DNA from: a virus
Lineage: Duplodnaviria > Caudoviricetes
Length of the DNA stretch: 64,000 nt
Direction: 5' to 3' (one strand)
IMG/VR virus record: IMGVR_UViG_2522572155_000001
Location: 64,001 to 128,000 of that record
Position numbers and translations under genes: made by a program. Shown here one piece after another: positions 1 to 64,000 of this stretch. Position 1 is the first letter of the stretch, and each line of letters opens with the position of its first letter. A model generated the notes under the pieces. The model was not told the origin of the DNA and ran no database searches. It was given only the letters and a program-made list of their open reading frames with translations.

Positions 1-1330
1 GGAAGCCCTGGTAGGTACGGAGAATCTGGTTCAGGAACTCAGCCTGAAGCGCGGAGGATGCATACGGCTGGGAATTGGATCCAGCGGAGAGCAGTGACGG
101 GTTGACGCCGAAAATCTGCATGAGGCGACGCTCGACGCGATCGAAGTCGTCACCAAGGCGAGGCATCTGCTCACGCCCGAAGACGTTCTCCATCTCGATG
201 CCGACGTGGTGAACGAGGAGACGGAAGTCCGAGGTAAGAGCGATGTCCAGGTCGTCGCGGAATGCATCTAGCTCTTCCGGGCCAGGGATGTACGGCGGGT
301 AACCGTCACCCAGGTCCACGATGCCGAGCTTCGCAAGGATGAGCGGGGAGTACAGACGCTCCGCGATGGCGTCCTGTGACGCTAGGAGCTTCTCCTCGTG
401 GATGAGTGTCCGTAGGCCGCGCAGGAGGATCGGCGTGCCGTGGTCGTCCCACGGTGAGGTCTTGTTGGCTACCTGCTTGAGGAGGACATCCGAGATGGGG
501 ATGTGGTCGCCGCGCTTCAGGTAGGGGATCAACTCGGGGAAGTTGAGTTCTAGCTGGCGATACTCCTTCGGCGGGGTCTTGGACTGAGCGAGCTTCTTGA
601 GATAGTCCGGCGGTACGATCTTCAGTGATCGTGTACCGAGCAGCGGAAAGTTCTCGATCACCACGTCTTCCGGGTTGATGAGTTCTTCGCGCTCGAAGAT
701 GCCAAGGTTCTCATCGAACGAGGCCATGGGGAACGCCTCGCCTACGGTCCAGTACTCACGACCGAGGTTGACGAAGAAGTTTTGGTACTCAAGCTGGTCA
801 AGAAATAGCTCGGAGTACCAGTCGGCTAGCTGTTGGTCCTTGCAGTACATCTCCATGCCCACGAGTGGGAAGCGGGTGAAGATGTCGATGAGGATGGGTA
901 CGAGGTGGTGCGTCGCGTAGTAGAGACGGAGCCACTTGTGGAGCTTGTGCCGGTGAGACTCGTCAGCGGTGTTCCACGGCAGCCCCGTTACGTCCCAGTA
1001 CTCGATCGGGTCATAGAAGCGAGGAATGGCGGCGAACACGTCGTTGCCGCCGCTGCTGAAGCTCGATGTACGCTGGACGGAAGAGGCACGGCGTTGCGCC
1101 CGCATCGCTCGCATGAGGCGCGTGTTCTGCTCGATCGCCTCTACGCTGTTGGCACCGCCTGCGAGCCCGGACATGATCGTCCGCTCAAGGTCACCGGGCG
1201 ATTGAGCCATCCGGTGCATGTCGTGAGCGGCGAGTCGGGCTCGCGCGGTGTTCTGAGGGAGAGCAACCCCTCGCTTCTGGAGATTGGCTAGCTCTGCGTC
1301 AAGCTGCCTCGTGTCAACTCGCTTCTGCAT
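1..1330 (-). CDS. Portal protein (3' end runs off the window)
   Basis: Absent from the ORF track because there is no stop in the window. Manual translation from ATG at 1330 is open to base 1: MQKRVDTRQLDAEL...RLYYATHHLVPILIDIFTRFPLVG...GEAFP...GTPILLRGLRTLIHEEKLLASQDAIAERLYSPLILAKLG. Resembles portals of large actinobacterial myoviruses; downstream of the terminase. Confidence 0.8.
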   Translation of the reverse strand, partial: MQKRVDTRQLDAELANLQKRGVALPQNTARARLAAHDMHRMAQSPGDLERTIMSGLAGGANSVEAIEQNTRLMRAMRAQRRASSVQRTSSFSSGGNDVFAAIPRFYDPIEYWDVTGLPWNTADESHRHKLHKWLRLYYATHHLVPILIDIFTRFPLVGMEMYCKDQQLADWYSELFLDQLEYQNFFVNLGREYWTVGEAFPMASFDENLGIFEREELINPEDVVIENFPLLGTRSLKIVPPDYLKKLAQSKTPPKEYRQLELNFPELIPYLKRGDHIPISDVLLKQVANKTSPWDDHGTPILLRGLRTLIHEEKLLASQDAIAERLYSPLILAKLGIVDLGDGYPPYIPGPEELDAFRDDLDIALTSDFRLLVHHVGIEMENVFGREQMPRLGDDFDRVERRLMQIFGVNPSLLSAGSNSQPYASSALQAEFLNQILRTYQGF

Positions 1331-1380
1331 ACTCAACTCTACGTACTCGTCCGTTCACCGCGAGAATCGCGGCGGCAGGG

Positions 1381-2097
1381 TTACGCCTGCTCGAACTCGC
1401 TGATCGCGCCGAGTGCCTGAGCGGTGGTGAGGAACCCGGAGGTGACCGGGTTAGCTTGGCCTGTGTCCGGGAAGGTGTCGGTGTGGATGACCGGCTGGGT
1501 GTCTACCTTGCCGATGTCCGTGTTGTGGTCGAGGAGTTCCCCGTACTCACGAGCATCGTTCGCGTAGTCGGCCGTGTCCTTCACGTCCTGCCGCTCGGAC
1601 TTGAAGGCGCCGCCGTCCACGTTGATCTCCGGCAGATTGCCGTCTCCGGTGAGTGCGTTTGGCTTCCACTTGGTCTTGTCCATTGACGGACCGGATACTT
1701 CACCCTTGCCGCCGAGGTTGTCCTCGGCGGTGCGGACCGAGGACTCGACCTCGCCCTTGCCTACGGCAGACACGTCGTCAGAGAGTGCGCCCTCGCCGTT
1801 GTCGTCGCAGGAGCACATCTTCTTCGGGCCAACCTTCCAGCAGCGGCAGTCGTCGCAGAAGGCACCGCCAGCGATGCGAGCAACGAACGCCGTCACGAGC
1901 GCTGCGTCACCCTCGGCAAGGTCGCTCATGGCGCCCTTAGTGAGGGCTACACGAGCCTCGAACTCGTCCATGGTGGACGCCTGGCGAAGGAACCCCTCGA
2001 ACTGCTCGGAGGCGCGGAGATTGAAGAGCACGGACGCGTTGCGAGCGGCCGTGCGCTCCTCGTGCTGCTGTGCTGCGTCGTAGGAGAAGAGATCCAT
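1381..2097 (-). CDS. Hypothetical head-associated protein (CxxC...CxC, acidic C-terminus)
   Basis: 238-aa ORF, tightly packed upstream of the portal. Confidence 0.6.
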   Translation of the reverse strand: MDLFSYDAAQQHEERTAARNASVLFNLRASEQFEGFLRQASTMDEFEARVALTKGAMSDLAEGDAALVTAFVARIAGGAFCDDCRCWKVGPKKMCSCDDNGEGALSDDVSAVGKGEVESSVRTAEDNLGGKGEVSGPSMDKTKWKPNALTGDGNLPEINVDGGAFKSERQDVKDTADYANDAREYGELLDHNTDIGKVDTQPVIHTDTFPDTGQANPVTSGFLTTAQALGAISEFEQA

Positions 2098-2107
2098 TGG
2101 TTCAGCC

Positions 2108-3280
2108 TCAGGAGAAGAGGATGTCGTCGGGGAGAGCCGCGTAGCGGTCTTCCTTTGCCGACGCTTCCTTGTGGGTGGTCTGCTTGCGGTTGGCTAGCTC
2201 CGAGCGGCGCGTCTCCTCGACGCTCGTGAGGAAGCGCTGCGTGATCTCCTGGGCGCGCTCGGGAGCGATCCCGGCCACCTTGGAGCGGATGTGCGCGAGC
2301 GCCACGGCGCGAGTGGAGCCCATGTCGGCAACGGTGCCGTCCGAGAGGCTCGCGACCAGGGTGTGGGGCTCCTCGGTCAGCACCTTGTCGAAGTCGGTGC
2401 CCTCTGCCTCCGCGATCATCTCGTTGACCGTGTTGTCGAGCCAGGACGCCTCGCCGCCGCCTAGGGACTCGCCTACCGGGCCAGCGGTGTACTCCAGCGG
2501 CTTGTAGGCGTACGCCTGAGCCTCCTGAGCCTCGATCGCGTCGAGCGCCTGGCGCAGGGTCCCGCGCTCGGCGTCGGCAGCCACGACGATGCCGTCAAGC
2601 GTCTGCGCATCCTCGTGGGACGCGGTGCGCTGAGCGGCGATGGCATCGGAGCGCATGCCTTCAAGCGCCTTCAGGCGCGCTGTGATCGACGCGCGATCGG
2701 AGCCGAAGGGAGCCTCTAGACGTGAGGTAAGCTCGACGGCTGCCGAGCGGGTAGAGGCAGTCTTCTCGGTAGAGAAGCGAGTGTCCTCCGTCACGCGGAG
2801 ATGAGCGATGCGACCGTTCTCTAGGCGAACGGCGACCTCCTCACCCCATACATCGTTGACGCGGCTGAGGATCTTGCCCTTCAGCCCGCCTGGGGTGACG
2901 ATGTGTGTAGCCCTCGTGGAAGCGGTTGTGTCCCACGGGCTGTTACCGCCCATGTCGGGGTAGTCGTCACCGGGGTCGCCGTAGGGGGCAGCATTGCCGT
3001 CCGGGTCGAACTCGGGGAACTGCTGCCCTCCAGCCGGGTGACCGCAGTATTCACACTTCTGATCGCCGGGCGCAAGCGGAGTACCGCAGCCAGCGCAGGG
3101 TCCGTCGTGGTAGTTGTTGGGGTCCTCGTGTTCACCGAAGCCGCCGGAGTAGCCGGTGTCAGCGCCGTCCCACGCTAGCTTGGTTTCTAGGGTGGCAAGG
3201 TTTTCCGCAGAGGCCACTACCTTGCCCTCACGGATGGCGTACACCTTGTCGTTCTCGTAAATGAAGTGTAGATCGCTCAT
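2108..3280 (-). CDS. Hypothetical head-associated protein with zinc ribbon
   Basis: 390 aa; CAGC...CEYC ribbon; operon packing. Confidence 0.65.
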   Translation of the reverse strand: MSDLHFIYENDKVYAIREGKVVASAENLATLETKLAWDGADTGYSGGFGEHEDPNNYHDGPCAGCGTPLAPGDQKCEYCGHPAGGQQFPEFDPDGNAAPYGDPGDDYPDMGGNSPWDTTASTRATHIVTPGGLKGKILSRVNDVWGEEVAVRLENGRIAHLRVTEDTRFSTEKTASTRSAAVELTSRLEAPFGSDRASITARLKALEGMRSDAIAAQRTASHEDAQTLDGIVVAADAERGTLRQALDAIEAQEAQAYAYKPLEYTAGPVGESLGGGEASWLDNTVNEMIAEAEGTDFDKVLTEEPHTLVASLSDGTVADMGSTRAVALAHIRSKVAGIAPERAQEITQRFLTSVEETRRSELANRKQTTHKEASAKEDRYAALPDDILFS

Positions 3281-3319
3281 CTCTACTGCTTAGTCGTAGC
3301 CCCCGTAACCTTTCTAGGG

Positions 3320-4687
3320 TTAGTTGACCGATGGGACACGAAGGACAATGCCGCCAGCATCGTCCACGGCGAGGTCGATTACGTATGGGATAGTGCGCGC
3401 CGCCACCTTGCCGTCAACGGTTCGGAGGACGACGGATGTCGGCGTTTCGATCTCTCTAGCGCCAAGAGCGGTGAGGCGCGCGATGCTGTGGCCCTCCTTG
3501 ATCCAGGTCAGGAAGTGAGTGCTGTTGGCCCCAGCGCCAAGATACGCGATCGCTGCGGATCCCGATCGGATAATGAAGTTCGGAAGTAGCTGGTTACCCG
3601 ATGCGCTCAGCCCTAGCGCGCCCGAGCCTGTCTTGAGGTAGTTGCTTGTGACGACACCAACGGACTTGAAGCCTGAAACAACCACGCGAGTGACGCCCGC
3701 TCCGGCCCGAGCAATCTCCGTGTACGGCAAGAAGGTGTCCGCACCAGACGCGACGAACCTCTCCACTGCCCCGCCAGACTTCACGTGGGTCTGCGACGGT
3801 AGGAACTGCTTGCTACCGGAGGCAACCGTCCGGAGCGCTCCTGTGCCTGTCACAGGGTTGATGGCGGGCCGGATCCGTATCGAGAGCCCGGACCCGCCGA
3901 GGGCCGTGATCGCGGTACCCGTCTTGGAGATGACCGTGAAGGGGATGAAGAGCTTGGCGCCGGACGCAGTGCGCACCGTGATCGCTGCGCCGGTACGCGT
4001 CACGTGATGTTCCATCGCGCCACGTGCCTGCCAGCCGATCGGAGCCGCCAGGGACAGCATTCCGTAGCGCGGGGTCCCTGTGCCTCCGGCCCCACCGCCG
4101 GACGTCGACTTGACGAGAGAACGGGGACCCGAAGCTCCTAGCGCCGTGATGCCCGAGCCAGTCTTGATGATGCTGTTGAGCTTCCTCGTGCCGGTCGCGC
4201 TCCATCCGGGCGCACGAGAGAGGGTGAGCAGGCCGAATGACGGCGTGCCGCTGCCGCCTGCGCCGCCGCCTCGCTTGACGAGACGTAGGACGGCGACGGA
4301 CGCACCCGAGCCACTCCATGCAGTCGTAGCGGAGCCGGTTCGCTGCTTCGGGATAGCGCCGATCGCAGCGACGCCGGTCTTAGGAATGATATTGGCGACG
4401 ACGTTCGTCTTGCCGCCCGAAGCGGCCCAGGCAGATACTCCGGCGCCCGTCTTGGTCTTGTCGCTGTTATGTACCTCGGTGCCGGACCCTACCCAGATGG
4501 AGACGCCCGAGCCGGACTTGATGAATGGGATGGCTCCGAGGACGCCGATGCCGGACTTGGCCGTTTCGGCACCGACCGCACCGTGAAAGCTAGACCCAGA
4601 GGCAGTGAGGGTAGTCTTCGCTCCCCCGATGTTGAGTAGGGGTAGCTTGCCTAGCCCAGCAGAGCCCGTCTTGCTGTACGTAGGCAT
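3320..4687 (-). CDS. Gly/Ser/Thr-rich repetitive virion (fibre-like) protein
   Basis: 455 aa; recurring (K/R)TG(S/A)G...ASG units and an internal duplication. Confidence 0.6.
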   Translation of the reverse strand: MPTYSKTGSAGLGKLPLLNIGGAKTTLTASGSSFHGAVGAETAKSGIGVLGAIPFIKSGSGVSIWVGSGTEVHNSDKTKTGAGVSAWAASGGKTNVVANIIPKTGVAAIGAIPKQRTGSATTAWSGSGASVAVLRLVKRGGGAGGSGTPSFGLLTLSRAPGWSATGTRKLNSIIKTGSGITALGASGPRSLVKSTSGGGAGGTGTPRYGMLSLAAPIGWQARGAMEHHVTRTGAAITVRTASGAKLFIPFTVISKTGTAITALGGSGLSIRIRPAINPVTGTGALRTVASGSKQFLPSQTHVKSGGAVERFVASGADTFLPYTEIARAGAGVTRVVVSGFKSVGVVTSNYLKTGSGALGLSASGNQLLPNFIIRSGSAAIAYLGAGANSTHFLTWIKEGHSIARLTALGAREIETPTSVVLRTVDGKVAARTIPYVIDLAVDDAGGIVLRVPSVN

Positions 4688-4691
4688 GGGC

Positions 4692-5354
4692 TCACGGTCC
4701 GACTAGCGCGATACCGGTCTTGGTGTACGTGACTCCCGATGAGGAAGCCTTGAAGGTCGCAACGAGGCCGCCTACGGCGCTGCCCTCGGATGGCGTTGCC
4801 GTCGAGGTAACAGTGCCGGTGCTCGTGAGCGAACGAAGCGCCACGTGAATTCCGGTTCCATTCGTTCCCACTGCGGCTACGGTGGTCGCCGGATTCGCGG
4901 TAAAGCCATTAGTCCAAGTAGCGCTAATCGTGCCGCCGACCGCCGTCATGCCTACAGCGGCAACCGCAAGTTCATCATTCTGCGCGGTCGCTGCTGTTGT
5001 GCCGGTGGTGGCGCCTCCGCTTGCGTGTGCGGTCTGGTCCAGGACGCCGGAGGTGGCATTCCCGGTGAACTGCATCACTACCAACTCTGCCGATGCTGCC
5101 ACACTCGGAGCGATCGTCACCGTGGATGACTCCGACGAACCGGCGATCTTGTACCACAGGTAGAGGCCGGTGCCTCCGATGGAGGAATCCGCGAGCGACC
5201 ATCCAGTGCTGCTCATTGTGAGCGTTGCGTCGGAGTTGGCGGCACATAGGAGCAGCCGTCCCGACGCGGGCGCGGTTGTGAATGTCGCGGAGAGCGTAGT
5301 TACGTTCGCAGCGGAAGAAACGGCGACAGCAGGTTCAAATAGTGTCAGTGGCAT
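4692..5354 (-). CDS. Putative virion/fibre beta-rich protein
   Basis: 220 aa, Ala/Thr/Ser-rich; operon packing. Confidence 0.55.
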   Translation of the reverse strand: MPLTLFEPAVAVSSAANVTTLSATFTTAPASGRLLLCAANSDATLTMSSTGWSLADSSIGGTGLYLWYKIAGSSESSTVTIAPSVAASAELVVMQFTGNATSGVLDQTAHASGGATTGTTAATAQNDELAVAAVGMTAVGGTISATWTNGFTANPATTVAAVGTNGTGIHVALRSLTSTGTVTSTATPSEGSAVGGLVATFKASSSGVTYTKTGIALVGP

Positions 5355-5363
5355 GATCTATGC

Positions 5364-6404
5364 TTAGCCGCACCGAGTGTTTGAACTAGTGCTGGTGTCG
5401 TCCCACACGTTGCCGGATACGACCGTGCCTGCGGGAAGAGCGAGGCACATTCCGTACGCGCCACCGCGAGGGAAGTAGCCATTGACATCGGCGCCAGCGG
5501 AACAGACCCATGAACCGCCCCCGCTCGCGACTTCAACGCCTCCACCACAGCGTGCGACGCGATTGTTGGTGATCGAGACGGTGCCCGTGCCATCGCTTGA
5601 AGAGTTGGCGCATCCGTAGATCGAGTAACCACCACCGGCAAGCAGGTTGTTGTTGATGGTGAGGTGGTTCGTGCAGGGGCCGCCGGAACCATTTCCGGTG
5701 TTCGCGAAGATATTGGCGGTCTGATCCTGCTTGTTGATGAACGTGTTATGGTCGGCTAGGAGGGTGTGACCGTCGCTGTAGGTGTTCTCTAGATGGTCGC
5801 CCACGATGGCAAGATCGATGACCGAGTAGGTGTCACGGATCTCAGCGTTGCCGCACCAGCACAGTGAATCGATCGTGCCGTGCTGGTACGCATTGTTGAT
5901 GTGTAGCTGACCACCCGCCGGGTTGCGAATCGCATGCTCGACAGTTGTGCCCGCTGAAGTCAACTCCACGTGCGACACCGTGACGCTGTATGGCCCGGTG
6001 AGCGTGATGATAGAGTTACCACACGTGGAGGTCGTTCCGCATCCTGCGCCGCTAGCGGTGATGCGAGTGTTCTGGATCGTCACGTTGTCGGCGCTCACCG
6101 TAATGCCGCCGGTGACATCCTTGCCATCGATCACCTGCCCCGGCGTCGACGCCGTGATGCTTCCGGAGGCGGTTAGGGTTGTGCCAGACGGTACGCCTAC
6201 GGTTCCGAAGGCGGGATCAGGGAACCCGCACGCTCCAGGCGAAGAGAAACAATGGTCGGTACGCGCGGTAGCCGTTGCTGTGGCCGTAGGAGTAGGCGTT
6301 GGAATTCCGCCGCCTCCACCGGTTGAACTCGCCACGACGCCGCCAGCGACGGCACCACTGACGAGAATCGTCGTGATGACTCGCCGCCAGGTGCTTCCTA
6401 CCAT
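5364..6404 (-). CDS. Right-handed beta-helix (pectate lyase-like) protein with N-terminal hydrophobic segment
   Basis: 346 aa; IDGKDVTGGITVSADNVTIQNTRI, NNLLAGGGYSIY and VSGNVW beta-helix repeats; Pro/Thr linker. Confidence 0.65.
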   Translation of the reverse strand: MVGSTWRRVITTILVSGAVAGGVVASSTGGGGGIPTPTPTATATATARTDHCFSSPGACGFPDPAFGTVGVPSGTTLTASGSITASTPGQVIDGKDVTGGITVSADNVTIQNTRITASGAGCGTTSTCGNSIITLTGPYSVTVSHVELTSAGTTVEHAIRNPAGGQLHINNAYQHGTIDSLCWCGNAEIRDTYSVIDLAIVGDHLENTYSDGHTLLADHNTFINKQDQTANIFANTGNGSGGPCTNHLTINNNLLAGGGYSIYGCANSSSDGTGTVSITNNRVARCGGGVEVASGGGSWVCSAGADVNGYFPRGGAYGMCLALPAGTVVSGNVWDDTSTSSNTRCG

Positions 6405-6820
6405 TCGGTGTACCCCACCGGACCCGCTGTGCCGCTGGCCTCTAGAATCATGGAGACTGTGGCCGTCGTGGGCCAGTAACCGGTCGCCTTTGCGGGAAGA
6501 TAGGTTCCCTGCCCGGCGACGGCGGTAGAGCCGAACGCGAGCCAGACGCCGCTGGCGCCGCCGTTGCTGATCTCGACCATTGTGCGACCAGTATTCGCCG
6601 CGACAAGAGTGCCCGCCGCCAGCGCTGAGTTTGCACCGCCCTTGCTCAGAGCATTACCCTTGACAGGGTCACGCACGGGGAGCGGGTTCAGCAGCGAGAC
6701 ATCCGTGGCCGCACCATCTGTGCCGAAGTTCGGCTTGATGCGCTGGTACAGGACACCTGCGACATCGTCGGCAGCGACAACCGCACCGCCGCCGGGGGTA
6801 ACGTTGAGGTTGTCAGCCAT
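6398..6820 (-). CDS. Putative virion structural protein
   Basis: 140 aa; overlaps next gene. Confidence 0.55.
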   Translation of the reverse strand: MADNLNVTPGGGAVVAADDVAGVLYQRIKPNFGTDGAATDVSLLNPLPVRDPVKGNALSKGGANSALAAGTLVAANTGRTMVEISNGGASGVWLAFGSTAVAGQGTYLPAKATGYWPTTATVSMILEASGTAGPVGYTEW

Positions 6821-6825
6821 TGGAC

Positions 6826-7260
6826 TTAGTTGTTGGCCTGGATAGTCGGCGTGACCTTGATGACATCGTTCGTGGCGATCGATACCGCCGTGGTGTCATC
6901 GAAGTTCGCCGCGAAGATGCACTTGTCACCCGCGTTGGACGACTGATTTGCGAGCCAGAACCCGTTGATGGGCGCAGACCCGGGAGTTGTAGCAGTCGGG
7001 AACGTCTTCTGAGCGGCAGTCGTCTTACGACCACCGGTTCCGGCACCGAGTGCGCCCCAATCGGCTGCGAGAACCGCTACGCGCGCATAAGCGCCGAAGT
7101 CGGACTCGGTGTAGTTGTCGGCTACCGACGTTGATGCGCCGACCGTCGCGGCAGTGAACGACGTGAAGAGCGCGAGAAACGTCGTCGTGAGGTTGGCTCC
7201 TCCCTTAGGGAAGATGTTGAGAATGATGTCGAGCCCCTCGTCGGGGAAGATTTCGGCCAT
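6826..7260 (-). CDS. Small tail-fibre-associated structural protein
   Basis: 144 aa; LALFT...YARVAV...TFPTAT pattern common in phage fibre-associated proteins; SD GGAGG upstream. Confidence 0.65.
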   Translation of the reverse strand: MAEIFPDEGLDIILNIFPKGGANLTTTFLALFTSFTAATVGASTSVADNYTESDFGAYARVAVLAADWGALGAGTGGRKTTAAQKTFPTATTPGSAPINGFWLANQSSNAGDKCIFAANFDDTTAVSIATNDVIKVTPTIQANN

Positions 7261-7266
7261 TGGGGA

Positions 7267-7479
7267 TTACCTCCTCCGGGAGGGATTCGTGATGGGAATT
7301 TGGGTGGGGCGAGCGTCACCGTTTGAGCGGCAATGCGTGCAGAACCATCGGTCGCGCGATAGGAAGAGAATCGAGCTAACCCGCTCGCACTCCGCGCACA
7401 CGGTTAGCTGTAGGGAAGGACGGCCGCCGCGATGTGCCTCGACCGCCGGATGCCCTGAGATTTCACGGGTAAGTGCCAT
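7267..7479 (-). CDS. Small zinc-finger protein
   Basis: 70 aa; CAEC...CTHC. Confidence 0.55.
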   Translation of the reverse strand: MALTREISGHPAVEAHRGGRPSLQLTVCAECERVSSILFLSRDRWFCTHCRSNGDARPTQIPITNPSRRR

Positions 7480-7508
7480 CGATGCTTATGGGGATGGCCG
7501 CTGTAGCT

Positions 7509-7856
7509 TTAGAGGTCACGGACTCGAAAGAGACCGTGCAGCAGGGCGTCGGTCCTTCCGGCTGGCGAAGTAACCGTCAGCGAGTAGGCGGCAGCGTTGA
7601 ACGTCCACGAGGCGGTGACCTCTGGAGTGGCCTGGAGGAAGATGATGCCCCCGGCGCGCAACTCGATCATCGCATTCTCGGTGGTCATCGCGGCGAGTGT
7701 TACGCCGCCGATCTTGTCGCGCAGTATGAGTTCGGCAGTGAACCCGGTGAGATCGTGCGGGCTCGCCTCATCGCGATCCTCGTAGTACGTGATCGCCTTC
7801 TCAAAGGTGGTACCCCTCCACACGGTGAAGGACAGTCTTGCTGGATCAACGCTCAT
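7509..7856 (-). CDS. Virion structural protein (BppU N-terminal-like beta fold)
   Basis: Start reassigned to ATG 7856 (GAGGGAG upstream); RGTTF...DLTGFTA...YSL...LLHGLFRV pattern. Confidence 0.6.
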   Translation of the reverse strand: MSVDPARLSFTVWRGTTFEKAITYYEDRDEASPHDLTGFTAELILRDKIGGVTLAAMTTENAMIELRAGGIIFLQATPEVTASWTFNAAAYSLTVTSPAGRTDALLHGLFRVRDL

Positions 7857-7898
7857 CTCCCTCATTACGAGGCAGAAGGGCGCCAATGTCATGCCCAG

Positions 7899-9953
7899 TT
7901 AGAAGCCTCTACGCTTGCCTCGGGCACGGAAGCCCGAGCGCGCGGGATTGGTCCCGATCTGCCGGGCGCGACTGGCAGGCGAGCCGCCGGGTGACTGTTC
8001 GCCAGCGCGACCGCCTGAGAACTGCCCAAAGAGAGGATGCTTGCCGTTGCCCGGTCCGCCACCGGCCAGGGGGTACCCGCCGAGTGCGCCGAGTCCGAGC
8101 GGGGTGCTGCCGAGGGAGGCCATCATCTGATCGCGGAGTCGGTTGGAGAGGAAGGACTCCGTGACGGTCATCACGCAGTCGGCCATGTCCTTGGTCTGGA
8201 CGGGGCCGATCTCCTGCTTGTCTACACGCGGTGTGAGGCCGGTGCTGATCTGCTGGAGGTACTTCAACTCTAGAGCGCAGTAGCGATTATCCGGCGTGTC
8301 TGCCGGGCCGTGGACGAGGTCACGGTAGAGACACGTGCGGAAGATTTCGGACCGGTTCCAGTTGCTCTGCGAGGTTGCTGACTTCTTGAAGACCTTCACT
8401 CCTCCGACGTTGCGCATCCGTAGCTCCTTGTTGAGCCACTCGATCGGCGCGTCGGAGTTGAACTGGTCCATCGTGATCTCTGTGGGACGGAAGAGATCGA
8501 TGTATCCATAGACCTCCCGTAGGACGGTCTCCCACTCGATCACGCCGCTCTCGAAGTTCTGCGGCTGCCAGCGCTTGATGATGTCGAAGACGACGTGCTC
8601 CTCCGGCTCGCCGTCCGAGCCGGGAAATGCTTCGAGGTGTCCGAGCGCGAAACCAAAGCCCGCCGTGGTGGAGGACGGGTCGAGGTGCGCGCGGTACTCG
8701 TAGAGGAAGCCGTTAGGTGAGGTGTAGTTGGAGGCGACGGCAATGTGCGAGCCGTCCGGGGCGGGCACGCCCTCAAACATGCGGTCTACGGCCTTGGGGT
8801 CAAGGTACGCGTCGATGATCTCGCTGAACTGCCCACGACGCTCCACCTTGTACGTGTCGGGGTTCTGCTTCTCTTCGTCTCGTGCCAGCTTGATACCGAT
8901 GCGGTCGTCCTCGGAGAAGAAGTACGTGCCGTCTTCGTTCTTCTGCTCGTGATCCCAGTCAGGCGACTGCGTGATGCACTTGCGGGGTCCCTTGTACAGC
9001 GGCTCTTCCCACCAGCCCTCGAACAGTGCCCAGGAAGGGAACTGGAAGGACACCATGTAGGGGTTCAGCGGGATAGACGGGTGATCCTTCTCCACCGCCA
9101 TGCCAGCCTGGAAGCGCTCGAAGAATCGGCCGAGCTTCGTATAGGGCGACGAGTTGCAGAACATCATCGCCTCCTTGCCGAACTGCGCCAGCGACGGGAG
9201 GGCCGCGTCGTACACCTTCTCTGCGGACGCGTCGGTCTCCGCGCCTACCTCCATGAACGCCATCTCGTCAAAGGCAATCGCCATCGTTGTGGAACCGCGA
9301 ATCGTGGAGGCGTTGGCTGCGAGTGCGTTACCTCGGAGCTTCGAGATGTCGCGCCCGATCTTGTGTGACTTGCGGCGGTGAGCCGCCATCTTTCGGAGGT
9401 CCGCCTCCGTCGCGACGGAGAACTCCTTCTCGTACAGCTTCGTGAGGTTGTCCCCGAACGCGTGGCACTCCGAGACGGTGGTGGCGAGGTCGGAGTACTG
9501 GAACTTGCGGGCCTGGTCCAGGGACGCCGCCACGCAGGAGAAGTAGATCTGCTTCTCGGGGTCGATGCCGTATGCGGTGTTCGGATCCTCTAGCTGGAGG
9601 GTGTCGAACATCTTCTTGGCCATCGCGAGCCCCGTGACGAACCCCTTGGAGCAACGACGGCCACCGACTAGCACTACCTCGCGGAAGTGGGGGAACCCCT
9701 GGTCGCGGAGACTGTCGATCCGCTTGCGGATGTGCGGTGCGAGGACGATCTCGCCGCCACGCCCGCCCTGCATCCAGTAGTTGAGTGTGTCTTCCTCGCG
9801 ATTGGATAGCTCCTCTAGGAAGAACAGCTTGAGCAGGAGCTTCTGCCGTGGGTACAGCGACTTGCCGCAGAAGTCGCTCGACTCTGCGAACTCCTCGATG
9901 CTCACCTTCCTAGGAGCGAGCGAGGACTCCAGTTCCTTGAGGAAGTCCGCCAT
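7899..9953 (-). CDS. terL: Terminase large subunit
   Basis: 684 aa; LYPRQ adenine-binding motif, Walker A GGRRCSKG, Walker B IAFDE, nuclease HLDPS...DQFNS...KDMAD. Confidence 0.92.
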   Translation of the reverse strand: MADFLKELESSLAPRKVSIEEFAESSDFCGKSLYPRQKLLLKLFFLEELSNREEDTLNYWMQGGRGGEIVLAPHIRKRIDSLRDQGFPHFREVVLVGGRRCSKGFVTGLAMAKKMFDTLQLEDPNTAYGIDPEKQIYFSCVAASLDQARKFQYSDLATTVSECHAFGDNLTKLYEKEFSVATEADLRKMAAHRRKSHKIGRDISKLRGNALAANASTIRGSTTMAIAFDEMAFMEVGAETDASAEKVYDAALPSLAQFGKEAMMFCNSSPYTKLGRFFERFQAGMAVEKDHPSIPLNPYMVSFQFPSWALFEGWWEEPLYKGPRKCITQSPDWDHEQKNEDGTYFFSEDDRIGIKLARDEEKQNPDTYKVERRGQFSEIIDAYLDPKAVDRMFEGVPAPDGSHIAVASNYTSPNGFLYEYRAHLDPSSTTAGFGFALGHLEAFPGSDGEPEEHVVFDIIKRWQPQNFESGVIEWETVLREVYGYIDLFRPTEITMDQFNSDAPIEWLNKELRMRNVGGVKVFKKSATSQSNWNRSEIFRTCLYRDLVHGPADTPDNRYCALELKYLQQISTGLTPRVDKQEIGPVQTKDMADCVMTVTESFLSNRLRDQMMASLGSTPLGLGALGGYPLAGGGPGNGKHPLFGQFSGGRAGEQSPGGSPASRARQIGTNPARSGFRARGKRRGF

Positions 9954-9959
9954 GCAGGA

Positions 9960-10361
9960 CTACTTCTCGCGGCGCGCGTTGGGAGCTTCCTTCTGCCCCA
10001 GGAAGTCCTCACCGCGTTCCTTGGACTTGCGTACCTCGTACTGCTTCTGCTCGTGATCGAAGCCGTACGTGTGCTGGGAGTGACCGCTGATCTTGCCGAG
10101 GATCTCTACGACCGGCGGCTCTCCGTAGAGGCAGGGAGCCGGGTCTACGGTTGCGAGGATGCCCATCTCCGCGAGGCGGGTGACGTACTCGTCACGCATG
10201 GCCTCTAGGTTGTCTGCGGTGTTCGCCATGTAGCCGTACTTCTGCTGTAGGCGTACGTGAAGCTGGAGGACCGCCTGCACTTCTGTGTCCAGTAGCTCGG
10301 TGGCGAACTCAGCGAACTGCTTGCCGCTCGTGATCTTGTCGTCGGGTACCTGGGGGTTCAT
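9960..10361 (-). CDS. Hypothetical protein upstream of terminase
   Basis: ORF with ATG at 10361 (alternative TTG at 10394). Confidence 0.6.
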   Translation of the reverse strand: MNPQVPDDKITSGKQFAEFATELLDTEVQAVLQLHVRLQQKYGYMANTADNLEAMRDEYVTRLAEMGILATVDPAPCLYGEPPVVEILGKISGHSQHTYGFDHEQKQYEVRKSKERGEDFLGQKEAPNARREK

Positions 10362-10418
10362 AACTCTCTTCTCGTTGACTGGACTGACCTGCAACCCTTA
10401 TGGCGCCAGTACAACGAC

Positions 10419-10441
10419 AAAAGCCCGCACCAGGCGGGCTT
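10419..10441 (-). terminator. Intrinsic terminator
   Basis: AAGCCCGC-CTGGT-GCGGGCTT followed by TTGT on the minus strand. Confidence 0.75.
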
Positions 10442-10463
10442 CAGTCGGCTCAGGAGAGGAGAC

Positions 10464-11027
10464 TTAGGAGTTGGCCGGAAGGACCGTGCCGCTTGCGAGG
10501 CGCGCGTTCACGGCAGATACCGTGTACTGGCCTACGGAGCGGTGATGGTTCAGTGCCTGGCGGGTGACGATGTCGTCCACGTTGACAATCACGTCAGCCG
10601 TCGCCTGGAGCCGAGCCTGTCCTGCCTTGGCCGTCGCCGTGTTGCGTACCGGCACCGTTGCTACGACAAGCCCGGTCTGCGTGGTGTGCAAGAACGAGTT
10701 GGTCGTCGTCTCGAAGTAGCCAGTCTGGCCGTTCGACGCGGTGCCGACGTACACACGGTACTTCTGTGCGCCCGTGACGGCGGCCCACGCAAGGCTGACG
10801 CTGCTCGTGGCGCCGGTGAGGGCGCCCGAGTTGACCTCGGCTGCGGGGGTGGTCTCGCCAAAGTCGCCTAGGGCGGTGACCTTGTAGAAGTAGGTGCCCG
10901 CCGCAAGAGCGCCACCGTTGGCTGAAGGCGTGGGCGTGACGACGCCAGGGGCCGCTACAGCAGCCACGGCGAGGACGCGCACGCGCGAGGATCGATTGAG
11001 TGCCCGTAGGGCTACATAGGTCGGCAT
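10464..11027 (-). CDS. Putative decoration protein with inserted FN3/Ig-like domain
   Basis: 187 aa; TYFYKVTA...SVSLAW...YRVY; termini homologous to 11037-11261. Confidence 0.65.
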   Translation of the reverse strand: MPTYVALRALNRSSRVRVLAVAAVAAPGVVTPTPSANGGALAAGTYFYKVTALGDFGETTPAAEVNSGALTGATSSVSLAWAAVTGAQKYRVYVGTASNGQTGYFETTTNSFLHTTQTGLVVATVPVRNTATAKAGQARLQATADVIVNVDDIVTRQALNHHRSVGQYTVSAVNARLASGTVLPANS

Positions 11028-11036
11028 GGCCAGACC

Positions 11037-11261
11037 TTAGGAGTTCGCCGGGAGGGCTACGCCGCCGTCGTTGGCGTTGCCTGCGGTAACGATCCACTGG
11101 CCCACCGCTGCATGACGGTTGAGGGCGCGGCGGTTGGTCGCGAGGTCAAGGTCCACAACCACATCGGTGGTTGGGGTGAGCTTGACGGTCGCGCCGGTAC
11201 GGTCTACGACCTTGATGTTGGCCGAGCGGTTGAGCGCCCGGACTGCTACATGCTGTGCCAT
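11037..11261 (-). CDS. Small putative decoration protein
   Basis: 74 aa; SD AGAGGA; paralog of 10464-11027. Confidence 0.65.
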   Translation of the reverse strand: MAQHVAVRALNRSANIKVVDRTGATVKLTPTTDVVVDLDLATNRRALNRHAAVGQWIVTAGNANDGGVALPANS

Positions 11262-11354
11262 CTGTGTTCCTCTTGGGGTTTGTTCTCGCCTACGCCAGCC
11301 GCAGTGTCACGTAGGCTTGGATGTCGCCAGTTACGCGACAGCGGGGTCCCCGAT

Positions 11355-12407
11355 TTATGGGTTACGTACTCGCATGATGGGGATGACCGTCACGTACGCC
11401 GCGCGCATGTCGAAGTTGGGCGGAAGCTGCCCGTCCGTCGATACAGGTGCGGATGGCACCTGCGTTAGGAGCGCGTCTACATTGAAAGTTGTGAATGGCG
11501 CGGTGCTCTCGGTGAACACGTCACCGTCCATGCCGCCCGTGTGCCCTCCATGGCTGTGGATCCCGCCACCCTGGATGCCATGGACGTGGTTACCGGCGCC
11601 GTTCATTGGGCGGGTCTGGCTTGTGTCTCCGGAGTTGAAGCCCGGGATGTACAGCGCCTGACGAATCCCGTCAGGGCTGGGGTCGCCCACGCGACGGCTT
11701 GCTAGGTGCTGACCGGAGCCGTTGTCTGCGTTCCACGTGTGCGTGTGATCCCCAGCAGGATCCATACCGTGGCCATGAAAGCCGTCCGCGTTGATGACGT
11801 GCGTGTGGCCGCTGACGCGGTGGGCATGCGAGTCCACTTGGTGACGGTGCGCAGGGATGGGGTGCGTGTGCCCGGCGACCGCGTGGGAGTGCGAGAGGTT
11901 TCGGAAGTTCGCACCGCCGAATACCTGCGTGCCCGAGCCGTCAGCCGCATAGGTGTAGAACACGAAGCGGTCCGTCCAGTTCGGCAACGTGACAGAGCCT
12001 GCGACGCCGGGGAGGTTGTGTTCCCCCTGCTGGAGCGTCTGCCCGCGAGGTACCTCGAACAGCGTGCCCGGTCCGGCCGGGATCGGCTGCGACGGATGCA
12101 GGCGCGTCCAGGGCAATGCGACACCGAGGGGGATGATCCCGGCGAGCAGGTTGGCGCTCGCCTTGATGAGGTCTACAGAGTGGTCCTGGAGCTTGCTCCC
12201 GGGGAGCGCGCCGTTGGCGATGTGCTGAGCCCCGATCGCGTTGTCCTCGATGCCGCCCCCGGGGATCTTCACTCCCTGGCCCGTGGTGTGGTTATGGCTA
12301 GCTACCGCGTTCCAGTTCTGCACCAACTCCCCGTGGGAGTAGGGATCATCAAGCTCATCCCAGAGGATGAGTTGGGTCATGAATTCTGCGTGGTTGATTT
12401 GGGCCAT
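11355..12407 (-). CDS. Tail fibre with collar domain and HxH repeats
   Basis: Start reassigned to ATG 12407; IPLGVALPW collar-like motif; repeated HSH/HTH/HRH/HAH/HGH. Confidence 0.75.
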   Translation of the reverse strand: MAQINHAEFMTQLILWDELDDPYSHGELVQNWNAVASHNHTTGQGVKIPGGGIEDNAIGAQHIANGALPGSKLQDHSVDLIKASANLLAGIIPLGVALPWTRLHPSQPIPAGPGTLFEVPRGQTLQQGEHNLPGVAGSVTLPNWTDRFVFYTYAADGSGTQVFGGANFRNLSHSHAVAGHTHPIPAHRHQVDSHAHRVSGHTHVINADGFHGHGMDPAGDHTHTWNADNGSGQHLASRRVGDPSPDGIRQALYIPGFNSGDTSQTRPMNGAGNHVHGIQGGGIHSHGGHTGGMDGDVFTESTAPFTTFNVDALLTQVPSAPVSTDGQLPPNFDMRAAYVTVIPIMRVRNP

Positions 12408-12409
12408 AG

Positions 12410-13216
12410 TTAGAAACCTGTTGTCCAAACCCACAGCTTGCGGTTCTTCGCCGTCACCGGGTCCGGGCCAGTGGCGTATCGCACCGACACATCGTACGTT
12501 CCCGCCGCCGCGAAGATGTGGCACACTCCACTACCTGCGAGCGTGCCGTTCGCTGGGCTGACGCCGATGATCTGGCCTGTCGTAGCGTCGCCTGTATACG
12601 CCCCCGATGAATTGGCGGAGGAGTGAAGCCCAAAACCGGACGTGGCGAGCGCGCGGTAGAGGTTCGCGCCGGTCGGCATGTTCGCCGCCGCCGACGCTGG
12701 GTTGGTCGCTGTGTCTAGGACTACCTGCACCTGCGTGGAGTTCAAGAACAGCGCCGCCATGGCGTTCGCGGGAGTCACGGCCTTCCACATCGCCTGAAAC
12801 GCTACGCTGATAAGGCCATCAGTCGGGAGAGAGACGCTGGTAACCCTGTCTGGTGTGGGCATTAGCTGGAAGCCGATGCCGCCAGTCGTCACAGATTCCT
12901 CCGCAGAGATCATTGACTTACCACGACGGACAGTGGTCCCCTGTGTGATCCCGAGGTACGTCGCGAATGCCGAGTCGAGCTTCGGGACGGTGACGGCACC
13001 GTTGAGAAGCTTGGTCGTCGTGACGGCGTCGGTCGCGAGCTTGAAGCTGCTTACCGAGCCGTCAGCGAACGAGTCAGCGCCCAGCGGCTTACCCTTGCCC
13101 GGAGAGTGATCGTGGTTGTCGATTCTCTGCATGTTCAGAGCAAGCTGCGCTGAACTGAACTGATCGGTGGGGGACGGCCATGCGACCAGTCCCATGTTGG
13201 CGAGGAGGGATGCCAT
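12410..13216 (-). CDS. Tail fibre/receptor-binding protein
   Basis: Start reassigned to ATG 13216; DGSVSSFKLATDAVTTTKLLNGAVTVPKL repeats. Confidence 0.7.
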   Translation of the reverse strand: MASLLANMGLVAWPSPTDQFSSAQLALNMQRIDNHDHSPGKGKPLGADSFADGSVSSFKLATDAVTTTKLLNGAVTVPKLDSAFATYLGITQGTTVRRGKSMISAEESVTTGGIGFQLMPTPDRVTSVSLPTDGLISVAFQAMWKAVTPANAMAALFLNSTQVQVVLDTATNPASAAANMPTGANLYRALATSGFGLHSSANSSGAYTGDATTGQIIGVSPANGTLAGSGVCHIFAAAGTYDVSVRYATGPDPVTAKNRKLWVWTTGF

Positions 13217-13218
13217 GA

Positions 13219-13839
13219 TTAGGAGAGGAAGAGCTTGCGCTCCGCTTCGCGACGGCTTGTGAGCCCGGGTAGCACACGGCTGCCTGCCATGTCCCAATCG
13301 AGCAGGTGGTTCGCCGCGCCCTTCCAGTCGTGCGAGCGCAGCGCGCGGCCGACGCCGGTATCCCGGTCGATGGCTCCGGGTCCGCAGTTGTAGACGAAGC
13401 TCACCAGGGCGTCGAACTGATGCTGGCTCAGCGGGAGGTGAAGGGCGGCGACCGGCGGGGCGTACTTGTGGTTGAGGTCTGTCTTGAGGAGAGCCGTCGC
13501 CTGCTTCTCGGTGATGTTCTTCGAGTTTGGGCCGACGCCGGACGTGTGACCGTAGCCGATGGTCCACACGCCCACGGCGTCGCGGTAGGGGTGATCTACG
13601 AAGCCCTCGAAGCGCTTGATGAGGGCGACGCCCGAGTCAGAGACCTTGGTGATGCGCTTGGCGGCAAGCTGCTTCTTGCGACGCTGCACCAACTCATGGG
13701 CGTTCTTGTACATCCCGTACCAGTAGGCCCGGCGCGGGGACTTGGAGTTCTTCTTGACATAGTCTCGCCAGTTCTTGTGGAAGCGAGACTCACGCTCTTC
13801 CCAGAGGGCGAGAGAGTGCTGTAGCTCGGTAACGGTCAT
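13219..13839 (-). CDS. Endolysin, GH24 phage lysozyme
   Basis: IKRFEG...YRDAVGVWTIGYGHT...QFDALVSFVYNCG...GLTSRREAE. Confidence 0.93.
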   Translation of the reverse strand: MTVTELQHSLALWEERESRFHKNWRDYVKKNSKSPRRAYWYGMYKNAHELVQRRKKQLAAKRITKVSDSGVALIKRFEGFVDHPYRDAVGVWTIGYGHTSGVGPNSKNITEKQATALLKTDLNHKYAPPVAALHLPLSQHQFDALVSFVYNCGPGAIDRDTGVGRALRSHDWKGAANHLLDWDMAGSRVLPGLTSRREAERKLFLS

Positions 13840-13874
13840 GTCTATCCGTTACGACTTAGGTCGCGCCCGAAAAG

Positions 13875-13947
13875 TGGCTCTAGCAGGAGTCGAACCTGCG
13901 GCCTCTCCCTTATGAGGGGATCGCTCTGGCCTCTGAGCTATAGAGCC
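13875..13947 (-). tRNA. tRNA-CAT (elongator Met or Ile2)
   Basis: Cloverleaf GGCTCTA...TAGAGCC-A; loop CT-CAT-AA. Confidence 0.9.
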
Positions 13948-13953
13948 GGTGAG

Positions 13954-14025
13954 AGCCGCGTGCGGGACTCGAACCCGCGATGCCTGCTTGGAAGGCAGGA
14001 GTGTTGGCCACTACACCAACGCGGC
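13954..14025 (-). tRNA. tRNA-Gly(TCC)
   Basis: Cloverleaf; CCTGC-CTTCCAA-GCAGG. Confidence 0.92.
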
Positions 14026-14136
14026 GTGCAGAGAAACGGTGCTCTGATGCACCAGTTTCGCCTCGCGAGATTCTTACCTCCCGCGCCCTTCGGAAGAGGT
14101 GAAGGTCACCATCCATCTACCCGAAAGGGAAACATC

Positions 14137-14379
14137 ATGTCTCAGGTTGTCAAGCTCGACAGTCGCACGTTCGTAGCTGTCCCACAGCTAGCAATCGGCG
14201 CCCATACCATCGACGGATACGTGTTCGGCGGGATGCCGTACTACAACCCGGCGCCGGACTCCATTAGCGCCGTCACGATTTGGTGGAAGCTACTCGCGGA
14301 CCCGAGCTACGCGTCGTTGCCGCCGGTCACGTCGATCAGCGTGGAGACCACGGTCTCCGGTACCGTCAACCCGGTCTAG
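14137..14379 (+). CDS. Hypothetical protein, antisense to the tRNA array
   Basis: 80 aa from ATG 14137 with SD-like GAAAGGGA. Confidence 0.6.
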   Translation: MSQVVKLDSRTFVAVPQLAIGAHTIDGYVFGGMPYYNPAPDSISAVTIWWKLLADPSYASLPPVTSISVETTVSGTVNPV

Positions 14380-14579
14380 GAGAAGATCCGAGCGATCTGC
14401 TCGTGCGTCGCTCCCTGGGCGAGATAGCGACGCACGTCGTGGTGACTGAGGGCGAAGCCGTCCAAGCCCTTTGCATCCACGAGGCTCATCACCTGGTCGT
14501 CAACGAAGCCGAGCGAGCGAAACGTCTCGCTACGGTACGCCCTGATCTTGTCACCATTGAGGTCGGTGGTACCTGCCAT
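14376..14579 (-). CDS. Hypothetical protein
   Basis: 67 aa; SD GGGAG. Confidence 0.6.
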   Translation of the reverse strand: MAGTTDLNGDKIRAYRSETFRSLGFVDDQVMSLVDAKGLDGFALSHHDVRRYLAQGATHEQIARIFS

Positions 14580-14665
14580 TCTAAGCTCCCTATCAGAATC
14601 GAACTGATTTCCCGGGGTTACAAGGCCCGTGCATCTCCATCAATGCTTAGGGAGCGGGACGAGCC

Positions 14666-15199
14666 CTACTTCCTCGGGCTCTTCTTGTGTCGATGCAAGC
14701 GAGAAGCATGCGCGTTGAGTCGCCTGCGGGCGAGCTTCGCCGGGCTTGCTGCGAAGTTCACGTGGTGAGCCTCGGAGGCCGTGTGATACGGCTGGTGCAC
14801 CTTGTAGCCGTAGCGATGGAGCACGCGGAGTAGGTCATCCCATTCCGTAACGTCGAGACCTAGCTGATAGGGCCGGAGCTTGTGCCCGACGTGGCCGATG
14901 GTGCCATCTCCGAGCAGCAGGTGGGAGCCCTGGGTCGGTGGGTTCGCGGGCAGGAACCCGGGCAGGCGCTTCGTCCATCCGTTGAACAGGTACGCCTGGT
15001 CGTGAAGCTTGGTCTTGTGCCTCTTGTTGAACGACTTGATCGTGGATACGCGACGATCTGCCGAGACAAGGTGTCCCTTCCAGCCGTTGTTACGCGCGTC
15101 CTGGAGTGCCCATGCGAGGCCCCGGTAGACGGGCACATTGTCGAACTTGACGATGTGCCACGCCGGGTAGACCGTGCTCAGAAGCGGTAGGCGGCTCAT
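14666..15199 (-). CDS. Putative M15-type zinc peptidoglycan peptidase
   Basis: ANPPTQGSH...GLD...EAHHV fits the SxH..D..ExxH signature. Confidence 0.65.
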   Translation of the reverse strand: MSRLPLLSTVYPAWHIVKFDNVPVYRGLAWALQDARNNGWKGHLVSADRRVSTIKSFNKRHKTKLHDQAYLFNGWTKRLPGFLPANPPTQGSHLLLGDGTIGHVGHKLRPYQLGLDVTEWDDLLRVLHRYGYKVHQPYHTASEAHHVNFAASPAKLARRRLNAHASRLHRHKKSPRK

Positions 15200-15234
15200 G
15201 CCGCTTACGTGAGAGGCTCAACGATGAAGTAAGG

Positions 15235-15512
15235 TCACGCCCTATAGCCAGGATTCTGTCGTGGTCGATCATCTACCTCTGTATCGCGTATCGATACGCG
15301 ATACAGGCCACACCTTTACGTGGTGGCTGCCCTCAACCTTGCTCACCCCTGGTTGCCCTCGGGTGGCTATTGCGAGGTTGCACCCTGCCTCCCCACTGAG
15401 GTTCGAACGGCCGTAAGCCTCCCTCCGGAGGATCAGTATCTGCGACGAGGTTTGCCCCCGCCAGGGTGTCCTGAACTTCCTCTGGCCGAGGCCAGCGATC
15501 GACTAGGCGTGA
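15235..15512 (-). ncRNA. rnpB: RNase P RNA (compact, phage-encoded)
   Basis: CR-I GAGGAAGTTCAGGAC, CR-IV AGATGATCGAC, CR-V ACAGAATCCTGGCTA; P1, P2 (GTCGATC/GATCGAC), P3, 8-bp P4 with bulged U and P5 (CACC/GGTG-CAA) all pair. Confidence 0.88.
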
Positions 15513-15513
15513 G

Positions 15514-15586
15514 AGCCCACGCGGGGATTCGAGCCCCGGACCTCTCCCTTACGAGGGGAGCGCTCTACCTGCTGAGCTACGTGGGC
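15514..15586 (-). tRNA. tRNA-Thr(CGT)
   Basis: Cloverleaf; CTCCC-CTCGTAA-GGGAG; T-loop begins CTC instead of TTC. Confidence 0.88.
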
Positions 15587-15591
15587 GTGCA

Positions 15592-15664
15592 AGCCACCAC
15601 AGGGAGTCGAACCCTGGACCCCTGCCTTACCATGGCAGTGCTCTGTCCTCTGAGCTATGGCGGC
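15592..15664 (-). tRNA. tRNA-Thr(GGT)
   Basis: Cloverleaf; CTGCC-ATGGTAA-GGCAG. Confidence 0.9.
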
Positions 15665-15667
15665 GTA

Positions 15668-15739
15668 AGGGGTATGTGGGAATCGAACCCACCTTTGCGA
15701 CATGGCAAGCCACCGTAATAGCCGATATACGAATACCCC
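15668..15739 (-). tRNA. tRNA-Gly(GCC)
   Basis: Cloverleaf; GTGGC-TTGCCAT-GTCGC. Confidence 0.8.
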
Positions 15740-15753
15740 TTGTCTACTGCTAG

Positions 15754-15822
15754 CGCCCCAACGAGGAATCGAACCTCGCATCTCGGATTCGAAGTCCAAG
15801 CGCCAGACACACTGGCAAGGGC
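15754..15822 (-). tRNA. tRNA-Arg(TCG), aberrant D-arm
   Basis: Good T-arm and anticodon arm TTGGA-CTTCGAA-TCCGA; weak acceptor stem, non-canonical D-arm. Confidence 0.65.
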
Positions 15823-15827
15823 GGAAG

Positions 15828-15900
15828 TGCCCCCTACTGGATTCGAACCAGTGACCTCGGCCGTCGCAGGGCCGCGCTCTATCCACTGAGCTAAGAGGGC
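15828..15900 (-). tRNA. tRNA-Arg(GCG)
   Basis: Cloverleaf; CGGCC-CTGCGAC-GGCCG. Confidence 0.9.
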
Positions 15901-15937
15901 AGAGGGTGGGGTCACACACCGCTAGGACCCCACCCTG

Positions 15938-16534
15938 CTACTGATCGAACCGGCCTTCGAGCCAGTCCTTTACGAGGCGAGCCTCGTATACCTGGTCATC
16001 GCCTTCCGCGAGCAATTCGATGATCTTCGGGTGCTCGCGACGAAGCTGTTCCAGGAGGCGACGGGCGTTCGCCCGTTCCTCCTGCGTGAGGTACCCCACG
16101 ATCGAGACGGTGTTATCTCTGTCGTGGAGGTCACGGTGGCAGTCGATGCACACAGGGATTGTGCACCGTGACCGGGCGGCGACCTGTACGTAGTTGGATA
16201 GCTCCCGCATCATCCAACGGTTGACGTAGTGGTGCCTCGTGGAGTCCCCAGGACGGCCGCAGCAGCGACATTCAGGCTGAACCTGTCTCAGCGCTCTGTA
16301 GGCGTTCCTGCGCTCTACGATCTCGGCCGGGGGAGTACCCTGGTCTAGGGCATCACGCAGAGCCTCCACGATTTGCCCTTGCGTCGGGTGCGTATCGAGC
16401 AAGTCGTCAAGCTCGATCCCCGTCACCGTGGTGAGGAGTTCAAGCTGCTCGTGCGTTGCCTTGCGGCCATTGGCCGAAGCGTCGTACCACCAGGTGTCCC
16501 CGGTGGGGAGAGTGATGGGACGGGCGCGTGACAT
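15938..16534 (-). CDS. HNH-family endonuclease-like protein
   Basis: CRCC...TRHH...IPVCIDCHRDLH zinc/HNH pattern. Confidence 0.7.
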   Translation of the reverse strand: MSRARPITLPTGDTWWYDASANGRKATHEQLELLTTVTGIELDDLLDTHPTQGQIVEALRDALDQGTPPAEIVERRNAYRALRQVQPECRCCGRPGDSTRHHYVNRWMMRELSNYVQVAARSRCTIPVCIDCHRDLHDRDNTVSIVGYLTQEERANARRLLEQLRREHPKIIELLAEGDDQVYEARLVKDWLEGRFDQ

Positions 16535-16551
16535 TGTTCCTCACTGGTTAG

Positions 16552-16624
16552 TGCCGCGTACGGGAATCGAACCCGTGTTACCTACGTGAGAGGCAGGCGT
16601 CCTGGTCCACTAGACGAACGCGGC
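16552..16624 (-). tRNA. tRNA-Glu(CTC)
   Basis: Cloverleaf; CCTGC-CTCTCAC-GTAGG. Confidence 0.9.
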
Positions 16625-16632
16625 AGGTGGAG

Positions 16633-16707
16633 GGCGACCAGCGGGATTCGAACCCGTCGCTGCTGGAGTCACAGTCCAGAGTGCTAACCGCTGACACTAT
16701 GGCCGCC
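16633..16707 (-). tRNA. tRNA-His(GTG)
   Basis: Cloverleaf with G-1:C73; CTGGA-CTGTGAC-TCCAG. Confidence 0.9.
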
Positions 16708-16713
16708 ATGAAG

Positions 16714-16784
16714 CTGGGGAGCAAGGATTTGAACCTCAACTAACGGGGCCAAAACCCGTCGTGCTGCCGTTACACCACTCCCCA
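16714..16784 (-). tRNA. tRNA-Gln(TTG)
   Basis: Cloverleaf; ACGGG-TTTTGGC-CCCGT. Confidence 0.9.
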
Positions 16785-16798
16785 GTGGTTACTGCTGA

Positions 16799-16872
16799 TA
16801 GCGGGAGGAGGATTTGAACCTCCGACCTCCAGGTTATGAGCCTAGCGAGCTACCTGACTGCTCCATCCCGCA
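16799..16872 (-). tRNA. tRNA-fMet(CAT)
   Basis: Initiator-type body TGCGGGATGGAGCAG...CCCGCTA with 1:72 mismatch. Confidence 0.88.
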
Positions 16873-16887
16873 TGGGTGAACTGCAAG

Positions 16888-16962
16888 TACCCTCGCTCGG
16901 ATTCGAACCGAGACATGAACGGTGTTTGAAACCGCTACCTCTGCCAATTGGGCTACGAGGGC
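16888..16962 (-). tRNA. tRNA-Leu(CAA), short variable region
   Basis: Cloverleaf; GCGGT-TTCAAAC-ACCGT; 75 nt. Confidence 0.82.
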
Positions 16963-16963
16963 A

Positions 16964-17035
16964 TAGGGCGACGGAGAATCGAACTCCGGCTACGGGGGTG
17001 AAAACCCAGCGGTCTGACCACTAACCTACCGCCCC
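16964..17035 (-). tRNA. tRNA-Glu(TTC)
   Basis: Cloverleaf; loop TT-TTC-AC. Confidence 0.82.
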
Positions 17036-17047
17036 AGGTACTTCGAG

Positions 17048-17122
17048 TGCACCCACGAGGATTTGAACCTCGGACCTCCGCCTTATCAGAGCGGCGCTCT
17101 AACCAAACTGAGCTATGAGTGC
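17048..17122 (-). tRNA. tRNA-Ile(GAT)
   Basis: Cloverleaf; CCGCT-CTGATAA-GGCGG. Confidence 0.92.
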
Positions 17123-17126
17123 AGAG

Positions 17127-17198
17127 TGGAACGCCCCGGAATCGAACCGGGTACACCGCGAGTTTCAGCCGCGTGCTCTACCGATGAGCTAGCGCTCC
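17127..17198 (-). tRNA. tRNA-Phe(GAA)
   Basis: Cloverleaf; CGCGG-CTGAAAC-TCGCG. Confidence 0.9.
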
Positions 17199-17201
17199 AG
17201 G

Positions 17202-17294
17202 TCAGGCCACGAGGCAAAGGGGGAGCCTCGTCTGAGCGGCGTCATGGGACATCCCGGACCGCCGCTAGCGTCTCGCGATCCCCTCGTGACCTGA
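17202..17294 (-). ncRNA. Unassigned structured RNA A
   Basis: Termini pair (TCAGGTCACGAGG/CCTCGTGGCCTGA); inner stem AGCGGCG/CGCCGCT; fills the tRNA spacer. Confidence 0.5.
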
Positions 17295-17296
17295 AG

Positions 17297-17369
17297 TGGA
17301 GCCTAAGGGGTTCGAACCCTTCACCTCCTGCTTGCAAGGCAGGCGCTCTCCCAACTGAGCTAAGGCCCC
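17297..17369 (-). tRNA. tRNA-Ala(TGC)
   Basis: Cloverleaf with G3:U70. Confidence 0.94.
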
Positions 17370-17530
17370 ATGTCGTCGCCAAACGATTCCCACTTGGCGA
17401 TTGCACCATCTTCGAGATAGACGCGCCACCAGCGCATCCTCACGATCCTTCCGTGCGTATCCCATTCGACCCACACGTGGAACTGAATTCGGTCGTACGT
17501 GGGATGGTCGATGACCACCATCTGCTCCAT
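17360..17530 (-). CDS. Small hypothetical protein (56 aa) inside the tRNA array
   Basis: MEQMVVIDHPTYDRIQFHVWVEWDTHGRIVRMRWWRVYLEDGAIAKWESFGDDMGP; fills the spacer; stop lies within tRNA-Ala. Confidence 0.4.
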   Translation of the reverse strand: MEQMVVIDHPTYDRIQFHVWVEWDTHGRIVRMRWWRVYLEDGAIAKWESFGDDMGP

Positions 17531-17547
17531 GCACAAACGTAGTCGGA

Positions 17548-17634
17548 CGGAGAGAGGGAGATTCGAACTCCCGAGACACTTTCGTGTCTACCGTCTTTCC
17601 AGGACGGGCCGTTCAGCCACTCCGGCACCTCTCC
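17548..17634 (-). tRNA. tRNA-Ser(GGA)
   Basis: Cloverleaf with long variable arm. Confidence 0.93.
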
Positions 17635-17637
17635 AAG

Positions 17638-17721
17638 CGGAAGCAGAGGGAATCGAACCCCCGACGCTGTCACACGCAGCCGGGTTCAAACCGGTGTCCT
17701 CGTCCATGCCGGACTACTTCC
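17638..17721 (-). tRNA. tRNA-Ser(TGA)
   Basis: Long variable arm, atypical D-arm; loop TT-TGA-AC. Confidence 0.8.
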
Positions 17722-17724
17722 GTA

Positions 17725-17796
17725 AGGCGGGGAGGGGAATCGAACCCCTGTAACGCGCTTTGCAGGCGCGCACATAAGCCACTCTGTCACCCCGCC
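17725..17796 (-). tRNA. tRNA-Cys(GCA)
   Basis: Cloverleaf, U73. Confidence 0.92.
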
Positions 17797-17852
17797 GGGT
17801 GTGGACAAGCAGCAGTTTAGCAGTAGCGAATGCCCTGCACGCTACAGATAAG

Positions 17853-17924
17853 CTGGCCCGGGAGGATTCGAACCCCCGACATCCCGAGTAACAGTCGGGC
17901 GTTCTGCCACTGAACTACGGGCCA
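17853..17924 (-). tRNA. tRNA-Asn(GTT)
   Basis: Cloverleaf; CCCGA-CTGTTAC-TCGGG. Confidence 0.92.
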
Positions 17925-17943
17925 GTAGTTAGGTGCTGGTAGG

Positions 17944-18017
17944 TGGACCGTCCGGGATTCGAACCCGGATAGCAAGGGTAAGAGCCAAGTATGTTATCCA
18001 GTTGACATCAACGGTCC
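17944..18017 (-). tRNA. tRNA-Lys(CTT)
   Basis: Cloverleaf; anticodon stem CTTGG/CCTTG has two U-U mismatches. Confidence 0.78.
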
Positions 18018-18021
18018 GATA

Positions 18022-18109
18022 CGGAAGGAGAGGGAGTCGAACCCTCGGTACCCGGTTAGGGCACACTCGCTTAGCAGGCGAGCCTATTCGGCCTCTCTAG
18101 CATCCTTCC
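18022..18109 (-). tRNA. tRNA-Ser(GCT)
   Basis: Cloverleaf with long variable arm. Confidence 0.92.
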
Positions 18110-18111
18110 AG

Positions 18112-18183
18112 TGCCCCCGAGAGGACTCGAACCTCCAGCCTAACCCTTAGGAGGGGTTCGCTCTTCCGTTGAGCTACAGGGGC
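18112..18183 (-). tRNA. tRNA-Arg(CCT)
   Basis: Cloverleaf; AACCC-CTCCTAA-GGGTT. Confidence 0.9.
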
Positions 18184-18191
18184 GAAGATTG

Positions 18192-18322
18192 CCCACCAAG
18201 GCTTGTCCGCTTGCCTGTCCTCCGTGCGGAGGAGATCGGTCCTGACCGCAGACATGTATCCGATCTTTCAGTCTGCGGGTAGGCGGTTTCGCCTGGCTCG
18301 TAACCGATCCAGGTCGGGTGGG
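18192..18322 (-). ncRNA. Unassigned multibranch structured RNA B
   Basis: Nested helices CCCACC/GGTGGG, CCTG/CAGG, GATCGGT/ACCGATC, AGGCG/CGCCT, CCGCAGAC/GTCTGCGG, TCCTCC/GGAGGA. Confidence 0.55.
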
Positions 18323-18328
18323 ACTTAG

Positions 18329-18709
18329 TGGAGGCGCCGGGAGTCGAACCCGGGTGTTCCGTGCGCGTATCTCGCCAGTCTTTCAGCAGCTTAGGCCGTA
18401 GGTGGCCATCCACAATCTAAGGACACAGGCTAGCTGTGTCTCCACCACCTGCTCGATACGGTCGAGCAGGAAACCGGCCCTCCGTTTAGGAGGGCGTCAC
18501 CCGGAGTTCTGGTCCTAGGCCCCGGGAGCCCGCGCCGTAGGTTACGCTACGGCTAGAAGTGCTTCCAGTTCGTCCTCGACGGTCATAGTGACCTCGGACG
18601 GCATGGAAGCGATGATGTTCTCGCCAGTTATGGCTTGTGGCAGGTAGGTGTGCCGACCGCTGCACTGCTCGGGACTGCATCTCACGGAGTCGAAGCCATG
18701 TTCGCCCCC
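18329..18709 (-). ncRNA. ssrA: tmRNA
   Basis: 5' GGGGGCGAA..GG..TTCGAC, 3' T-arm GGTTCGACTCC and CGCCTCCA with G3:U70; ATAACT-G resume context; tag ORF 18625-18542 GENIIASMPSEVTMTVEDELEALLAVA*. Confidence 0.93.
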
Positions 18710-18713
18710 AGGA

Positions 18714-18778
18714 GGTTCGCCACTCCGACCACCCTTCGCGGGTGGACCCGGAGCGCTCGAAGTCTCCGGCTGCGAACC
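18714..18778 (-). ncRNA. Unassigned structured RNA C
   Basis: Closing stem GGTTCGC/GCGAACC; inner CGCTCCG/CGGAGTG and CCACCC/GGGTGG. Confidence 0.4.
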
Positions 18779-18779
18779 A

Positions 18780-18852
18780 TGTACCCCACAGGGCTCGAAC
18801 CTGTGACCTCGTGCCTGTCAAGCACGTGCTCTCCCAACTGAGCTAGGGGTAC
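18780..18852 (-). tRNA. tRNA-Val(GAC)
   Basis: Cloverleaf; CGTGC-TTGACAG-GCACG. Confidence 0.92.
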
Positions 18853-18855
18853 GGA

Positions 18856-18928
18856 TGCGCGGTGACGGACTCGAACCGCCGACCTACCGGGTGTAAACCG
18901 GTCGCTCTCCCAACTGAGCTAACCGCGC
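18856..18928 (-). tRNA. tRNA-Val(TAC)
   Basis: Cloverleaf; ACCGG-TTTACAC-CCGGT. Confidence 0.93.
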
Positions 18929-18937
18929 GAGGTATAG

Positions 18938-19009
18938 CAGGGGATACAGGACTCGAACCCGTAGCCTCGGTTTTGGAGACCGAGATGTTCGCCTTTACAC
19001 CAATCCCCT
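18938..19009 (-). tRNA. tRNA-Trp(CCA)
   Basis: Cloverleaf; CTCGG(T)-CTCCAAA-(A)CCGAG. Confidence 0.92.
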
Positions 19010-19014
19010 GGGAG

Positions 19015-19088
19015 CGGTAGTGACGGGGCTCGAACCCGCGACCTCTGCCGTGACAGGGCAGCGCTCTAACCAACTGAGCTACACCACC
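19015..19088 (-). tRNA. tRNA-Asp(GTC)
   Basis: Cloverleaf; CTGCC-CTGTCAC-GGCAG. Confidence 0.94.
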
Positions 19089-19099
19089 AGGTACTTCTA

Positions 19100-19174
19100 T
19101 CAGGATGAGAGGATTCGAACCTCCGACTTCTCGCTCCCGAAGCGAGCGCTCTGGCCAGACTGAGCTACACCCTG
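19100..19174 (-). tRNA. tRNA-Pro(CGG)
   Basis: Cloverleaf; CTCGC-TTCGGGA-GCGAG. Confidence 0.93.
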
Positions 19175-19186
19175 TTACCGCGTAAG

Positions 19187-19268
19187 TACACCCGGAGAGA
19201 TTCGAACTCTCAATCCCGAAGGCACTGGTTCCTAAGACCAGCGTGTATGCCAGTTCCACCACGGGTGC
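19187..19268 (-). tRNA. tRNA-Leu(TAG)
   Basis: Cloverleaf with variable arm. Confidence 0.92.
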
Positions 19269-19271
19269 ATA

Positions 19272-19337
19272 AGCGACGAGGCCGAGGGAGGGAAGGGACC
19301 TGGAGGTGCAAACCATGAACCAGGGGGCCTCGTCGCT
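19272..19337 (-). ncRNA. Unassigned structured RNA D
   Basis: 12-bp perfect closing stem AGCGACGAGGCC/GGCCTCGTCGCT, inner CCTGG/CCAGG, pyrimidine bulge TCCCTTCCCTCCCTC. Confidence 0.5.
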
Positions 19338-19339
19338 AG

Positions 19340-19420
19340 CGCGCCCTCAAGGAATCGAACCTCGCCAGCAATTGCAACCGGGTTACAGCCGGTCGGGAAC
19401 TCCAGTTCCCCATAGAGCGC
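19340..19420 (-). tRNA. tRNA-Tyr(GTA), atypical D-arm
   Basis: ACCGG-CTGTAAC-CCGGT; variable arm; 6-bp D-stem GGGAAC-TGGA-GTTCCC. Confidence 0.8.
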
Positions 19421-19425
19421 GAATG

Positions 19426-19530
19426 ACGCAGGCTCACTGATTCGGGCGCGACCACGGAGCAACTAGACCCCAGCTAGGCTTGGGGGCCATGCGGTATTTC
19501 ACCGCTGCACTCAGGAGGATTACCCTGCGT
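19426..19530 (-). ncRNA. Unassigned structured RNA E
   Basis: Closing stem ACGCAGG/CCTGCGT; hairpins GCGGT-GAAAT-ACCGC and GGCCCC/GGGGTC. Confidence 0.4.
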
Positions 19531-19566
19531 TGAGACGTTGATATGTACCGGTGTCTCAGACCGGAG

Positions 19567-19638
19567 TGTCCTCCAAGGGACTCGAACCCTTGACGATGCC
19601 CTTAGAAGGGGCGCGCTCTGCCGCTGAGCTAGGAGGAC
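19567..19638 (-). tRNA. tRNA-Arg(TCT)
   Basis: Cloverleaf; loop CT-TCT-AA; first tRNA of the operon. Confidence 0.9.
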
Positions 19639-19690
19639 GACTTGCATGAGAACGTCATCGGCCGGGGCCGGGCGAACTCCTATGTCGAGA

Positions 19691-19721
19691 GAAAGAAAAG
19701 GCCCGCTCGAATGGCGGGCCT
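19691..19721 (-). terminator. Intrinsic terminator/attenuator upstream of the tRNA array
   Basis: AGGCCCGC-CATTCGA-GCGGGCCT then TTTCTTTC. Confidence 0.85.
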
Positions 19722-19752
19722 CCTGTACGCGCGATGTGCGGGTAGCAGGAGG

Positions 19753-19812
19753 CTACGACAGGGTCTGACCCTTCGGATCGCGACGCGAGTTATGTCTAAT
19801 GAAGTAGGCCAT
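19753..19812 (-). CDS. Putative leader peptide MAYFIRHNSRRDPKGQTLS
   Basis: 19 codons between promoter and terminator; stop abuts a hairpin that competes with the terminator; SD weak. Confidence 0.5.
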   Translation of the reverse strand: MAYFIRHNSRRDPKGQTLS

Positions 19813-19914
19813 TGCTTCTCTGTACCCCTTACCCCAGGCGTGTGGGGCGGTTTCCAGTGCCGCCAGCCTAAAGATTGTCTAAAGGCTGGCGGCGTGGAAG
19901 GGCGACGACGGAGA

Positions 19915-19943
19915 ACTATAGCCCGGGGCCTACCGTTCGTCAA
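19915..19943 (-). promoter_or_regulatory. SigA/sigma70-type promoter of the RNA operon
   Basis: TTGACG-N17-TATAGT. Confidence 0.8.
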
Positions 19944-19970
19944 GGAGAAACTATAAGGCGGGTTCGAATC

Positions 19971-21926
19971 CTAGGCGATCTCGCATGCCCCTGCTACGCA
20001 GGCAAGCTCCTTCATTCCCTCCGTGGCGTCCTCCGTCTCGAACGATGTGAGGGCGTCCCAATACAGGCTGTCGGGCATGGCCTCGGCCAGGCGCACGTAC
20101 ATCTCCTGGTCGATGTCCTGGTAGGGCGCCTGCTGGTATGTATGGTCGGAGTGGGGGAGGAACGAGACGCCGGACATGCGGTCGAAGTGCTTGAAGACGA
20201 AGGCGCCGACCTCCATCCACTCGTCGTCGCGTACGTAGACCGTGATCGAGGGCTTGTGCTCGCACCAGTGCTCGGCGTACGTCAGCCATAGCTCTAGCTG
20301 CTCGATGGCGCTCATGTCGTGCCGCGTGATCGCGCCCTCGGGGGCCTGCATGGGGTAGCTGAAGACCAACGTGCTGTCTGGGTGCAGAAGCTCGTCTTCG
20401 ACCGGCACGCCGCTAGCGGCGAGGAACTGGGCCACGGGGTCGTTCTTGCTCGCGCGGTTTGTCCGCACGTAGTACGGCGCGTAGCGCGGATGGATACCCG
20501 AGGACGCGTCTACAAGCTGCGAGACGGTCCCGGAGGGCTTCACACACGTGATCGCCGTGGGGACGTTGATCCCGAGCTTGGATGCCCAGTTGGTGGCCGT
20601 GTCGATGGCCACCTGCTTCAGGCCGTCGAGGATGTCCCGGAGTAGTGCCTTGCCCTTGCGCCCGGCCATGACCAGGTTGTCCATGATGCCGGTGATCGAG
20701 ACGCCCAGGAGACGCTCTTCCTCGCAGTTCTTCTTCCACGTGGGGGAGAGGAAGCGGAAGTCGGTGAAGGTGCTCTGGATGCAGCCCAAGATGGTCGCGA
20801 GGCGTACCTTCTCTGCCAGGGTCTCGAAGGTATCGTCGGCCCGGCACACGACCTCGGACAGATTGCAGAACTGCCGGTCCCTGAGGATGATCTCCGAGCA
20901 CGGGTTGGTGCCGAAGTCGAAGGAGGCGTCACGACGCCCGGACCGAGCAGCGATCTTCTGCATCCCGGCGCGGTTGACGATCCCGCGTTCCCCTGACTTG
21001 GACTTGATGAGGCTGGTCCACTCCTCCATGAAGAGTTCAGCCGTGGGGCGCTCGTCGTAGACGGCCGAGTTGTTGGCGAGCGCGTACTCGGGGTGGCTAT
21101 CCCACCACTGCCCGGCCTTCGCGTTGCGCATGCGGTCGTCGGAGAGGTTCGAGAGGGAGATCAGGGCCGAGCGACGGACACCGCCCACCACCACGATGTC
21201 TCCCACCTTGCACATGACGCCGTGGCACTCGATAGAGGTGAGCTTGCGGCCCTGCGCTGCCCTGAACGTCTCGATGATGTACCGGAACAGATCCTCCAGC
21301 GGAGCCGGACCAGACGCACGGCCGCCGAAGGTCTTCAGCCGAGCACCGGCAGGGCGTACCTTCGAGGTATCGACGTTCGGGATGTTGCCCGCGTAGAGAG
21401 CCGCCAGCAGACGATTCAGGGCGGACGCCCAGCCCTGCTTCGAGTCCGCGACCACGATCACGTCATCACAAGGGAAGAGGTTCGGCACCTCAGGGAGCTT
21501 GCTGACGTACTGACGCTCCACCGAGAACCCGACGCCGGTACCGCACATCAGGATGTACATGGCCTCAGCGAACGCCTGAACGCGCGAGACGGTGAGGTAG
21601 GCGCAGTTGTAACCCGCAACGTTATCCCGCTCCAGAGCAGGACCGGCGGTCATGAGTGCCCTCATGGAACCAAGGGAGCGGAGGTCGAGCATTCCATCCG
21701 CGAGCGCGGAGCGCTCATCAGGGGTTAGAGCGTACCCCATCTTCAGCGCCTGCTTCTCCATCGCGGAGATGTAGCGCTCGATGCTCTCGTGCCAGAACTC
21801 CCGGCGACCCTCGCGTTCGACCCACCGCGAGTACTTCGTCATGTGGATCTGCTGCTGGTACAGGGTTGGGAGGGTAACGATGTCGTTCTCTTCAGTCATA
21901 AGCGTGCTCGTTACATAGTCGGCCAC
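19971..21926 (-). CDS. nrdJ: Class II (B12-dependent) ribonucleotide reductase
   Basis: GYNCAY, GTNPCSEIIL, FCNLSEV, TCVKPSGT, C-terminal CVAGAC; no small-subunit gene nearby. Confidence 0.93.
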   Translation of the reverse strand: MADYVTSTLMTEENDIVTLPTLYQQQIHMTKYSRWVEREGRREFWHESIERYISAMEKQALKMGYALTPDERSALADGMLDLRSLGSMRALMTAGPALERDNVAGYNCAYLTVSRVQAFAEAMYILMCGTGVGFSVERQYVSKLPEVPNLFPCDDVIVVADSKQGWASALNRLLAALYAGNIPNVDTSKVRPAGARLKTFGGRASGPAPLEDLFRYIIETFRAAQGRKLTSIECHGVMCKVGDIVVVGGVRRSALISLSNLSDDRMRNAKAGQWWDSHPEYALANNSAVYDERPTAELFMEEWTSLIKSKSGERGIVNRAGMQKIAARSGRRDASFDFGTNPCSEIILRDRQFCNLSEVVCRADDTFETLAEKVRLATILGCIQSTFTDFRFLSPTWKKNCEEERLLGVSITGIMDNLVMAGRKGKALLRDILDGLKQVAIDTATNWASKLGINVPTAITCVKPSGTVSQLVDASSGIHPRYAPYYVRTNRASKNDPVAQFLAASGVPVEDELLHPDSTLVFSYPMQAPEGAITRHDMSAIEQLELWLTYAEHWCEHKPSITVYVRDDEWMEVGAFVFKHFDRMSGVSFLPHSDHTYQQAPYQDIDQEMYVRLAEAMPDSLYWDALTSFETEDATEGMKELACVAGACEIA

Positions 21927-22124
21927 TCGCGACCTGAAGTAGAAGCTCAGGTTGATGACTGAAGGGCCGATAACACGCGCGCACTCGGTCAGATATTTAT
22001 CTGCGCGTAGCGCCTCTCTCTGAGGATTAGGAGGTACTAGAAGACTGTGCGCGTGCGCGCATCAGTGCCTGGGCGGGGTGCCGACTAGGTACCGACACAT
22101 ACCTTATGTTCTTGAAGGAGGCTC

Positions 22125-22862
22125 ATGACGACCCTAGAGGCAGTACCTAGCTCCGCTGTCATCGGATCATGGAGCGATCGGAAGCTCGACAACTCGATTC
22201 GTAAGGGCCACGCTGCGGCGGGTTCCCACAAGGCGGCCTACGAGCAGCACGCGACTGTTACCGGCATCCTGCTGATCGAGCGCAAGCGGCGGTTGAAGCA
22301 CGGCGCATGGCTGCCGTGGCTCGCGGAGAACTTCGAGGGCTCGACGGTCGTCGCGCAGAGATACATGCGACAGGCCGACGAGTGGCTAGCAAATACGTCG
22401 TCAGCGACGCGTTTCGACCCGCCAGCCGAGCACCCGACGCCGCCTGTGGAGGACACTACGGAGACGTGCCTTCGACCGCGTGAGGAGACGGGAGTTCCCG
22501 TTGCCACACCTGGCGCACCTGAGCACGAGCCTGTGATCGCGACGCATCGCCCCGGCCCTGAGGAGAGCAAGCGCACGCGTCGCCCTCTGACGGAGGAGGA
22601 GATTGACGAGATCGTCCAGGCGGAAGAGGAGAAGATCGCGCAGATGCGGCGCGGCGCCGCCTTCGAAGCGCATCGCACGCGAGCGCTTGCCTCCCTAGCC
22701 TCGGGTGACGACGCCTATACCGCCGTCGTCGCGGCGATCGACGCCATCGCTCGTGCACGTGGCAAGGTGGATGCGAGGCTGGCGGGCGAGCTAGGAGAAG
22801 CGCACAAGATCGTCAGGCGGGTGCTCATGTCTCTCCACGAGGCAGGGGAGAGTCATGTCTAG
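22125..22862 (+). CDS. DUF3102-like DNA-binding protein
   Basis: GILLIERKRRLKHGAWLPWLAENF...AQRYM pattern; SD GGAGG. Confidence 0.7.
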   Translation: MTTLEAVPSSAVIGSWSDRKLDNSIRKGHAAAGSHKAAYEQHATVTGILLIERKRRLKHGAWLPWLAENFEGSTVVAQRYMRQADEWLANTSSATRFDPPAEHPTPPVEDTTETCLRPREETGVPVATPGAPEHEPVIATHRPGPEESKRTRRPLTEEEIDEIVQAEEEKIAQMRRGAAFEAHRTRALASLASGDDAYTAVVAAIDAIARARGKVDARLAGELGEAHKIVRRVLMSLHEAGESHV

Positions 22863-23445
22863 AGGTCCGCGCCTCGATTTGCGCAAGGAGGGCAGTATCG
22901 CCGCGATGGTCGTGGACAATCTGAACCACGCGAATCGTCCGTGCACCAAACGTGAGCTTGCCGAGGAGATGGCCATGTTCCTCGACTACCCTAGGTACCC
23001 GGAAACGCGGGTGGCCACGATTCTCCGGCGGACCAGAGAGCCGGGGTACGAAGGGCGGCCGATCGCGTGGGTGCAGGCGAAGGGAAGATACGAGACAATC
23101 AGCACCAACTCTAATCTCCTAGCTGACCACCAGCGAGGCACCATGAATCCGGTACGCAGGGGGCTCGAAGGGGCTACGAGCGGAATTCTGCTCGTCGCGT
23201 CGGAGAAGTGTCCCGAACTCGTGCCCGAGTTGACCCGCATAGAGGACGCCTACAGGCGCGAGATACGGGAGCTAAGGGCAGACAACGACGCTCTGCTGCT
23301 CACACTTCGCGTGGTGCATCGTGATCCTCAAGGACAGAAGGTGCTCAGTGCTGCGCTTGATAGAGCATGTGAGGAGTTCTCCGATGAGCTTCCGGCGCTG
23401 CCACCGGGTCCCAGCGCTCCATATGGTGACGGTGCCGTTGGGTAA
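22855..23445 (+). CDS. Hypothetical protein (possible winged helix plus coiled coil)
   Basis: 196 aa; overlaps upstream gene. Confidence 0.6.
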   Translation: MSRGPRLDLRKEGSIAAMVVDNLNHANRPCTKRELAEEMAMFLDYPRYPETRVATILRRTREPGYEGRPIAWVQAKGRYETISTNSNLLADHQRGTMNPVRRGLEGATSGILLVASEKCPELVPELTRIEDAYRREIRELRADNDALLLTLRVVHRDPQGQKVLSAALDRACEEFSDELPALPPGPSAPYGDGAVG

Positions 23446-23481
23446 CGGGTGACAAGCCCCAACCCCAAAAGGAACGACTCG

Positions 23482-23658
23482 ATGAAGAAGACCGAGGCAG
23501 TCAAGGGCGTAATCGCAGCCGGACTAGCGCTTGCCGTTGCGAAGGGACTCCTGGTCCCGGGCGACAGCGACTCCATCAAGGCGATCGTGGACGCCGTACT
23601 CGTGGCCGTGGGTGTCTTCGGCATCCACCCCTTCGGCACGTCCGACGAAGCCGAGTAA
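23482..23658 (+). CDS. Small two-TM membrane protein, holin candidate
   Basis: MKKTEAVKGVIAAGLALAVAKGLL...IVDAVLVAVGVFGI, charged tail; SD AAGGA. Confidence 0.6.
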   Translation: MKKTEAVKGVIAAGLALAVAKGLLVPGDSDSIKAIVDAVLVAVGVFGIHPFGTSDEAE

Positions 23659-23681
23659 GGCTCGGCCACTCCAGGATGTAT

Positions 23682-23709
23682 CAGAAGACCCGCCTTGGCG
23701 GGTCTTCTG
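23682..23709. terminator. Hairpin terminator
   Basis: CAGAAGACCCGCC-TT-GGCGGGTCTTCTG. Confidence 0.75.
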
Positions 23710-23755
23710 CGTTCTGTAGGAGTTCGCTCGCGCAGCGGCCGATTAGGGATCCACG

Positions 23756-24091
23756 ATGGACCTAGCTGCCTATCAACGCTGCCGTTCGCGTGCTCCGTGG
23801 GTTCCCGTGCACGTCCCGTCGCAGACTGACCCTGACATTCGGTACACGGTCTTGGTCTGCCCATTCGGGACCACTGACGAGAACATCTGCGAGTGCACCG
23901 GTTACGAGTATCGCGGCGCGTGCAACCACCAGGTCATCGCCATGCAGTTGTGGTGCGGGTGGACCGAGATGGGGATTCAGGCGCATCAGCAGACGAGGGC
24001 ACAGCGGGCCACGATGGTCTGCCCCTCCTGCGGTGAAGACACGGAATGGGCCTTACGGCCCCTGAGGGAGGATGACCAGCTTGACGCTTGA
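23756..24091 (+). CDS. SWIM zinc-finger protein
   Basis: CECTGYEYRGACNH plus CPSC. Confidence 0.7.
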   Translation: MDLAAYQRCRSRAPWVPVHVPSQTDPDIRYTVLVCPFGTTDENICECTGYEYRGACNHQVIAMQLWCGWTEMGIQAHQQTRAQRATMVCPSCGEDTEWALRPLREDDQLDA

Positions 24092-24662
24092 CGAATCGAC
24101 CGCTGCCCTGGGCAGGGCCTATGAGGGATGGAAGCTCCACGAGAAGGCCAAGAACACCCGGAGGGACGAGTTCTTCGAGCGCATGACCGACCTCGCGGCC
24201 GAGAGCGGCCTGGCCGAGGTACTGGTCGAAACGGTGGCAGCCAACGGCGTCGAGGCGACGGACCGCCTGGAGAAGTACCACCCTCGTCACAAGGTGGACG
24301 CCATCCGCGTGGGGCTCCCGGCAGGAAGGGACGGCTACGAGTACGAGGCGATCCTGATTGAGCGCCCCGAGTTCAAGCCCATGAGCTACGTGAACGCGGA
24401 GGACGGCACGGTCTACACCAAGCAGGTGCAGGACGGGCCATTTCTCGTGGATGATGAGCGCCTGGCCAAGGAGAACGTGCTCCTGTACGAGCAGTTGGTC
24501 TTCGAGTTCCCCTGGGGCGGCACCACGCTGCGCCCGCTCGACTCGCTGCACGCGGACAACCTCGCGGCCCTCCAGCCCTACATCTACCGAGGCAAGCCCG
24601 TCGTGAAGCTCGCGGCCCCGCGCGAGGCCACGGAGGAAGAGCTTGCCGCCCTCGCTGACTGA
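24072..24662 (+). CDS. Hypothetical protein
   Basis: 196 aa; SD GGAGG. Confidence 0.65.
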   Translation: MTSLTLDESTAALGRAYEGWKLHEKAKNTRRDEFFERMTDLAAESGLAEVLVETVAANGVEATDRLEKYHPRHKVDAIRVGLPAGRDGYEYEAILIERPEFKPMSYVNAEDGTVYTKQVQDGPFLVDDERLAKENVLLYEQLVFEFPWGGTTLRPLDSLHADNLAALQPYIYRGKPVVKLAAPREATEEELAALAD

Positions 24663-24912
24663 GGGCTTCGTCTTCACCGTCACCGACCTCGGCCTCTTCC
24701 TGGGCAAGAGCGCCGTCACCCTCCGGGGCTGGGACCGACAGGGTCTGGTGACGATCCCGCGTGACCCCTCCGGCGACCGCAAGATGTCGGCGGGGCAGGT
24801 GCGAGAGATCGCGCACGCCGCATATGACCTCGGCCGCATCTCCTGCGACCGGCTGAAGCTCGTCCTGGCGAGCCTCACGCTGCTCGAACTACTAGAGAAG
24901 GATAAGACTTGA
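24643..24912 (+). CDS. MerR-like HTH DNA-binding protein
   Basis: FTVTDLGLFLGKSAVTLRGWDRQGLV...RDPSGDRK; TTG start with GGAGG. Confidence 0.75.
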   Translation: MPPSLTEGFVFTVTDLGLFLGKSAVTLRGWDRQGLVTIPRDPSGDRKMSAGQVREIAHAAYDLGRISCDRLKLVLASLTLLELLEKDKT

Positions 24913-25475
24913 AGATTGGACTTGTGGGGCCGCCGGGCTCCGGCAAGACACGTCTGGCGCAGGCGCTGGCCAACGCGCTCGATACTGACGACCGGACAGT
25001 GGGCGTCATTGACGAGTACGCAGAGGGGTACTCGACTACCTCTGACTTTGCCATCGGAGAAGATGCCACGTACATCGTCAACCTCGGCATCGCGCTCTCG
25101 CGGTTGCAGTCCGAACGCCGCATGGGAGACGACTTCATCGTCTGCGGGACGATGGCGGACACGGCGACATACATGGCGTGCGAAGCCACGCTGTTCCCTG
25201 ACGAGCCCGGCTGGCAGCGCCGTCACCTGGCTTCGCTCGCACTCGCGGGGTGCATGGTCAACGACCTCGTGACATACGACTTCACGTTCTACCTGCCGCT
25301 GCCGGAGCACACGCAGACGTTCGGGATCGGCTTCGATGAGGAAGTGCGCAGCAATCTTCCCGTCTCGCTGAGGCTCTTCGACATCCCGCACATCACGCTC
25401 GACCGCCCGTCCTTCGAGGAGAACCTTGCTCACGCTCTCAACGTCATCCATGAATCTGCCCCGCCTGCGGAGTGA
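24909..25475 (+). CDS. P-loop NTPase/nucleotide kinase-like protein
   Basis: MKIGLVGPPGSGKT...YDFTFYLP. Confidence 0.75.
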   Translation: MKIGLVGPPGSGKTRLAQALANALDTDDRTVGVIDEYAEGYSTTSDFAIGEDATYIVNLGIALSRLQSERRMGDDFIVCGTMADTATYMACEATLFPDEPGWQRRHLASLALAGCMVNDLVTYDFTFYLPLPEHTQTFGIGFDEEVRSNLPVSLRLFDIPHITLDRPSFEENLAHALNVIHESAPPAE

Positions 25476-26277
25476 CGCCGAGTACGACCGCGCCGTAGAG
25501 CTAGCGCGGATGTCGGGCGTCCCCCTCTCGCGCTGTCCCACGTGCGGGTCGAACCCGGAGAAGGTCCGTGTCGCATACGCAGACGGCACGGCCGAGGCTG
25601 AGGGTCGCGAATACGGGACCTACAAGTACATGGGGGAGGTGTACGAGTGCGACTGCGAGACGCAGATTCAGCTTCGCAAGCACTACCTCCTCGCAGGTAT
25701 CGGGGAGCAGTATATGCGCCTGGACTGGGCCGACTACCGCAACGACGCGGTGAAAAGGGACGTTGAACTCTACCTGGGGAAGTGGGATGCCATTCGCCGG
25801 AATGGGATGGGCATCGAGTTCGGCGGCGAGGCCCTGGGAGTAGGCAAGACATTCGCCGCTACCTACGTCGCGAAGGAACTCATCAAGAAGGGGGTGCAGG
25901 TGCTGTTCGTGCCCTTCCTGGAATTCCTCTCGACCGTTATCCGCGATGACGACGAGTCCAGGGAGCGCATGGAGCGCATGCGTCGCGTGACCGTCCTTGT
26001 GGTGGATGAGCTTCGTCCGCCGCGCACTGAGAGGCAGGCGTGGTTCGGGGACCGCTTCGAAGAGCTTGTGCGGCATAGGACGAACTTCAACCTGCCGATT
26101 ATCACTACTACGAACCTAACCGAGGATGAGCTTCGGACGCACTACCCCCGCGTCTACTCGCTCATGAGTGCGAAGCACATCCGTCTTGACCTGACGGGTC
26201 AAGACGCGCGCATGTCGTGGATCGCGGCTCAGAACCTAGACCTCGTGCTGAACGACGAAGTAAGGCCGATCACTTGA
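25450..26277 (+). CDS. DnaC/IstB-like helicase loader
   Basis: Zn ligands CPTC...CDC, GVGKT, VLVVDEL, PIITTTNL; start ATG 25450. Confidence 0.85.
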   Translation: MNLPRLRSDAEYDRAVELARMSGVPLSRCPTCGSNPEKVRVAYADGTAEAEGREYGTYKYMGEVYECDCETQIQLRKHYLLAGIGEQYMRLDWADYRNDAVKRDVELYLGKWDAIRRNGMGIEFGGEALGVGKTFAATYVAKELIKKGVQVLFVPFLEFLSTVIRDDDESRERMERMRRVTVLVVDELRPPRTERQAWFGDRFEELVRHRTNFNLPIITTTNLTEDELRTHYPRVYSLMSAKHIRLDLTGQDARMSWIAAQNLDLVLNDEVRPIT

Positions 26278-27524
26278 CTGAACAGACCATCTACGAGCTA
26301 GACATCGATCTAGACCTCATCAACCACCTCGCCTACCCGGACTCGGTAGGCAAGCTCCAGGCTGAGCAGGTGAAGGCGGCGGTCATCTTCGATCCGCTCG
26401 CGAAGAGGGTCTTCAAGTGGCAGATGCAGCACGTTCGCGATTACGGCGAGGCTGCTACTCCGTCCGTTCTCGAAGACGAGTTCGCGGACATCACGCTGGA
26501 CACGCCGGAGACGCAGATCAACGATCTCATCCTGCGCCTGCGGACTCGCTACCTCCGGTCGGAGGGCAAGAAGGCTATCCGTGAGATTTCCGAGCTTGCG
26601 ATCACCGAGCCTATGGAAGTCGCTCGCGCGATGTCTCAGAAGTCGCGCGAGCTTCTTGACCTCACCGTGCAACGAGGCGAGGTCTACGGCCGCTACGACT
26701 TTCCGCGCGCTCGCCAGGAGTATGACAAGGCAGTCCTGCGTGGCAAGGGGCCGTCCCTGGGCTACGACGAGCTTGACGATCACTTTCACGGCCAGGTAGG
26801 CGTGACATTCCTCATCGCGCCGCCGAAGACTTACAAGTCGTGGGTGACGATCAACACCGTGCTGGCGAACGTAGAGAAGGGCTTCAACCCGTACCTCTAC
26901 TCGCTGGAGCTACCGTCGCTGGAGTCCTACTGGCGTCTCGCGTGCATGGCGGCCGACGTGCCGTACTGGAAGTACCTCAAGCGTAGCCTCATGCCCGATG
27001 AGCTACGGAAGGTAGAGAGCGCCGCCAAGACCCTGGACGAGATGGGCAACTTCCGCATGGACAAGCCCAACCAGGGCTCGCGCTCGGTCGCTCAGCTAGT
27101 AGACAAGGCACTTGATTCCGGCGCTGACTGCATCATCGTAGATCAGCTTCAGTACATCGAGAATCGCAAGGGTAACTCGATCGGGGCACAGAACTCGACG
27201 GCGGACTACTTCGAGGTAGTGAACGACCTCCGGAATTGGTCAGACCTCATCCCGGTCTTCGTGGTCCACCAGTTCAACCGTTCCGTGATGAGCGCGACGG
27301 CGATGCCGGAGATGCAGCAGGCGAAGGGCTCATCTGCGATCGAGGAGGTAGCAACGCTCTCCCTCGGTCTATGGGCAAACAAGGACATGCGGCGCTCGAA
27401 CGTAGTGGAGCTAGGCACGCTCGCGTCGCGCAACTACGGACACGCCTCATGGGAACTCGGCGTCCAGCTTTCACGCGGATGCCGCATTGAGATGAAGGGC
27501 GAGATCGAGGACGTGGACGAGTAA
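26274..27524 (+). CDS. DnaB-like replicative helicase
   Basis: APPKTYKS, YSLE, IIVDQLQ, HQFNR, SSAIEE; probable TTG start 26274. Confidence 0.88.
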   Translation: MTEQTIYELDIDLDLINHLAYPDSVGKLQAEQVKAAVIFDPLAKRVFKWQMQHVRDYGEAATPSVLEDEFADITLDTPETQINDLILRLRTRYLRSEGKKAIREISELAITEPMEVARAMSQKSRELLDLTVQRGEVYGRYDFPRARQEYDKAVLRGKGPSLGYDELDDHFHGQVGVTFLIAPPKTYKSWVTINTVLANVEKGFNPYLYSLELPSLESYWRLACMAADVPYWKYLKRSLMPDELRKVESAAKTLDEMGNFRMDKPNQGSRSVAQLVDKALDSGADCIIVDQLQYIENRKGNSIGAQNSTADYFEVVNDLRNWSDLIPVFVVHQFNRSVMSATAMPEMQQAKGSSAIEEVATLSLGLWANKDMRRSNVVELGTLASRNYGHASWELGVQLSRGCRIEMKGEIEDVDE

Positions 27525-28405
27525 TGTACCGCGCAGAGGTAATCGCAGATTCGATGTCGCCCGATGGCGTGCGACTAACCACCCTTGAGGTGGAGTACCC
27601 GCACGCCATCCACAAGGACATCATGACGCACCGGATGTTCTCCCGTAGCTTCAAGTCCTTTCGTGCCTTCCCGCCGGAGAAGGTGATCGCGAACATCGAG
27701 GACGATCCGTTTATCCCCGAGACGTTCGATAGCCGCGTGACAGGCATGGGGCAGGGGCAGGCACTGCCTGAAGAGCAGGAACTGCGCGCACGCGAACTGT
27801 GGGAAGAACACATCGACCACACGCTCAACGTCGCGGACCAGATGATCGAGTTGGAGATCGCGAAGGCGCAGGTGAACTTCCTGCTCCAGGATTTGACGTG
27901 GATCACAGGCATCATCACGGCCACCGAATGGGACAACTTCTACGCACTCCGGCGCGCAGAGAACGCACGTCCCGAGGTGCAGAAGATCGCCAACCTGATG
28001 TACGACGCGATGTACCCGGCGGACCCCGATTACCTCGCGCTCGGGGAGCCCCACCTGCCGTACATCCGGCTCGAAGACCGGATGGACGTAGGGGACAACT
28101 TCCAGGTGCTGGCCAAGGTATCAGCCGGGCGGTGCGCTCGCGTTTCGTACCTGAATCACCGTGGCCACCGCGATCTCAACGCCGACGTACACCTCGCCAA
28201 TCAGCTTGAGAGTGACGGGCATATGTCCCCGTTCGAACACGTCGCGACACCGGTTGCGCTGACCGGCCCGAAGTGGATCAAGCACGTCTACCACACCGGA
28301 CAGGTGTTCACCCTTCCGGGGCAGGAGTGGCGGGGCAATTTCTACGGGTGGCTCCAGTACCGAAAGACCATCCGCGACGAGCACAACTACGAGCTAGCGG
28401 CATGA
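27524..28405 (+). CDS. thyX: ThyX-like flavin-dependent thymidylate synthase
   Basis: THRMFSRSFKSFRA, RCARVSY, GHMSPFEH. Confidence 0.8.
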   Translation: MYRAEVIADSMSPDGVRLTTLEVEYPHAIHKDIMTHRMFSRSFKSFRAFPPEKVIANIEDDPFIPETFDSRVTGMGQGQALPEEQELRARELWEEHIDHTLNVADQMIELEIAKAQVNFLLQDLTWITGIITATEWDNFYALRRAENARPEVQKIANLMYDAMYPADPDYLALGEPHLPYIRLEDRMDVGDNFQVLAKVSAGRCARVSYLNHRGHRDLNADVHLANQLESDGHMSPFEHVATPVALTGPKWIKHVYHTGQVFTLPGQEWRGNFYGWLQYRKTIRDEHNYELAA

Positions 28406-28527
28406 CTCGGCTCGAAGCGCTGAAGAACTTGCGGTACCAGATGCAGATGCACCCTGACCCCGTCGTGGTCTGGTGGGGAACGTTCATGGTGGGCAAGCTC
28501 GTAGCGCTCGCGGAGCGCCTGACGTGA
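28402..28527 (+). CDS. Small hypothetical protein
   Basis: 41 aa with ATGA/GTGA overlaps on both sides. Confidence 0.55.
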   Translation: MTRLEALKNLRYQMQMHPDPVVVWWGTFMVGKLVALAERLT

Positions 28528-29630
28528 CGAAGCGCGTTCATCGCTACAAGGACTTCGCGAGCCGGATTGACGTAGAGGAAGTCATCCTCGCGCTTGGGAT
28601 CCTGGAGGAGCGCGAGGAGGGTAGGAATAAGCATGGCGAGCCCGAGTACGTCGGGCAGTGCCCTGACCCATGGAGTCTCCATAGCAACGGGGACACCACG
28701 GGCAAGTTCGCCCTGAACCCTGGGCGCAAGGTCTACAACTGCTGGGTCTGCGGGGGAGGGTCACTGCTCTCACTCACGATGGCCATGCTCGACCTCGACC
28801 CCGACGAAGCGACGGACTGGCTCATCCAGTACGCCGACGAGAACAGAGAAGTGTCCGATGAGCGGTTCCTGGACGAGATCGACAGCCTCCTCGCGCAGTT
28901 GACTCCGAGTAGGAAGCAGGATGAGACCCTTCCCTACTACAACGCCAACATCCTCCGCAAGTGGGAGGACCAGGGGCGTGGCCTGGAGGACTGGAACCTC
29001 GGGGTACTCGACGGGAAGCCGAGGAACATCGCCAGGGACGCGCTGCGGGCCGCGCATGTGTGCTACGCGCCGAGCGCGATCAAGCATCCTCCGCGAGACT
29101 CGAAGACCGGCGTGCCGCTGGACGACCTCTACGAAGGTCCGTGCGTCATCTTCCCGCACTACGTCGGGGAGCGGCTCGTGGGGTGGCAACACCGCTGGCT
29201 GGAGGACGACCGGCCGAAGTGGTGCTCGAAGTACACCAACACGCCGGACTTCCCGAAGCGCACGACCCTCTACAAGCCGCGTGGAGGCCCCTCTGGGCCG
29301 CTCCCCGTGGTCATCGTGGAGTCCGTACCGACCGCCATCTTCCTGGCCGGAATCGGCTGGCCCGCCGTGGCGACTTTCGGGGGCACCGTGACGACGGAGC
29401 AGTTGAAGCTCCTCCGTCGCTACCAGCAGGGCGTGATCCTCGCACCCGACAACGACGGCGCCGGGCTGCGCTCGTGCGTCGCTACGGCGGACTACCTGGA
29501 CGGCTTCATCCCGCTCTCGGTGGTCCTACCCGAATGGGACACCGGGGAGAAGTGGGACCTCCTGGACCGCTTCAACGAGAACGGTGAGGACATCGACTCC
29601 CTGCTGCGCGCAGCGGAACGAATTTCCTAG
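28524..29630 (+). CDS. DNA primase (Zn finger + TOPRIM)
   Basis: CPDPWSLH...YNCWVC, KYTNTP, VIVES, APDNDGAG. Confidence 0.9.
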   Translation: MTKRVHRYKDFASRIDVEEVILALGILEEREEGRNKHGEPEYVGQCPDPWSLHSNGDTTGKFALNPGRKVYNCWVCGGGSLLSLTMAMLDLDPDEATDWLIQYADENREVSDERFLDEIDSLLAQLTPSRKQDETLPYYNANILRKWEDQGRGLEDWNLGVLDGKPRNIARDALRAAHVCYAPSAIKHPPRDSKTGVPLDDLYEGPCVIFPHYVGERLVGWQHRWLEDDRPKWCSKYTNTPDFPKRTTLYKPRGGPSGPLPVVIVESVPTAIFLAGIGWPAVATFGGTVTTEQLKLLRRYQQGVILAPDNDGAGLRSCVATADYLDGFIPLSVVLPEWDTGEKWDLLDRFNENGEDIDSLLRAAERIS

Positions 29631-29658
29631 TTCTTCCGCACACGTAACTGGAAGACAG

Positions 29659-29817
29659 ATGCGTAAGTACACCGGCACCGAGAAGACCGAAGTCCTCACC
29701 CCTGACGAGCATCGCCAGGCGGGTGACGCCCTTCGCGAGATGGGCAAGACTTCCGCTCGTGACCTTACCGAGGCCGAACGCCTCCGGTTCATTCAGGTCA
29801 CGAGCAAGGTCAAGTAG
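29659..29817 (+). CDS. Small hypothetical protein
   Basis: 52 aa from ATG 29659. Confidence 0.5.
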   Translation: MRKYTGTEKTEVLTPDEHRQAGDALREMGKTSARDLTEAERLRFIQVTSKVK

Positions 29818-29905
29818 GCACTGGCCGACTACGTAAGTCACGGGCTGCAAGTACCTCTTCCGAGGTCCAAGCCTTAGAAATCACCAGAGTAAAGGAGCAG
29901 TATCC

Positions 29906-30898
29906 ATGCCTAACTTTAGGCGCGGCGCAGCGGCCATCGAGCAGGCCGCCACTTCGAAGGCCGGAGGCAACTTCCGCGCATTCGTGCCCGAGATTCAGTG
30001 GCGCGAGGACAAGGAGGAGAAGCACGTCCTGTTCCTGACGGCGGTGGAGGAGATCCCGACCATCCAGTACCACGACTGGATCCCGGTAGGCACTGGCGAG
30101 AAGGCAAACGGCGAGACCTACACTCGCTATGAGAAGTTCATCTCTCGTAAGGACCCCGCTATTGGCGAGTCCTATGACGAGCTTGAGGACCGACTAGGCG
30201 TCAAGCCGAAGACGCGGCAGATTGCCGTCGCCGTCGAGCTTGAGCCGATCACCGAGATGGTCAAGGGCCGCACGAAGGCAGTCGGCTTCTCCGTGGCAAC
30301 CGATACCTACACCCGCAAGACGGATAACGGTGAGGTAGAGGTGACGCAGCCGAAGGTCGGGCTCGTGGTCCAGGCCGCGCAGAACTTCTTTGGCTGGCTG
30401 TCCTCCTATGACGCCTCGCGGGGTCCGATCGAGGAAACCCCGATGCAGATCGTCCGTCGCGGCAAGAACGCCGACACGGCGTATGACTTCATCGCACTGG
30501 AAAACCTCCCGGTCGATCTGTCCGCGCTCGTCAACCACATCGACGGCGTCTCCTACCTGGGCAACGCCGAGGAGATCACCGCCTTTGTCAGCAAGCTTCC
30601 CGAGGACGACGGCGAGGCGGCCTCGGTCATTGCAGCGGCCCTGCTCGACAAGCGCCTTGAGGAGCTTGCGGACAAGGAGCGTTACGACGAGCTTGTGAAT
30701 CCGATCGAGGAGATCACGCAGAAGTTCGGCGGGGGCAGCAAGAAGGCGGCTCCGCGCGAGCGCCCGCAGCGGGCATCTCGTCGCGTGAGCGCTCCGGCGT
30801 CCGAGGCACCCGAGGCGTCCGAGACGGCCGAGGCTCCCGAGGAGACTAACGCAGAGCGCTTCGCCCGCCTGAAGGACAAGATCGCGCAGCCCGCCTAA
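29906..30898 (+). CDS. Putative single-stranded DNA-binding protein
   Basis: 330 aa; strong SD AAGGAG; IVRRGKNADTAYDF resembles gp32-like SSBs; flexible charged tail; replication context. Confidence 0.55.
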   Translation: MPNFRRGAAAIEQAATSKAGGNFRAFVPEIQWREDKEEKHVLFLTAVEEIPTIQYHDWIPVGTGEKANGETYTRYEKFISRKDPAIGESYDELEDRLGVKPKTRQIAVAVELEPITEMVKGRTKAVGFSVATDTYTRKTDNGEVEVTQPKVGLVVQAAQNFFGWLSSYDASRGPIEETPMQIVRRGKNADTAYDFIALENLPVDLSALVNHIDGVSYLGNAEEITAFVSKLPEDDGEAASVIAAALLDKRLEELADKERYDELVNPIEEITQKFGGGSKKAAPRERPQRASRRVSAPASEAPEASETAEAPEETNAERFARLKDKIAQPA

Positions 30899-30902
30899 TT
30901 CG

Positions 30903-31139
30903 ATGCGAGTCTCTGATGAGGCCATCGAGTACGCCACGCAGCGCGTAGAGGCACTGATGAGGGTCAACTTCACCCGCCCGAAAGGCGAGCGTAGCGAAAC
31001 CCTGGAGACAGTGTGGGAGGGGGTCGGCGTGACGAACGTCGACCTCCTGTACCAGCGCGCGGGGGAGATCAGCGAGCACGCCGGTCCCTTCCTTACAGGC
31101 GTTCTCTTTGGCCTCTTCGTGAGGCAATTCGACTACTGA
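30903..31139 (+). CDS. Hypothetical protein
   Basis: 78 aa, coupled to RNase H start. Confidence 0.6.
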   Translation: MRVSDEAIEYATQRVEALMRVNFTRPKGERSETLETVWEGVGVTNVDLLYQRAGEISEHAGPFLTGVLFGLFVRQFDY

Positions 31140-31564
31140 TGCTCGACACATCTGAGGGCGTGGCCCTCTACACGGACGGATCCTCGAACTACAAGGATAA
31201 GTCCGGCGGGTGGGCGTACGTTGCCGCCGACGCCTTCGGTAACCAGACCGAAGGTTGGGGCGCCGAGACGGACGCGACCAATAACCGCATGGAGATGACG
31301 GCCGTCATTCGCGGACTCCTGCGTCTGGCGGCCGATTACGGCGAGTGCGAGGTGCTGGTGCGGTCCGACTCCCAATACGTGGTGCTCGGGTGTCAAGACC
31401 CGTCGCGCTCGCGCAAGAAGAACACGGACCTCTGGTGGCTGTTGGACACGGCGCTGCTCGGACACTCGTATGTGGAGTTCGAGCACGTGAAGGGTCACGA
31501 GGGAGAGCACTTCAACGAGCGCTGCGATGTCCTCGCAGGTGAAGCACGGAAGGGACAGCGATGA
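31139..31564 (+). CDS. rnhA: Ribonuclease HI
   Basis: YTDGS, TNNRMEM, SDSQYV, KNTDLW, HVKGH, NERCD. Confidence 0.95.
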   Translation: MLDTSEGVALYTDGSSNYKDKSGGWAYVAADAFGNQTEGWGAETDATNNRMEMTAVIRGLLRLAADYGECEVLVRSDSQYVVLGCQDPSRSRKKNTDLWWLLDTALLGHSYVEFEHVKGHEGEHFNERCDVLAGEARKGQR

Positions 31565-32058
31565 GTCTTCAGGAGATGACGGCGTACGCAGTTGATCTCG
31601 AACCGTACGAGCTAGCGCAGGCCGCCTACGTGGGTTGCCAGCGTCACATCGAGTCGGTCGCCAAGGGCCTGCCGGATCGCTACGGCGCGGAGAAGGGCGG
31701 CTGGAATCTACATATCGAAGGTGCTGCCGGTGAACTCGCGTTCGCGAAGTGCCTCAACGTGTACTGGAGCGGCAGCGTCAACACCTTCGGTGAAGGGGGC
31801 GACGTTGGCCAGATTCAGGTACGGACACGAAGCCGTCACGACTACGAGTTGATAATCCGCGAGAAGGACCGCGACGATGACGTGTTTGTCCTCGTCACGG
31901 GCGTCAGTCCGGAGTATGTCGTGGTGGGGTGGACATTTGGCGGGATCGCCAAGGCCCACGATGAGTGGCGTAAGACGCATGGAGGGCGCGCGGCTGCCTG
32001 GTTTGTGCCCCACGAGGCATTGCGTCCGGTTGACGAACTTTACGAGGTAGTTGCGTGA
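31561..32058 (+). CDS. Hypothetical protein, possible PD-(D/E)xK-like nuclease
   Basis: GAAGELAFA...GDV...IQVRT pattern. Confidence 0.55.
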   Translation: MSLQEMTAYAVDLEPYELAQAAYVGCQRHIESVAKGLPDRYGAEKGGWNLHIEGAAGELAFAKCLNVYWSGSVNTFGEGGDVGQIQVRTRSRHDYELIIREKDRDDDVFVLVTGVSPEYVVVGWTFGGIAKAHDEWRKTHGGRAAAWFVPHEALRPVDELYEVVA

Positions 32059-35000
32059 TCGCTCCACTGCATAACCACACGGAGTACTCCGCGCTGGACG
32101 GTCTGGCGACTCCTCTGGAGATCGCGCAGCGCTGCCAGTGCATCGGGTGCACCGCAGTCGGCATCACAGACCACGGCACCGTCGCCGGTCACCTGGAGTT
32201 CGACAAGGTGATGAGGGCGCACGACCTCAAGCCGATCTTCGGCGTGGAGCTTTACCACGGGCTGAAGTACGGCAACGTGGAGTGGGCGAAGAACGAGCGC
32301 GACAACGGGCACTTCATCGTCGGCGCCATGACCGACGAGGGACTGCGAAACGTCTGGCGCATGGTGGACGCAGCGTCACACCCAGACAACTACCGGTACG
32401 TCGGCCGCGTCACCTTCCCCATCCTACGCAAGTTCCGCGAGGGAGTCTTTGCGACTTCCGCGTGTATCGCCTCTCCCATCGGGCAGGCGATCATGAAGGA
32501 AAAGAACGACCCGTACGCTCTGCTCAACCAGTACCTCGAAGTCTTTGGGGACAACTTCTACATCGAGCTTCACACCTACCCGGGTGAAGAGCACGAGTAC
32601 CTGAACTCGTGCCTGGTGCAGATGGGGCAGGAGAAGGGCGTGCCGTTCGTATACGCCACGGATGCCCACTTCGCCTCGCCGGAGCAGTACGAGACACATG
32701 ATGCCTACGTGGCCATGACCTCTGGCGACTCGATCTATACATCGCCCGAGGACCGCAAGATGTGGCACCCGCAGGTGCTGTATATCCAGACCGAGGAGGA
32801 GATCCGGGCAAACCTCTCCTACCTCCCCGAGAGCGTCGTGGACGAGGCCATCGCCAACTCCGCGCTGATCGCAGAGAAGTGCAACGCGCGGCTACCGGGG
32901 GTCAAGCGTCACCTGGCGCCGTTCTTCCCGAGCGAGTGCCCGTGGCTCACGAAGGACGACAAGCGCCGGGAGATGTCGGCCGCCGAACTGTTCCTCGAAC
33001 TCGTGGCGGTGGGCATCACGGAGCGCTACGGGCTCGACAACGACGAGGCGTGGGATCGGGCCTATCGCGAGTGCGAGGTCTTCCTGAGCGCCGACACGGG
33101 GCTCACAGGCGGCCTGACGCACTACTTCCTCCAGGCGTGGGACATGTGCGAGTTCTGCAACGCGACGAACATCCAGCGTGGGCCGGGGCGAGGTTCGGCG
33201 GCAGGCTCCATCGTCGCCTACGCGCTCGGGATCACCGACGTTGACCCCCTGCACTACGGCCTCATCTTCGAGCGCTTCTGGAACGCCGGTCGAGCCAAGG
33301 GCTTCCCCGACATCGACCAGGACTTCCCCAAAGCCGATCGCAAGAAGGTACGCGACTACCTCAAGGATAGATGGGGGCACGATCGTGTGCGGACCATCGG
33401 CACGATCACCCGGCTGAAGCCGAAGGCCGCCTGCGACAAGACGTGGAAGGTCGCGGAGGTCACCTGGGAAGAGAAGGAGGCGCTGAAGAAGATCATCGAC
33501 GGCGTCCCCGACATCGACATCCTCGGCCCCGACTCCATCGGATGGGCGGCCGAGAGTGACCCCGGCAAGACGATCTACGTCATGCGCTCTGTGGGCCAGG
33601 AGATCATCGAGTGGGTTACCTCACTGGAGGACGACCGCCAGGGCGTCGTGCTCCGATGGATCGAGCTTGTCGAGGCCGCTTGCTCCCGCGTTTCGGGTTA
33701 CGGAGTACATCCGTCCGGCGTCGTCGTGTCCGATGTGGACCTCTGTGACGAGCTTCCGTGCATGTACAACCGCTCCCAGGAGGAACGCGTCACGTGCTTC
33801 CCGATGGGGGACGTGGACAAGCGGATGTTCGTCAAGCACGACTTGCTCGGACTCCGCAACCTGGACACCCTCTCGGACTGGGACGACCAGATCATCGCTG
33901 CATTCGAGGGTGCCGACGAGGAGACACGGCAGGACATCCTGAAGAAGATGACCGTGCTCCAGAGGCTGGAGAAGAAGCACGGCATCAGGTGGTCTGGCCT
34001 CGACAAGCTGACACACCCTATCGAGATGTGGCAGATGCTGTGGGCCAAGCTCTCCCGAGGTGTCTTCCAGATCGAGGACGGATACGCCGCGTGGCTGGCT
34101 CAGGAGCTTCGTCCCCAGTCAATTGAACACCTCTCCGCACTCGTCGCGCTGAACCGTCCAGGGCCGATCCGCTCGGGCGCCCCCGACTCATTCATCACAC
34201 GTAGTCGCGGAGGCGTAGACGACGAGTTCGACGGCCGCAACATCCCAATTCTCGCGGAGAACCTCGGGGGCACATACGGATGGTTCCTCTATCAGGAGCA
34301 GATCATTCGATTCTTCTCCGACCTGGGGTACGACCTCGGTGACGCCGACGCGGTGCGCAAGATGCTCGGCAAGAAGTCGCCCGAAGAGATGCAGCGCCTC
34401 ATCCACGGCGAGGGTGAATGGGAGGGCAAGGGCTACCTCGAAGTCGCGGGAAAGCTGCTGGGCGAAAGCCTCGCGAAGCAGATCATCAACATCATCGCGG
34501 ACTTCGCAAAGTACAGCTTCAACAAGGCTCACGCCGTGGCCTACGCGATCATCGCGTTCCGCACGCTATACGCGAAGTATTACTACCCCGCCGAGTTCAT
34601 CATGGCGTCTATCCGAACGATCGGTGACGACCCGAAGAAGGCAGCGAAGACGGCAGGGTTCATCGGTGAGGGGCGGCGCATGGGCATCGCGGTGCTCACG
34701 CCGGACGTACTCGAATCCGAGGCAGACATCGCCGTCAAGGGGTCACATATCTACTTCGGCCTGTCCAACGTCAAGGGCGTCGGCAAGGGAGCGGCGAGGT
34801 ACGTCCGCGAGTTGTCTCACCTGTATGACGTAACGACCCCCGAGGCACTGACCGACGCCCTGGAGGCCGAGGAGGGCGCGTGGAAGGAAGCGCGCGACGT
34901 GGCCAAGGAGAGCGGCACCTCCTTCAAGAAGAAGAGCCCCAAGCAGACGCTCCGCTCGAATCAGATCGCTGCTCTGTACCAGGCGGGCGCCTTCGACAAC

Positions 35001-35420
35001 TACACCGACCGCGACGTAACCCTGCTTGAAAAGCAGAAGCTGGAGAAGGAACTGCTCAGCGTGATCCTCTCCGACGACTGCGCGCGCGTCTTCGCCCGGA
35101 ACGGCGACGAGATCGACGCCTACCTACGGGGCGACGAGCCGGAGGATGGTTACCTGCTCCTCGAAGACCAGCCCGAGGCGGGATTGCAGGTATCCGTGCC
35201 CGGCGTCATCAGTGCAATCGAAGAGAAGACGACTAAGAGAGATGGCAAGGCGATGGGCATCGTGACCATCGAATGGGAGGGTCACGAGTGCGAGTTCGTC
35301 GTCTTCCCCAACGACTGGCGATCGTATCGGTTTCTCTGGAACGAGCGTACGCCGGGTTGCTTCACCGTACGTAAGACCGAACGCGGCGTCAGCTTCGTGG
35401 ACGCCATCAAGCTCGACTAG
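32055..35420 (+). CDS. dnaE: DNA polymerase III alpha subunit
   Basis: PHP HNHTEYS/TDHG/TDAH, GRGSAAGS, PDIDQDF, YSFNKAHA, C-terminal OB fold. Confidence 0.97.
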   Translation: MIAPLHNHTEYSALDGLATPLEIAQRCQCIGCTAVGITDHGTVAGHLEFDKVMRAHDLKPIFGVELYHGLKYGNVEWAKNERDNGHFIVGAMTDEGLRNVWRMVDAASHPDNYRYVGRVTFPILRKFREGVFATSACIASPIGQAIMKEKNDPYALLNQYLEVFGDNFYIELHTYPGEEHEYLNSCLVQMGQEKGVPFVYATDAHFASPEQYETHDAYVAMTSGDSIYTSPEDRKMWHPQVLYIQTEEEIRANLSYLPESVVDEAIANSALIAEKCNARLPGVKRHLAPFFPSECPWLTKDDKRREMSAAELFLELVAVGITERYGLDNDEAWDRAYRECEVFLSADTGLTGGLTHYFLQAWDMCEFCNATNIQRGPGRGSAAGSIVAYALGITDVDPLHYGLIFERFWNAGRAKGFPDIDQDFPKADRKKVRDYLKDRWGHDRVRTIGTITRLKPKAACDKTWKVAEVTWEEKEALKKIIDGVPDIDILGPDSIGWAAESDPGKTIYVMRSVGQEIIEWVTSLEDDRQGVVLRWIELVEAACSRVSGYGVHPSGVVVSDVDLCDELPCMYNRSQEERVTCFPMGDVDKRMFVKHDLLGLRNLDTLSDWDDQIIAAFEGADEETRQDILKKMTVLQRLEKKHGIRWSGLDKLTHPIEMWQMLWAKLSRGVFQIEDGYAAWLAQELRPQSIEHLSALVALNRPGPIRSGAPDSFITRSRGGVDDEFDGRNIPILAENLGGTYGWFLYQEQIIRFFSDLGYDLGDADAVRKMLGKKSPEEMQRLIHGEGEWEGKGYLEVAGKLLGESLAKQIINIIADFAKYSFNKAHAVAYAIIAFRTLYAKYYYPAEFIMASIRTIGDDPKKAAKTAGFIGEGRRMGIAVLTPDVLESEADIAVKGSHIYFGLSNVKGVGKGAARYVRELSHLYDVTTPEALTDALEAEEGAWKEARDVAKESGTSFKKKSPKQTLRSNQIAALYQAGAFDNYTDRDVTLLEKQKLEKELLSVILSDDCARVFARNGDEIDAYLRGDEPEDGYLLLEDQPEAGLQVSVPGVISAIEEKTTKRDGKAMGIVTIEWEGHECEFVVFPNDWRSYRFLWNERTPGCFTVRKTERGVSFVDAIKLD

Positions 35421-35428
35421 GAACATAC

Positions 35429-36493
35429 ATGAACGATAAGAAGAAGGCGGCGGCGGTCAAGGAGGCCGCCCGCCTTACGCAGAAGTACGGTCACAAGGCC
35501 GCCGACGTAGCCAACGTGAGCTATGACTTCGGGGTAACATCCACGGGCGTACTGGCGCTTGACTACAAGCTCGGGACCGGTGGATGGACGGAGGGCCATC
35601 CGCACATGATCTTCGGCCCGCGTGACATCGGCAAGTCGTCGTCGCTCGGCCTCGCATCCATCCGAGAGGCACAGCGAGTAGACAAGCTCTGCGGCATCAT
35701 CGCGCTTGAGCCGGGCGTCGATGAGAAGTGGATGCGCAAGCATGGTGTAGACCCTGAAAGCGTGGTTGTCGCTCGCCCCAACACGGGGGAGGAGGCGTTC
35801 GAGATCGCGCTGGAGTGGTGCAACGACGACCTCATCGATCACATCATCTTCGACTCCATCGGGGCCGTCGTCACTGACGCCGAGCGAGACGCGGACGAAC
35901 TGAAGTCACGCGTCGGCGGTCAATCAAAGCTAATCACAGACGGCGCCAAGCGGCTGCTCATGCCGATCTGGAAGAACAAGAAGACGTTCATCTACCTCAA
36001 CCAGGTACGCGACGTGATGCAGGGGAACGTTCAGGGCCTGGTGAAGCCGCCAGGCGGCAACGCCTTGGAGCACTCGTGCGCAACCATCCTCCAGATGAAG
36101 CCGGTCAACAATCGCTACACCGTAAAGATTGATGGCGAGGACGTGCAGATCGGTCGTACGGTGAGGGCCATTGCCATCCGTAACAAGCTGGCCGAGGGCA
36201 CTAACGCGAGGGCACAGTTCGACTTCTACGAGAAGGAGTGGCCGGGGTTCCCGTTCGGGATCGACGTAGCGGCGGACGTGATCGCGACGGGCGTCATGAC
36301 CGGTGTGATCGAGAAGGCGGGCGCGTGGTATCGCCATGGACTCTTCCCGGAGGGGCGACTACAGGGAAAGAAGGGGGTCGCGGAGTTCATCGCGGGTAAC
36401 CCGGATGCCGTCCCGGAGATTCGCAAGGGCGTACTTCGGAAGATGCGCGATCTGACGCATGTGCCTGAGGCTGCCGAGAGCATGGACGAGTAA
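35429..36493 (+). CDS. recA: RecA-like recombinase
   Basis: GPRDIGKS, FDSIGA, NQVR, PGGNALEH, IEKAGAWY. Confidence 0.92.
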   Translation: MNDKKKAAAVKEAARLTQKYGHKAADVANVSYDFGVTSTGVLALDYKLGTGGWTEGHPHMIFGPRDIGKSSSLGLASIREAQRVDKLCGIIALEPGVDEKWMRKHGVDPESVVVARPNTGEEAFEIALEWCNDDLIDHIIFDSIGAVVTDAERDADELKSRVGGQSKLITDGAKRLLMPIWKNKKTFIYLNQVRDVMQGNVQGLVKPPGGNALEHSCATILQMKPVNNRYTVKIDGEDVQIGRTVRAIAIRNKLAEGTNARAQFDFYEKEWPGFPFGIDVAADVIATGVMTGVIEKAGAWYRHGLFPEGRLQGKKGVAEFIAGNPDAVPEIRKGVLRKMRDLTHVPEAAESMDE

Positions 36494-36501
36494 GGCAAGA
36501 G

Positions 36502-36879
36502 ATGGCAACACGAGGTAGCTCCAAGGCACTCTCGGTCGAGCACGAGGAATGGATTGCCTCGCAATACGGAGGACGGCGTTCGCCGTCCTCCGGCGGGGCC
36601 GACAACGATCAGGGCGACGTGCGGACCGAGCACTACCTGATCGAGTGCAAGCTCACCGGTAGGCCGACCAAGCCCGCCAAGTCCACGATGCTGTCCACGT
36701 TCGAGAAGATCGCGGAGGAGGCTCACTCCGAGGGCCGCGAGCCGTTACTCGCCTACCGATTCTTCAGCCCTGGCTCGGTGCTCGCGAACTCACAGGGTTG
36801 GGTGGACCTCGTGGTCCGCCGCGTCGGAGACGACGTCGAGCTTGTCGACGCAGCGTGGCGCTACGGGGACCTGGCCTGA
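36502..36879 (+). CDS. Hjc-like Holliday junction resolvase/PD-(D/E)xK nuclease
   Basis: E...SGG...GDV...IECK. Confidence 0.7.
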   Translation: MATRGSSKALSVEHEEWIASQYGGRRSPSSGGADNDQGDVRTEHYLIECKLTGRPTKPAKSTMLSTFEKIAEEAHSEGREPLLAYRFFSPGSVLANSQGWVDLVVRRVGDDVELVDAAWRYGDLA

Positions 36880-37652
36880 TGGCGCTCAAGCTCGGCCCGC
36901 AGCGTGACTGGGTCAAGAACATCGCCCGCCAGTTCAAGGTGGTGCCCCACATCGAGCGCGCGATCGACACGTTGGGCGAATTCGAGTGGTCCGCCGAGTT
37001 CGGCGCGAAGGCCGGTGACGATGCCTGGCATCCCTCTGGAGACTGCACGCCCTCGCTGCTGGACCTCTACCTGAAGGCTACCGGCGAGGGGGAACACCGC
37101 CCGATCGGCGTGCCTCTCCGCAAGACGTTCCAGGTCGGCCACTTCTGGCACGCGTACCTCCAGGAGGTGATGGTACGCGCCGAGATGGTCGAGCGCAGCA
37201 GTATCGAGCGTCGAGGGATGGTCGGATGGGGAGACCTGGCGCGGCGCCACTTCCAGCACGTCGGAGATGTTCCATGGGCCGCTTGGCACTGGGTCACTGG
37301 CTCTATCGACGTAGCGAACTACGCCGTGCCGGGACATGGAGAGGCCGTCGTGGACTTCAAGACGATGAACTCCATGGACTTCAAGAAGCAGGATGCTCCC
37401 ACGTGGACGGCAGACAAGTGGGAGTGCCAGTTGAACATCTACATGGACTGGACCGACTCCGAGACCGCCTTCATCGTCTGCATTGATAAGGGGTCACCAC
37501 ACGAGTTCAAAGAGTTCACGTACGAACGCAACCAGCCACTCATTGACGCGCTCTACCAGAAGTGGGAACTCGTGGCTGAGTGCGTCATGGACGGTGTCCA
37601 GCCTCCTGCCGACGAAGAGTTCCCCCTACCCCTGCGAGGACACAACAAGTGA
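36879..37652 (+). CDS. PD-(D/E)xK (RecB/Cas4-like) exonuclease
   Basis: HPSGDC, GHFWH, GSID, VVDFKT, QLNIYM. Confidence 0.8.
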   Translation: MALKLGPQRDWVKNIARQFKVVPHIERAIDTLGEFEWSAEFGAKAGDDAWHPSGDCTPSLLDLYLKATGEGEHRPIGVPLRKTFQVGHFWHAYLQEVMVRAEMVERSSIERRGMVGWGDLARRHFQHVGDVPWAAWHWVTGSIDVANYAVPGHGEAVVDFKTMNSMDFKKQDAPTWTADKWECQLNIYMDWTDSETAFIVCIDKGSPHEFKEFTYERNQPLIDALYQKWELVAECVMDGVQPPADEEFPLPLRGHNK

Positions 37653-37780
37653 TCGAATGCCCGGAGTGTGAAGGCGCTGGCCGCGACGAGGTCGGCCAAG
37701 CGTGCTACGTCTGCGATGGACTCGGAGAGGTGTGCAGCACCTGCGGCTTCACGGTCCTGTGTGAGTGCGATGTGACGTGA
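37649..37780 (+). CDS. Small DnaJ-type zinc-finger protein
   Basis: CPECEGAG...CYVCDGLG..CSTC...CEC; GTGA overlaps. Confidence 0.6.
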   Translation: MIECPECEGAGRDEVGQACYVCDGLGEVCSTCGFTVLCECDVT

Positions 37781-38316
37781 GAGTACTTGCCCTCGATCCG
37801 GGGGCGGCCCGTATGGGGTGGGCCGTGATCGAGGGAGGGAAGGGACAGCAGGCCACGTGGATCGCGTCAGGTATCGCAGGACTTGACCGTGAACGTGCCG
37901 ATAATGAGAAGTATCAGCCGTACAGGTTGCGGCTGATCGAGTACTGGGCGCTCGCAAGCGGACCATTCCTCGACACATACACGCCCGACTTTGTGGCCAA
38001 CGAGATCATCCCGCCTGCTACAGGCCGAGCGTTCAAGTCGAACGGGGTTCAGGGTCAGTTGGCCGCAACGGCAATCACCGCGCTTCACACGATGGCAGCG
38101 GCCCGAAACATCCAGATCAAGCAATTCGGCGCCACATCCATCAAGAAGGCAATCGCAGGTGACAGCGAGGCGACCAAGGTAGGCGTACGCAACGGCGTGT
38201 ACGCCCTTATCCCCGAATTGAAGGACATGAAGCACCACCTGTGGACCAAGAAGGAATGGATGGACGAGAGCGATGCCTGCGCAACGGCTCTCGTGGCGCT
38301 GGGGTACAAGGCATGA
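37777..38316 (+). CDS. ruvC: RuvC-like resolvase
   Basis: VLALDPG, E, IKKAIAG...ATK, DESDACATA. Confidence 0.88.
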   Translation: MRVLALDPGAARMGWAVIEGGKGQQATWIASGIAGLDRERADNEKYQPYRLRLIEYWALASGPFLDTYTPDFVANEIIPPATGRAFKSNGVQGQLAATAITALHTMAAARNIQIKQFGATSIKKAIAGDSEATKVGVRNGVYALIPELKDMKHHLWTKKEWMDESDACATALVALGYKA

Positions 38317-38978
38317 CCAGGTTCGAAGTCACGGAACAGGACGTGTGGGTACCGCCGATCGGCAAGTTCACCGAGGGCAAGTGGAAGTCACAGCTTACGG
38401 GCAAGGAACGGCGGATCGTCAAGGCGGAACTGCTCAAGAAGGGCAAGCACGTCGAGCCCACGCCGCTCCATCGTGTGCTGCGTGAGGTGTATCGCCACTA
38501 CCTGGAGTTCCGCGACGTAGTGAGCGCACCCACTGGCGGCTCTGCTGACGGAAAGTCGGCGTCGTCGGTGATCTCCGATAACGGCGTCATCGACTACGGT
38601 TACTGGCTCTATGACCTCGATGGCGAGACAACAACCGGCAAGGCGCACGTGACGCTCTCGTTCTGGGACCTCCATCGGGGCCTCAGCACGCTGTCTGACC
38701 GTAAGCGGGAGGCCGTCTTTCACAACGTGATTCTGGACAAGCTCCAGCGCGAGGTTGCCGAGGAGATGGGCATCACCACCGTCTCGGTTGGACAGTACGT
38801 GGATGCGGCGATGCGACAGCTAGCCGAGGACTACTTCTCAGAGGGAATGAAGATCGAATGTGGGGCTCCGCAGGCTACGACGTTGGAGGAAGTGGACTCT
38901 TCAGCGTCCGCTCGGGTTACGCGGCACTCATCAGACGCGAGGAAGCCTACAGCAAGCGTCACGGGAGTGACCTTGTGA
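38313..38978 (+). CDS. Sigma-70 region-4 HTH protein (phage sigma-like factor)
   Basis: LSDRKREAV...QREVAEEMGITTVSVGQYVDAAMRQL. Confidence 0.75.
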   Translation: MTRFEVTEQDVWVPPIGKFTEGKWKSQLTGKERRIVKAELLKKGKHVEPTPLHRVLREVYRHYLEFRDVVSAPTGGSADGKSASSVISDNGVIDYGYWLYDLDGETTTGKAHVTLSFWDLHRGLSTLSDRKREAVFHNVILDKLQREVAEEMGITTVSVGQYVDAAMRQLAEDYFSEGMKIECGAPQATTLEEVDSSASARVTRHSSDARKPTASVTGVTL

Positions 38979-39445
38979 TGCGTCGCCGTCAGGATGTTGA
39001 GGTTCCGGAGACCCTAGAGCCCGGTACGCGGTACTCCTCTGCGGAGCTAGAGGCATATGCCGACAAGCTGCTGAAGGATCAAGCACGCACCGAGGTATGC
39101 GTGGATTGCGGCGAGCCCGGCCTAGACACGGGCGTCACCGAAGCGGTGCCGCAGGCAGTAACCGACACCGAGGGCAACGTTCTTGTGCTGGAGTTCGAGC
39201 AGGTTGCCTGCGCGAATGGCCACGAGTGGTGGAAGGGTGAAGGCAAGGCGCGCGGGATCGGTGGCGAGCATCCCATCCTCTTCGAGGATCACCTCGCCTC
39301 GCGCCGTCGCCGGGAAATCTACACCGCGAACGGCACACCGGACCCCGAGATCGTGTCTGGCATCTACAACCGCACACATCCGCAGGGCCGAAAGGTCAAC
39401 ACAGAGGAGCAGCGCAAGAAGCACGGCGCCAGCTTCTTCCGGTGA
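38978..39445 (+). CDS. Hypothetical zinc-binding protein
   Basis: CVDC...CANGH; ATG overlapping the upstream stop. Confidence 0.6.
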   Translation: MRRRQDVEVPETLEPGTRYSSAELEAYADKLLKDQARTEVCVDCGEPGLDTGVTEAVPQAVTDTEGNVLVLEFEQVACANGHEWWKGEGKARGIGGEHPILFEDHLASRRRREIYTANGTPDPEIVSGIYNRTHPQGRKVNTEEQRKKHGASFFR

Positions 39446-39461
39446 AGGAGACGATCTCTGA

Positions 39462-40088
39462 ATGCCTGATTTCCGCAAGAGCGAGTCTGTCGGGGAGGCT
39501 CGTGACATCAAGAAGCACTCCGTGACCGCGAGGATCAATAACGATCTACCCGAGCACTACGAGGCGCGCTGCAAGGTGTGCACCTCGAAGTACCGTCACG
39601 CGATCGAGCGCATGATTGCGCTGGGCACGAACCATAGTGAGATCGAGCGCACGTTCGCAGGGGAGGTACCGCGTCGCTCCATCTCCAATCACGCCAGGGA
39701 GCATCTGTCCTACGAGCAGGCTGCGATCCGGGCGATCATCGAGCACGACGCAAAGCAGATCAACGCGAACTACGAGGAGGGCTTGAACGGGGCTCTCCGG
39801 CGTCACGCCTACCTGTCGGCTGGTCTCCAGAAGGCATGGGAAGACCTGATCGAAGGCAACGTCCGAATCGACCCCGCCGTGGCGATTCAGATGATCCAGC
39901 AGCTAGACAAGATGGAGAAGGAAACGTCGGTCGCCGCGACCGACGAGTTGTACTTCCAGTTCAACGCCTTCAAGACGGCCGTCCAGCGCATCGTGCCGCG
40001 AGACATGTGGGAGGCAATCTTCGAGGAGACGCGCCGGATCGCCGCGCGCGCTGAAGATGTCGGCAGCGCGGAGCTTGAGGAGGGGTGA
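39462..40088 (+). CDS. Hypothetical Zn/HTH protein (terminase small subunit candidate)
   Basis: CKVC...HAREH then helical region; SD AAGGAG; function is inference. Confidence 0.55.
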   Translation: MPDFRKSESVGEARDIKKHSVTARINNDLPEHYEARCKVCTSKYRHAIERMIALGTNHSEIERTFAGEVPRRSISNHAREHLSYEQAAIRAIIEHDAKQINANYEEGLNGALRRHAYLSAGLQKAWEDLIEGNVRIDPAVAIQMIQQLDKMEKETSVAATDELYFQFNAFKTAVQRIVPRDMWEAIFEETRRIAARAEDVGSAELEEG

Positions 40089-42055
40089 GCTACGCCCTCC
40101 TGGACGACGCCCTGATTGACGAGATCGCGTCCTCCAGCCCCGCCGACCGTGAATCGTGGCTCATCCTAGAGGCGCACGAGCGGTACCTAGGCCATTGGGA
40201 GGTCAATAGCCTGGGCGACTTCTTCCGATTCGATCTCCGCGACATCATCGGGCCGCACCGGGTCGTGTCTCCGGCGAATCTGGAGGAGTTCCTCCGTGCC
40301 GCTGAGGAGCATGGGTACAGGGTGGCCTTCGGTGAGGACCCCGAGGCCGTCCTAGCCCCCTTTACGCGGCTCGCAGAGGCTGCTCCGGTCACGTTGACCT
40401 CAACGCTGCCGGGCACCGTCAACGGACTCCTGCCCTTCCAGGCGCGCGGGGTCAATTTCCTCCGCGACCTCCCTCGTGGTGGCGTAGCGCAGTGGTCCAC
40501 TGGGACGGGCAAGTCCGTGGCACAGAGCGCCCTCCTGAAGTACCACCTGGAGCGGGGGAGCTTCGACGTGTGCTTGTCTCTCGCCAGGGCGCACAACAAG
40601 ATCAACACGCAGCGCACCTACTACGCGCTGGCAGGGATCGAGTCCGTCATCCTGGACGGTACCCCGAAGCAGCGCGACAAGACCTATCTCGACATCAACC
40701 GGCAACTGGTCTCCGGGAACCCGGTCGTCGTCGTCACGAACTACGAGAAGTTCCGCGATGACTTCTGCTGGTTCGAGAGGTCGAAAAACAAGGAGTGGCT
40801 TGCGCGCTTCCATACTGACTTCTCTTTCCTGTTCGAGCGCAACCTCCTGTGCCTTTGGGACGAGATGCCCATGAAGCTCAAGACACGCACCACCAAGCTC
40901 TACAAGGCAGTACAGGCGTGTCTCTATGACGCCGCCTACCCCCGTTGGGACAAGAGACGCGCGGAGAGTCTGCGGCAGTATATGTTCTCCGCTACACCGA
41001 TCGAGAACGACCCTGAGGACTGGTTCAACTGCGTGCGGCTAATCGACCCGGATTGCTACGGGACAGTAAAGGACTTCCGCGAGCGGTACGTCAAGCGCTA
41101 CTCGTTCTTCGACAACAGCAAGCCGGAGGAGTGGCACAACCTGGACGACATGGAGCTACGGGCCGCCCACATCGTCCACCAGGTAGACAAGGAGCGCGAT
41201 CCCGAGATCAGGGCACAGTTCCCGACGAAGGTCGAGGAAGTGAAGGTACTCGACTGGCACGAGCCCCACCGCAAGGTCTACGACAGGCTGTTGAGGCTCT
41301 CCAAGGAGTACGCCGAGGGGAGCGAAGATGACGAGGGCCAGAAGCTCAACATCCTCGGCGTCATCGGCGTCCTTCAGATGCTCTGCAACGCTCCGTCTGC
41401 TATCGGCCGGTCAGCGGCCCTTCGTGAGGTCTTTCTGGGCGCCGTAGAGGACGGCGACGAGGCAGCCAAGGCTCAGGGCTCGGAAGTCGCGCGCAGGCTT
41501 GTAGAAGACCTCGGAACGATCCCCACGGATGAGGGGCACACGAAGTTCGAGCAGCTACGCAACGACATCACGGTGCGGTTCAAGCGCCAGAAGGTCATCG
41601 TGTTCACGGCGGGCAACGAGACGATCATCCCCATCATCGAGCAGCACTTCCAAGAGTGGGGCGTCTCATACGTGCGTTACGACGGATCGCGTACGCAGAT
41701 GCAGGAGGCCGAGGACAGCTTCAAAGGCGATCCGGACGTTCAGGTCTTCCTCTCCTCGGACAAGGGCTCGGACTCGATCTCGTTGGAATGCGCCGTAGCC
41801 ACGATCAACTACGACGGCCCGTGGAAGTGGTCAACCCGCAAACAGCGAATCAACCGCAACGACCGAGTCACGACGCAGCACGAGACGCTTTGGGTAATCG
41901 ACTACGTCATGGCCAACTCCGTCGAGGATCGCAAGCGCGCCGTGGTGGCGAAGAAGCAGGGATACCATCAGGCGGTGTTCGAGGGCGTGATCGCCAATCA
42001 GTCGTTGTCGGCGGGGATGAGCGGAGCCGACCTCCGCTACATTCTCTCGGGTTAG
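40085..42055 (+). CDS. SNF2-like SF2 helicase
   Basis: LLPFQ, TGTGKS, TNYE, WDE, SATPIEN, QRINRNDR, SVED. Confidence 0.85.
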   Translation: MSYALLDDALIDEIASSSPADRESWLILEAHERYLGHWEVNSLGDFFRFDLRDIIGPHRVVSPANLEEFLRAAEEHGYRVAFGEDPEAVLAPFTRLAEAAPVTLTSTLPGTVNGLLPFQARGVNFLRDLPRGGVAQWSTGTGKSVAQSALLKYHLERGSFDVCLSLARAHNKINTQRTYYALAGIESVILDGTPKQRDKTYLDINRQLVSGNPVVVVTNYEKFRDDFCWFERSKNKEWLARFHTDFSFLFERNLLCLWDEMPMKLKTRTTKLYKAVQACLYDAAYPRWDKRRAESLRQYMFSATPIENDPEDWFNCVRLIDPDCYGTVKDFRERYVKRYSFFDNSKPEEWHNLDDMELRAAHIVHQVDKERDPEIRAQFPTKVEEVKVLDWHEPHRKVYDRLLRLSKEYAEGSEDDEGQKLNILGVIGVLQMLCNAPSAIGRSAALREVFLGAVEDGDEAAKAQGSEVARRLVEDLGTIPTDEGHTKFEQLRNDITVRFKRQKVIVFTAGNETIIPIIEQHFQEWGVSYVRYDGSRTQMQEAEDSFKGDPDVQVFLSSDKGSDSISLECAVATINYDGPWKWSTRKQRINRNDRVTTQHETLWVIDYVMANSVEDRKRAVVAKKQGYHQAVFEGVIANQSLSAGMSGADLRYILSG

Positions 42056-43317
42056 GAGAGTACGTTGACCATATCGATGTACGTGTTGCCCTGGCCGCCG
42101 CTGAAGTACGCCTTCACCTGTGTAGCCAACGCGGGGGTTGCGAGAGAGGCACGTTGAGTCCACGTAGTGCCGTCCGGGCTCGTCTCGAAGTAGCTCGTGC
42201 CCCCGCTTTCGCGCAGCCGCAGCCACGCCATGCTGGTTGCGTTGTACGCGATGGAGCCGACCGGCGTCGAATTGAGCAGGAAGGAGAGCGTGCCGTCACT
42301 GTACTGGAAGAACAGGCCAGCGGCGGAATTTGTGGCACTCGTGATTCCTAGATCACAGGGGATCACGGCGTTGATTGGCGGGCCAGAAAAGCCGCCGCTG
42401 GGCTGTACCTTGAGCGCTAGGGTGCTGTTGGTGAAGTCATAAGTCCGGACGGACATGAAGAAGCTATTCTTGTCAATGACTGCGCGGCCAGCATCGATGA
42501 ATGCGAGGCTCGCAGTCCACTGCGGACCGAAGGAACCGCTATTGAAGTTGTCCGCGAGGACGGCGATCGGCGCAAGCAGGACGGTCGCACTGGCAACAAC
42601 GGTGCCAGTCGCGGAGAGGGTCGAGTCTCCGGGCTTGGTCGCCTGGAACCCGCCGCCGCTCAAGCTACCGGACGCGGAGAGTGCGGCCGACGCCAACTGC
42701 GCCGCCTGCGTGCCGCTGGCGGTGAGCGAGCCGGACGCGGACACGGACACGGACGCCCGTACGGTCGCCTGAATACCCATCGCGGCGAGGGAACCGCTGG
42801 CGTCGAGCGGGAGGCTCGTCAGCTTGACCGGCAACGTCGGAGTGAGCGCCACCTCGCTGTTCCCAGACAGATTGATGACACCGAACCGCGTGACCTGGGC
42901 CAGGCTCATGTAGTGACCCACAGTCACTACGTCCCCGAAGTTGTCGGTCGTCCTGAGGGTCACGCGCACGCCGGGGGATGCGGTTGTGAACACGTGAGCG
43001 ACGGTCTGGCCGACCCCCTTCGTGCCGTCTCCAAAGTTCCATTCCCAGCGTACGATCGAGCGCGGCGGGCCAGGCGGTGGCAGGAAGGAACCCTCGAATG
43101 TGATGAGGGTATTTACCTGCGTGCTGAAGGTGCCAGTCGGAGTGCCGTCATCGTAGAAGAGAGGCGCAAGCTGAGGCGTCCAGCGGAAGTCGATCGCGAC
43201 GGTCTGACGCGCCGCCGGAACCTTGCTCAGGTGGTCAACAGGGTTCTCGGGAGCGCGGAAGCGTCCCTGACCCATGAAGGCGACGTTCTGGTCTGCGGTG
43301 ACGATAATTGCGGGCAT
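42052..43317 (-). CDS. Minor tail protein with PKD and lectin-like domains
   Basis: WEWNFGDGT...HVF PKD motif; DNFN...WLRLRESGGTSYFETSPDGTTW. Confidence 0.7.
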   Translation of the reverse strand: MPAIIVTADQNVAFMGQGRFRAPENPVDHLSKVPAARQTVAIDFRWTPQLAPLFYDDGTPTGTFSTQVNTLITFEGSFLPPPGPPRSIVRWEWNFGDGTKGVGQTVAHVFTTASPGVRVTLRTTDNFGDVVTVGHYMSLAQVTRFGVINLSGNSEVALTPTLPVKLTSLPLDASGSLAAMGIQATVRASVSVSASGSLTASGTQAAQLASAALSASGSLSGGGFQATKPGDSTLSATGTVVASATVLLAPIAVLADNFNSGSFGPQWTASLAFIDAGRAVIDKNSFFMSVRTYDFTNSTLALKVQPSGGFSGPPINAVIPCDLGITSATNSAAGLFFQYSDGTLSFLLNSTPVGSIAYNATSMAWLRLRESGGTSYFETSPDGTTWTQRASLATPALATQVKAYFSGGQGNTYIDMVNVLS

Positions 43318-45716
43318 CAGACTGTCTTGGTGACGACCATGCGGTCACCGTGGTAGAAATGAACGGTCATCGCGATCGTGTACGTGCTCGGGATCGCGTA
43401 CGTGTGAGACGCCTGGAGACCGTAATCGATGGCGCCGTCGCCCCAGTCCCATTCGACCAGGCTGACGTTGGCCAGCAGGGCCGAACCGCCGAGGCCCTTT
43501 ACTGCCGTGACGATGGCTGCGAGATCGTCGGTATCGATGGTGAAGTCCACGTCGAACGTGTACGTGGTCCCTACAGGGTCTCCAATGTCCGTCCAAACGA
43601 GGCGGCCCGGCTGCGCGTACTGCGGAATGATCTTCACCGAGGTGAGAGAAGCATCCTGGCGGTTAGCGATGCACCGTGCCCGTAGCTCGAATCCCGGCTG
43701 ATCGAAAAGCACACCACCGGTCTGCGAGTTCGTTACATCGCGCAGCGGCAGCCAATCGGCCGTGTTGTCGCCCCAAGGGTCGAGCGGTGTCGCGCGTGCC
43801 GACCACTCCAGCGGAACGTGAGAGATCGAGAAGTTGGCGACGTAGAACACCGCGTCACTCCCCGTGCTCAGCGCGACGATATTGTTGCCAGGCAGCACGG
43901 ACGCGATCTCGGAGAGGTCGAACTCAAGCGTGTGCCAGCGGTCAACCGGAACCCGTCCGACGTTGAGCGGGGTACTGTGTGCGACGCTGCTGAAGTGACG
44001 CAGGCGCTCATACGTCACCGCTAGCTCGGCCCCCGCCTCTGCCGCCGCGCTCGGAATGAATACATCGACGCTCACGCGGGTGTGCCTGAGCGAGTGGGTG
44101 GAGAAGAAGTTCGAGCGAACGCGGCCCAGCGCCGTCGTCGGCTTGATCGCGAATGCATTGTCTCCCCGGTCGGGAGCGGCGATCACGTCAGCATTCTCTC
44201 CGACGTACCCGGTGAATAGCTCGCGAGTGGCGCTACCACCGAAGAACACCTGGGCGCCAGATACGGGTGAGATCGACCGGAGTGGCTGCGAGCGATACTC
44301 CGCGAAGTTGACGGAGTAGGGAATGATGTCCTGGATGAAGGCGTCGCCGTCAACGAAGTTGGCGTACACGCCGACACGCCCACTCCGGCGACGGAGGACC
44401 GAGCCGTCTGTGAGCACGGTCGAGTCAAAGAGTGTTGCGGCGTCCTCTAGTCTCTCTGTATCGGACGAGAGGACGCGCACTCGGATGGACTCCTCCTCTA
44501 GCTCGACGGTCAAGATGTAGCGTGTATCGTCCGTGCCGTTCAGCGGTGGTAGAGTGAACTGCGGGAAGGGATAGACGTTACCGTCCGTGTCACGCACCTC
44601 GACGTTAGCGAGGTGGGCGGCATCCCATACGAGCGTGGACTGAATCCACGCTGCGGTGAACAGGTCCGGCTTGGCGTCAAGCGCCCATTGGAACTGATCG
44701 TCAAGCAGTGACTGCGCAAGCCCTTCGAGGTCGCGCTGCGTCTTGGCGCTGTACTTCGCCACGCCGTAGTCGGGCTGCGCCCCAGCCGCGTCAAGCTCGG
44801 CCATCGTGACACCGTTGAGGTCAAGCATGATCTCGTTGTCGAATGACCCCTCACGCATGTAGACGCGAATCTCGCCAGGGCTATTCATGCGCCCGGGGGA
44901 GAACAGGATCGCTTCGGACACATCGATGGGCTTCGGGTCGTCGGCGCCCGCCCGACCGTCAGAACGGAACAGGATGGGGAAGTTGGTCGGGACGAGCGGA
45001 TCGATGATGGATGACTGGGGGAACGGATATGAGCTTCCCAGTACTAGGCCCGACTTGGGAACAGGATTCATCATCGCCCGGAAGAGCGTGTTGATGTCGA
45101 GCGGGGCACCCATCCAATCCGGGCTAAGGAGACGGATGGCGGCGAACTTGAAGAACGTCGAGGCGGTTCCGAACATGCCGATCCGTACTCCCGTGATGGT
45201 CCCACTCAGAGGAGCGAGGACGGAAATCGGCCATTCGATGATCTGGTTGACGGCGGCACTGCCCTGAGGGTAGGACGCGGTATTGAGGAAGAGCTTGACG
45301 GTCGGACCAATTGAGAAGCTGCCGCCTGCGGCCGCAGTTAGCTCAATGTATGACGCAGCATGGTCGATGACCGCGTCGTCCCAGCTAGGCGCGTCGAGCG
45401 TTAGCTTCCAGTCGTCTCCCACCGAAGCGATGTCCACCGGCCGATTTGAGATCGACGTGGCGATATTGCCGGTCGGAGCAGTCGGGAGGTTGAGGAGTAC
45501 GCTGTCCGTGCCATTGAAGAGTGAGCCTGCCGCAGAGAACGTCCAGTTCTCCTGCCAATAGTTCGCGCTCTGCGACATGAAGCAGCGGATGTCGATGTGC
45601 TGCTGCTTGCGAAGCTGCGCGCGCTGGGCTGCGTCGTAGCAGTCGTACCCAACGAGCGTGCCGGTCGGGTGGTCGAAGTGGTCGGCAATCGGTACCTCGC
45701 GTGCGCTAAGCATCAA
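43317..45716 (-). CDS. Minor tail/baseplate protein with C-terminal PKD domain
   Basis: 799 aa; WDWGDG...SHTYAIPSTYTI. Confidence 0.7.
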   Translation of the reverse strand: MMLSAREVPIADHFDHPTGTLVGYDCYDAAQRAQLRKQQHIDIRCFMSQSANYWQENWTFSAAGSLFNGTDSVLLNLPTAPTGNIATSISNRPVDIASVGDDWKLTLDAPSWDDAVIDHAASYIELTAAAGGSFSIGPTVKLFLNTASYPQGSAAVNQIIEWPISVLAPLSGTITGVRIGMFGTASTFFKFAAIRLLSPDWMGAPLDINTLFRAMMNPVPKSGLVLGSSYPFPQSSIIDPLVPTNFPILFRSDGRAGADDPKPIDVSEAILFSPGRMNSPGEIRVYMREGSFDNEIMLDLNGVTMAELDAAGAQPDYGVAKYSAKTQRDLEGLAQSLLDDQFQWALDAKPDLFTAAWIQSTLVWDAAHLANVEVRDTDGNVYPFPQFTLPPLNGTDDTRYILTVELEEESIRVRVLSSDTERLEDAATLFDSTVLTDGSVLRRRSGRVGVYANFVDGDAFIQDIIPYSVNFAEYRSQPLRSISPVSGAQVFFGGSATRELFTGYVGENADVIAAPDRGDNAFAIKPTTALGRVRSNFFSTHSLRHTRVSVDVFIPSAAAEAGAELAVTYERLRHFSSVAHSTPLNVGRVPVDRWHTLEFDLSEIASVLPGNNIVALSTGSDAVFYVANFSISHVPLEWSARATPLDPWGDNTADWLPLRDVTNSQTGGVLFDQPGFELRARCIANRQDASLTSVKIIPQYAQPGRLVWTDIGDPVGTTYTFDVDFTIDTDDLAAIVTAVKGLGGSALLANVSLVEWDWGDGAIDYGLQASHTYAIPSTYTIAMTVHFYHGDRMVVTKTV

Positions 45717-47347
45717 ACATTCACCACCGGGGGATCGCCAACAATGAAGTCGTTGCGCTCGGCGTTGACGAAGTCGCCCATATGCTCCATGTACATGGCG
45801 GTGTCGCTCTCGACGGAGTAGTTCTCGCGGGTGAACGCGATCTCATTGATTCCGACGAAGTACGCACGATCCTGGTCTAGTACCGCAGAGACCTCGCGAT
45901 ACCGGTGGCGGCACGCGACAAAGAAGTACATCACCGGGAAGGTCTGCTCGAAGATCACCGCCTCGCGGTCCAGCGATGACACCGCTGTGCTGACGGCCGA
46001 CGTGGGGGGCAGCGTTTCAACCGGATAGGAGCCCGGCGTCGAAAGAGCAGTGAGCGCTACCTCCCCGAGGAGGTTGCGCGCGACGTTCCGCACGGCGGGG
46101 TCGGAGAGGTACGGCCTCATGGCGACGCTAATGAGCGCCTGTGTCTGCGGATCGACCAGGTTGGTCAGGTCAGATGTGAGGAACGGCTGCACGCGTGCGG
46201 CGTCATCGGGCGACGTGAATCCCGGTCCGTCCGGCGACTGGAGGAGATCGTCCCGGTAGTAGCGGAACGCGAGGTCGTAGGCGTTGAAGGTGACGCGCTT
46301 CTGGTTAGCAACGAAGGCAGCGCTGGAGGACGGCCGTGCCGCCTCGGTGAGGACGAGGAAGTAGTCGAGCACCCACGCTGGGTGCTTCTTGTACGTCAGT
46401 GGCTTCTGGAAGGCTCCGGGGGAGTAGGACTTTGCCTGGAGGTGAGAGAACTCGACCTTGATGAACTTGGCCTTGACCGGCGTGGGCAGGACGAAGGTGT
46501 CTCGCGTAGTCATCTTGTACGACTTCGGGATAGGGGTCCAGATGCGCTCTTCCCAGGAGGTATCGTCTGCGCCAGGCTCGCCATCATCGGAGTAGTACAG
46601 GTGGACCCATACGTTGGGCGTAATGGGGTCTAGAAGCACACGGTCAACGACCTGAGGGCGCCCAAACGAATCGCGCATGTCGAAATAGCGTGAGACAACG
46701 GCGAACTGCGAGGGCTGTGGGGAGGAGAGCCAGTATCCGTCGAGCGAGGAGGTCGGGTCGGATTCAGCGGCGGCCTTGACGATGGCGACGGAACGGTAGG
46801 TGTTCCCGAGGAAGTCGGTGCCGGAATCCGTCACGCCCGCGAGGATGCGGTACATGAACGAGTACTGGCGCCCAGCGTCTACGAGCGGGGTACTGCCGTC
46901 TGCGCCGAGTGCCACGCCGCTGTTATCGGGGTTAGGGCACGTGTACCAAAAGCGGGCAATTCCCGAGACGATGATGAAGGAGATGCGGAACTCGTCATCT
47001 AGCTTGTCGTCTACGGGGATTGGATGGTCCGCGAGGCACGTCATCCACACTTCGTTGCCAATCGTCGGTGCGCCCGTAGTGAGCCCACTGGCGAGTGCGA
47101 TCCACGTGGCAGACGTAGACGGCCGGTGTTCGACGGTCCAGGACAGACGTGCGTCTGCGGCGGCAATCCCAACGAATAGCTGGAAGCCCGTGAGAGCCGG
47201 GACGACGCTCTCTCGTACGTAGTCAGGCGGGAGCCTGAAGGTCTGGTACTTGCGCGTCGTGGTGTCGATGTGGCTGCTGCCGTTCTCGTAGACTGCGTTC
47301 TGGTTGATGACGACACCGCTGTAATAGCGGTTGAGAAGATCGGTCAT
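45713..47347 (-). CDS. Minor tail/baseplate protein
   Basis: 544 aa; discoidin-like segment; tail operon. Confidence 0.65.
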   Translation of the reverse strand: MTDLLNRYYSGVVINQNAVYENGSSHIDTTTRKYQTFRLPPDYVRESVVPALTGFQLFVGIAAADARLSWTVEHRPSTSATWIALASGLTTGAPTIGNEVWMTCLADHPIPVDDKLDDEFRISFIIVSGIARFWYTCPNPDNSGVALGADGSTPLVDAGRQYSFMYRILAGVTDSGTDFLGNTYRSVAIVKAAAESDPTSSLDGYWLSSPQPSQFAVVSRYFDMRDSFGRPQVVDRVLLDPITPNVWVHLYYSDDGEPGADDTSWEERIWTPIPKSYKMTTRDTFVLPTPVKAKFIKVEFSHLQAKSYSPGAFQKPLTYKKHPAWVLDYFLVLTEAARPSSSAAFVANQKRVTFNAYDLAFRYYRDDLLQSPDGPGFTSPDDAARVQPFLTSDLTNLVDPQTQALISVAMRPYLSDPAVRNVARNLLGEVALTALSTPGSYPVETLPPTSAVSTAVSSLDREAVIFEQTFPVMYFFVACRHRYREVSAVLDQDRAYFVGINEIAFTRENYSVESDTAMYMEHMGDFVNAERNDFIVGDPPVVNV

Positions 47348-49330
47348 TTAGTTGCTCACGTTGCGCCCGAGCCGGAGGTTGCGCACCTCGACGCTCCAGG
47401 GTGCGGACACCCGCGTCACTGGGTTCAGCAGGAATGGCCGAGTCGGTGTGACGACTCGGTCGAGCTTGATACGAACGAAGCGCGTATAGAAGGGTTCGCC
47501 TCTTACGTCTGAGAAGTTGAACTCCAGGTAGGTCCATCCGCTAGCGGAGGCCGACACCTGATCCGGGTAGTCGATGCCACCCACCGGGCTGACGGACACG
47601 AACTTGCGGCGCGGGTGCTGATCGAGTATGTCTACGGCTACCTCGATCTGCATTGGCTTCGTCAGCGTCTCGAAGCCGATGAAGTTGACTACTTGTACCG
47701 TGCCCAGGTCGAGTTCGAGGTACTCGGCTCCGGCGATGCGCTCTACCGATGACCAGTACTGCTCGTCCTTGTAGATGATCTGGCGAGTGCCAGGCAGACT
47801 GGCGTAGGAGGCGTCATAGATTCCGTTGACGAGGCCGCCTGCGCCCATGATGGGCTGCTCGGGATAGTCCGCGAGTGCCCGGTCTGAGGTATACCTGATA
47901 CCTGCGTCGGCGCCCAGCATGGGGTAGATCGCGCGCTGGTCGGGGCCGAAGGGGCCGATGTGCTCAGAGACGTAGAGAGCGGTGCTCGTGCGATCGGCCT
48001 CGTAGTTGGCGTCATCGAGCGCGGCCTGGCCGTAGGCGACCGTGGACACCACGTCATGGAATCCACGGTAGTGCTGGGCGTCGGATCCGTAGGCGCGCGG
48101 AGCCTGCTTCTCCTTGCCTCCCTCGATCCAGCCACTGGACGGCCACGGAACCGCGTGGAGGCCATTCACGAACCGTAGTACCTCCGTGAACTCGGAGGAC
48201 GCGAAGTCCGTCAGCGGGGCCTGGCGCTGGCGCGTGCCCGAGCCGGAAGACACTGTTGGGATCATCGTGACCGGCTTGATGCGGTCGAGCGCCTGCTGAA
48301 GGTGGTAGAGGTCACGTGGCGGGATGTCCACGACCTCTTCCGTGGCGTCCACGCCGCCGTGGAGCGTCTTGATGACGACTGCGGGGTTCAGGCCGCCGCT
48401 GAGTGTCTTGGATTCGACGGTGAGCGGCAACGTGTCCTGACGTGCGAGCTTGCCCTGAAAGGTCACCGTCCAGGGGATGTCGGGGCCGGGGCCGCCGGTT
48501 ACCCGCACGTTTCCCTCTCCGATATCAGGGATCGCCTCTAGGGCCTCCTGGACGCCGAGTGTGTCGAGCGCTGGGTTCTCCGGATCGGTGAGGTCCCAGG
48601 AGGAGATGGCCGGGGCGTTCCATGGCACGTTGCGACGGGTGACGTTCGACGTGATGCGACCGTTGTAGCTAAAGATGATGGCGCCACTCGTGGGTCCGCC
48701 GACGATCTTGATCTCTTGGACCTCGGAGGTGCTGATCTCCTGGCGCGGGATAACGATCATCTCTTCCGTCGAGACGGTCTTGCCGAAGCTGCGGAAGCCC
48801 ACGGGCCGGTCGGTGTGAACGTCGTAGAGGTACTTGTAGTTCTCCACAATCTCCACGTCGTGCCCGAGCCCGGCACGTGCGACCAACTGCATACCCTGCG
48901 GAGAGTTCCCGAGTCGCGCGCCGCCGAGGAAGTCCAGCGCGCGGCTGCGGTAGGCAGCGTCGCGGGCAGTGATCTGCGCTCGTGCGTCGGAGTCGGCGGC
49001 GTCGGCGGTGTCGTACTCCTCTTCGAGGATGCGGCCGAAGCCGAGAGGGTTGCCGAAGAATGCGTCGAGGTCGAAGAGTTCGAGCCCCATCTCCTCTAGC
49101 TTCAGCCGGGCCTTGAGGTAGTTGTCGCTCAGCGACCCTACGCCCGAGGGACCCAGGAGTGCGTAAATGAATCGTAGGAGGTGGGATTCTGGCGACTTGT
49201 GATAGAGGCCGTCCGGGAAGCGGTTGAGCAGGCCGACAGGGTTCTCCGCGCCTCCGAGCGCTTCAACGATGAACTGCTGGGGGATGACGGCGCTGATCTG
49301 CGGCGCAGATGTCAGTGTCTCATCAGCCAT
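47348..49330 (-). CDS. Baseplate wedge protein
   Basis: 660 aa; follows baseplate J. Confidence 0.65.
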   Translation of the reverse strand: MADETLTSAPQISAVIPQQFIVEALGGAENPVGLLNRFPDGLYHKSPESHLLRFIYALLGPSGVGSLSDNYLKARLKLEEMGLELFDLDAFFGNPLGFGRILEEEYDTADAADSDARAQITARDAAYRSRALDFLGGARLGNSPQGMQLVARAGLGHDVEIVENYKYLYDVHTDRPVGFRSFGKTVSTEEMIVIPRQEISTSEVQEIKIVGGPTSGAIIFSYNGRITSNVTRRNVPWNAPAISSWDLTDPENPALDTLGVQEALEAIPDIGEGNVRVTGGPGPDIPWTVTFQGKLARQDTLPLTVESKTLSGGLNPAVVIKTLHGGVDATEEVVDIPPRDLYHLQQALDRIKPVTMIPTVSSGSGTRQRQAPLTDFASSEFTEVLRFVNGLHAVPWPSSGWIEGGKEKQAPRAYGSDAQHYRGFHDVVSTVAYGQAALDDANYEADRTSTALYVSEHIGPFGPDQRAIYPMLGADAGIRYTSDRALADYPEQPIMGAGGLVNGIYDASYASLPGTRQIIYKDEQYWSSVERIAGAEYLELDLGTVQVVNFIGFETLTKPMQIEVAVDILDQHPRRKFVSVSPVGGIDYPDQVSASASGWTYLEFNFSDVRGEPFYTRFVRIKLDRVVTPTRPFLLNPVTRVSAPWSVEVRNLRLGRNVSN

Positions 49331-51660
49331 TAGAAGCTCCAGGTGTTCTGCGCCTTAGCCCTGATGATGAGGCCGGGTACCGAGTCGCCTGGGACGGCCT
49401 GCTCAGGCAGGGACGGAAGTTCATCATCTGCGAGGAAGAAATCTGAGTCATGGGTGTACACGCCGCCGACGAAAGTGGTGCTCTTCAAGCGCAGCTTCGG
49501 TCGGACTCCATTGGCGCTATAGGTAATGACCCACGGAATCGTGGCCACGCCTGAGCCCTGGACATCGAGCATAGTGTCGCCGGTGAGGGTTCGGAGTGCG
49601 TCCCGAAGGGTCGGATTAGAGACGATGACGCCCAATGTCGTCGTCGCGCCCGTGTCGGTGCGCTCGATCGTCCACTCCCCCGACTGCGGCGTGCCGGTGA
49701 AGTACCAGCTAAGCTGCTCCATCCGTGAGGCATTGCCCAGTACGACGGTATCCATGAGCACACTCGTGCGCTGAGTGCCATCGACGTTGCAGCCCGCAAC
49801 GCGGTAGTTGGACGGTGCGTGCACCGCGTCGGCCGACCAGCGCACGTTGTCCACGGCGGGGACGTTGTGAATTGCCTGGAGGAGGTCGGATAGCTGGATG
49901 GCGGTGCCGAAGTACTGACTCTTGAAGTACGCCTGCACAGCGTCGCGGATCGCGAGATTTGTTGCTGCCACGCTCGCCCCCGGTCCGTACATGACGGCGA
50001 TATCGAGCTTGAAGTAGCGCGTAGTCGCCTTGTGCGCGAGCACGTCCGTGGTCGTCTGTCGGGAGCCGTCCACCGTCGCCTGAAGGTCATAGATGTTCTT
50101 GTCGTATGCGTACTGTGCGACCGTGACGCTCGGCTCGGTGTTCAGCGCGACGACCGGTCCAGTCCACATCGTCGGGGAATCCGGATCGTCGTCGGCAGCC
50201 TGACCGGGCAGGTACTTATCCCATTCGATGCCATTGCGGGCTCGTACGGTGCCACGAAGCTCGGAGACATCCTCTACGAGCCAGTAGTGAAGGTCGCGAT
50301 AGTAGATGGTGCTGCCGATCTTGATGCTGTCGGGAATGTCTGCCACGGGCTGGAGGAACAGCGGCGTGAAGAGGTTCCCCAGCATCGGGCGATGTTCCAC
50401 TTCACCCACACGGCGATAGTTCTCGCGGTAGTACGGATGGTTGGGGTCCGCTGTGAAGGTGTTGAGCGGGTTCGGAATGCCGATCACGCAGTCCGCGAGC
50501 GTGGCATTTCCTCCATCTACGAAGATGTCAACCGCATTGGTGATGTTTCGCTCGTAGTCGTTACGTGAAGAGGTCGACAGATAGGAGTGTTCGAACAGCA
50601 CCACGTCGCCGGGCCGCACACCCTGGATCGAAGCATCGGCGGACGGGTCGATCACATTCAGGAATGTGATGCTCGGGCGGAAGCGGTTGCCCGGAAACAA
50701 CGGGTCGAGTGTCAGGTCGTACTCGGGCACCTCATCGAAGAAGCGCCAGGCGTCCCCTCGGTTCTTGTCATCGGGGTCGACGTTGAGTCTGAAGTCGGTT
50801 ACCTCGCGATAGAAGAGGGCTTCGGCGCCGAGCTTCCCGTTGGAGACAAAGTACGGAACCTGAGTGTAGGTGTACTTCGAGAAGGGCACGGTCGACATCG
50901 CCGTGGTCCACGTCCCTGTCATCGGGAACGGCGGCGGGTCGCCAGCGTAGGTTGCGTCGTCCGGGACGGGGACCTGGATGTACTCGCGGTAGCGAGAGAT
51001 CGGGCCTACGACGTTTGCCTTGGTGGAGTACGGCGTGGCAATCGCGAGCGCGAGGTACTGATCGGTCGTGCCCGAGACGTTGCGGAAGACGGTGTTCTTG
51101 AATCGTGCCTTGAGTTCATCGTCGGACTCCTGATCTAGACCGCCGGAAGTGGGGACGGTATTGAATACCCCGTCGAATCCGACACCATTGACGTACTGTG
51201 TGATCGCCTGCGCGGCCACGTTACCGAGGGCACCCGGCACTAGCGCCTGGATCGGAGCGACCACGGAAGTCTCGCCCATACGGATCGTTACGTCGAACGT
51301 AGTCTGGAAAAAGACATCGGCGGCGTCGAGTGACGCGACGACCCTCTGACCGGCGGGGATCCGGATATCCGTGAGCGCGGGTTGCGACCGGCTGAACGTC
51401 ACAAAGCCGGTCGCGGCGACAGCGGACTGACGCCCGAAGTTGAAGATCGCCAGGAACTTGTCGAGGCTACTTCCGATCTTGGAGTCAATGTCGAGCCCGC
51501 CGGAGAGCGCGGTAAGGTCGATGGTGCTGTCCGCGATCTTCTGCGCGAACGCATCGATCAGCAGGCGCTCGGGCGTGCCGATCTCTGCGGAGATTGCCGG
51601 ATCGAGAACCTTTAGCTGGTTGACGATCTGTAGTGCGATGTCTCGGGAGGTTACGGCCAT
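49330..51660 (-). CDS. Baseplate J-like protein
   Basis: ATGFVTFSR, IPAG, GALGNV, GGLDQESDDELKAR. Confidence 0.88.
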   Translation of the reverse strand: MAVTSRDIALQIVNQLKVLDPAISAEIGTPERLLIDAFAQKIADSTIDLTALSGGLDIDSKIGSSLDKFLAIFNFGRQSAVAATGFVTFSRSQPALTDIRIPAGQRVVASLDAADVFFQTTFDVTIRMGETSVVAPIQALVPGALGNVAAQAITQYVNGVGFDGVFNTVPTSGGLDQESDDELKARFKNTVFRNVSGTTDQYLALAIATPYSTKANVVGPISRYREYIQVPVPDDATYAGDPPPFPMTGTWTTAMSTVPFSKYTYTQVPYFVSNGKLGAEALFYREVTDFRLNVDPDDKNRGDAWRFFDEVPEYDLTLDPLFPGNRFRPSITFLNVIDPSADASIQGVRPGDVVLFEHSYLSTSSRNDYERNITNAVDIFVDGGNATLADCVIGIPNPLNTFTADPNHPYYRENYRRVGEVEHRPMLGNLFTPLFLQPVADIPDSIKIGSTIYYRDLHYWLVEDVSELRGTVRARNGIEWDKYLPGQAADDDPDSPTMWTGPVVALNTEPSVTVAQYAYDKNIYDLQATVDGSRQTTTDVLAHKATTRYFKLDIAVMYGPGASVAATNLAIRDAVQAYFKSQYFGTAIQLSDLLQAIHNVPAVDNVRWSADAVHAPSNYRVAGCNVDGTQRTSVLMDTVVLGNASRMEQLSWYFTGTPQSGEWTIERTDTGATTTLGVIVSNPTLRDALRTLTGDTMLDVQGSGVATIPWVITYSANGVRPKLRLKSTTFVGGVYTHDSDFFLADDELPSLPEQAVPGDSVPGLIIRAKAQNTWSF

Positions 51661-52142
51661 TAGCGAGCTACCAGTGAGTTGTCAGAGATGGGCAGTGCTA
51701 CGTCAACGGTGTCGCCGCTACCGGTAGCGAGGGTGACGAGGACTGCGAGGGTGGTGGACGTCTGGATGGCCCGCACGCCCGACACCCCTACTAGGATTTC
51801 GGAGGCGGTAAGGGTGGACTTGGAGTACCTCTGCCTCTCCTCCTTGATCCGCCGTAGCTGGCGGTTCTGAAAGTACTCAGCGATGCGACGGATCTCCGTC
51901 TCGATCACCGCTAGCGCCAACTGGGTGTCCGTCGCCCCAATCACGCCGGGGACTGCGCGTCCGTCAGGAGTGACGCCGCCGTCAATGAGCGAGCCCCAGC
52001 CCGGATGCATAGGGTCGCTTCCCATCTCGGTGAGCACGGCGCAGCGGAAGTCCTGCACGAGCTTGGCCTGGCCAGTGACCTTGCCAAGCTGCGCGCCCTG
52101 AACATCAAAGTCGCCGTTACGTAGGAATAGGCTCCAAGTCAT
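51660..52142 (-). CDS. Baseplate wedge/sheath initiator (gp25-like)
   Basis: KLVQD...TEMGSDPMHPGWGS; upstream of baseplate J. Confidence 0.75.
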   Translation of the reverse strand: MTWSLFLRNGDFDVQGAQLGKVTGQAKLVQDFRCAVLTEMGSDPMHPGWGSLIDGGVTPDGRAVPGVIGATDTQLALAVIETEIRRIAEYFQNRQLRRIKEERQRYSKSTLTASEILVGVSGVRAIQTSTTLAVLVTLATGSGDTVDVALPISDNSLVAR

Positions 52143-52189
52143 CGTCTCCTATTACGGAGAGATGGCGCCCGGTACCTAGGTGAACTGCC

Positions 52190-53056
52190 TCATCCCGCGA
52201 AGACGAACCAGCGCACGGCAACAGACGGGGGCGTGTTGTCGTGCGTTTCGGTCGCGTCCGCCTCGGTCTGCAAGGGGATGGGATGTCTATGGTCGATGGT
52301 GGCGTCGTTGAGCGGAGCGGTCGTAGAACCGAATGCACCACCGCCGACCGTGAGGTTGACGGCGTTCGGATATCCGGTGCCGGAGCCGATCGTCTGACCA
52401 TTGCCTGCCGTTGCGTGGTTATGCGTCTTATTGACGGTCATCAACTCGCTGAACCCGCCATGGTCGTGCTCCCGGAGTCCCGACTGCGCGGCCGTCAGGC
52501 CCACGGCCTCCACGCCCCACTTGTCGCCCGGGAGGCGCTCAGTGAGACCTGGTCCGGTACCGGCGCCCGCTACAGCGCGCCCCTGAGTATCAGGAACACG
52601 CGGATTGCCCGAGTCATCGCTTCCATGCGGGTTGCCGTCCGCGATCAGCTTTGCGCGCAGGAGCGGGTGCTTATCTGTGACACCATCCCCATTGCAAGGC
52701 AGCCATCTGTCGTTGGGCGCGCTCACCGCCGACGACACCATCTGGCCGACGAAGAGTCCCACCGCCTCGGTTAGGAACCTCCTTCCTTGACCGTCGAACA
52801 CCTCATCCGCGTCGATCTTCGCCTCTCCGGGCTGCAAGTCCTGGATGGAGTGTCCCTCGGCGTCCTCGATCCTATTGCCGAGGCGCCATACCCCGCGCGT
52901 GCGCGTCACACCCCACGTCTCCGCGAGCTTCGGCCATACGAATACGCCCGGTAGTTCCCACACGATGATCTGGATGACGGACCCGTCCTTCAGCGTTCCC
53001 TCGATCTTGCGGGTGGCTGGGTCACAGGTAACGATGCGCGCAAACGCGGTGTCCAT
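52190..53056 (-). CDS. Baseplate spike-like protein fused to tail collar domain
   Basis: Start ATG 53056; WLPCNG...VPDTQGR..AGAG, HDH/HNH/HRH, HDNTPP. Confidence 0.7.
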   Translation of the reverse strand: MDTAFARIVTCDPATRKIEGTLKDGSVIQIIVWELPGVFVWPKLAETWGVTRTRGVWRLGNRIEDAEGHSIQDLQPGEAKIDADEVFDGQGRRFLTEAVGLFVGQMVSSAVSAPNDRWLPCNGDGVTDKHPLLRAKLIADGNPHGSDDSGNPRVPDTQGRAVAGAGTGPGLTERLPGDKWGVEAVGLTAAQSGLREHDHGGFSELMTVNKTHNHATAGNGQTIGSGTGYPNAVNLTVGGGAFGSTTAPLNDATIDHRHPIPLQTEADATETHDNTPPSVAVRWFVFAG

Positions 53057-55836
53057 CAGCCCGTCTCCACCTTGATAGCGCGCTGGAGCCAGTTGGGCGA
53101 CGTGATGTTGAGATTCGGCGGGTTCGGCGGCGTCGCAGTCGTCGTATCGCGGGTCACACCCTTCTTCGGACCGGTGTTGTTGAAGGCACGGACCATGCCT
53201 GCGGACACATCTGAGCCGGTGTCGGTGAGAGATGCCGGAGCCGAGAGAACCGCCTGCGTAGCAAACCCGCTCTCGTAGTCGAACGAGTGTACGACCTCCT
53301 CCACGTAGCACTGGAGGTTGTGATCGGGGAACGCGACGAGGCCACCGGGGAAGAGTTCAGGCATGAAGGTGAAGGTGAAGGTGGTGGCGAACTGCTGCGC
53401 CCATAGCTGCTGGAAGCGCTGGTAGGCAAGGAACGCCTCGAAGTATGGCGAGCGCACCATCGGCGCCTCTTCGTAGTGCGGACGCACACCATACTTCTGG
53501 AGGAACTTGATGACGTAGCTGCGGTCTAGCTCGCCCTTGGTTGCCTCACGCGTTCCACCGTGGGCAAGGCCGGTGCCAGGATCGACTACCTGAGTCGAGG
53601 TCTTACCGCCCTTCTCCTCCTGCACCTTTAGTTCTTCTGGGATCCTGACGAATCCGCCCTTGAAGGCGTCGAACATCGTGACTACGCCGCCGGACTGAAG
53701 CTTGTCGAGGAAGTTGACCTCAGACGACGTGGCGCCATCCGGTACGATGTCACCAACGACGTAGACATGCGTCGCTAGCGACTCGTCCGACAGCGTGATG
53801 CGGCCGTCGAGAATCTCGATGTCGTCAATCTGCCAGTACGGTGTGCGGTGCTTGAAACCACCAAAGTAGTCGGGGAAGAAGGCGTAGAAGTCACCGTTGG
53901 GTAGCGACATGAAGTTGCGTAGTGACGCCTCGACCACCTGCTGCACGAACGGGAACAATGGCTGATCGTTCATGAGCGACTTCTGTCCCTGTAGGCCGAT
54001 CGCCTCGGCCGTCTGCTCCAGGCTCGGAAAGTTCAGGTAGGCGGCGAACGCGCTGGCCATGGATGTATCGCTACCGCCGCTGGTGGGGGAGGACGACCCG
54101 CCTCCGGTCGTGCTGTCACTGGACGTGCCACTTCCGTCCGCCGGGATGTCGTCGGGGATAGTGCGGCCTGTGAATGCGACGCCGACGTGAACGTGGTTGA
54201 AGTGATTTCCACCCTCAAGGGTTCGCCAGCCCACCTGCACTCGGTGGCCGTACCAGTCGAAGTTCTGTGTGAAGTTGAGCTTCCCGCTCATGGCCATGTT
54301 GCGAGCGTCGCTCTGCGAGTACCCGAGGAGCCGCAGTGCGGCTGTAGCGATGTTGTCACCCTTGGATGCGGCCGCCGAGTCGCTTCGCGCGTCGCCACCT
54401 ACGAGGATGTCGGCCGCGTCTCCCGTGTAGTGGTCCGAGACGTTGCCGCTCGTTGTGAACTGGTCGTGGTTCGTGCCGAAACCGACGACGATCTGTTCGT
54501 TGGTAAGACCAGCGAGCACGCTGAGGAACTGCTTGATCGGGTCGCGCATCGGCTTCCCAGGCAGGTTGGCTCCGGGTGCGGCGCTCCAGTTTCCCTTATC
54601 AAGGTTCTTCGTCTTCGTCGTGGCGTCGGGCGCCGCACCCCGGGTCGTCGGATCGGTTGGGTCGTCGTGCGCGCCAGGCACCTGAGTGCCTCCAAGGTCC
54701 TTGGGTGCGGCATTCATTGCCGCGAACAGAGCCGGGTAGCCACCGGGGTTCCATGGGGTACTCGCGATGGCGCTCGCGATGTCGGGGACACTGCCGTTCT
54801 TGAGCGCCTTCAAGATTGCGCCGTAGCGGCCGTTATTCAGCGTCTTCACTGTTGCCTGGAGGCCCTGCGACCAGGACGTATAGATTTTGATATCACCCTG
54901 CAAGCCTGTGTTCCCCGCGCCGGGCATGGGCTCGGTTGTGTTGAGAGGGTTGTACCGCGCGTCGTTGATCCAGTGCCCTCCTTCGGCCTTCTCCCACCCG
55001 ACCAGCGCCTGCATGTTGTCGTTGTTCTGCTGGATCCCGAGCGACTTCAGCAGCGCCGCAGCCCAGGTTGCTTCGGTGTAGCCTCCGTCCGGCGTCGCCG
55101 GGACGGTGCCGCTGGCCTGCCCGGTGTCACCGGAGCCACCACCCTGGCCGTACCCCCCGGGGCCGAGCAACTTCGAGAGGAGCGCATCCACCTGGTCCTT
55201 TACGGCGTCATTGCTCGACGCGAGTTCGCTGTAGATCGCCGTCATGCGGTCCTTGATCCTGGACGGCAGCGCTTCGATGTAGATGTCCTGAGAGTCCCAA
55301 TTCCCGACGTGCTTGAGGATCGCGAATAGCAGGGCTCCCATCGATCCGTCGGTAAGCTGCTTGTTGCTTGCTTCGCCTAGGGTCTTCGAGATTGCGTCTG
55401 AGTTGAACAGGGTGCCCGTCTGCGGGTTGACGTTCCATCCGTACTTCGCGAGGAAGCCGTTCTGGACGTAGGGGAGGGCCGGGTCCCAGAATGTGTTCAG
55501 CAGCCGCTTGAGAGTGCACGACGCGGTAATCTTGATCGTCCCGGGGTAGAGCACCATCGCGTCCGCAGTGTCGAGGTACCCCGTGAACGCTTGCACGGGG
55601 TAGCCCTTCAGGCGCGTGAGGTACACCGTAATTGCGTCCATAGGATGGAACGTCGGGAACCCGGGCGCAGTCCAGATCAGGTTCGGATTGCGAAGCTCTA
55701 GTTCCAGCGTGGAAGCGGCGTTGACGCGACGGTGAACGTTGCCGCTTACGATGTAGTCGGAGATATCGAGCCCGTCCGGGAACTTGTCGGTGCGGACGTA
55801 GGCGTACACCTTGGGGCTGTAGACGAGGCGACGCAC
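53056..55836 (-). CDS. Baseplate hub/tail-associated peptidoglycan hydrolase
   Basis: 926 aa; lysozyme-like WEKAEG...YNPLNT and peptidase-like SDHYTGDAAD...HFNHVHV. Confidence 0.75.
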   Translation of the reverse strand: MRRLVYSPKVYAYVRTDKFPDGLDISDYIVSGNVHRRVNAASTLELELRNPNLIWTAPGFPTFHPMDAITVYLTRLKGYPVQAFTGYLDTADAMVLYPGTIKITASCTLKRLLNTFWDPALPYVQNGFLAKYGWNVNPQTGTLFNSDAISKTLGEASNKQLTDGSMGALLFAILKHVGNWDSQDIYIEALPSRIKDRMTAIYSELASSNDAVKDQVDALLSKLLGPGGYGQGGGSGDTGQASGTVPATPDGGYTEATWAAALLKSLGIQQNNDNMQALVGWEKAEGGHWINDARYNPLNTTEPMPGAGNTGLQGDIKIYTSWSQGLQATVKTLNNGRYGAILKALKNGSVPDIASAIASTPWNPGGYPALFAAMNAAPKDLGGTQVPGAHDDPTDPTTRGAAPDATTKTKNLDKGNWSAAPGANLPGKPMRDPIKQFLSVLAGLTNEQIVVGFGTNHDQFTTSGNVSDHYTGDAADILVGGDARSDSAAASKGDNIATAALRLLGYSQSDARNMAMSGKLNFTQNFDWYGHRVQVGWRTLEGGNHFNHVHVGVAFTGRTIPDDIPADGSGTSSDSTTGGGSSSPTSGGSDTSMASAFAAYLNFPSLEQTAEAIGLQGQKSLMNDQPLFPFVQQVVEASLRNFMSLPNGDFYAFFPDYFGGFKHRTPYWQIDDIEILDGRITLSDESLATHVYVVGDIVPDGATSSEVNFLDKLQSGGVVTMFDAFKGGFVRIPEELKVQEEKGGKTSTQVVDPGTGLAHGGTREATKGELDRSYVIKFLQKYGVRPHYEEAPMVRSPYFEAFLAYQRFQQLWAQQFATTFTFTFMPELFPGGLVAFPDHNLQCYVEEVVHSFDYESGFATQAVLSAPASLTDTGSDVSAGMVRAFNNTGPKKGVTRDTTTATPPNPPNLNITSPNWLQRAIKVETG

Positions 55837-56561
55837 TAGCCGACCTTCGGGAACAAGTCGGAGCCGTAGCTGGCCAGGGCCTCGTTGATCGCGCCTAGGG
55901 TCGCGTCAGGCGGGTCGGGATCGTCCTCGAAGCGCGGGCCATTCACATCGGTCGCCAGGGAATCTGCACTCCCCTTGGTGATGAAGTCGAGGATGTTCTT
56001 GAGCTTGCGGCCCTTGACCTTTTCGTCGGTCATGAGCCAGGATCGGGCCTTTGACACGATGAAGTCAAACTCCCACTCGGGGGAGAACTGAGCCTTCTGC
56101 GCACCGCGCTGGATTGACTCGATGTACCCGTCCACGATGATCGTCTGCGTGGATCCGCGCATGTTTCGCGCGGCGTCGAAGCCTCGGCCGAGAACCGTGA
56201 GGGTCACGGTCGGCGTCGTCACGTTGTCGTGGTCGCTGTAGAGGATGCTCTTGAGGTGAGAATCACGCACGAACTCTGCGATCCGCTGGTACTGGTAGGA
56301 GTCCCCGCTCTGGCCCTTGACGTTCAAGTGGGGCTGCACGAAGTTGTGCGGATAGAAGTCGCGCTTACGCGCGGACTGCGCTGTGGTCCCGGCCATCTCG
56401 AAGTCAGCCGTAACGTCGGTGACCCAGAGTCCGATGTGATCGCCAGACTGGTTTATCAGGACGGCATTGCCTCCGTTTGTCTCCGGAGTCGTCCGTGCCC
56501 ACCTGACCGCGTACCCCTTAGCGATGCTTCCGTTGCGTCCGTCGTACTTCCACTCAGGCAT
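55836..56561 (-). CDS. Tail/baseplate protein
   Basis: Start reassigned to ATG 56561 (TAATG overlap). Confidence 0.65.
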   Translation of the reverse strand: MPEWKYDGRNGSIAKGYAVRWARTTPETNGGNAVLINQSGDHIGLWVTDVTADFEMAGTTAQSARKRDFYPHNFVQPHLNVKGQSGDSYQYQRIAEFVRDSHLKSILYSDHDNVTTPTVTLTVLGRGFDAARNMRGSTQTIIVDGYIESIQRGAQKAQFSPEWEFDFIVSKARSWLMTDEKVKGRKLKNILDFITKGSADSLATDVNGPRFEDDPDPPDATLGAINEALASYGSDLFPKVG

Positions 56562-57313
56562 TACGGTGTCTCCACGGTTCCGCGACCGTTGTCGTCGGTT
56601 GCGATTCCAGTGTTGTTGCCCGGGAGTGCGGTTCCCTCGTTGGCGAGGAAGGCAGGCTTGGAGTAGTCGGCGTGCAAGTCCTCGAAGTCGCCGTTGGCGT
56701 AACTGTCGATGAGCTTGGTGTAGTAGTCGCCCAACTCCCCGAGCGTCTCCTTCGTCTTGGCGTTCGCGTCCGAGTCTCCGCCAAACGGGGAGGAGAAGGG
56801 GTTGTCCTCGATGTATCCGATGTCCCCCGTGACGCGGTTGAACTGAGTCGTGTCGATCCCCGTCGTCTGGACGAGCCACTTCAGCGCGTCGTTCATCTTG
56901 CGATCGCCCTCAATCACGGCTGCTTCCATACGCCACACGGGAGCAACTACGTCGCGTCCGTAGTGGAACTGGGGGAGCCGCTTGGGCATGATGTGGAGGT
57001 GCCAATCTCGGTGGGAGTACTCGAACGTGACCGGCGTCTGGTCAAACCCGCCGCTCTGGGTGGCGAACTGGAGGTAGGAGAGGAACCAGGTGTAGATCGC
57101 TTCGATCTGGCGATACGATCTGACGGTGCCTGTGATGGTCAGGTCTGTCGTGTAGGCAGAGAGAATCTGCACGACCTCGCCACCGTAGGTCGGGAACGTC
57201 TTCGTGTTCAGGCCGTAGCCCCAGGTGATCTCGTCGGCGCCGGTCGTCACTGTAAGCGGACCGAGCGTTTCGTTCACATGTGCCTGGGAGAAGGTTACGT
57301 TGACTGCGCTCAT
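56561..57313 (-). CDS. Tail tube initiator-like protein
   Basis: 250 aa directly after the tape measure gene. Confidence 0.6.
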   Translation of the reverse strand: MSAVNVTFSQAHVNETLGPLTVTTGADEITWGYGLNTKTFPTYGGEVVQILSAYTTDLTITGTVRSYRQIEAIYTWFLSYLQFATQSGGFDQTPVTFEYSHRDWHLHIMPKRLPQFHYGRDVVAPVWRMEAAVIEGDRKMNDALKWLVQTTGIDTTQFNRVTGDIGYIEDNPFSSPFGGDSDANAKTKETLGELGDYYTKLIDSYANGDFEDLHADYSKPAFLANEGTALPGNNTGIATDDNGRGTVETP

Positions 57314-59373
57314 CGGGTCTGGTCCGGCGTCATGACCCGCCTGGACAGTGCCTGCGGATCGAGGTTCGGAACCTGCGTGTAGTCTGACCGGTTGCGAACC
57401 GCTGTGCCTCCGGCGCGTGCGATGCTCTCTAGCGCGTTCTTGCCGTAGTCGGAGTCATCCACGGATACCACCTTCAGGAGCTTCGATGCATCGTCGGTGA
57501 GTCCGACCGTGACCTTGGTACCTGCCGTGTCCTCGTTGTCCTGTTCGGCCTTCTTCGCCATGATGTCCTTCACGGCGTCCATCCGCTTCTGCGCTGCGTC
57601 CTTCGCCGAAGTGTGCGAACCGACCCTTCCCGCCTCCGCGATCTTCTTGATCTCGTCGCCGGAGAAGATGTTCTTGCCGTCAGCGTCCTTTGCGCCGTGC
57701 AGGTACTTGCTGAGGTCACCCCAGGTGGACACGCCGTCCGTGGTGCTCGCGAACTTCCCGTTGAGGATGTTCGCTGCCGCTGTCTTGTCACCTCGCTTGA
57801 GTGCCGCCTCCACCTGCTGCTGCTGTCCCTCTACAAAGTTCTCTACCTTGGCTCCGGCGACATCGCGCGGGCGGTTGCGCTCCATCTCCTTGATGACCTC
57901 GGGGCTTACTCCAAGCTGCGCGGCGACCTGGGCCACGCCCTGGTCGTAGCCTGTGACCCGGGTGACAGCGCCGGTTTCCCTATCCGTGTACGTCTTAGTT
58001 CCGAAGCCGGAGAACATCCCGATCATGCGGTGCACGGAGTCGGAGTTCATCTGGAGGCGCTGGCCAGCGGTTAGTGCCCCCTGCGCCTGCGGTAGGAGCC
58101 CGTACTTCGACATACCCATCGCCTGAACGAACCCGTTCTCGGAGAGGCTCTGCTGGATACGCGGGTCCATGCCCGTGATCGCGGCTGACTGCACGGCGAA
58201 GTTCGCGCCCTGGGCGAACGTTCCGCCCATCTTCTGGGTAGCGTTGCCGATCTCGATTAGCTGCTGCTGGAGATCCTTGAAGTTGACGCCTGCTGCGCGA
58301 GCCGCCTCGGGGACGTCCTTCAGGGTGTTGACGAACTCCTTGACGGAGGTCGCGCCATATCGAGTCGCCTGGTCGATGGCCTCGGCGTTCATGCCCGTGT
58401 CCATGCCCGGATAACGCTGCTTCATGTACTTCAGGCCCTCGTACATGCGGTCGCGCGCGCCACCCTCGACCCACCCACGGCCGTAAAGCTGCTGCCTGAT
58501 CTCCTTAGAGTCGTTGCGCGAGAACCCGGGAGAGAATACGGACGAGGCCCAGTCCTTAGCCGACTCCGTGATGCCGTGCCTACCTGCTTCGGAGAACAAG
58601 CCGGAGCCGGGCAGAAGGAACCCGAATCCAGAGGTGCCCACGAGCGGAATCTTGTCGAAGAACCCTGTCCCGTCGATCTGATCGGCGCGTCCCCATCCGG
58701 CTTCCGCGTTCTGTTCCGCTGTCCCTTGACCCATCCGGGCGTTCAGCGCGCGGTTGAGGAACCAGGTCTGTGCGGCCTGAGCGCCGAAATTGCTATTGAC
58801 GAACTGCTTGCCTCGGCGCCCCCACGGTCCGTTGATCTGGTACCGAAGCCAGTCCTGCCAGCCACCACCACCTGGACCCGGTCCTCCCGGTCCTCCGGGT
58901 CCTCCACCGCCGTAGCCACCGCCGCCGCCGCCGCCACCACCACCACCCCCGCCGGTAGTCGCCCAGCCGCCGCCCCCGTATGGGACGGGCATTACCTCCG
59001 TAGGCACCACGTCAGCATCGGCGTACTCAGCCGCCTGAGCGAGCTTCGCCGCCGTGGCTACCGCGCGCGAGCCGTAGAACGACAGAGGAACGATATCGGT
59101 GGAGTACTTCGCCTGTTCCCGCATTGTCTCTTGCCCCGATGAGGCGTGTTCCATGCTTGGCTTGCCCGTGCCCTCAGCCTTCGCGCGAGAGGCGTTGGCG
59201 AACTGCTCTGACATGGCCGCATGTGCGTCAAGAGTCCCCGGCGTGCTCACGCGGGACATCGCTGCCAGGGAGGCGTTGATGCCCTTCAACTGGATGATGA
59301 ACTCCTGCATAGCCGCCCCGGACTGCTGACTCAGAAGAGACAGTGAGATATCGATCTGGTTGTCGGCAGGCAT
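57310..59373 (-). CDS. Tape measure protein
   Basis: 687 aa, Ala/Gly/Gln-rich with poly-Gly tract; follows tail assembly chaperones. Confidence 0.75.
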   Translation of the reverse strand: MPADNQIDISLSLLSQQSGAAMQEFIIQLKGINASLAAMSRVSTPGTLDAHAAMSEQFANASRAKAEGTGKPSMEHASSGQETMREQAKYSTDIVPLSFYGSRAVATAAKLAQAAEYADADVVPTEVMPVPYGGGGWATTGGGGGGGGGGGGGYGGGGPGGPGGPGPGGGGWQDWLRYQINGPWGRRGKQFVNSNFGAQAAQTWFLNRALNARMGQGTAEQNAEAGWGRADQIDGTGFFDKIPLVGTSGFGFLLPGSGLFSEAGRHGITESAKDWASSVFSPGFSRNDSKEIRQQLYGRGWVEGGARDRMYEGLKYMKQRYPGMDTGMNAEAIDQATRYGATSVKEFVNTLKDVPEAARAAGVNFKDLQQQLIEIGNATQKMGGTFAQGANFAVQSAAITGMDPRIQQSLSENGFVQAMGMSKYGLLPQAQGALTAGQRLQMNSDSVHRMIGMFSGFGTKTYTDRETGAVTRVTGYDQGVAQVAAQLGVSPEVIKEMERNRPRDVAGAKVENFVEGQQQQVEAALKRGDKTAAANILNGKFASTTDGVSTWGDLSKYLHGAKDADGKNIFSGDEIKKIAEAGRVGSHTSAKDAAQKRMDAVKDIMAKKAEQDNEDTAGTKVTVGLTDDASKLLKVVSVDDSDYGKNALESIARAGGTAVRNRSDYTQVPNLDPQALSRRVMTPDQTR

Positions 59374-59401
59374 GTGTACTGGTTACGTGTAGGATGGGCA
59401 C

Positions 59402-59431
59402 TTGATCTACAGGACTCGCCCGTGATAGACT
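59402..59431 (+). promoter_or_regulatory. SigA-type promoter (leaderless transcript)
   Basis: TTGATC-N18-TAGACT with extended -10 TGn; GTG 6 nt downstream. Confidence 0.55.
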
Positions 59432-59437
59432 CGTGTC

Positions 59438-59632
59438 GTGAACGAGAACAACGATGGACTTCCAGGCCACATCCTTTTTGCGTGCATCGTCGTCTTCTGC
59501 ATTGCCATACCGGTGATGATCCCGTTCTTTCTCATGATGTTCGCGGCGGTGACGGTGGCCCACTTTGGGTGGCCCCCGTTGAAGCGCCGGATTGATGACT
59601 GGCTGGATCGCCAGCAGCGCCGGTACCGCTAG
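59438..59632 (+). CDS. Small membrane protein antisense to the tail operon
   Basis: 64 aa; long hydrophobic stretch and basic tail. Confidence 0.6.
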   Translation: MNENNDGLPGHILFACIVVFCIAIPVMIPFFLMMFAAVTVAHFGWPPLKRRIDDWLDRQQRRYR

Positions 59633-59997
59633 TCGTCTAGCTCGAAGACCCCACTGGCGGCGGCCTGCTCCAGCATCGCCTTGAACTCCGGCGAGCCAGG
59701 CTGAACCCAGTCCACGTCCTCGTCGGCGGGGAACTCCTCGTCCTCGTTCTTCTTGCCGTAGAGGGCCTTCCACATCTCCGGACTGTTGGCGAAGACCATG
59801 CCCTCGATACCGGCTTCCAGGGCGCTACCGATGAGTTCTCCGCGTTCCTCGTGCTCGGCGTTCATCAGCCGAGACACGTAGAACATCTGGAGACGTCCTA
59901 GGCCGCCTCGGGGGCCAGTTCGTCGGTCGAGATACCCAAGTCGCTCAACGAACTGAGCCCTGGCAAGAAAGGCGCCGGGCTCGGCACGTGAAAATCC
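59629..59997 (-). CDS. Tail assembly chaperone, -1 frameshift extension
   Basis: -1 frame is open from GGATTTT (59997-59991) into ORF 59629-59886. Confidence 0.7.
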   Translation of the reverse strand, partial: GFSRAEPGAFLARAQFVERLGYLDRRTGPRGGLGRLQMFYVSRLMNAEHEERGELIGSALEAGIEGMVFANSPEMWKALYGKKNEDEEFPADEDVDWVQPGSPEFKAMLEQAAASGVFELDD

Positions 59998-60392
59998 TGC
60001 ATCGCCTCCCTGGCCGCCAACTCGCGACGCTGTAGGGTGACGAACTCAGTGAACAGACGCTCCCCGAGCGTCCAGGTGTAGGTGCTGGTCCAGTAGCGGA
60101 AGCGCGCACGCGCGAACTCCACAGCGTCTACCTGGACGCGCGGGCAGTAGTCGTGCTTGCCGTCGATCGCATCCACAGAGAGGGCGATGTTCGCCCATGC
60201 CCAGGACTTTGCCTGGGCCAGCGTCTCGACATACTCCTTCGTGACGACGGCGGCGGCAAGCTCCTCGTCGCCCTTGAGGGTCCGCATGGTGTAGGCGCTG
60301 CCCCACACGCGGTACTCGTCGGAGATGTACCCGTACATCTCTAGCTGTTCGATGTCCTTCTGGACATCTTCGGGAATGGCTTCGAAGCTCAC
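59898..60392 (-). CDS. Tail assembly chaperone
   Basis: 164 aa between tail tube and tape measure. Confidence 0.78.
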   Translation of the reverse strand: MSFEAIPEDVQKDIEQLEMYGYISDEYRVWGSAYTMRTLKGDEELAAAVVTKEYVETLAQAKSWAWANIALSVDAIDGKHDYCPRVQVDAVEFARARFRYWTSTYTWTLGERLFTEFVTLQRRELAAREAMQDFHVPSPAPFLPGLSSLSDLGISTDELAPEAA

Positions 60393-60416
60393 TGGACTCT
60401 TTCGTTGACAGAACTA

Positions 60417-60449
60417 GGAAAGCCCTCCGGAGAGGGCCTTCGGAGGGAC
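60417..60449 (-). terminator. Probable terminator after tail tube gene
   Basis: CCCTCCG...CGGAGGG-CTTT. Confidence 0.55.
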
Positions 60450-61076
60450 TTAGGAGGTTGCGAAGAGGTTGGCGGACGGCACGCCCTTGACGATCTTGCC
60501 GTTGCTGATGTTCCAACCCTGAGGCGGACTCCACGCAGGAGCGTTGTCGTTACGGCCACCGCGCGTGAGATGCGTGTACATGAAGGTCACTTGCTTCATG
60601 ACCTGGAGGGTGGAGACATCGATCGTTTCGCCGTCTGCTACATCGGAGATGACGACGTTGTGATACTCCTCGGTGTACGCTGCGGGCTTAGTGCCATTTA
60701 GACTCGGCGGGGCGACGTACTTGACCATCGTGATCGGGCTGGCCGTGTTGGCTACCCTCTGGAAAATCTCCACGATGTCCACTGCGCCTGCGATGGTGGA
60801 TAGTTCATCCCACACGCGCTGGCCGTAGCGCTCGAATAGCTCGACCACAATCGTGCCCGGTCCCATCGCGGCCGGAGTGACAATCTCAACGGCGTACGGG
60901 GAGTCCATGGGGTGGATCGGGGTCGCCGCAGCTACCGGGCGGCCAGTTGTGTGCTGAATTTGGTGCGCGAAGCCGATTAGCGTGTCGTTGAAGTGCAGGT
61001 ACGTGAAGCCGGAGCCACCCACGCGCGTACGGGCTGTACGCACGCTGACGTCAGATGTTGCGGTAGAGAGTGCCAT
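60450..61076 (-). CDS. Tail tube protein
   Basis: 208 aa directly after sheath. Confidence 0.75.
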   Translation of the reverse strand: MALSTATSDVSVRTARTRVGGSGFTYLHFNDTLIGFAHQIQHTTGRPVAAATPIHPMDSPYAVEIVTPAAMGPGTIVVELFERYGQRVWDELSTIAGAVDIVEIFQRVANTASPITMVKYVAPPSLNGTKPAAYTEEYHNVVISDVADGETIDVSTLQVMKQVTFMYTHLTRGGRNDNAPAWSPPQGWNISNGKIVKGVPSANLFATS

Positions 61077-61090
61077 ATGTCAGTTGCCCT

Positions 61091-62629
61091 TTAGGAGGTG
61101 ACGACGTTCTCGACACCCGTGGAGGACAGGTCGATGGAGAACTTGATGTTGACGTAGTTGACCGGGAACGCCGGGAGGTAGGAGAACCGCACTTCGAAGG
61201 TCGTAGGCTGCGCGGTAAGCTGCCTCACCTGCACATTGCCGTAGTTCACGATGGTCTGGTCGCCACGGAGTGCCTCCAGCACTCCGATGATGGTGGACTT
61301 GATCGTGTACGGGGCCTGCGCATCGGCGATGATCTTGCCGATGATCTTTGTGTCTACAGTCGTACGCAGTGACTCCACCATCCGGTGCTGGGAGCGGACT
61401 ACCGATACTTCCTGGTACTGCTCTGCCGTCGTGTCGAGCGTGATGCCGTGACGGACGAACAGCCCGTTGCCCTTCTGCTCGATGACCATGAGGCCCGCCG
61501 CTGCGTCGTCGTTCTTGTCCTGCTTCGAGCGCGTGTCGGTAGCCGAGAGGAACCCGGAAATCTGCGAACGTGTGAGGCTTTGCTGCGTCGGGCGAGACGC
61601 GAGCATCCCGGCGATGGCCGCCGCCATGTACTGAGCGCCGACCGGTACCGTGCCGCCAACTGAGTCAGGACGCGGGCGCAGGAAGGAGGCGGTGTTGATG
61701 AGGACGGACTGTCGGGCTAGCTCGCCGCCGTAGCGTGCTGCGAGAGCACCCGCGTCGTTGCGGAGACTGGTCTTCGTCGCGTAGTTCACCGCGTCTGCCG
61801 TACGATCCTCACCGAAGATGGTGACCGAGTACTGGTCGTTGTCCTTGAGGAACTTCATGTGGTCCTGGAACTTCTGGGCGATTCCAATCCAGGTGGTGTT
61901 GTCGATGCCTTCTACGGTGCTCTGCCCGACGACCGGGACGAAGACGTTGATGTCCTCGATGTCACGCAGGCCGTAGAGCGTGTCCGACCACACGGCAGGG
62001 TTCGATGTCGCCTTAGCCGTGGAGGACGTGCCGATGATCGGTGCCTCCTTCGCCGTAGCGACGTTCCCCGGCGTGGAGCGGGTGTACAGCGGCTGGCAGA
62101 TGACGAACCGTGCGCCGTTCTCTAGGGCGACCTGCGCAGCGTAGGTAAGCTGCGAGAAGATCGCACCGTTCTTCCATGCCGGGCCGAAACGATCAGCGAT
62201 AGACCCGAGGTCTTCAAGCAAGATCGCGTCGAAGTAGTCGGAGGGGACGTACTGGTACGTGACGGCAACGAGGGTGTGGTCCGGAATCTTGCCGTCGCCG
62301 CCACTCGGGGCCACACGACTGATCGTCTTCGCCGTCAGGTCAACGGTGTAGTCGTTGGCCGAGCGGTAGGTGCCATCGAGATTGACTGCCTGGCCAGGAT
62401 ACAGTACGTCGGCAACCGAGGTGACACCGACCAGGACAGCACCCGCCGGTAGTCCGGGGAGCGGCGTCGGCGTCGTGCCGCTGAGCAGAATGTCGGGGTC
62501 CACCCGCGCAACGAAGCCCTGAGCAGAACCAACTACGGCAACGCTCGCGGGGACCGCTAGTAGGGGGGATACGTTCGGTGAGACATCTTCGTCTACCGTT
62601 ACGCCAGGGGGTCGATAAGCAAGTGCCAT
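61091..62629 (-). CDS. Tail sheath protein
   Basis: YRPPGVTVDE, AAAIAG, VRHGIT, YLPAFPVNYVNI. Confidence 0.9.
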   Translation of the reverse strand: MALAYRPPGVTVDEDVSPNVSPLLAVPASVAVVGSAQGFVARVDPDILLSGTTPTPLPGLPAGAVLVGVTSVADVLYPGQAVNLDGTYRSANDYTVDLTAKTISRVAPSGGDGKIPDHTLVAVTYQYVPSDYFDAILLEDLGSIADRFGPAWKNGAIFSQLTYAAQVALENGARFVICQPLYTRSTPGNVATAKEAPIIGTSSTAKATSNPAVWSDTLYGLRDIEDINVFVPVVGQSTVEGIDNTTWIGIAQKFQDHMKFLKDNDQYSVTIFGEDRTADAVNYATKTSLRNDAGALAARYGGELARQSVLINTASFLRPRPDSVGGTVPVGAQYMAAAIAGMLASRPTQQSLTRSQISGFLSATDTRSKQDKNDDAAAGLMVIEQKGNGLFVRHGITLDTTAEQYQEVSVVRSQHRMVESLRTTVDTKIIGKIIADAQAPYTIKSTIIGVLEALRGDQTIVNYGNVQVRQLTAQPTTFEVRFSYLPAFPVNYVNIKFSIDLSSTGVENVVTS

Positions 62630-62680
62630 GATCTAGTTAGTCCTCGTATGTTGTGTAGGCGCCGTCTCGGGAAAGTAAGG

Positions 62681-63415
62681 TCAGACCCACTCGCCGGTAT
62701 CGGTCGCTCCAGTCGGCTCGGTTTCCAAGTCCTCGATCCACGGGTAGATCGGGACGCGACGGACGTAGTCACCCGAGCGGTTCTCGGGCGGCACGGAGTA
62801 GAACTCTCCAGTTACAGGCGCGCGGTACTGGACGATGTACAACTGCTCGTCCTCGGACTGCCACGGGACGGGCGCCTGTGTCTCCCCGAACCCGGAGACC
62901 TTCTTAGAGACGTCGATGAAGTGCCACCTCGCGTCCGGCACGTTGTCTTGGTCGGCGTACACGGCGTTGAAGAAGTTGTTGGTGTAGTCCGAGATCGTTC
63001 CCATGGTGAGGGTCTGGACCACTGTGTCCGACATGAGGTCACGGTCGAGGTTCGAGAGCGCATAGATTGCGAACTCCAGGTCACCCGTGAAGATGTTGTG
63101 GAGCATGCGCATCGGGATGAGGTCGTCGTCCTCTACGAAGATCATTTCCTGGTGACCAACGCCGACGCTCTGGATGTCGCGCTCGAAGAAGCGCACGACG
63201 ACGCAGGGGTAACGGTCCTTGTCTCGCGGCCACTCCAGCGTCACCTTCACGCCCTCAGTCCCGTGCGTTCCGTCCTGCCGCGCGACGGGCGTCGTGCGGA
63301 GGGCGTCATCCGGGTGGTTGGCGAAGACGCGTGCGAGTCCATCCTGGACGGAGGACTTGAGGAAGGTCTTGTACTTGACCGTCTTCTCAGGCAGGTAGCG
63401 GGGCAGGAGTGACAT
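62681..63415 (-). CDS. Tail completion/terminator-like protein
   Basis: 244 aa upstream of sheath. Confidence 0.6.
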   Translation of the reverse strand: MSLLPRYLPEKTVKYKTFLKSSVQDGLARVFANHPDDALRTTPVARQDGTHGTEGVKVTLEWPRDKDRYPCVVVRFFERDIQSVGVGHQEMIFVEDDDLIPMRMLHNIFTGDLEFAIYALSNLDRDLMSDTVVQTLTMGTISDYTNNFFNAVYADQDNVPDARWHFIDVSKKVSGFGETQAPVPWQSEDEQLYIVQYRAPVTGEFYSVPPENRSGDYVRRVPIYPWIEDLETEPTGATDTGEWV

Positions 63416-63864
63416 CAGATGTCGAGTGAGGTCTGACCGTTAGGTTCGTTGGGGAAGAGATCCATCTGGATCTGGCCGGAGGCGGGTTCCTCACGGTTAG
63501 CTGCGTAGTTGGAGAAGTAGTTGCGTCCGTTGCGTGCCTCTCCGACGATGAGGCCGACGAGGAGGTAGTCCTTCTCCACGACCGCCTGACGCATCGCGTC
63601 GTGGCCGATCTGACGCATGGCCTGGCGCCATTTGCGGTTGTTGCCGTAGAGGAGGGCGGCGTCGTACTCGACGCAGAGCCCGCGCCCCGGGACTACCTCG
63701 GACTTGACCGACGCTTCGCGCCAGACGTTGCTCGCGTGTTCCACGAGCCCAAGGAGGCGCGGATCACGGTTGGCGATCTCGGCGGCGTGGCGCGAGATGA
63801 CTGCGTGTACCTCTGCGATCGTCGTCGCCGTGGGTGCGATCCCATCGAAGCTAAGCTGCGGCAT
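63415..63864 (-). CDS. Hypothetical protein
   Basis: Start reassigned to ATG 63864 (TGATG overlap). Confidence 0.6.
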   Translation of the reverse strand: MPQLSFDGIAPTATTIAEVHAVISRHAAEIANRDPRLLGLVEHASNVWREASVKSEVVPGRGLCVEYDAALLYGNNRKWRQAMRQIGHDAMRQAVVEKDYLLVGLIVGEARNGRNYFSNYAANREEPASGQIQMDLFPNEPNGQTSLDI

Positions 63865-64000
63865 CAGGCGATGGCGAAGCTGACGTTGAAGGATGTGAAC
63901 TGGAGGAAGTCCCCGGTGTTGAGGCGTCGGGGTGTCGTCAGCGGCTCCCACGCCAGCATGTGACCGCTCGATAGCGCGTCAAAGATGCCTACGGCCACCA
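63864..64000 (-). CDS. 3' end of a small fibre-associated structural protein (truncated)
   Basis: VAVGIFDALSSGHMLAWEPLTTPRRLNTGDFLQFTSFNVSFAIA*; resembles the C-terminus of 6826-7260. Confidence 0.55.
   Translation of the reverse strand, partial: VAVGIFDALSSGHMLAWEPLTTPRRLNTGDFLQFTSFNVSFAIA

Follow-up and report, generated by a model that had tools for sequence, protein, structure and literature searches.

RNase P RNA, the ribozyme trimming new tRNAs, is regarded as a cellular and organellar gene. In the RNA of bacterial type A, encoded by rnpB (the M1 RNA of E. coli; family RF00010 in Rfam), the tRNA T-loop is read by CRII/CRIII (J11/12 and J12/13) of the specificity domain (S-domain, P7-P14), and the GNRA loop of P18 docks into P8. 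The natural loss of most of the S-domain, with the catalytic domain (C-domain) kept, has been described for the type T RNase P RNA of Pyrobaculum/Thermoproteaceae (PMC3579882). In the laboratory, the C-domain of type A RNA alone cleaves less efficiently, whether or not the C5 protein is present, and in such C-domain ribozymes a P6-like pairing helps and P18 is unnecessary (PMC5839562). As for phages, they appear solely as sources of substrates in a 2024 review on RNase P (PMC11143913), and no published report of a virus-encoded RNase P RNA was found in full-text searches of a collection with few papers from subscription journals.

Within the window, i.e., the whole stretch of 64,000 nucleotides (64 kb) analysed here, an RNase P RNA-like gene occupies positions 15229-15514 on the minus strand (286 nt as delimited by Rfam; 15235-15512 from P1 to P1′), as do all the elements of this RNA given hereafter. 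An earlier note on this DNA had proposed a 278-nt RNase P RNA lodged in a tRNA array and starting 2 nt past tRNA-Thr(CGT); each of the elements it listed is present as stated, on the minus strand, the distance to the tRNA being measured as 0-2 nt. When the covariance-model search suggested in that note is run, RF00010 is matched over its full length (model positions 1-367) with 40.2 bits and an E-value of 3e-11 for the 451 nt searched, or about 4e-9 by our arithmetic when scaled to the 64-kb window; in the clan competition of Rfam, RF00010 is the best family retained for this RNA and no archaeal affinity is seen. Because this score falls under the gathering score of RF00010, namely 100 bits, the gene is missed when the entire window is scanned with Rfam under its default gathering cut-offs, a scan that lists 28 of the tRNAs and the tmRNA but no RNase P RNA.

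The framework of RF00010, namely P1-P2-P3 together with P4 formed from CR-I and CR-V with a bulged U, is found with all its helices. P1 pairs UCACGCC (15506-15512) with GGCGUGA (15235-15241), P2 joins GUCGAUC (15497-15503) to GAUCGAC (15264-15270) by seven perfect pairs, and P3 is a short hairpin, CUGGC-CUCG-GCCAG (15482-15495), with 5 bp and a CUCG loop, all three being confirmed as first noted by direct reading of the sequence. CR-I, i.e., the P4 5′ strand GAGGAAGUUCAGGA, spans 15469-15482 with its bulged U at 15474, as read from the sequence and from the RF00010 alignment, and CR-V, i.e., the P4 3′ strand ACAGAAUCCUGGCU, spans 15246-15259, with 8/8 pairs formed between the two: P4 itself consists of AGU(U)CAGGA (15477-15469) and UCCUGGCU (15253-15246). 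Compared with the type A consensus, four of these eight pairs differ, three by compensated changes on both sides and one being now U.G, in line with the compensatory changes relative to E. coli initially claimed for the 8-bp P4. In E. coli numbering, the double-sided changes still paired are 67-359, 71-356 and 74-353, and the pair turned into U.G is 68-358. The CR-I string of the window is identical in relatives retrieved independently via the 3′ strand.

P5 is formed by CACC (15465-15468) and GGUG (15381-15384), the latter running into the CAA of J5/15 (15378-15384 for both), which aligns to GgaGCAA of RF00010 and corresponds to the position of the A248-type active-site adenosines. P15 (CUC/GAG) and a P16/17 hairpin, CACCC-12 nt loop-GGGUG, are placed at 15332-15376 by the constrained fold and family columns, with an L15-type GGU at 15336-15338 just 5′ of the P15 3′ strand (GGUUGAG, 15338-15332); the string AGCAAGGUUGAGG of this P15-17 region is identical in four relatives (L235, L244, L260 and L247). 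A candidate P6 of 4 bp would pair CUGG (15461-15464) with CCAG (15349-15352) in the P16/17 loop, in competition, in the constrained fold of the window RNA, with an extension of P5. J18/2, AGGUAGAU (15271-15278), aligns to AGAugAAUG of RF00010 and the next G opens P2, the resulting string AGGUAGAUG (15278-15270) being the same in the GC-rich members L242, L231 and L261. As such, GGUGCAA, AAGGUUGAGG and AGGUAGAUG align to RF00010 or family columns for J5/15, P15/GGU and J18/2, and the other landmarks of the earlier note are recovered at the same places, i.e., P5 with its CAA at 15468-15465 and 15384-15378, TTGAG within GGUUGAG and AGATGA within the J18/2 string.

Where a type A RNA has ~150 nt or more between the P5 strands, the window RNA has ~80 nt (15385-15464). 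Nothing in it is aligned to RF00010 model positions ~75-215, i.e., the specificity domain, and P8/P9, J11/12 (ACAGARA), J12/13 (GGUGAAA) and CRII/CRIII are unrecognisable. From the constrained fold and the family sequences, this remnant is predicted to adopt a small branched structure, and it holds a GGAGG-GAG-hairpin-GUUCGAA-CCUC module common to other reduced members. At the P18 position, two insertions are present, namely a hairpin with a GUAAA loop (15307-15327) predicted by the constrained fold, in which no P8 partner for it is recognisable, and a perfect 28-nt palindromic hairpin (15279-15306) read from the sequence, which occurs once in the window and is absent from all relatives; elsewhere in the family, the P18 position holds 0-2 hairpins.

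Respective to the described systems, the window RNA has in common with type A RNA P1-P3, the P4 pseudoknot with bulged U, P5 and probably P6, as well as J5/15, P15 with GGU, P16/17, J18/2 and CR-I/CR-V, in the same order and topology, but it is encoded by a virus, reaches 40 bits where the gathering score is 100, is off consensus in 4/8 P4 pairs, and exhibits an S-domain (P7-P14, CRII/CRIII) of ~80 nt and, in place of P18, two hairpins of non-canonical form. It is also a second, diverged copy, the host possessing its own canonical RNase P RNA on another contig (C3:274685-275007; 246.6 bits). While type T RNA is archaeal, cellular and associated with archaeal proteins, the window RNA bears bacterial type A signatures (L15 GGU, P15-17 and J18/2), and the likeness between the two is probably an architectural convergence rather than membership. 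Compared with the engineered Eco CP RPR (PMC5839562), the same parts are retained, the phage family keeping a probable P6 and having P18 as an option; Eco CP RPR results from laboratory deletions, whereas the phage RNA is a natural gene, probably under selection in phages, with a small, remodelled S-domain remnant.

The survey of related phage genomes advocated in the earlier note was carried out and yielded ~25 further distinct RNAs, on viral and metagenome contigs, sharing the compensated P4, i.e., GAGGAAG(U/C)UCAGGA together with ACA(A/G)AAUCCUGGCUAUAGG. Searching with a 15-mer from the 5′ P4 strand led to two IMG/VR contigs with RNase P RNAs over the gathering score, L099 (170.3 bits) and L128 (111.8 bits), both located in co-oriented tRNA arrays. 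Taken alone, the 15-mer GAGGAAGTTCAGGAC was rejected as a family marker, with at least 118 stretches matched, mostly by chance; L132 (coding sequence) and L220 (chance) are false matches to it. A second search by the independent P4 3′ strand, ACARAATCCTGGCTATAGG, retrieved 6 stretches from viral records, 7 from genomes and 34 from metagenomes, 31 of which carry GAGGAAG(U/C)UCAGGA 106-346 nt upstream and, together with the window and L151, amount to 26 distinct sequences with a GC content of 27-62%. Throughout 185,579 species genomes, the 3′ and 5′ motifs are found together once, on a MAG contig whose RNase P RNA is identical to the one of a 455-kb viral contig; the 3′-motif matches on bacterial chromosomes (L224-L229), considered as possible cellular RNase P genes, have neither 5′ strand nor tRNAs and were discarded as chance. 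A profile built from 11 family members other than the window has a single match in the window (E 2e-12) and a single one in the genome (E 2e-10). Once the two P4 motifs are masked, this 11-member nhmmer profile does not recover the window RNA, indicating that outside P4 the support is structural rather than a matter of sequence similarity.

The RF00010 scores of the family form a continuum, i.e., 191.5 (L233), 170.3, 111.8, 82.8, 72.8, 53.0, 52.9 and 40.2 bits, the last being the window RNA, the lowest-scoring of those that RF00010 still picks up; several smaller ones escape this model. The smallest, L237, is ~165 nt long with P5 capped by a 6-nt loop, and L250 has RNaseP_arch as its best match (30.6 bits). 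In L233, a ribonucleotide reductase (RNR) 51.5% identical to the RNR of the window lies upstream of the array, so that L233 and the window agree in gene order; this shared RNR-array order hints at an origin of the reduced window RNA from a complete one in related phages. This synteny is limited to L233, since a set of 80 viral loci, each centred on an RNR homologue, contained no P4 pair of the RNase P kind and a single locus with at least five tRNAs. By BLAST of the 451 nt against 50,697 phage records, the tRNA part alone was matched, and against 400 genomes of the host family (four of them unpublished, namely G003, G142, G235 and G386), with a query including tRNA-Thr, the matches listed were all to tRNA-Thr and none to the RNase P part. 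No close relative of the window copy by which purifying selection on it could be gauged was found in the phage records or host-family genomes searched.

The relatives exhibit some peculiarities of their own. In L247 (147-359, plus strand), an insertion of ~170 nt at the S-domain position contains an intact, cysteine-rich ORF of 70 codons starting with MECLICGKCC, i.e., a protein gene nested within a ribozyme gene. On the tRNA-bearing contig L236, a GOLLD-like match (RF02032; 1485-1979, plus strand; 134.6 bits for a gathering score of 150) is situated ~850 nt downstream of the reduced RNase P RNA. Inside the tRNA array of L099, a 265-kb viral contig, the RNase P RNA has as its neighbour a YrlA-like (Y RNA-like) match (3857-3968, minus strand) that scores 44.6 bits, short of the gathering threshold, and a tmRNA-like fragment is present at 3486-3564. 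The GC-rich metagenome contig L249, which carries a reduced RNase P RNA, has 27 tRNAs, one of which with the anticodon CUA, i.e., of the amber-suppressor type, and labelled Pyl by ARAGORN.

Covariation was assessed on an alignment of 18 sequences, the window included, with P1/P2/P3/P4 as the structure scored; as the MAFFT alignments A1-A3 misalign the interior, the anchored columns alone were used. The P1-P4 cells are paired at 92.7%, compared to 30-41% when the 3′ partners are slid by 1-3 columns, and the covariation score is 0.59, compared to 0.08-0.13 when slid, a value reached by 0/500 shuffles. Among these 18 members, changes on both sides are seen for 8 pairs of P1, 6/7 pairs of P2 (of which 96% of the cells are paired across the family) and 3/4 outer pairs of P3, while P4 is invariant in the family, which is partly an artefact of the P4-based retrieval of its members. 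P5 covaries (CAUC/GAUG, CAGC/GCUG, CUAC/GUAG, CACU/AGUG, CUGC/GCAG, CUCC/GGAG), as does P15 (CUCA/UGAG, CACA/UGUG, CAUA/UAUG). The P6-like pairing, between the nucleotides after the P5 5′ strand and the P16/17 loop, recurs in members with differing sequences, and in a swap control on 18 non-redundant members the permutation p is ~0.0007, the native pair of the window ranking first; given that shuffle tests on single sequences are weak, P6 is rated as probable in the phage family.

The genomic context is a tRNA array of 32 tRNA genes plus a tmRNA (13874-19638, minus strand), the presumed substrates, in which all 33 genes are co-oriented with the RNase P RNA. The tRNA-Thr(CGT) directly upstream (15513-15586, minus strand) has no encoded CCA, and the same holds for the entire array (encoded CCA in 0/33 genes), where many spacers are of 0-14 nt; in the primary transcript, the conserved GGU of the ribozyme as such lacks an encoded CCA partner. 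Neither promoter-like nor terminator-like sites were found across 14.5-16.7 kb. Together, these traits fit the earlier proposal of a phage-owned maturase for a packed tRNA polycistron. The same arrangement prevails in the family: at 19/19 loci holding tRNAs, the strand of every tRNA is that of the RNase P RNA (e.g., 28/28, 26/26 and 33/33), and in several members the next tRNA begins 5 nt or less from the 3′ end of the RNase P RNA. In the window, it is a 177-codon ORF that starts 30 nt downstream of this RNA. The array is interrupted by this same-strand ORF (14666-15199, minus strand, 177 aa) and by another (15938-16534, minus strand, 198 aa), the latter with a weak match to an HNH-endonuclease PHROG (E 2e-4); both may be insertions of the homing-endonuclease type. 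The tmRNA (18326-18709, minus strand) is barely over the Rfam threshold (49 vs 47 bits), and the tag peptide predicted for it is unusually long, with 27 residues and ALLAVA at its end. At 15753-15843 (minus strand), ARAGORN calls a tRNA-His(GTG) of 91 nt, which overlaps tRNA-Arg(GCG) by 17 nt and on which the Rfam tRNA model is silent; the call is thus erroneous, or else the element is tRNA-like but non-canonical.

The phage nature of the locus is apparent from the genes of the window for a large terminase, tail sheath, baseplate wedge and virion proteins, as well as for replication proteins, namely a phage-type DnaE, DnaB, primase and class II RNR. The window belongs to contig C5 (603 kb, without Ns) of a genome of 6.64 Mb with 72.5% GC, where it falls in an island from ~215 to ~380 kb with a lower GC content of 62-67%, bordered on the left by ordinary host genes and on the right, exactly at the edge, by a tyrosine integrase. 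These phage genes, the low-GC island and the integrase at its edge lead to the conclusion that the RNase P RNA is carried by an integrated myovirus-type prophage of ~165 kb, in agreement with the earlier view of a phage-borne RNase P RNA, which the type A homology, the phage genes and the island with its integrase now support. A comparison of the island ends for att-like direct repeats of at least 17 nt revealed none. Two GC tiers are discernible in the island (C5 of G000), i.e., ~65-67% at ~215-280 and ~350-380 kb and ~62% at 280-350 kb, and it may as such be composite rather than one prophage. An actinobacterial host was considered and rejected: WhiB was not found in the 96%-complete genome, so the host is probably not an actinobacterium. 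As regards the protein subunit, the sole rnpA of the genome is the host copy on C2 (264872-265198); no rnpA was found in the window, as the earlier note had stated, nor in the prophage island, nor in five related viral records, two of which are rated 100% complete. The island does encode a member of the PolyA_pol/CCA-adding-enzyme family (C5:275238-275615, minus strand; 88.5 bits), ~12 kb before the window, the host copy of this family being at C5:145528-145899.

Considering this structure and context, we regard it as probable that the prophage encodes an RNase P RNA derived from type A, with a complete catalytic domain, which matures the 5′ ends of a densely packed tRNA transcript in partnership with the host RnpA. 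For its co-transcription, catalysis, protein partner and substrates, we infer the following course. The RNA would be transcribed within the phage array of 32 tRNAs and tmRNA, and its own 5′ end would be released once the abutting tRNA-Thr is processed. It would then assemble, most likely, with the host RnpA, which is the most economical model since neither the island nor the five related viral records has an rnpA, and the resulting enzyme would cleave the 5′ leaders of the packed phage pre-tRNAs devoid of CCA. Because the spacers are very short, each 5′ cut would release the 3′ end of the upstream gene as well, so that one cut per tRNA could dismantle the polycistron, and the tRNAs would then be completed by the enzyme of the CCA-adding family that another part of the prophage encodes.

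Among the other explanations, the one that fares best is that the family is functional and the window copy is a decaying relic, unneeded by the resident prophage, in which the shrinkage of the S-domain and the palindrome are signs of erosion. Its position at the bottom of the RF00010 scores detected, the 28-nt palindrome peculiar to it and the lack of close relatives revealing selection are compatible with such a decay. However, insertions at the P18 position, where the family has 0-2 hairpins, concern a part dispensable for the C-domain (PMC5839562), and several members that are smaller, and lower-scoring or undetected, still covary. In addition, the core of the window copy is intact, with 7 bp in P1, 7 perfect bp in P2, 5 bp in P3 and 8 bp in P4 along with P5 and P15, and J5/15, the GGU and J18/2 are retained, so that erosion appears unlikely. 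A second explanation would be a non-catalytic mimic, binding the host RnpA or pre-tRNAs and thereby titrating or redirecting the host RNase P. Such a role could account for the loss of the domain reading the tRNA elbow in a phage without its own protein subunit, and the parts retained by the phage RNA include regions known to be bound by the bacterial RNase P protein. It is nonetheless the catalytic parts that are most strictly retained, i.e., the P4 bulged U, the J5/15 adenosines, J18/2 and the probable P6, for which a decoy has no need, while the location amid substrates and the graded series starting from a complete type A RNA suit an enzyme; a decoy is accordingly quite improbable. Finally, the likeness could be fortuitous, or the RNA an unrelated structured spacer within the tRNA array, as the score below the Rfam gathering threshold and the null result of the masked sequence profile could have suggested. 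This is effectively refuted by the full-length match to RF00010 (E 3e-11), the positions of all helices as set by the two P4 strands, the 112-191 bits of relatives and the clear outcome of the covariation controls.

The reading of the RNA as a maturase working with the host RnpA can be extended, more tentatively, to an RNase P lineage that does not read the tRNA elbow. It is possible, though doubtful at this stage, that such an RNA forms together with the phage CCA-adding enzyme, tRNAs and tmRNA a self-sufficient production line, dicing a polycistron nearly devoid of spacers, in many members cutting out its own 3′ end at the next tRNA, acting on unusual phage tRNAs without need of the host RNA subunit, and possibly serving as an insurance against host shut-off or tRNA-directed defence.

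Beyond this locus, default Rfam thresholds overlook a class of phage RNase P RNA. The natural series, from a complete type A RNA down to ~165 nt, reveals which parts of the ribozyme are dispensable in evolution and parallels the C-domain constructs made in the laboratory. As the window copy resides in an integrated prophage of a sequenced bacterium, which gives access to the RNase P RNA and RnpA of the host and to the full set of 33 candidate substrates, experiments of reconstitution, induction and knockout are directly designable.

Follow-up and report, generated by a model that had tools for sequence, protein, structure and literature searches.

RNase P is the ribozyme that removes 5′ leaders from tRNA precursors, and the locus described here raises the question of whether a phage can carry a gene for an RNase P RNA of its own. 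The window, by which we mean the whole 64,000-nt stretch of DNA that was analysed, corresponds to G000:C5:287233-351232 of a 6.64-Mb genome with 72.5% G+C. It sits in a block of ~165 kb (C5 ~215-380 kb) whose G+C content of 62-67% is low relative to the host chromosome and which we read as a large prophage. The window codes for DNA polymerase III alpha, a DnaB-type helicase, a primase, and a ribonucleotide reductase, and it contains an array of 31-33 tRNAs with a tmRNA. Within this array, on the minus strand, lies a 282-nt RNase P-like RNA (15231..15512). Its 5′ end abuts tRNA-Thr(CGU), with the discriminator base at 15514 and the start of P1 at 15512; its 3′ end is followed after 31 nt by an ORF of 177 aa. 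Judging from its sequence, we consider this locus a probable gene for a phage-encoded RNase P RNA, at a probability of about 0.7; this reading includes the use of the host RnpA protein, a T-loop stem in the S-domain, and hairpins that serve as struts.

The catalytic core of the window RNA

A scan of the window against Rfam at gathering thresholds yields only tRNAs and the tmRNA, and no RNase P RNA. When cmscan is run with E-value thresholds, positions 15229-15514 of the minus strand match RF00010, the bacterial type A model, across its whole length (model positions 1-367), with scores of 40.2 and 39.4 bits and E-values of 1e-10 and 4e-11 in small searches, one of them of 2 kb. Given that the gathering score is 100, an RNA at ~40 bits is overlooked by standard annotation. 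RF00010 is nevertheless its best and sole Rfam match, the bacterial model being the best member of the clan, and the fold of the RNA beats those of 200/200 shuffled sequences (z = -4.75). The elements of the catalytic domain are as follows.

15506..15512, minus strand: P1, UCACGCC, with GGCGUGA at 15235-15241; 7/7 pairs show double changes across 30 family RNAs
15497..15503, minus strand: P2, GUCGAUC, with GAUCGAC at 15264-15270; compensatory changes at 7/7 pairs, 89% of cells paired
15482..15495, minus strand: P3, a very short 5-bp hairpin, CUGGC-CUCG-GCCAG (from the sequence and the cmscan alignment)
15468..15482, minus strand: CR-I and the 5′ strand of P4, GAGGAAGUUCAGGAC, with the bulged U retained; P4 pairs 15477-15469 with 15253-15246
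15462..15468, minus strand: P5, CACCCUG, with CAGGGUG at 15381-15387; unbroken over 7 bp, two compensatory changes relative to L203
15378..15380, minus strand: J5/15, CAA, found after P5 in 25/26 anchored helices (UGA in L203; the L209 helix is mis-called)
15331..15377, minus strand: P15 (CCUC/GAGG), L15 with GGU at 15336-15338, and the P16/17 hairpin at 15341-15367; GGU and the GC that follows are invariant in 30/30 RNAs
15271..15278, minus strand: CR-IV, AGGUAGAU, which fits AGNNNNAU; the AG and AU columns are invariant in alignment A1
15245..15259, minus strand: CR-V and the 3′ strand of P4, ACAGAAUCCUGGCUA (from sequence, cmscan, and covariation)

Every pair of these helices forms: 7/7 in P1, 7/7 in P2, 5/5 in P3, 8/8 plus the bulged U in P4, 7/7 in P5, and 4/4 in P15. 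The elements follow the type A order of RF00010 (P1-P2-P3-P4-P5-P15-P16/17-P18), including the P4 pseudoknot with its bulged U, and the RNA also shares with type A its CR-I, CR-IV, and CR-V, the A of J5/15, and the GGU of L15, which binds the 3′ end (CCA) of the tRNA. We take the CAA of J5/15 to be the position of A248 in E. coli. The core consensus of Chen and Pace (1997) reportedly reads GNAANNUCNGNG for CR-I, AGNNNNAU for CR-IV, and ACNNNANNNNGNNUA for CR-V; all three regions are found in the window RNA, whose CR-I, GGAAGUUCAGGA, has A rather than G at the last position. Nucleotides that are invariant in the family described below are all kept as well, namely GAGGAAGUUC, the L15 GGU, the GC, the AG..AU of CR-IV, and CR-V. 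At the level of sequence, the window RNA and bacterial type A RNase P RNA are homologous, and the former has every element of the catalytic domain intact. It is unlike type A in having 74 nt in place of P7-P14, no J5/7 strand for P6, a P3 of just 5 bp, an extra hairpin before P18, a UCGA loop on P18, and a location in a phage tRNA array. J2/4 consists of CACGACAGAA alone; P19 is lacking, as had been noticed in the preliminary description, which was made from the sequence of the window.

The host has an RNase P RNA gene of its own. This rnpB (L001:1501-1823, minus strand) is a canonical type A RNA that scores 246 bits, with a standard P4, no P18, and a full P7-P14 S-domain of 161 nt within P5 that includes ACAGAAAAG and UUGAAAU. 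The P4 strands of the host read GAGGAAAGUCCGGA and ACAGAAUCCGGCUUA, and the phage P4 differs from them at four pairs, each changed on both sides; the phage gene is therefore not a recent copy of the host gene.

A family of RNase P RNAs in phage DNA

We searched for relatives with the P4 motif pair GAGGAAGTTCAGG ... ACAGAATCCTGG at set spacings. The exact pair occurs in 18 IMG/VR contigs (spacing 121-299 nt) and 16 metagenome contigs (181-239 nt), which together represent 28 distinct RNAs besides that of the window. In 185,579 species-representative genomes there was no match at a spacing of 181-239 nt and a single one at 241-299 nt, on a scaffold labelled "Gammaproteobacteria MAG" whose RNA has a core identical to that of a 455-kb IMG/VR phage contig. 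BLAST with the small forms revealed that the cultured Stenotrophomonas phage vB_SmaS-DLP_6 carries a copy that is not annotated (KU682439.2, around 105790-106000), flanked in its tRNA array by a CDS and tRNA-Arg, and BLAST also detected copies in the published uncultured phage genomes LR756501 and LR756502 (735 kb and 642 kb). After de-duplication there are 30 distinct RNAs, those of the window and DLP_6 included, and LR756501 and LR756502 bring the family to at least 32. Against 50,697 GenBank phage records, blastn with the window RNA, L203, L211, L212, and L213 returned no match; DLP_6 is matched by the mini forms alone, and the huge phages by L204.

These RNAs keep close company with tRNA genes, which lie near 19 of the 20 related loci that were checked, mostly as arrays on the strand of the RNA. 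The phages range from 26% to 62% G+C and their tRNA arrays are ordinary. None of 80 viral loci picked solely for ribonucleotide reductase has such an RNA (0/80), and the host genome contains exactly one RNA of the phage type, in the prophage. Scores against RF00010 form a continuum within the family (191, 191, 144, 100, 99.9, 94, 88, 80, 73, 66, 43, and 40 bits); the top-scoring members keep a recognisable P7-P12 S-domain with ACAGAGA and GUGAAAC, and P5 encloses anything between 36 and 140 nt.

The conserved helices covary. In alignment A1 (30 sequences), P1, P2, and P4 are 88% paired, with both sides changed in 16/22 pairs, and their covariation is 0.454 as compared to 0.130 ± 0.015 in shuffled alignments (0/500 reach the observed value) and at most 0.12 when the partners are slid. 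Because the family was gathered by exact P4 motifs, conservation of P4 is in part by construction; the centre of P4, AGG/CCU in the rest of the family, is GCG/CGC or AAC/GUU in DLP_6, LR756501, and LR756502, so P4 covaries once the search is freed from the exact sequence. Since P5 and P15 came out misaligned for the window RNA in MAFFT, these helices were compared by anchoring instead: P5, anchored from CR-I to the CAA of J5/15, has 13 different sequences that are always complementary, and P15 has about nine different complementary pairs. An alignment of homologues was the check that the preliminary description had put forward for its remodelled S-domain; P1, P2, P4, P5, and P15 covary, cmscan finds no standard type A S-domain in the window RNA, and a strongly reduced, remodelled S-domain is supported.

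The window RNA has the features that define this family: a P4 of the form GUUC-NNN-A / U-N'N'N'-GGC, co-orientation within a tRNA array, and a short S-domain. These results establish its membership of a phage-DNA family whose RNAs nearly always lie co-oriented within tRNA arrays. Full-text literature searches, and a check of the P finder paper and of a 2024 review on RNase P, turned up no account of an RNase P RNA encoded by a phage. The window locus contributes to the family a subtype with an intermediate S-domain, a connection between GTTCGAAC and the family-wide UNNNA module, and a palindrome that is a stretched family hairpin.

A reduced S-domain with a T-loop-like strand

The part of the RNA enclosed by P5 contains the following features.

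15388..15461, minus strand: reduced S-domain of 74 nt (161 nt in the host, 36-140 nt in the family); RF00010 leaves this stretch unaligned
15445..15461, minus strand: hairpin S1 with a GNRA-like GCAAA pentaloop, from the minimum-energy fold; L203 has GGG-GCCAA-CCC there
15433..15442, minus strand: conserved single strand CAGAUACUGA, of which AGAUACUGA is identical in L203, which reads CAGAGAUACUGA
15398..15425, minus strand: compact S-module, with helix X (GAGG/CCUC), GA, hairpin GGCUUACGGCC, and strand GUUCGAA, from alignment A3
15402..15408, minus strand: strand GUUCGAA with a U-N-N-N-A pentad (U 15406, A 15402); U and A invariant in 14/14 RNAs

Much of what had been seen in the single sequence holds up here. 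P5 does run straight on with no P6 strand: CACCCUG/CAGGGUG is an unbroken 7-bp helix with no J5/7 strand between it and the S-domain, and the usual 5′ strand of P6 is thus missing. A possible 4-bp substitute for P6, which in type A is a pseudoknot of J5/7 with the P16/17 loop, would pair a loop GAGG with the CCUC of S1 (GAAG/CUUC in L203, with one compensatory change and in a shifted register). The S-domain, estimated earlier at about 74 nt, is exactly that long, and the suspected lack of a clear ACAGAAA/TGAAA pair is borne out, since an exact ACAGAAA/GUGAAA pair is absent from the S-domain, which has only the weak look-alikes CAGAUA (15442-15437) and UUCGAA (15407-15402). In place of an S-domain with P7-P12, optionally P13/P14, and a paired CR-II/CR-III T-loop module, there remain one T-loop-like strand and the degenerate CAGAUA.

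In the minimum-energy fold of the S-domain, S1 is followed by a short single strand, an outer helix CCUCC/GGGGA, and an inner module made up, in order, of GAGG, GA, hairpin GGCUUACGGCC, GUUCGAA, and CCUC. An alternative pairing, ACUGA/UCAGU, competes with helix X. Recognisable versions of the inner module occur in 14 phage RNAs (alignment A3), a set that comes from a tightened, curated search, a permissive automatic search having given spurious helices. Helix X varies in sequence among them (GUAG/CUAC, GUGG/CCAC, GAGG/CCUC, AUGG/CCAU, GUUG/CAAC), and columns G4, A6, G7, C17, U20, A24, and C25 are invariant. Helix X and the hairpin together are 98% paired with a covariation of 0.518 against 0.188, figures that are partly circular because the module script demanded complementarity in X when members were picked; the invariant unpaired columns are unaffected by this.

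The T-loop-like sequence that had caught the eye in the preliminary description, GTTCGAAC, is present at 15402-15409. The spacing of U-N-N-N-A is that of a T-loop, and MAFFT sets the GUUCGAA strand beneath the CR-III GUGAAAC of the near-canonical family members. Given the invariant UNNNA module and a design like that of archaeal type T, we infer that GTTCGAAC is probably a surviving elbow-recognition element and not an oddity. Neither this sequence nor the pair of hairpins in the P18 region is peculiar to the window RNA: all of these are family features. The CAGAUACUGA strand may be a degenerate CR-II, a weaker connection than that to the T-loop.

The one close relative of the window RNA is the metagenomic phage RNA L203 (IMGVR_UViG_3300014031_000065; 60% G+C), in whose locus the RNA comes after a tmRNA-like 3′ end. 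The two RNAs are 61% identical overall, P5 encloses 77 nt in L203 as compared to 74 nt in the window RNA, and the 5.3-kb L203 locus has no detectable protein in common with the window genome. Their P1, P2, P3, and P5 differ by compensatory changes, and both keep the unpaired motifs GGGGC-AA-CC, AGAUACUGA, GAGGGAG, and GAACCUCAG. A scan for the S-domain motif AGATACTGA..TGAACCTCAG gave chance matches only, apart from L203. With this one known relative of the window-type S-domain, the case for its structure comes from thermodynamic folding, a small number of compensatory changes, and the module that it shares with the family; the S1 hairpin and the CAGAUACUGA strand appear to be specific to the window subtype, of which the window RNA and L203 are the members so far. 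The earlier suggestion of a new structural subtype fits these observations: the layout lies outside Rfam and is shared with L203, with compensatory changes in P5, and the module recurs in the wider family.

Comparison with other reduced RNase P RNAs

The S-domain of the archaeal type T RNA has been modelled as a single stem with one T-loop (UAAAA) and no CR-II (PMC13462272), and the likeness that the preliminary description saw to this RNA is apt. Both RNAs retain the catalytic domain; in the phage RNA the S-domain would likewise come down to a stem with a single T-loop-like U-N-N-N-A strand, CR-II being lost or degenerate. The similarity in design lies in the X-GA-hairpin-UNNNA module; the window RNA has extra elements, and its T-loop fold is a prediction from sequence. 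The type T RNA is archaeal and works with four proteins including L7Ae (Pop5, Rpp30, Rpp29, L7Ae), whereas the phage RNA has a bacterial-style P15/L15, apparently no such proteins encoded alongside, and would have to work with either bacterial RnpA or no protein at all. By this comparison, the reduction of the phage S-domain would be independent of type T, in parallel, and would not reflect shared ancestry.

The mini phage RNAs of tRNA arrays share with the window RNA the P4 variant GUUCAGG/CCUGGC, the invariant core, the tRNA-array setting, and the X-GA-hairpin-GUUNNNA module. In contrast to them, the window RNA and L203 have ~28 extra nt 5′ of the module (S1 and CAGAUACUGA), and the window RNA has the longest second P18 hairpin. 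In the smallest mini forms we see by eye a long pairing between J5/7 and the P17 loop (P6), which is absent from the window RNA and L203.

Two bacterial cases can be set beside it. The C-domain of bacterial P RNA still cleaves substrates without an S-domain, at lower efficiency (PMC5839562); those C-domain-only RNAs are laboratory deletions, whereas the phage RNA is natural and conserved and keeps a small recognition module. The RNase P RNAs of CPR bacteria fall below the Rfam cut-offs and are without helices such as P12, P13, P14, and P18 (PMC8172020). They are the sole cellular rnpB of small genomes, in contrast to the window RNA, which is an extra phage copy beside a canonical host gene.

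The P18 region and its palindrome

The P18 region (15279-15327, minus strand) is about 50 nt long and consists of two hairpins, the second of them a perfect palindrome of 28 nt, just as the preliminary description had reported.

15307..15327, minus strand: first hairpin, GCCAC...GUGGC with a loop around GUAAA; L203 has GGCGG...CCGCC with a GCAA loop there
15279..15306, minus strand: second hairpin, a 12-bp perfect stem with a UCGA loop, forming a 28-nt perfect palindrome; aligned to P18 by cmscan

Among the 30 family RNAs, this region is absent in 15 (2-3 nt), has one hairpin in 3, and has two hairpins in 12 (31-52 nt). The second hairpin in the 11 other RNAs of the last group has a stem of mostly 4-6 bp and often a GNRA or UUCG loop. 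The palindrome is not conserved in L203, where the second hairpin is CACGC-GCAA-GCGUG and both hairpins have GCAA loops. In type A RNAs, the GNRA loop of P18 docks in P8; in the window RNA the loop is UCGA and P8 is absent.

Could the 28-bp palindrome be more than a strut, serving as a DNA-level site for a dimeric protein, a nuclease, or recombination, or else as an element for RNA dimerisation? It is perfect, about twice as long as the hairpins of its relatives, the longest in the 64-kb window (the next has 14 nt), and unique in the 6.64-Mb genome; some 2e-4 such palindromes are expected by chance per 64 kb, and at 50% G+C it is A+T-richer than its surroundings. Its position, however, is precisely that of a hairpin in 11 other family RNAs, and cmscan aligns it to P18. 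A self-complementary UCGA loop on a perfect 12-bp stem is enough to make the whole hairpin a perfect palindrome, and a 4-nt loop is self-complementary in 1 of 16 cases by chance. There is also no T-run after it and no further copy in the genome. A role as a DNA site or dimerisation element is thus distinctly unlikely, and from its sequence the palindrome would be an elongated family hairpin, in a position where both a deletion and lengths of up to ~50 nt are tolerated.

Substrates, partners, and possible roles of the RNA

The tRNAs of the array would be ordinary substrates. Their T stems are 5 bp long (4 bp in one; n = 31), 30/31 have a T-loop of the TTCRANY type, and all 31 have GG in the D-loop region. 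The premise of the preliminary description that the phage tRNAs are odd-elbowed fails, given these regular T arms and standard T-loops. CCA is encoded by 0/31 of the phage tRNAs, whereas the CCA-binding GGU of L15 is invariant in the family, which suggests either that the 3′ end is trimmed and given its CCA beforehand or that GGU serves some other purpose.

Bacterial type A RNase P RNA cleaves pre-tRNA leaders by itself at high salt or together with RnpA. The genome contains a single rnpA (G000:C2:264872-265198), outside the prophage. As the only rnpA lies in the host chromosome, the phage RNA, if it works as a holoenzyme, uses the host protein. The 177-aa protein encoded next to the RNA has no match in IMG/VR and 11 metagenomic homologues. 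A dedicated protein partner was considered and rejected, because homologues of either flanking ORF are absent beside the other family RNAs.

In the reading that we prefer, a phage-encoded RNase P RNA, the RNA would be transcribed together with the 31-tRNA/tmRNA array and then released by the 3′-end processing of tRNA. It would bind the sole RnpA of the host and process phage pre-tRNAs, giving the phage capacity or autonomy during infection. The residual S-domain stem with GUUCGAA (U-N-N-N-A) would stack on the tRNA elbow, as modelled for the T-loop of type T, and the two hairpins of the P18 region would act as peripheral struts, the palindrome being the second of them, extended to a stem of 12 bp.

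The same features have been, or might be, taken to mean something else. The S-domain reads the tRNA elbow, and its reduction to 74 nt could relax or change specificity, in favour of unusual phage tRNAs or of non-tRNA substrates such as the orphan RNAs of the array. We regard this as unlikely: the T arms of the 31 phage tRNAs are canonical and their D-loop regions contain GG, the reduction extends across a family whose phages span 26% to 62% G+C and have ordinary tRNA arrays, and the strict retention of the T-loop-like pentad argues that elbow recognition was retained and not abandoned.

Two further explanations deny the RNA a catalytic role. It could act as a decoy that soaks up host RnpA or pre-tRNAs and so dampens tRNA maturation in the host; as the phage has no rnpA, the RNA would depend on the host protein, whether by sharing it or by competing for it, and a weak S-domain could mean a poor enzyme. 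This seems very unlikely, given that the invariant nucleotides (CR-I, CR-IV, CR-V, the bulged U of P4, the A of J5/15, and the GGU of L15) fall in regions that make up the active site and the docking site for the 3′-CCA, which is beyond what protein binding should need. Alternatively, the low Rfam score, the large deletion in the S-domain, and the unusually long palindrome might mark the decaying relic of a captured rnpB that no longer functions in the prophage. The chance of this is slighter still: the helices are free of mismatches, the family-invariant bases are all kept, the paired changes in P4 relative to the host argue against a recent host copy, and L203, with no detectable shared protein at its 5.3-kb locus, has the same architecture with compensatory changes.

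Implications for RNase P and for large phages

Going beyond the single locus, we tentatively propose, at somewhat less than even odds, that there is a large-phage lineage of RNase P whose S-domain was whittled down, independently of type T, to one stem with one T-loop. The window RNA and L203 would be an intermediate subtype that keeps a GNRA-capped hairpin and a CR-II-like strand, and the RNA would be active with host RnpA and make maturation of the tRNA array independent of the host RNase P RNA.

RNase P RNA has been listed as one of a small number of RNA families whose inheritance is predominantly vertical (PMC3486863), and a virus-borne lineage would alter the view of it as a vertically inherited cellular gene. 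The Rfam scores of these genes fall below threshold, and they have gone unannotated even in the cultured phage DLP_6 and in the 735-kb and 642-kb phage genomes. They would add 5′ maturation to the translation functions of big phages, beside tRNAs and tmRNA. The family would also give the "single T-loop" solution of type T a second and independent example. With its S-domains of 140 to 36 nt on a constant catalytic core, it is a natural reduction series, which amounts to an experiment, already set up, on the extent of recognition domain that a bacterial-type RNase P requires.

Possible contacts between the P16/17 loop and the S-domain

The window RNA has a P16/17 loop whose opening four bases, GAGG, are complementary to CCUC in the 3' strand of S1, the GCAAA-loop hairpin of its S-domain (15350-15360 with 15447-15450). 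In its closest relative, L203, the loop begins with GAAG, complementary to CUUC in the 3' strand of S1. The two pairs could be a P6-like contact carrying one compensatory change, with a register that differs between the two RNAs. By eye, the smallest family members (L206, L207, L113, L157 and L228, the last from Stenotrophomonas phage DLP_6) have a strand running from P5 to the S-module, the compact part of the S-domain, in which 7-8 nt are complementary to the P16/17 loop and covary with it; examples are GCCGAGU/AUUCGGC, GCAAGGGA/UCUCUUGC and GUGAGAA/UUCUCAC. Judged from these sequences, the pairing looks like a long P6 pseudoknot.

Family members in other genomes

Mini RNase P-like RNAs are present, unannotated, in a cultured phage and in two published phage genomes, and a further member has an expanded S-module hairpin:
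L228:2470-2700 (KU682439.2, ~105790-106000), mini RNase P-like RNA of the cultured Stenotrophomonas phage
L239:~1480-1700 (LR756501.1), mini RNase P-like RNA of a 735-kb phage genome
L240:~1480-1660 (LR756502.1), mini RNase P-like RNA of a 642-kb phage genome
L221:594-825, plus strand, family RNA with the expanded hairpin

CR-V reads ACAGGA in LR756501 and ACAGAA elsewhere in the family. The expanded hairpin of L221 includes a tRNA-like T arm (GGGUUCGAUCCUGGG), and an ARAGORN 'tmRNA' call at 667-937 overlaps this RNA.

The sole match in the search of cellular genomes is to a scaffold of 20.7 kb that was assigned to a Gammaproteobacteria MAG (L227, JALOAT010000060.1). A 455-kb IMG/VR phage contig carries an RNase P-like core identical to the one on this scaffold, so the scaffold probably represents phage DNA placed in the wrong bin.

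Genomic setting and tRNA 3' ends

The host's own RNase P RNA (L001:1501-1823, minus strand; G000:C3:274685-275007) is canonical type A and lacks P18 entirely. The low-G+C block at about 215000-380000 of G000:C5 has two levels: ~65% G+C in its outer parts (215-280 kb and 350-380 kb), with ~62% between them (280-350 kb). One ORF begins 31 nt past the end of the window RNA:
14666-15199, minus strand, 177-aa ORF

It matched no Pfam family and has 11 metagenomic homologues (42-68% identity); no counterpart was found adjoining other family RNAs.

None of the 31 tRNA genes in the array (13874-19638, minus strand) encodes the 3' CCA. A C lies directly 3' of the discriminator in about two-thirds of them, and the second base past it is T in 27, making N73-C-U a recurrent trailer. 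This trailer may guide 3' processing of the array tRNAs.

Follow-up and report, generated by a model that had tools for sequence, protein, structure and literature searches.

A candidate leader-peptide attenuator with an amino-acid-diverse reading frame upstream of the tRNA and tmRNA array of a large prophage

We have found that the 332-nt spacer separating nrdJ, which encodes a class II ribonucleotide reductase, from a large array of tRNA genes on the minus strand of a 64,000-nucleotide stretch of DNA (hereafter the window) holds a compact cassette composed of a promoter, a 5'-proximal hairpin, a 19-codon open reading frame (ORF), a second hairpin that begins at the stop codon, and an intrinsic terminator (Table 1). 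On the basis of comparison with relatives and of predicted folds, we consider it probable (roughly 60%) that the cassette is a ribosome-mediated leader-peptide attenuator that gates read-through into the tRNA/tmRNA array. This reading is in keeping with the original prediction, made from the window alone, of an attenuator that senses the tRNA pool, and it draws support from equivalent upstream ORFs in relatives, from the amino-acid diversity of the peptides that these would encode, from folds in which a ribosome footprint is masked, and from a spacer in which no separate promoter was found. What the sequences themselves show is the set of features in the cassette and how far these are conserved, the covariation of the stems, where the stop codon falls, and an amino-acid diversity above expectation. 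More tentatively, and at slightly less than even odds, a leader containing one of each amino acid might act as a general sensor of the aminoacyl-tRNA pool, such that a shortage of any single tRNA would switch on the full tRNA set together with the tmRNA.

The window is enclosed by an island of approximately 165 kb (215-380 kb of contig C5) that has a GC content of 62-66%, as against 72.5% in the host, and whose genes include those for a large terminase, a DnaE-type polymerase, a helicase, and baseplate and virion proteins. Because the island carries both structural and replication genes of a phage, we take it to be a large prophage. The TerL encoded there shares 32-34% identity with the TerL of Rhodococcus phage E3 and with that of cluster C mycobacteriophages. 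The nearest known relatives of the phage infect actinobacteria, and we note that no WhiB-family gene was found in the host genome, which is 96% complete. With its 32 tRNAs and a tmRNA, the island seems to be an unusually large integrated prophage of the myovirus-like kind. The tRNA and tmRNA genes that had been described behind the cassette are present, all of them on the minus strand, and the 32 tRNA genes cover all 20 amino acids. A scan of some 185 kb around the prophage island revealed no second cassette of the same kind (a diverse short ORF followed by a terminator).

Every feature that the original prediction had described was recovered where it had been placed, on the minus strand. The promoter matches the consensus at 10 of 12 positions, gives a predicted transcription start at about 19908, and is the sole sigma-70-like site between 13 and 23 kb, a count that is by itself not above chance (1.7 expected). 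The large 5' hairpin (hairpin 1) has an 11-bp GC-rich stem formed by 19893-19883 and 19869-19859, with an outer extension, and may serve to stabilise the 5' end of the transcript or as a pause or binding site. A weak Shine-Dalgarno sequence had been raised as a caveat, and this holds: the candidate, AGAGAAG, can pair partly with the 3' end of the host 16S rRNA (CCUCCUUUCU), and many phage genes in the window are likewise without a strong Shine-Dalgarno sequence. The leader ORF would encode 16 different amino acids, C, E, V and W being absent, with 18 different codons, three different Arg codons among them, just as had been counted. Hairpin 2, the candidate antiterminator, begins with its 5' arm at the G of the TAG stop codon and has a predicted energy of -22.7 kcal/mol when folded alone; the terminator that follows it, ahead of the first tRNA, has a 7-nt loop and a U-tract at 19699-19691. 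The RNA from 19908 to 19685 (224 nt) folds as a whole with -97.7 kcal/mol, a z-score of -5.6 relative to shuffled sequences.

Table 1. Positions of the cassette, its surroundings and its counterparts in relatives. Positions are those of the window unless a contig is named.
Feature	Position	Strand	Remarks
Window	G000:C5:287233-351232		Within a 6.64-Mb genome of 72.5% GC
nrdJ	21926-19971	minus	Class II ribonucleotide reductase; upstream gene
Sigma-70-like promoter	19943-19915	minus	-35 TTGACG 19943-19938, 17-nt spacer, -10 TATAGT 19920-19915
Hairpin 1	19898-19853	minus	5'-proximal stem-loop
Hairpin 1 loop repeat	19884-19867	minus	CTTTAGA-(3-4 nt)-CTTTAG(G/A)
Hairpin 1 loop repeat in L177	L177:6990-7010		CTTTAGA-(3-4 nt)-CTTTAG(G/A)
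Putative Shine-Dalgarno sequence	19821-19815	minus	AGAGAAG; purine-rich, 2 nt before ATG, weak
Leader ORF	ATG 19812 to TAG 19755-19753	minus	19 codons and stop, MAYFIRHNSRRDPKGQTLS
Hairpin 2 (candidate antiterminator)	19753-19718	minus	8 bp, bulge, 3 bp, inner 3-bp helix
Intrinsic terminator	19724-19691	minus	Core stem GGCCCGC/GCGGGCC, 19720-19714 / 19706-19700
tRNA/tmRNA array	19638-13874	minus	32 tRNA genes, tmRNA, few embedded ORFs
tRNA-Arg(TCT)	19638-19566	minus	First tRNA of array
tmRNA	18709-18328	minus	Inside array
Match to Rfam RNaseP_bact_a	15229-15514	minus	Possible reduced RNase P RNA
Homologous leader ORF	L177:7051-7107		
Homologous leader ORF	L176:7899-8009		
Homologous leader ORF	L180:7076-7168		
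Homologous leader ORF	L181:7168-7263		
Homologous leader ORF	L192:5267-5362		
Homologous leader ORF	L182:5147-5206		
Homologous leader ORF	L185:6016-6093		
Homologous leader ORF	L193:5096-5170		
Hairpin and CACATA spacer	L180:7236-7270		
Hairpin and CACATA spacer	L181:7330-7374		
Hairpin and CACATA spacer	L182:5270-5310		
Hairpin and CACATA spacer	L192:5425-5469		
Hairpin and CACATA spacer	L193:5236-5276		
Second promoter-like site and hairpin/terminator-like region	L176:7505-7800		TTGACA-N18-TAACCT

NrdJ was used as the marker for finding relatives. A search of 5.8 billion proteins returned NrdJ homologs that are 64-74% identical and encoded on large contigs, and after the merging of duplicates (L178 is identical to L177, L183 and L184 match L182, and L194 matches L193) there were eight distinct contig loci (L176, L177, L180, L181, L182, L185, L192 and L193), which together with the window make up the nine homologs discussed here. 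The order nrdJ, promoter, usually a 5' hairpin, ORF, hairpin 2, terminator and tRNA-Arg(TCT) is shared by these nine, with one or two extra genes after nrdJ in L176 and L185, and tRNA-Arg(TCT) is the first tRNA in all eight relatives too. The promoter, of the form TTGACA/TTGCAC-N16-18-TAnnnT, is found at an equivalent place in eight of the nine; the 5' hairpin occurs at an equivalent place in seven, its stem sequences differing, and none is evident in L180 or L185. An AGAGA/AAGA motif stands 3-12 nt before the ATG in most homologs. The leader ORFs all start with ATG and are 18-36 codons long, and they are followed by an intrinsic terminator (a GC stem and a U-tract) in all homologs save L193, in which the U-tract is interrupted. 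Conserved, diverse upstream ORFs accompanied by covarying hairpins, such as had been expected ahead of related tRNA arrays, are therefore found in eight relatives.

One of these leaders, that of L177/L178, comes from the same sample as the IMG/VR contig G041; the latter has a TerL that is 87% identical and stops inside its array, before the leader, which its partner contig then supplied. Other searches added no cassettes. The DNA of the region had no match among 50,697 phage records, a DNA search of 40 related host genomes gave chance-level matches only, and a DnaB-based scan of metagenomes yielded no further loci. Searches for the NrdJ locus in IMG/VR and GTDB were uninformative because NrdJ is too widespread: all that they yielded was distant phages of low GC content or cellular genes that lacked a tRNA array. 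Mycobacteriophage HyRo (cluster C) has no such cassette at the start of its array, and the first 50 kb of Rhodococcus phage E3 carry no tRNA annotation.

Hairpin 2 has a pyrimidine-rich 5' arm and a purine-rich 3' arm, the latter doubling as the 5' flank and the base of the stem of the terminator. An overlap of 4 nt between the two structures had been proposed for the window; a small overlap is present, but within the core of the terminator it amounts to 3 nt (GGC) and not 4, and it reaches 7 nt if a weak A-U/G-U extension into the U-tract is counted. We note that the purines AGGA (19724-19721) can lengthen the terminator stem onto the U-tract once hairpin 2 is open, and that in the trp leader of Bacillus subtilis an overlap of 4 nt suffices. 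Across the nine homologs the stems overlap by 2-8 nt and the GC cores by 0-4 nt (3 nt in the window, 4 in L176, 2 in each of L177, L180 and L182, and 0 in L181 and L192). The arms of hairpin 2 and of the terminator vary in sequence from one homolog to the next, as tabulated per sequence, with complementarity kept throughout, and the fold of the two together has z-scores of -2.5 to -6.8; MAFFT followed by RNAalifold returned no consensus for this region because the stems are out of register.

The effect of a ribosome was modelled by blocking a footprint of 15 nt, consisting of the stop codon and 12 nt. With the footprint masked, the 3' arm of hairpin 2 is freed and the terminator stem grows by 2-8 bp, pairs onto the U-tract included, in all nine homologs; the probability of the bottom pairs rises from at most 0.2 to approximately 0.5-1.0 in the window and five relatives, and the change is less clear in L181, L182 and L192. 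The two alternative folds in the window are isoenergetic (-28.7 versus -28.9 kcal/mol), and so any antitermination effect should be kinetic, arising from the fact that hairpin 2 is made first. We found no conserved pause or anti-antiterminator hairpin of the 1:2 type across the nine homologs, which suggests that a complete lack of translation should give read-through and not super-attenuation. In folds of the nascent RNA the 5' arm of hairpin 2 is paired upstream in the window (probability unpaired 0.13), and the homologs are inconsistent in this respect (0.26-0.84).

The position of the stop codon is likewise shared: in each of the nine homologs, the distance from the end of the stop (TAG, TGA or TAA) to the base of hairpin 2 is between -2 and +4 nt. 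An ATG ORF of at least 17 codons that ends at hairpin 2 arises in 0.7% of dinucleotide shuffles of the region upstream of that hairpin in the window, and in 0.7-7% across the homologs.

The leader peptides cannot be aligned with one another apart from a loose likeness at their N-termini (M-x-[SY]-[FY]-[ILV]-H), and they are diverse in composition. They contain between 14 and 20 distinct amino acids, two of them all 20 (distinct residues/length: 16/19, 14/18, 20/36, 18/30, 19/31, 20/31, 17/19, 18/25 and 18/24). Shuffling the nucleotides of each ORF yields means of 11-15, and the values for windows drawn from proteins of the phage itself are 10.5-14.6. The p values for the individual leaders range from 0.14 to <0.0002 and are at or below 0.01 for eight of the nine, including seven of the eight relatives, which constitute an out-of-sample test of a diversity that was first seen in the window alone; a nominal Fisher combination of about 1e-14 treats the homologs as independent and thus overstates the significance. 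Among the 44 ATG ORFs in the window that have 18-20 codons, none is as diverse in amino acids as the leader, and among the window's short ORFs of matching length it alone reaches the values seen in the nine leaders. It is diversity of amino acids, both in the window and in the eight relatives, that sets the leader apart from random ORFs; diversity of codons, which had also been proposed as a distinguishing feature, does not (p = 0.34 in the window). Ten residues recur in every one of the nine peptides (D, F, H, I, K, L, N, S, T and Y), even though five of them, H, Y, N, K and F, are scarce in the proteins of the phage at 2-4% each. Taken together, the nine peptides contain exactly nine Y, nine D and nine K. 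The leader is not enriched in codons of any one sensed amino acid, its diversity being maximal instead.

Two more specific codon themes were considered and rejected. The window leader contains, side by side, ATT and AGA, the rarest codons of the host (0.4 and 0.6 per 1000), and a leader made up of rare codons was therefore a candidate; its CAI is not unusual, enrichment for A or T at third positions (AT3) is not significant over the nine homologs (Fisher p = 0.21), and AGA is not conserved. The residues of a possible queuosine-tRNA theme, Y, H, N and D, do occur in all nine peptides, but so do F, I, K, L, S and T.

Comparison of the closest pair of leaders, those of L181 and L192, suggests what might be selected. 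Although 18 of their 96 nt differ, giving 9 nonsynonymous and 2 synonymous codon changes, these two retain 19 and 20 distinct residues; 18 random substitutions would be predicted to leave 16.6, and the probability of at least 20 is 0.005. Positions 2-5 carry four amino acids that both leaders share but arrange differently, and a Tyr lost at position 13 is regained at position 6. Since composition is kept despite these changes, selection would appear to bear on which amino acids are present and not on their positions, that is, it seems to act on the content of the leader and not on its order.

This pattern also weighs against the possibility that the cassette is a stand-alone micro-gene, in which the promoter, ORF and terminator serve the production of a small peptide in its own right and the array is driven from the spacer that follows the terminator. 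Such a gene would account for the cassette having its own promoter and a good terminator, for the fact that in two relatives the ORF, of 30 and 31 codons respectively, was annotated by gene callers, and for the N-terminal likeness of the peptides. Nevertheless, between L181 and L192 it is composition and not peptide sequence that is kept, the peptide varies in length from 18 to 36 residues and lacks any hydrophobic or signal segment, the stop codon is tied to the base of hairpin 2, which a plain gene would not need, and the cassette always adjoins the tRNA array. The spacers after the terminator speak on both sides. In L185 there is an extended -10 element (TGaTATAAT), and in L180, L181, L182, L192 and L193 a small GC hairpin is followed by CACATA(G/C/A)(C/A)A, approximately 12-25 nt before the tRNA; the latter element could be a weak second promoter or a processing signal, and in these six relatives there may be a second, constitutive input into the tRNAs. 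L176, by contrast, has only 11 nt between the U-tract and the tRNA, leaving no room for a second promoter, so that its tRNA should be reachable by read-through only. In the window itself no sigma-70-like site was found between the terminator and the tRNA, the interval 19640-19690 included. Taken together, we regard a stand-alone micro-gene as unlikely.

It is more improbable still that the cassette is a non-coding structured RNA, either a small RNA or a 5' leader that affects the stability or processing of the tRNA precursor, with an ORF that is not translated. The strength of the fold of the whole RNA, the conserved hairpins with their covarying stems, the weak Shine-Dalgarno sequence and the loop motif that hairpin 1 of the window shares with L177 would all fit such an RNA. 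Against it, an ATG frame ends at hairpin 2 in nine divergent sequences, an arrangement that chance provides in 0.7-7% of cases each, and amino-acid diversity is a property of the frame, which would not be selected in a non-coding RNA. Further, a search of Rfam with 13500-20100 returned no match in the leader region at the gathering score. The best of the matches there, to Trp_leader (RF00513; 19794-19693, 21.6 bits as against a gathering score of 41, E = 0.77), is at the level of noise; it mirrors the shape of a hairpin followed by a terminator and does not indicate membership of that family.

Least probable is the view that these are ordinary signals of a gene boundary, with the terminator ending transcription of nrdJ and the promoter and ORF upstream being incidental: it is true that three low-GC relatives (L188, L189 and L191; DnaB 58%) have nrdJ, a terminator and then an extended -10 promoter (TGnTATAAT/TATACT, in the same place in the spacer) before the tRNA, with no leader, that in G042 (TerL 55% identical) the spacer is a plain one of 77 nt, containing a single hairpin and no leader, and that the terminator sequence is evidently a common form, given that its pattern was matched in IMG/VR by 19 unrelated contigs without tRNAs, but the high-GC clade has its promoter ahead of the terminator, which would thus act on a transcript only just begun, the placement of promoter, ORF and hairpin 2 is conserved in nine sequences, and the diversity of the leader is left unaccounted for. 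The absence of the leader from the low-GC relatives and from G042 indicates instead that the cassette is a feature of one high-GC clade. All three of these alternatives leave unexplained both the frame-dependent diversity and the fixed position of the stop codon.

Under the leader-peptide attenuator that we favour, RNA polymerase would start at about 19908 and transcribe the 19-codon ORF, and the read-through that is gated would come both from the cassette's own promoter and from nrdJ. A ribosome that keeps pace and has reached the last codons or the stop would cover the pyrimidine-rich 5' arm of hairpin 2 with its footprint; the purine-rich 3' arm (CAGGAGGC) would then be free, the full terminator would form, possibly extending onto the U-tract, and transcription would end at 19699-19691. 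If the ribosome were to lag, either because it initiated late or because the decoding of any codon within roughly the first two thirds of the ORF was slow, hairpin 2 would form first and hold the base of the terminator stem, termination would be weakened, and polymerase would read through into tRNA-Arg(TCT) and the rest of the array. We infer, in this scheme, that the ORF is translated and that hairpin 2 lowers termination, as well as the direction of the switch and its trigger. A leader selected to have a single codon or so for almost all of the amino acids, as opposed to a run of one, would for that reason report any shortage of aminoacyl-tRNA or a general stress on translation, and the response to that shortage or stress would be the supply of tRNAs and tmRNA. 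Possible causes of a tRNA shortage include starvation, host shut-off and a defence based on anticodon nucleases.

The class of mechanism that we propose is a known one. In attenuation of the trp/his type, a ribosome at the stop codon of the leader blocks the antiterminator, stalling leads to read-through, and the leader repeats one amino acid. The trpL, hisL, thrL and ilvGMEDA leaders are similar to the phage cassette in having a promoter-proximal ORF of about 14-36 codons, a stop codon placed so that the ribosome covers the 5' arm of the antiterminator, and an overlapping intrinsic terminator, and in these classical systems read-through rises when decoding stalls, as would be the case here. 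They differ from it in that they repeat one or a few regulatory amino acids, whereas the phage leader has about one of nearly every amino acid; in that they control biosynthetic enzymes, whereas the phage cassette precedes tRNAs and a tmRNA; and in that they have a 1:2 hairpin and a longer overlap, whereas in the phage cassette no such hairpin was found and the overlap is shorter. By analogy, we would place the multivalent ilv leader as the nearest published relative, and the drug-sensing leaders of resistance genes as the nearest in logic. In the bmrB-bmrCD, vmlR and lmo0919 leaders, which have been the subject of Term-seq studies, a short ORF without any amino-acid theme senses slowed translation and relieves a terminator, and the output of resistance-gene leaders helps the cell to cope with the translation defect. 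These leaders answer ribosomes stalled by drugs and control ABC-F or efflux proteins, whereas the output in the phage would be the decoding machinery itself, and we know of no description of selection for maximal amino-acid diversity among them. T-box riboswitches also act by transcription attenuation, report on tRNA charging and control translation-related genes, but they bind a single uncharged tRNA directly and without translation, whereas the phage cassette is proposed to depend on translation; no T-box match at E<=5 was found in 13500-20100, and we saw neither a specifier loop nor a T-box sequence.

Although the mechanism belongs to classical attenuation, neither its application to tRNA genes nor the pan-amino-acid design was found in the literature searched, and no report of phage tRNA arrays controlled by a leader peptide turned up there. 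The cassette bears on how phages time and dose the expression of their tRNA arrays, and on whether those arrays respond to host defences that deplete tRNAs or to the collapse of host translation. If our reading is correct, attenuation of the trp type would be widened to the sensing of all amino acids instead of one and to the control of tRNA genes instead of enzyme genes, and a leader with all amino acids would be a simple sensor that couples the speed of decoding to the supply of tRNAs and tmRNA. The leader would likewise demonstrate that a peptide can be selected for its composition and not for its sequence, which could be of practical use in recognising regulatory upstream ORFs in genomes, and the design could become a compact synthetic reporter of global translation stress. 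Since the phage resides in a bacterial chromosome as a prophage and the promoter is of the host type, it is possible that the array might also serve the lysogen under stress.

Several further observations concern the cassette and the array. L176 has, upstream of its leader cassette and after an extra gene of 191 codons, a second promoter-like site together with a region that resembles a hairpin or terminator (Table 1). The original prediction had also placed an RNase P RNA in the operon; here the Rfam model RNaseP_bact_a aligned in its entirety directly after tRNA-Thr(CGT), with 40.2 bits as against a gathering score of 100 (E = 2.7e-11 in a search of 411 nt), a match that was not reported in the 6.6-kb Rfam search, and a reduced phage-encoded RNase P RNA at this place is possible.

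The loop of hairpin 1 contains a direct repeat (CTTTAGA-caat-CTTTAGG in the window) that is conserved between the window and its closest relative, L177, even as the stems around it differ and yet stay paired. The UUAGA within it is complementary to anticodon-loop positions 34-38 of tRNA-Arg(UCU), which heads the array, and AUU-AGA-C is likewise read in the leader ORF; the motif shows no enrichment in the rest of the window (5 occurrences as against 4.2 expected), and we regard the apparent complementarity to tRNA-Arg(UCU) as only a curiosity at present. Lastly, the tmRNA of the phage has a long and atypical tag of 27 residues that ends in LLAVA, and the tmRNA of the host, on contig C3, has a different tag, ending in FALAL.
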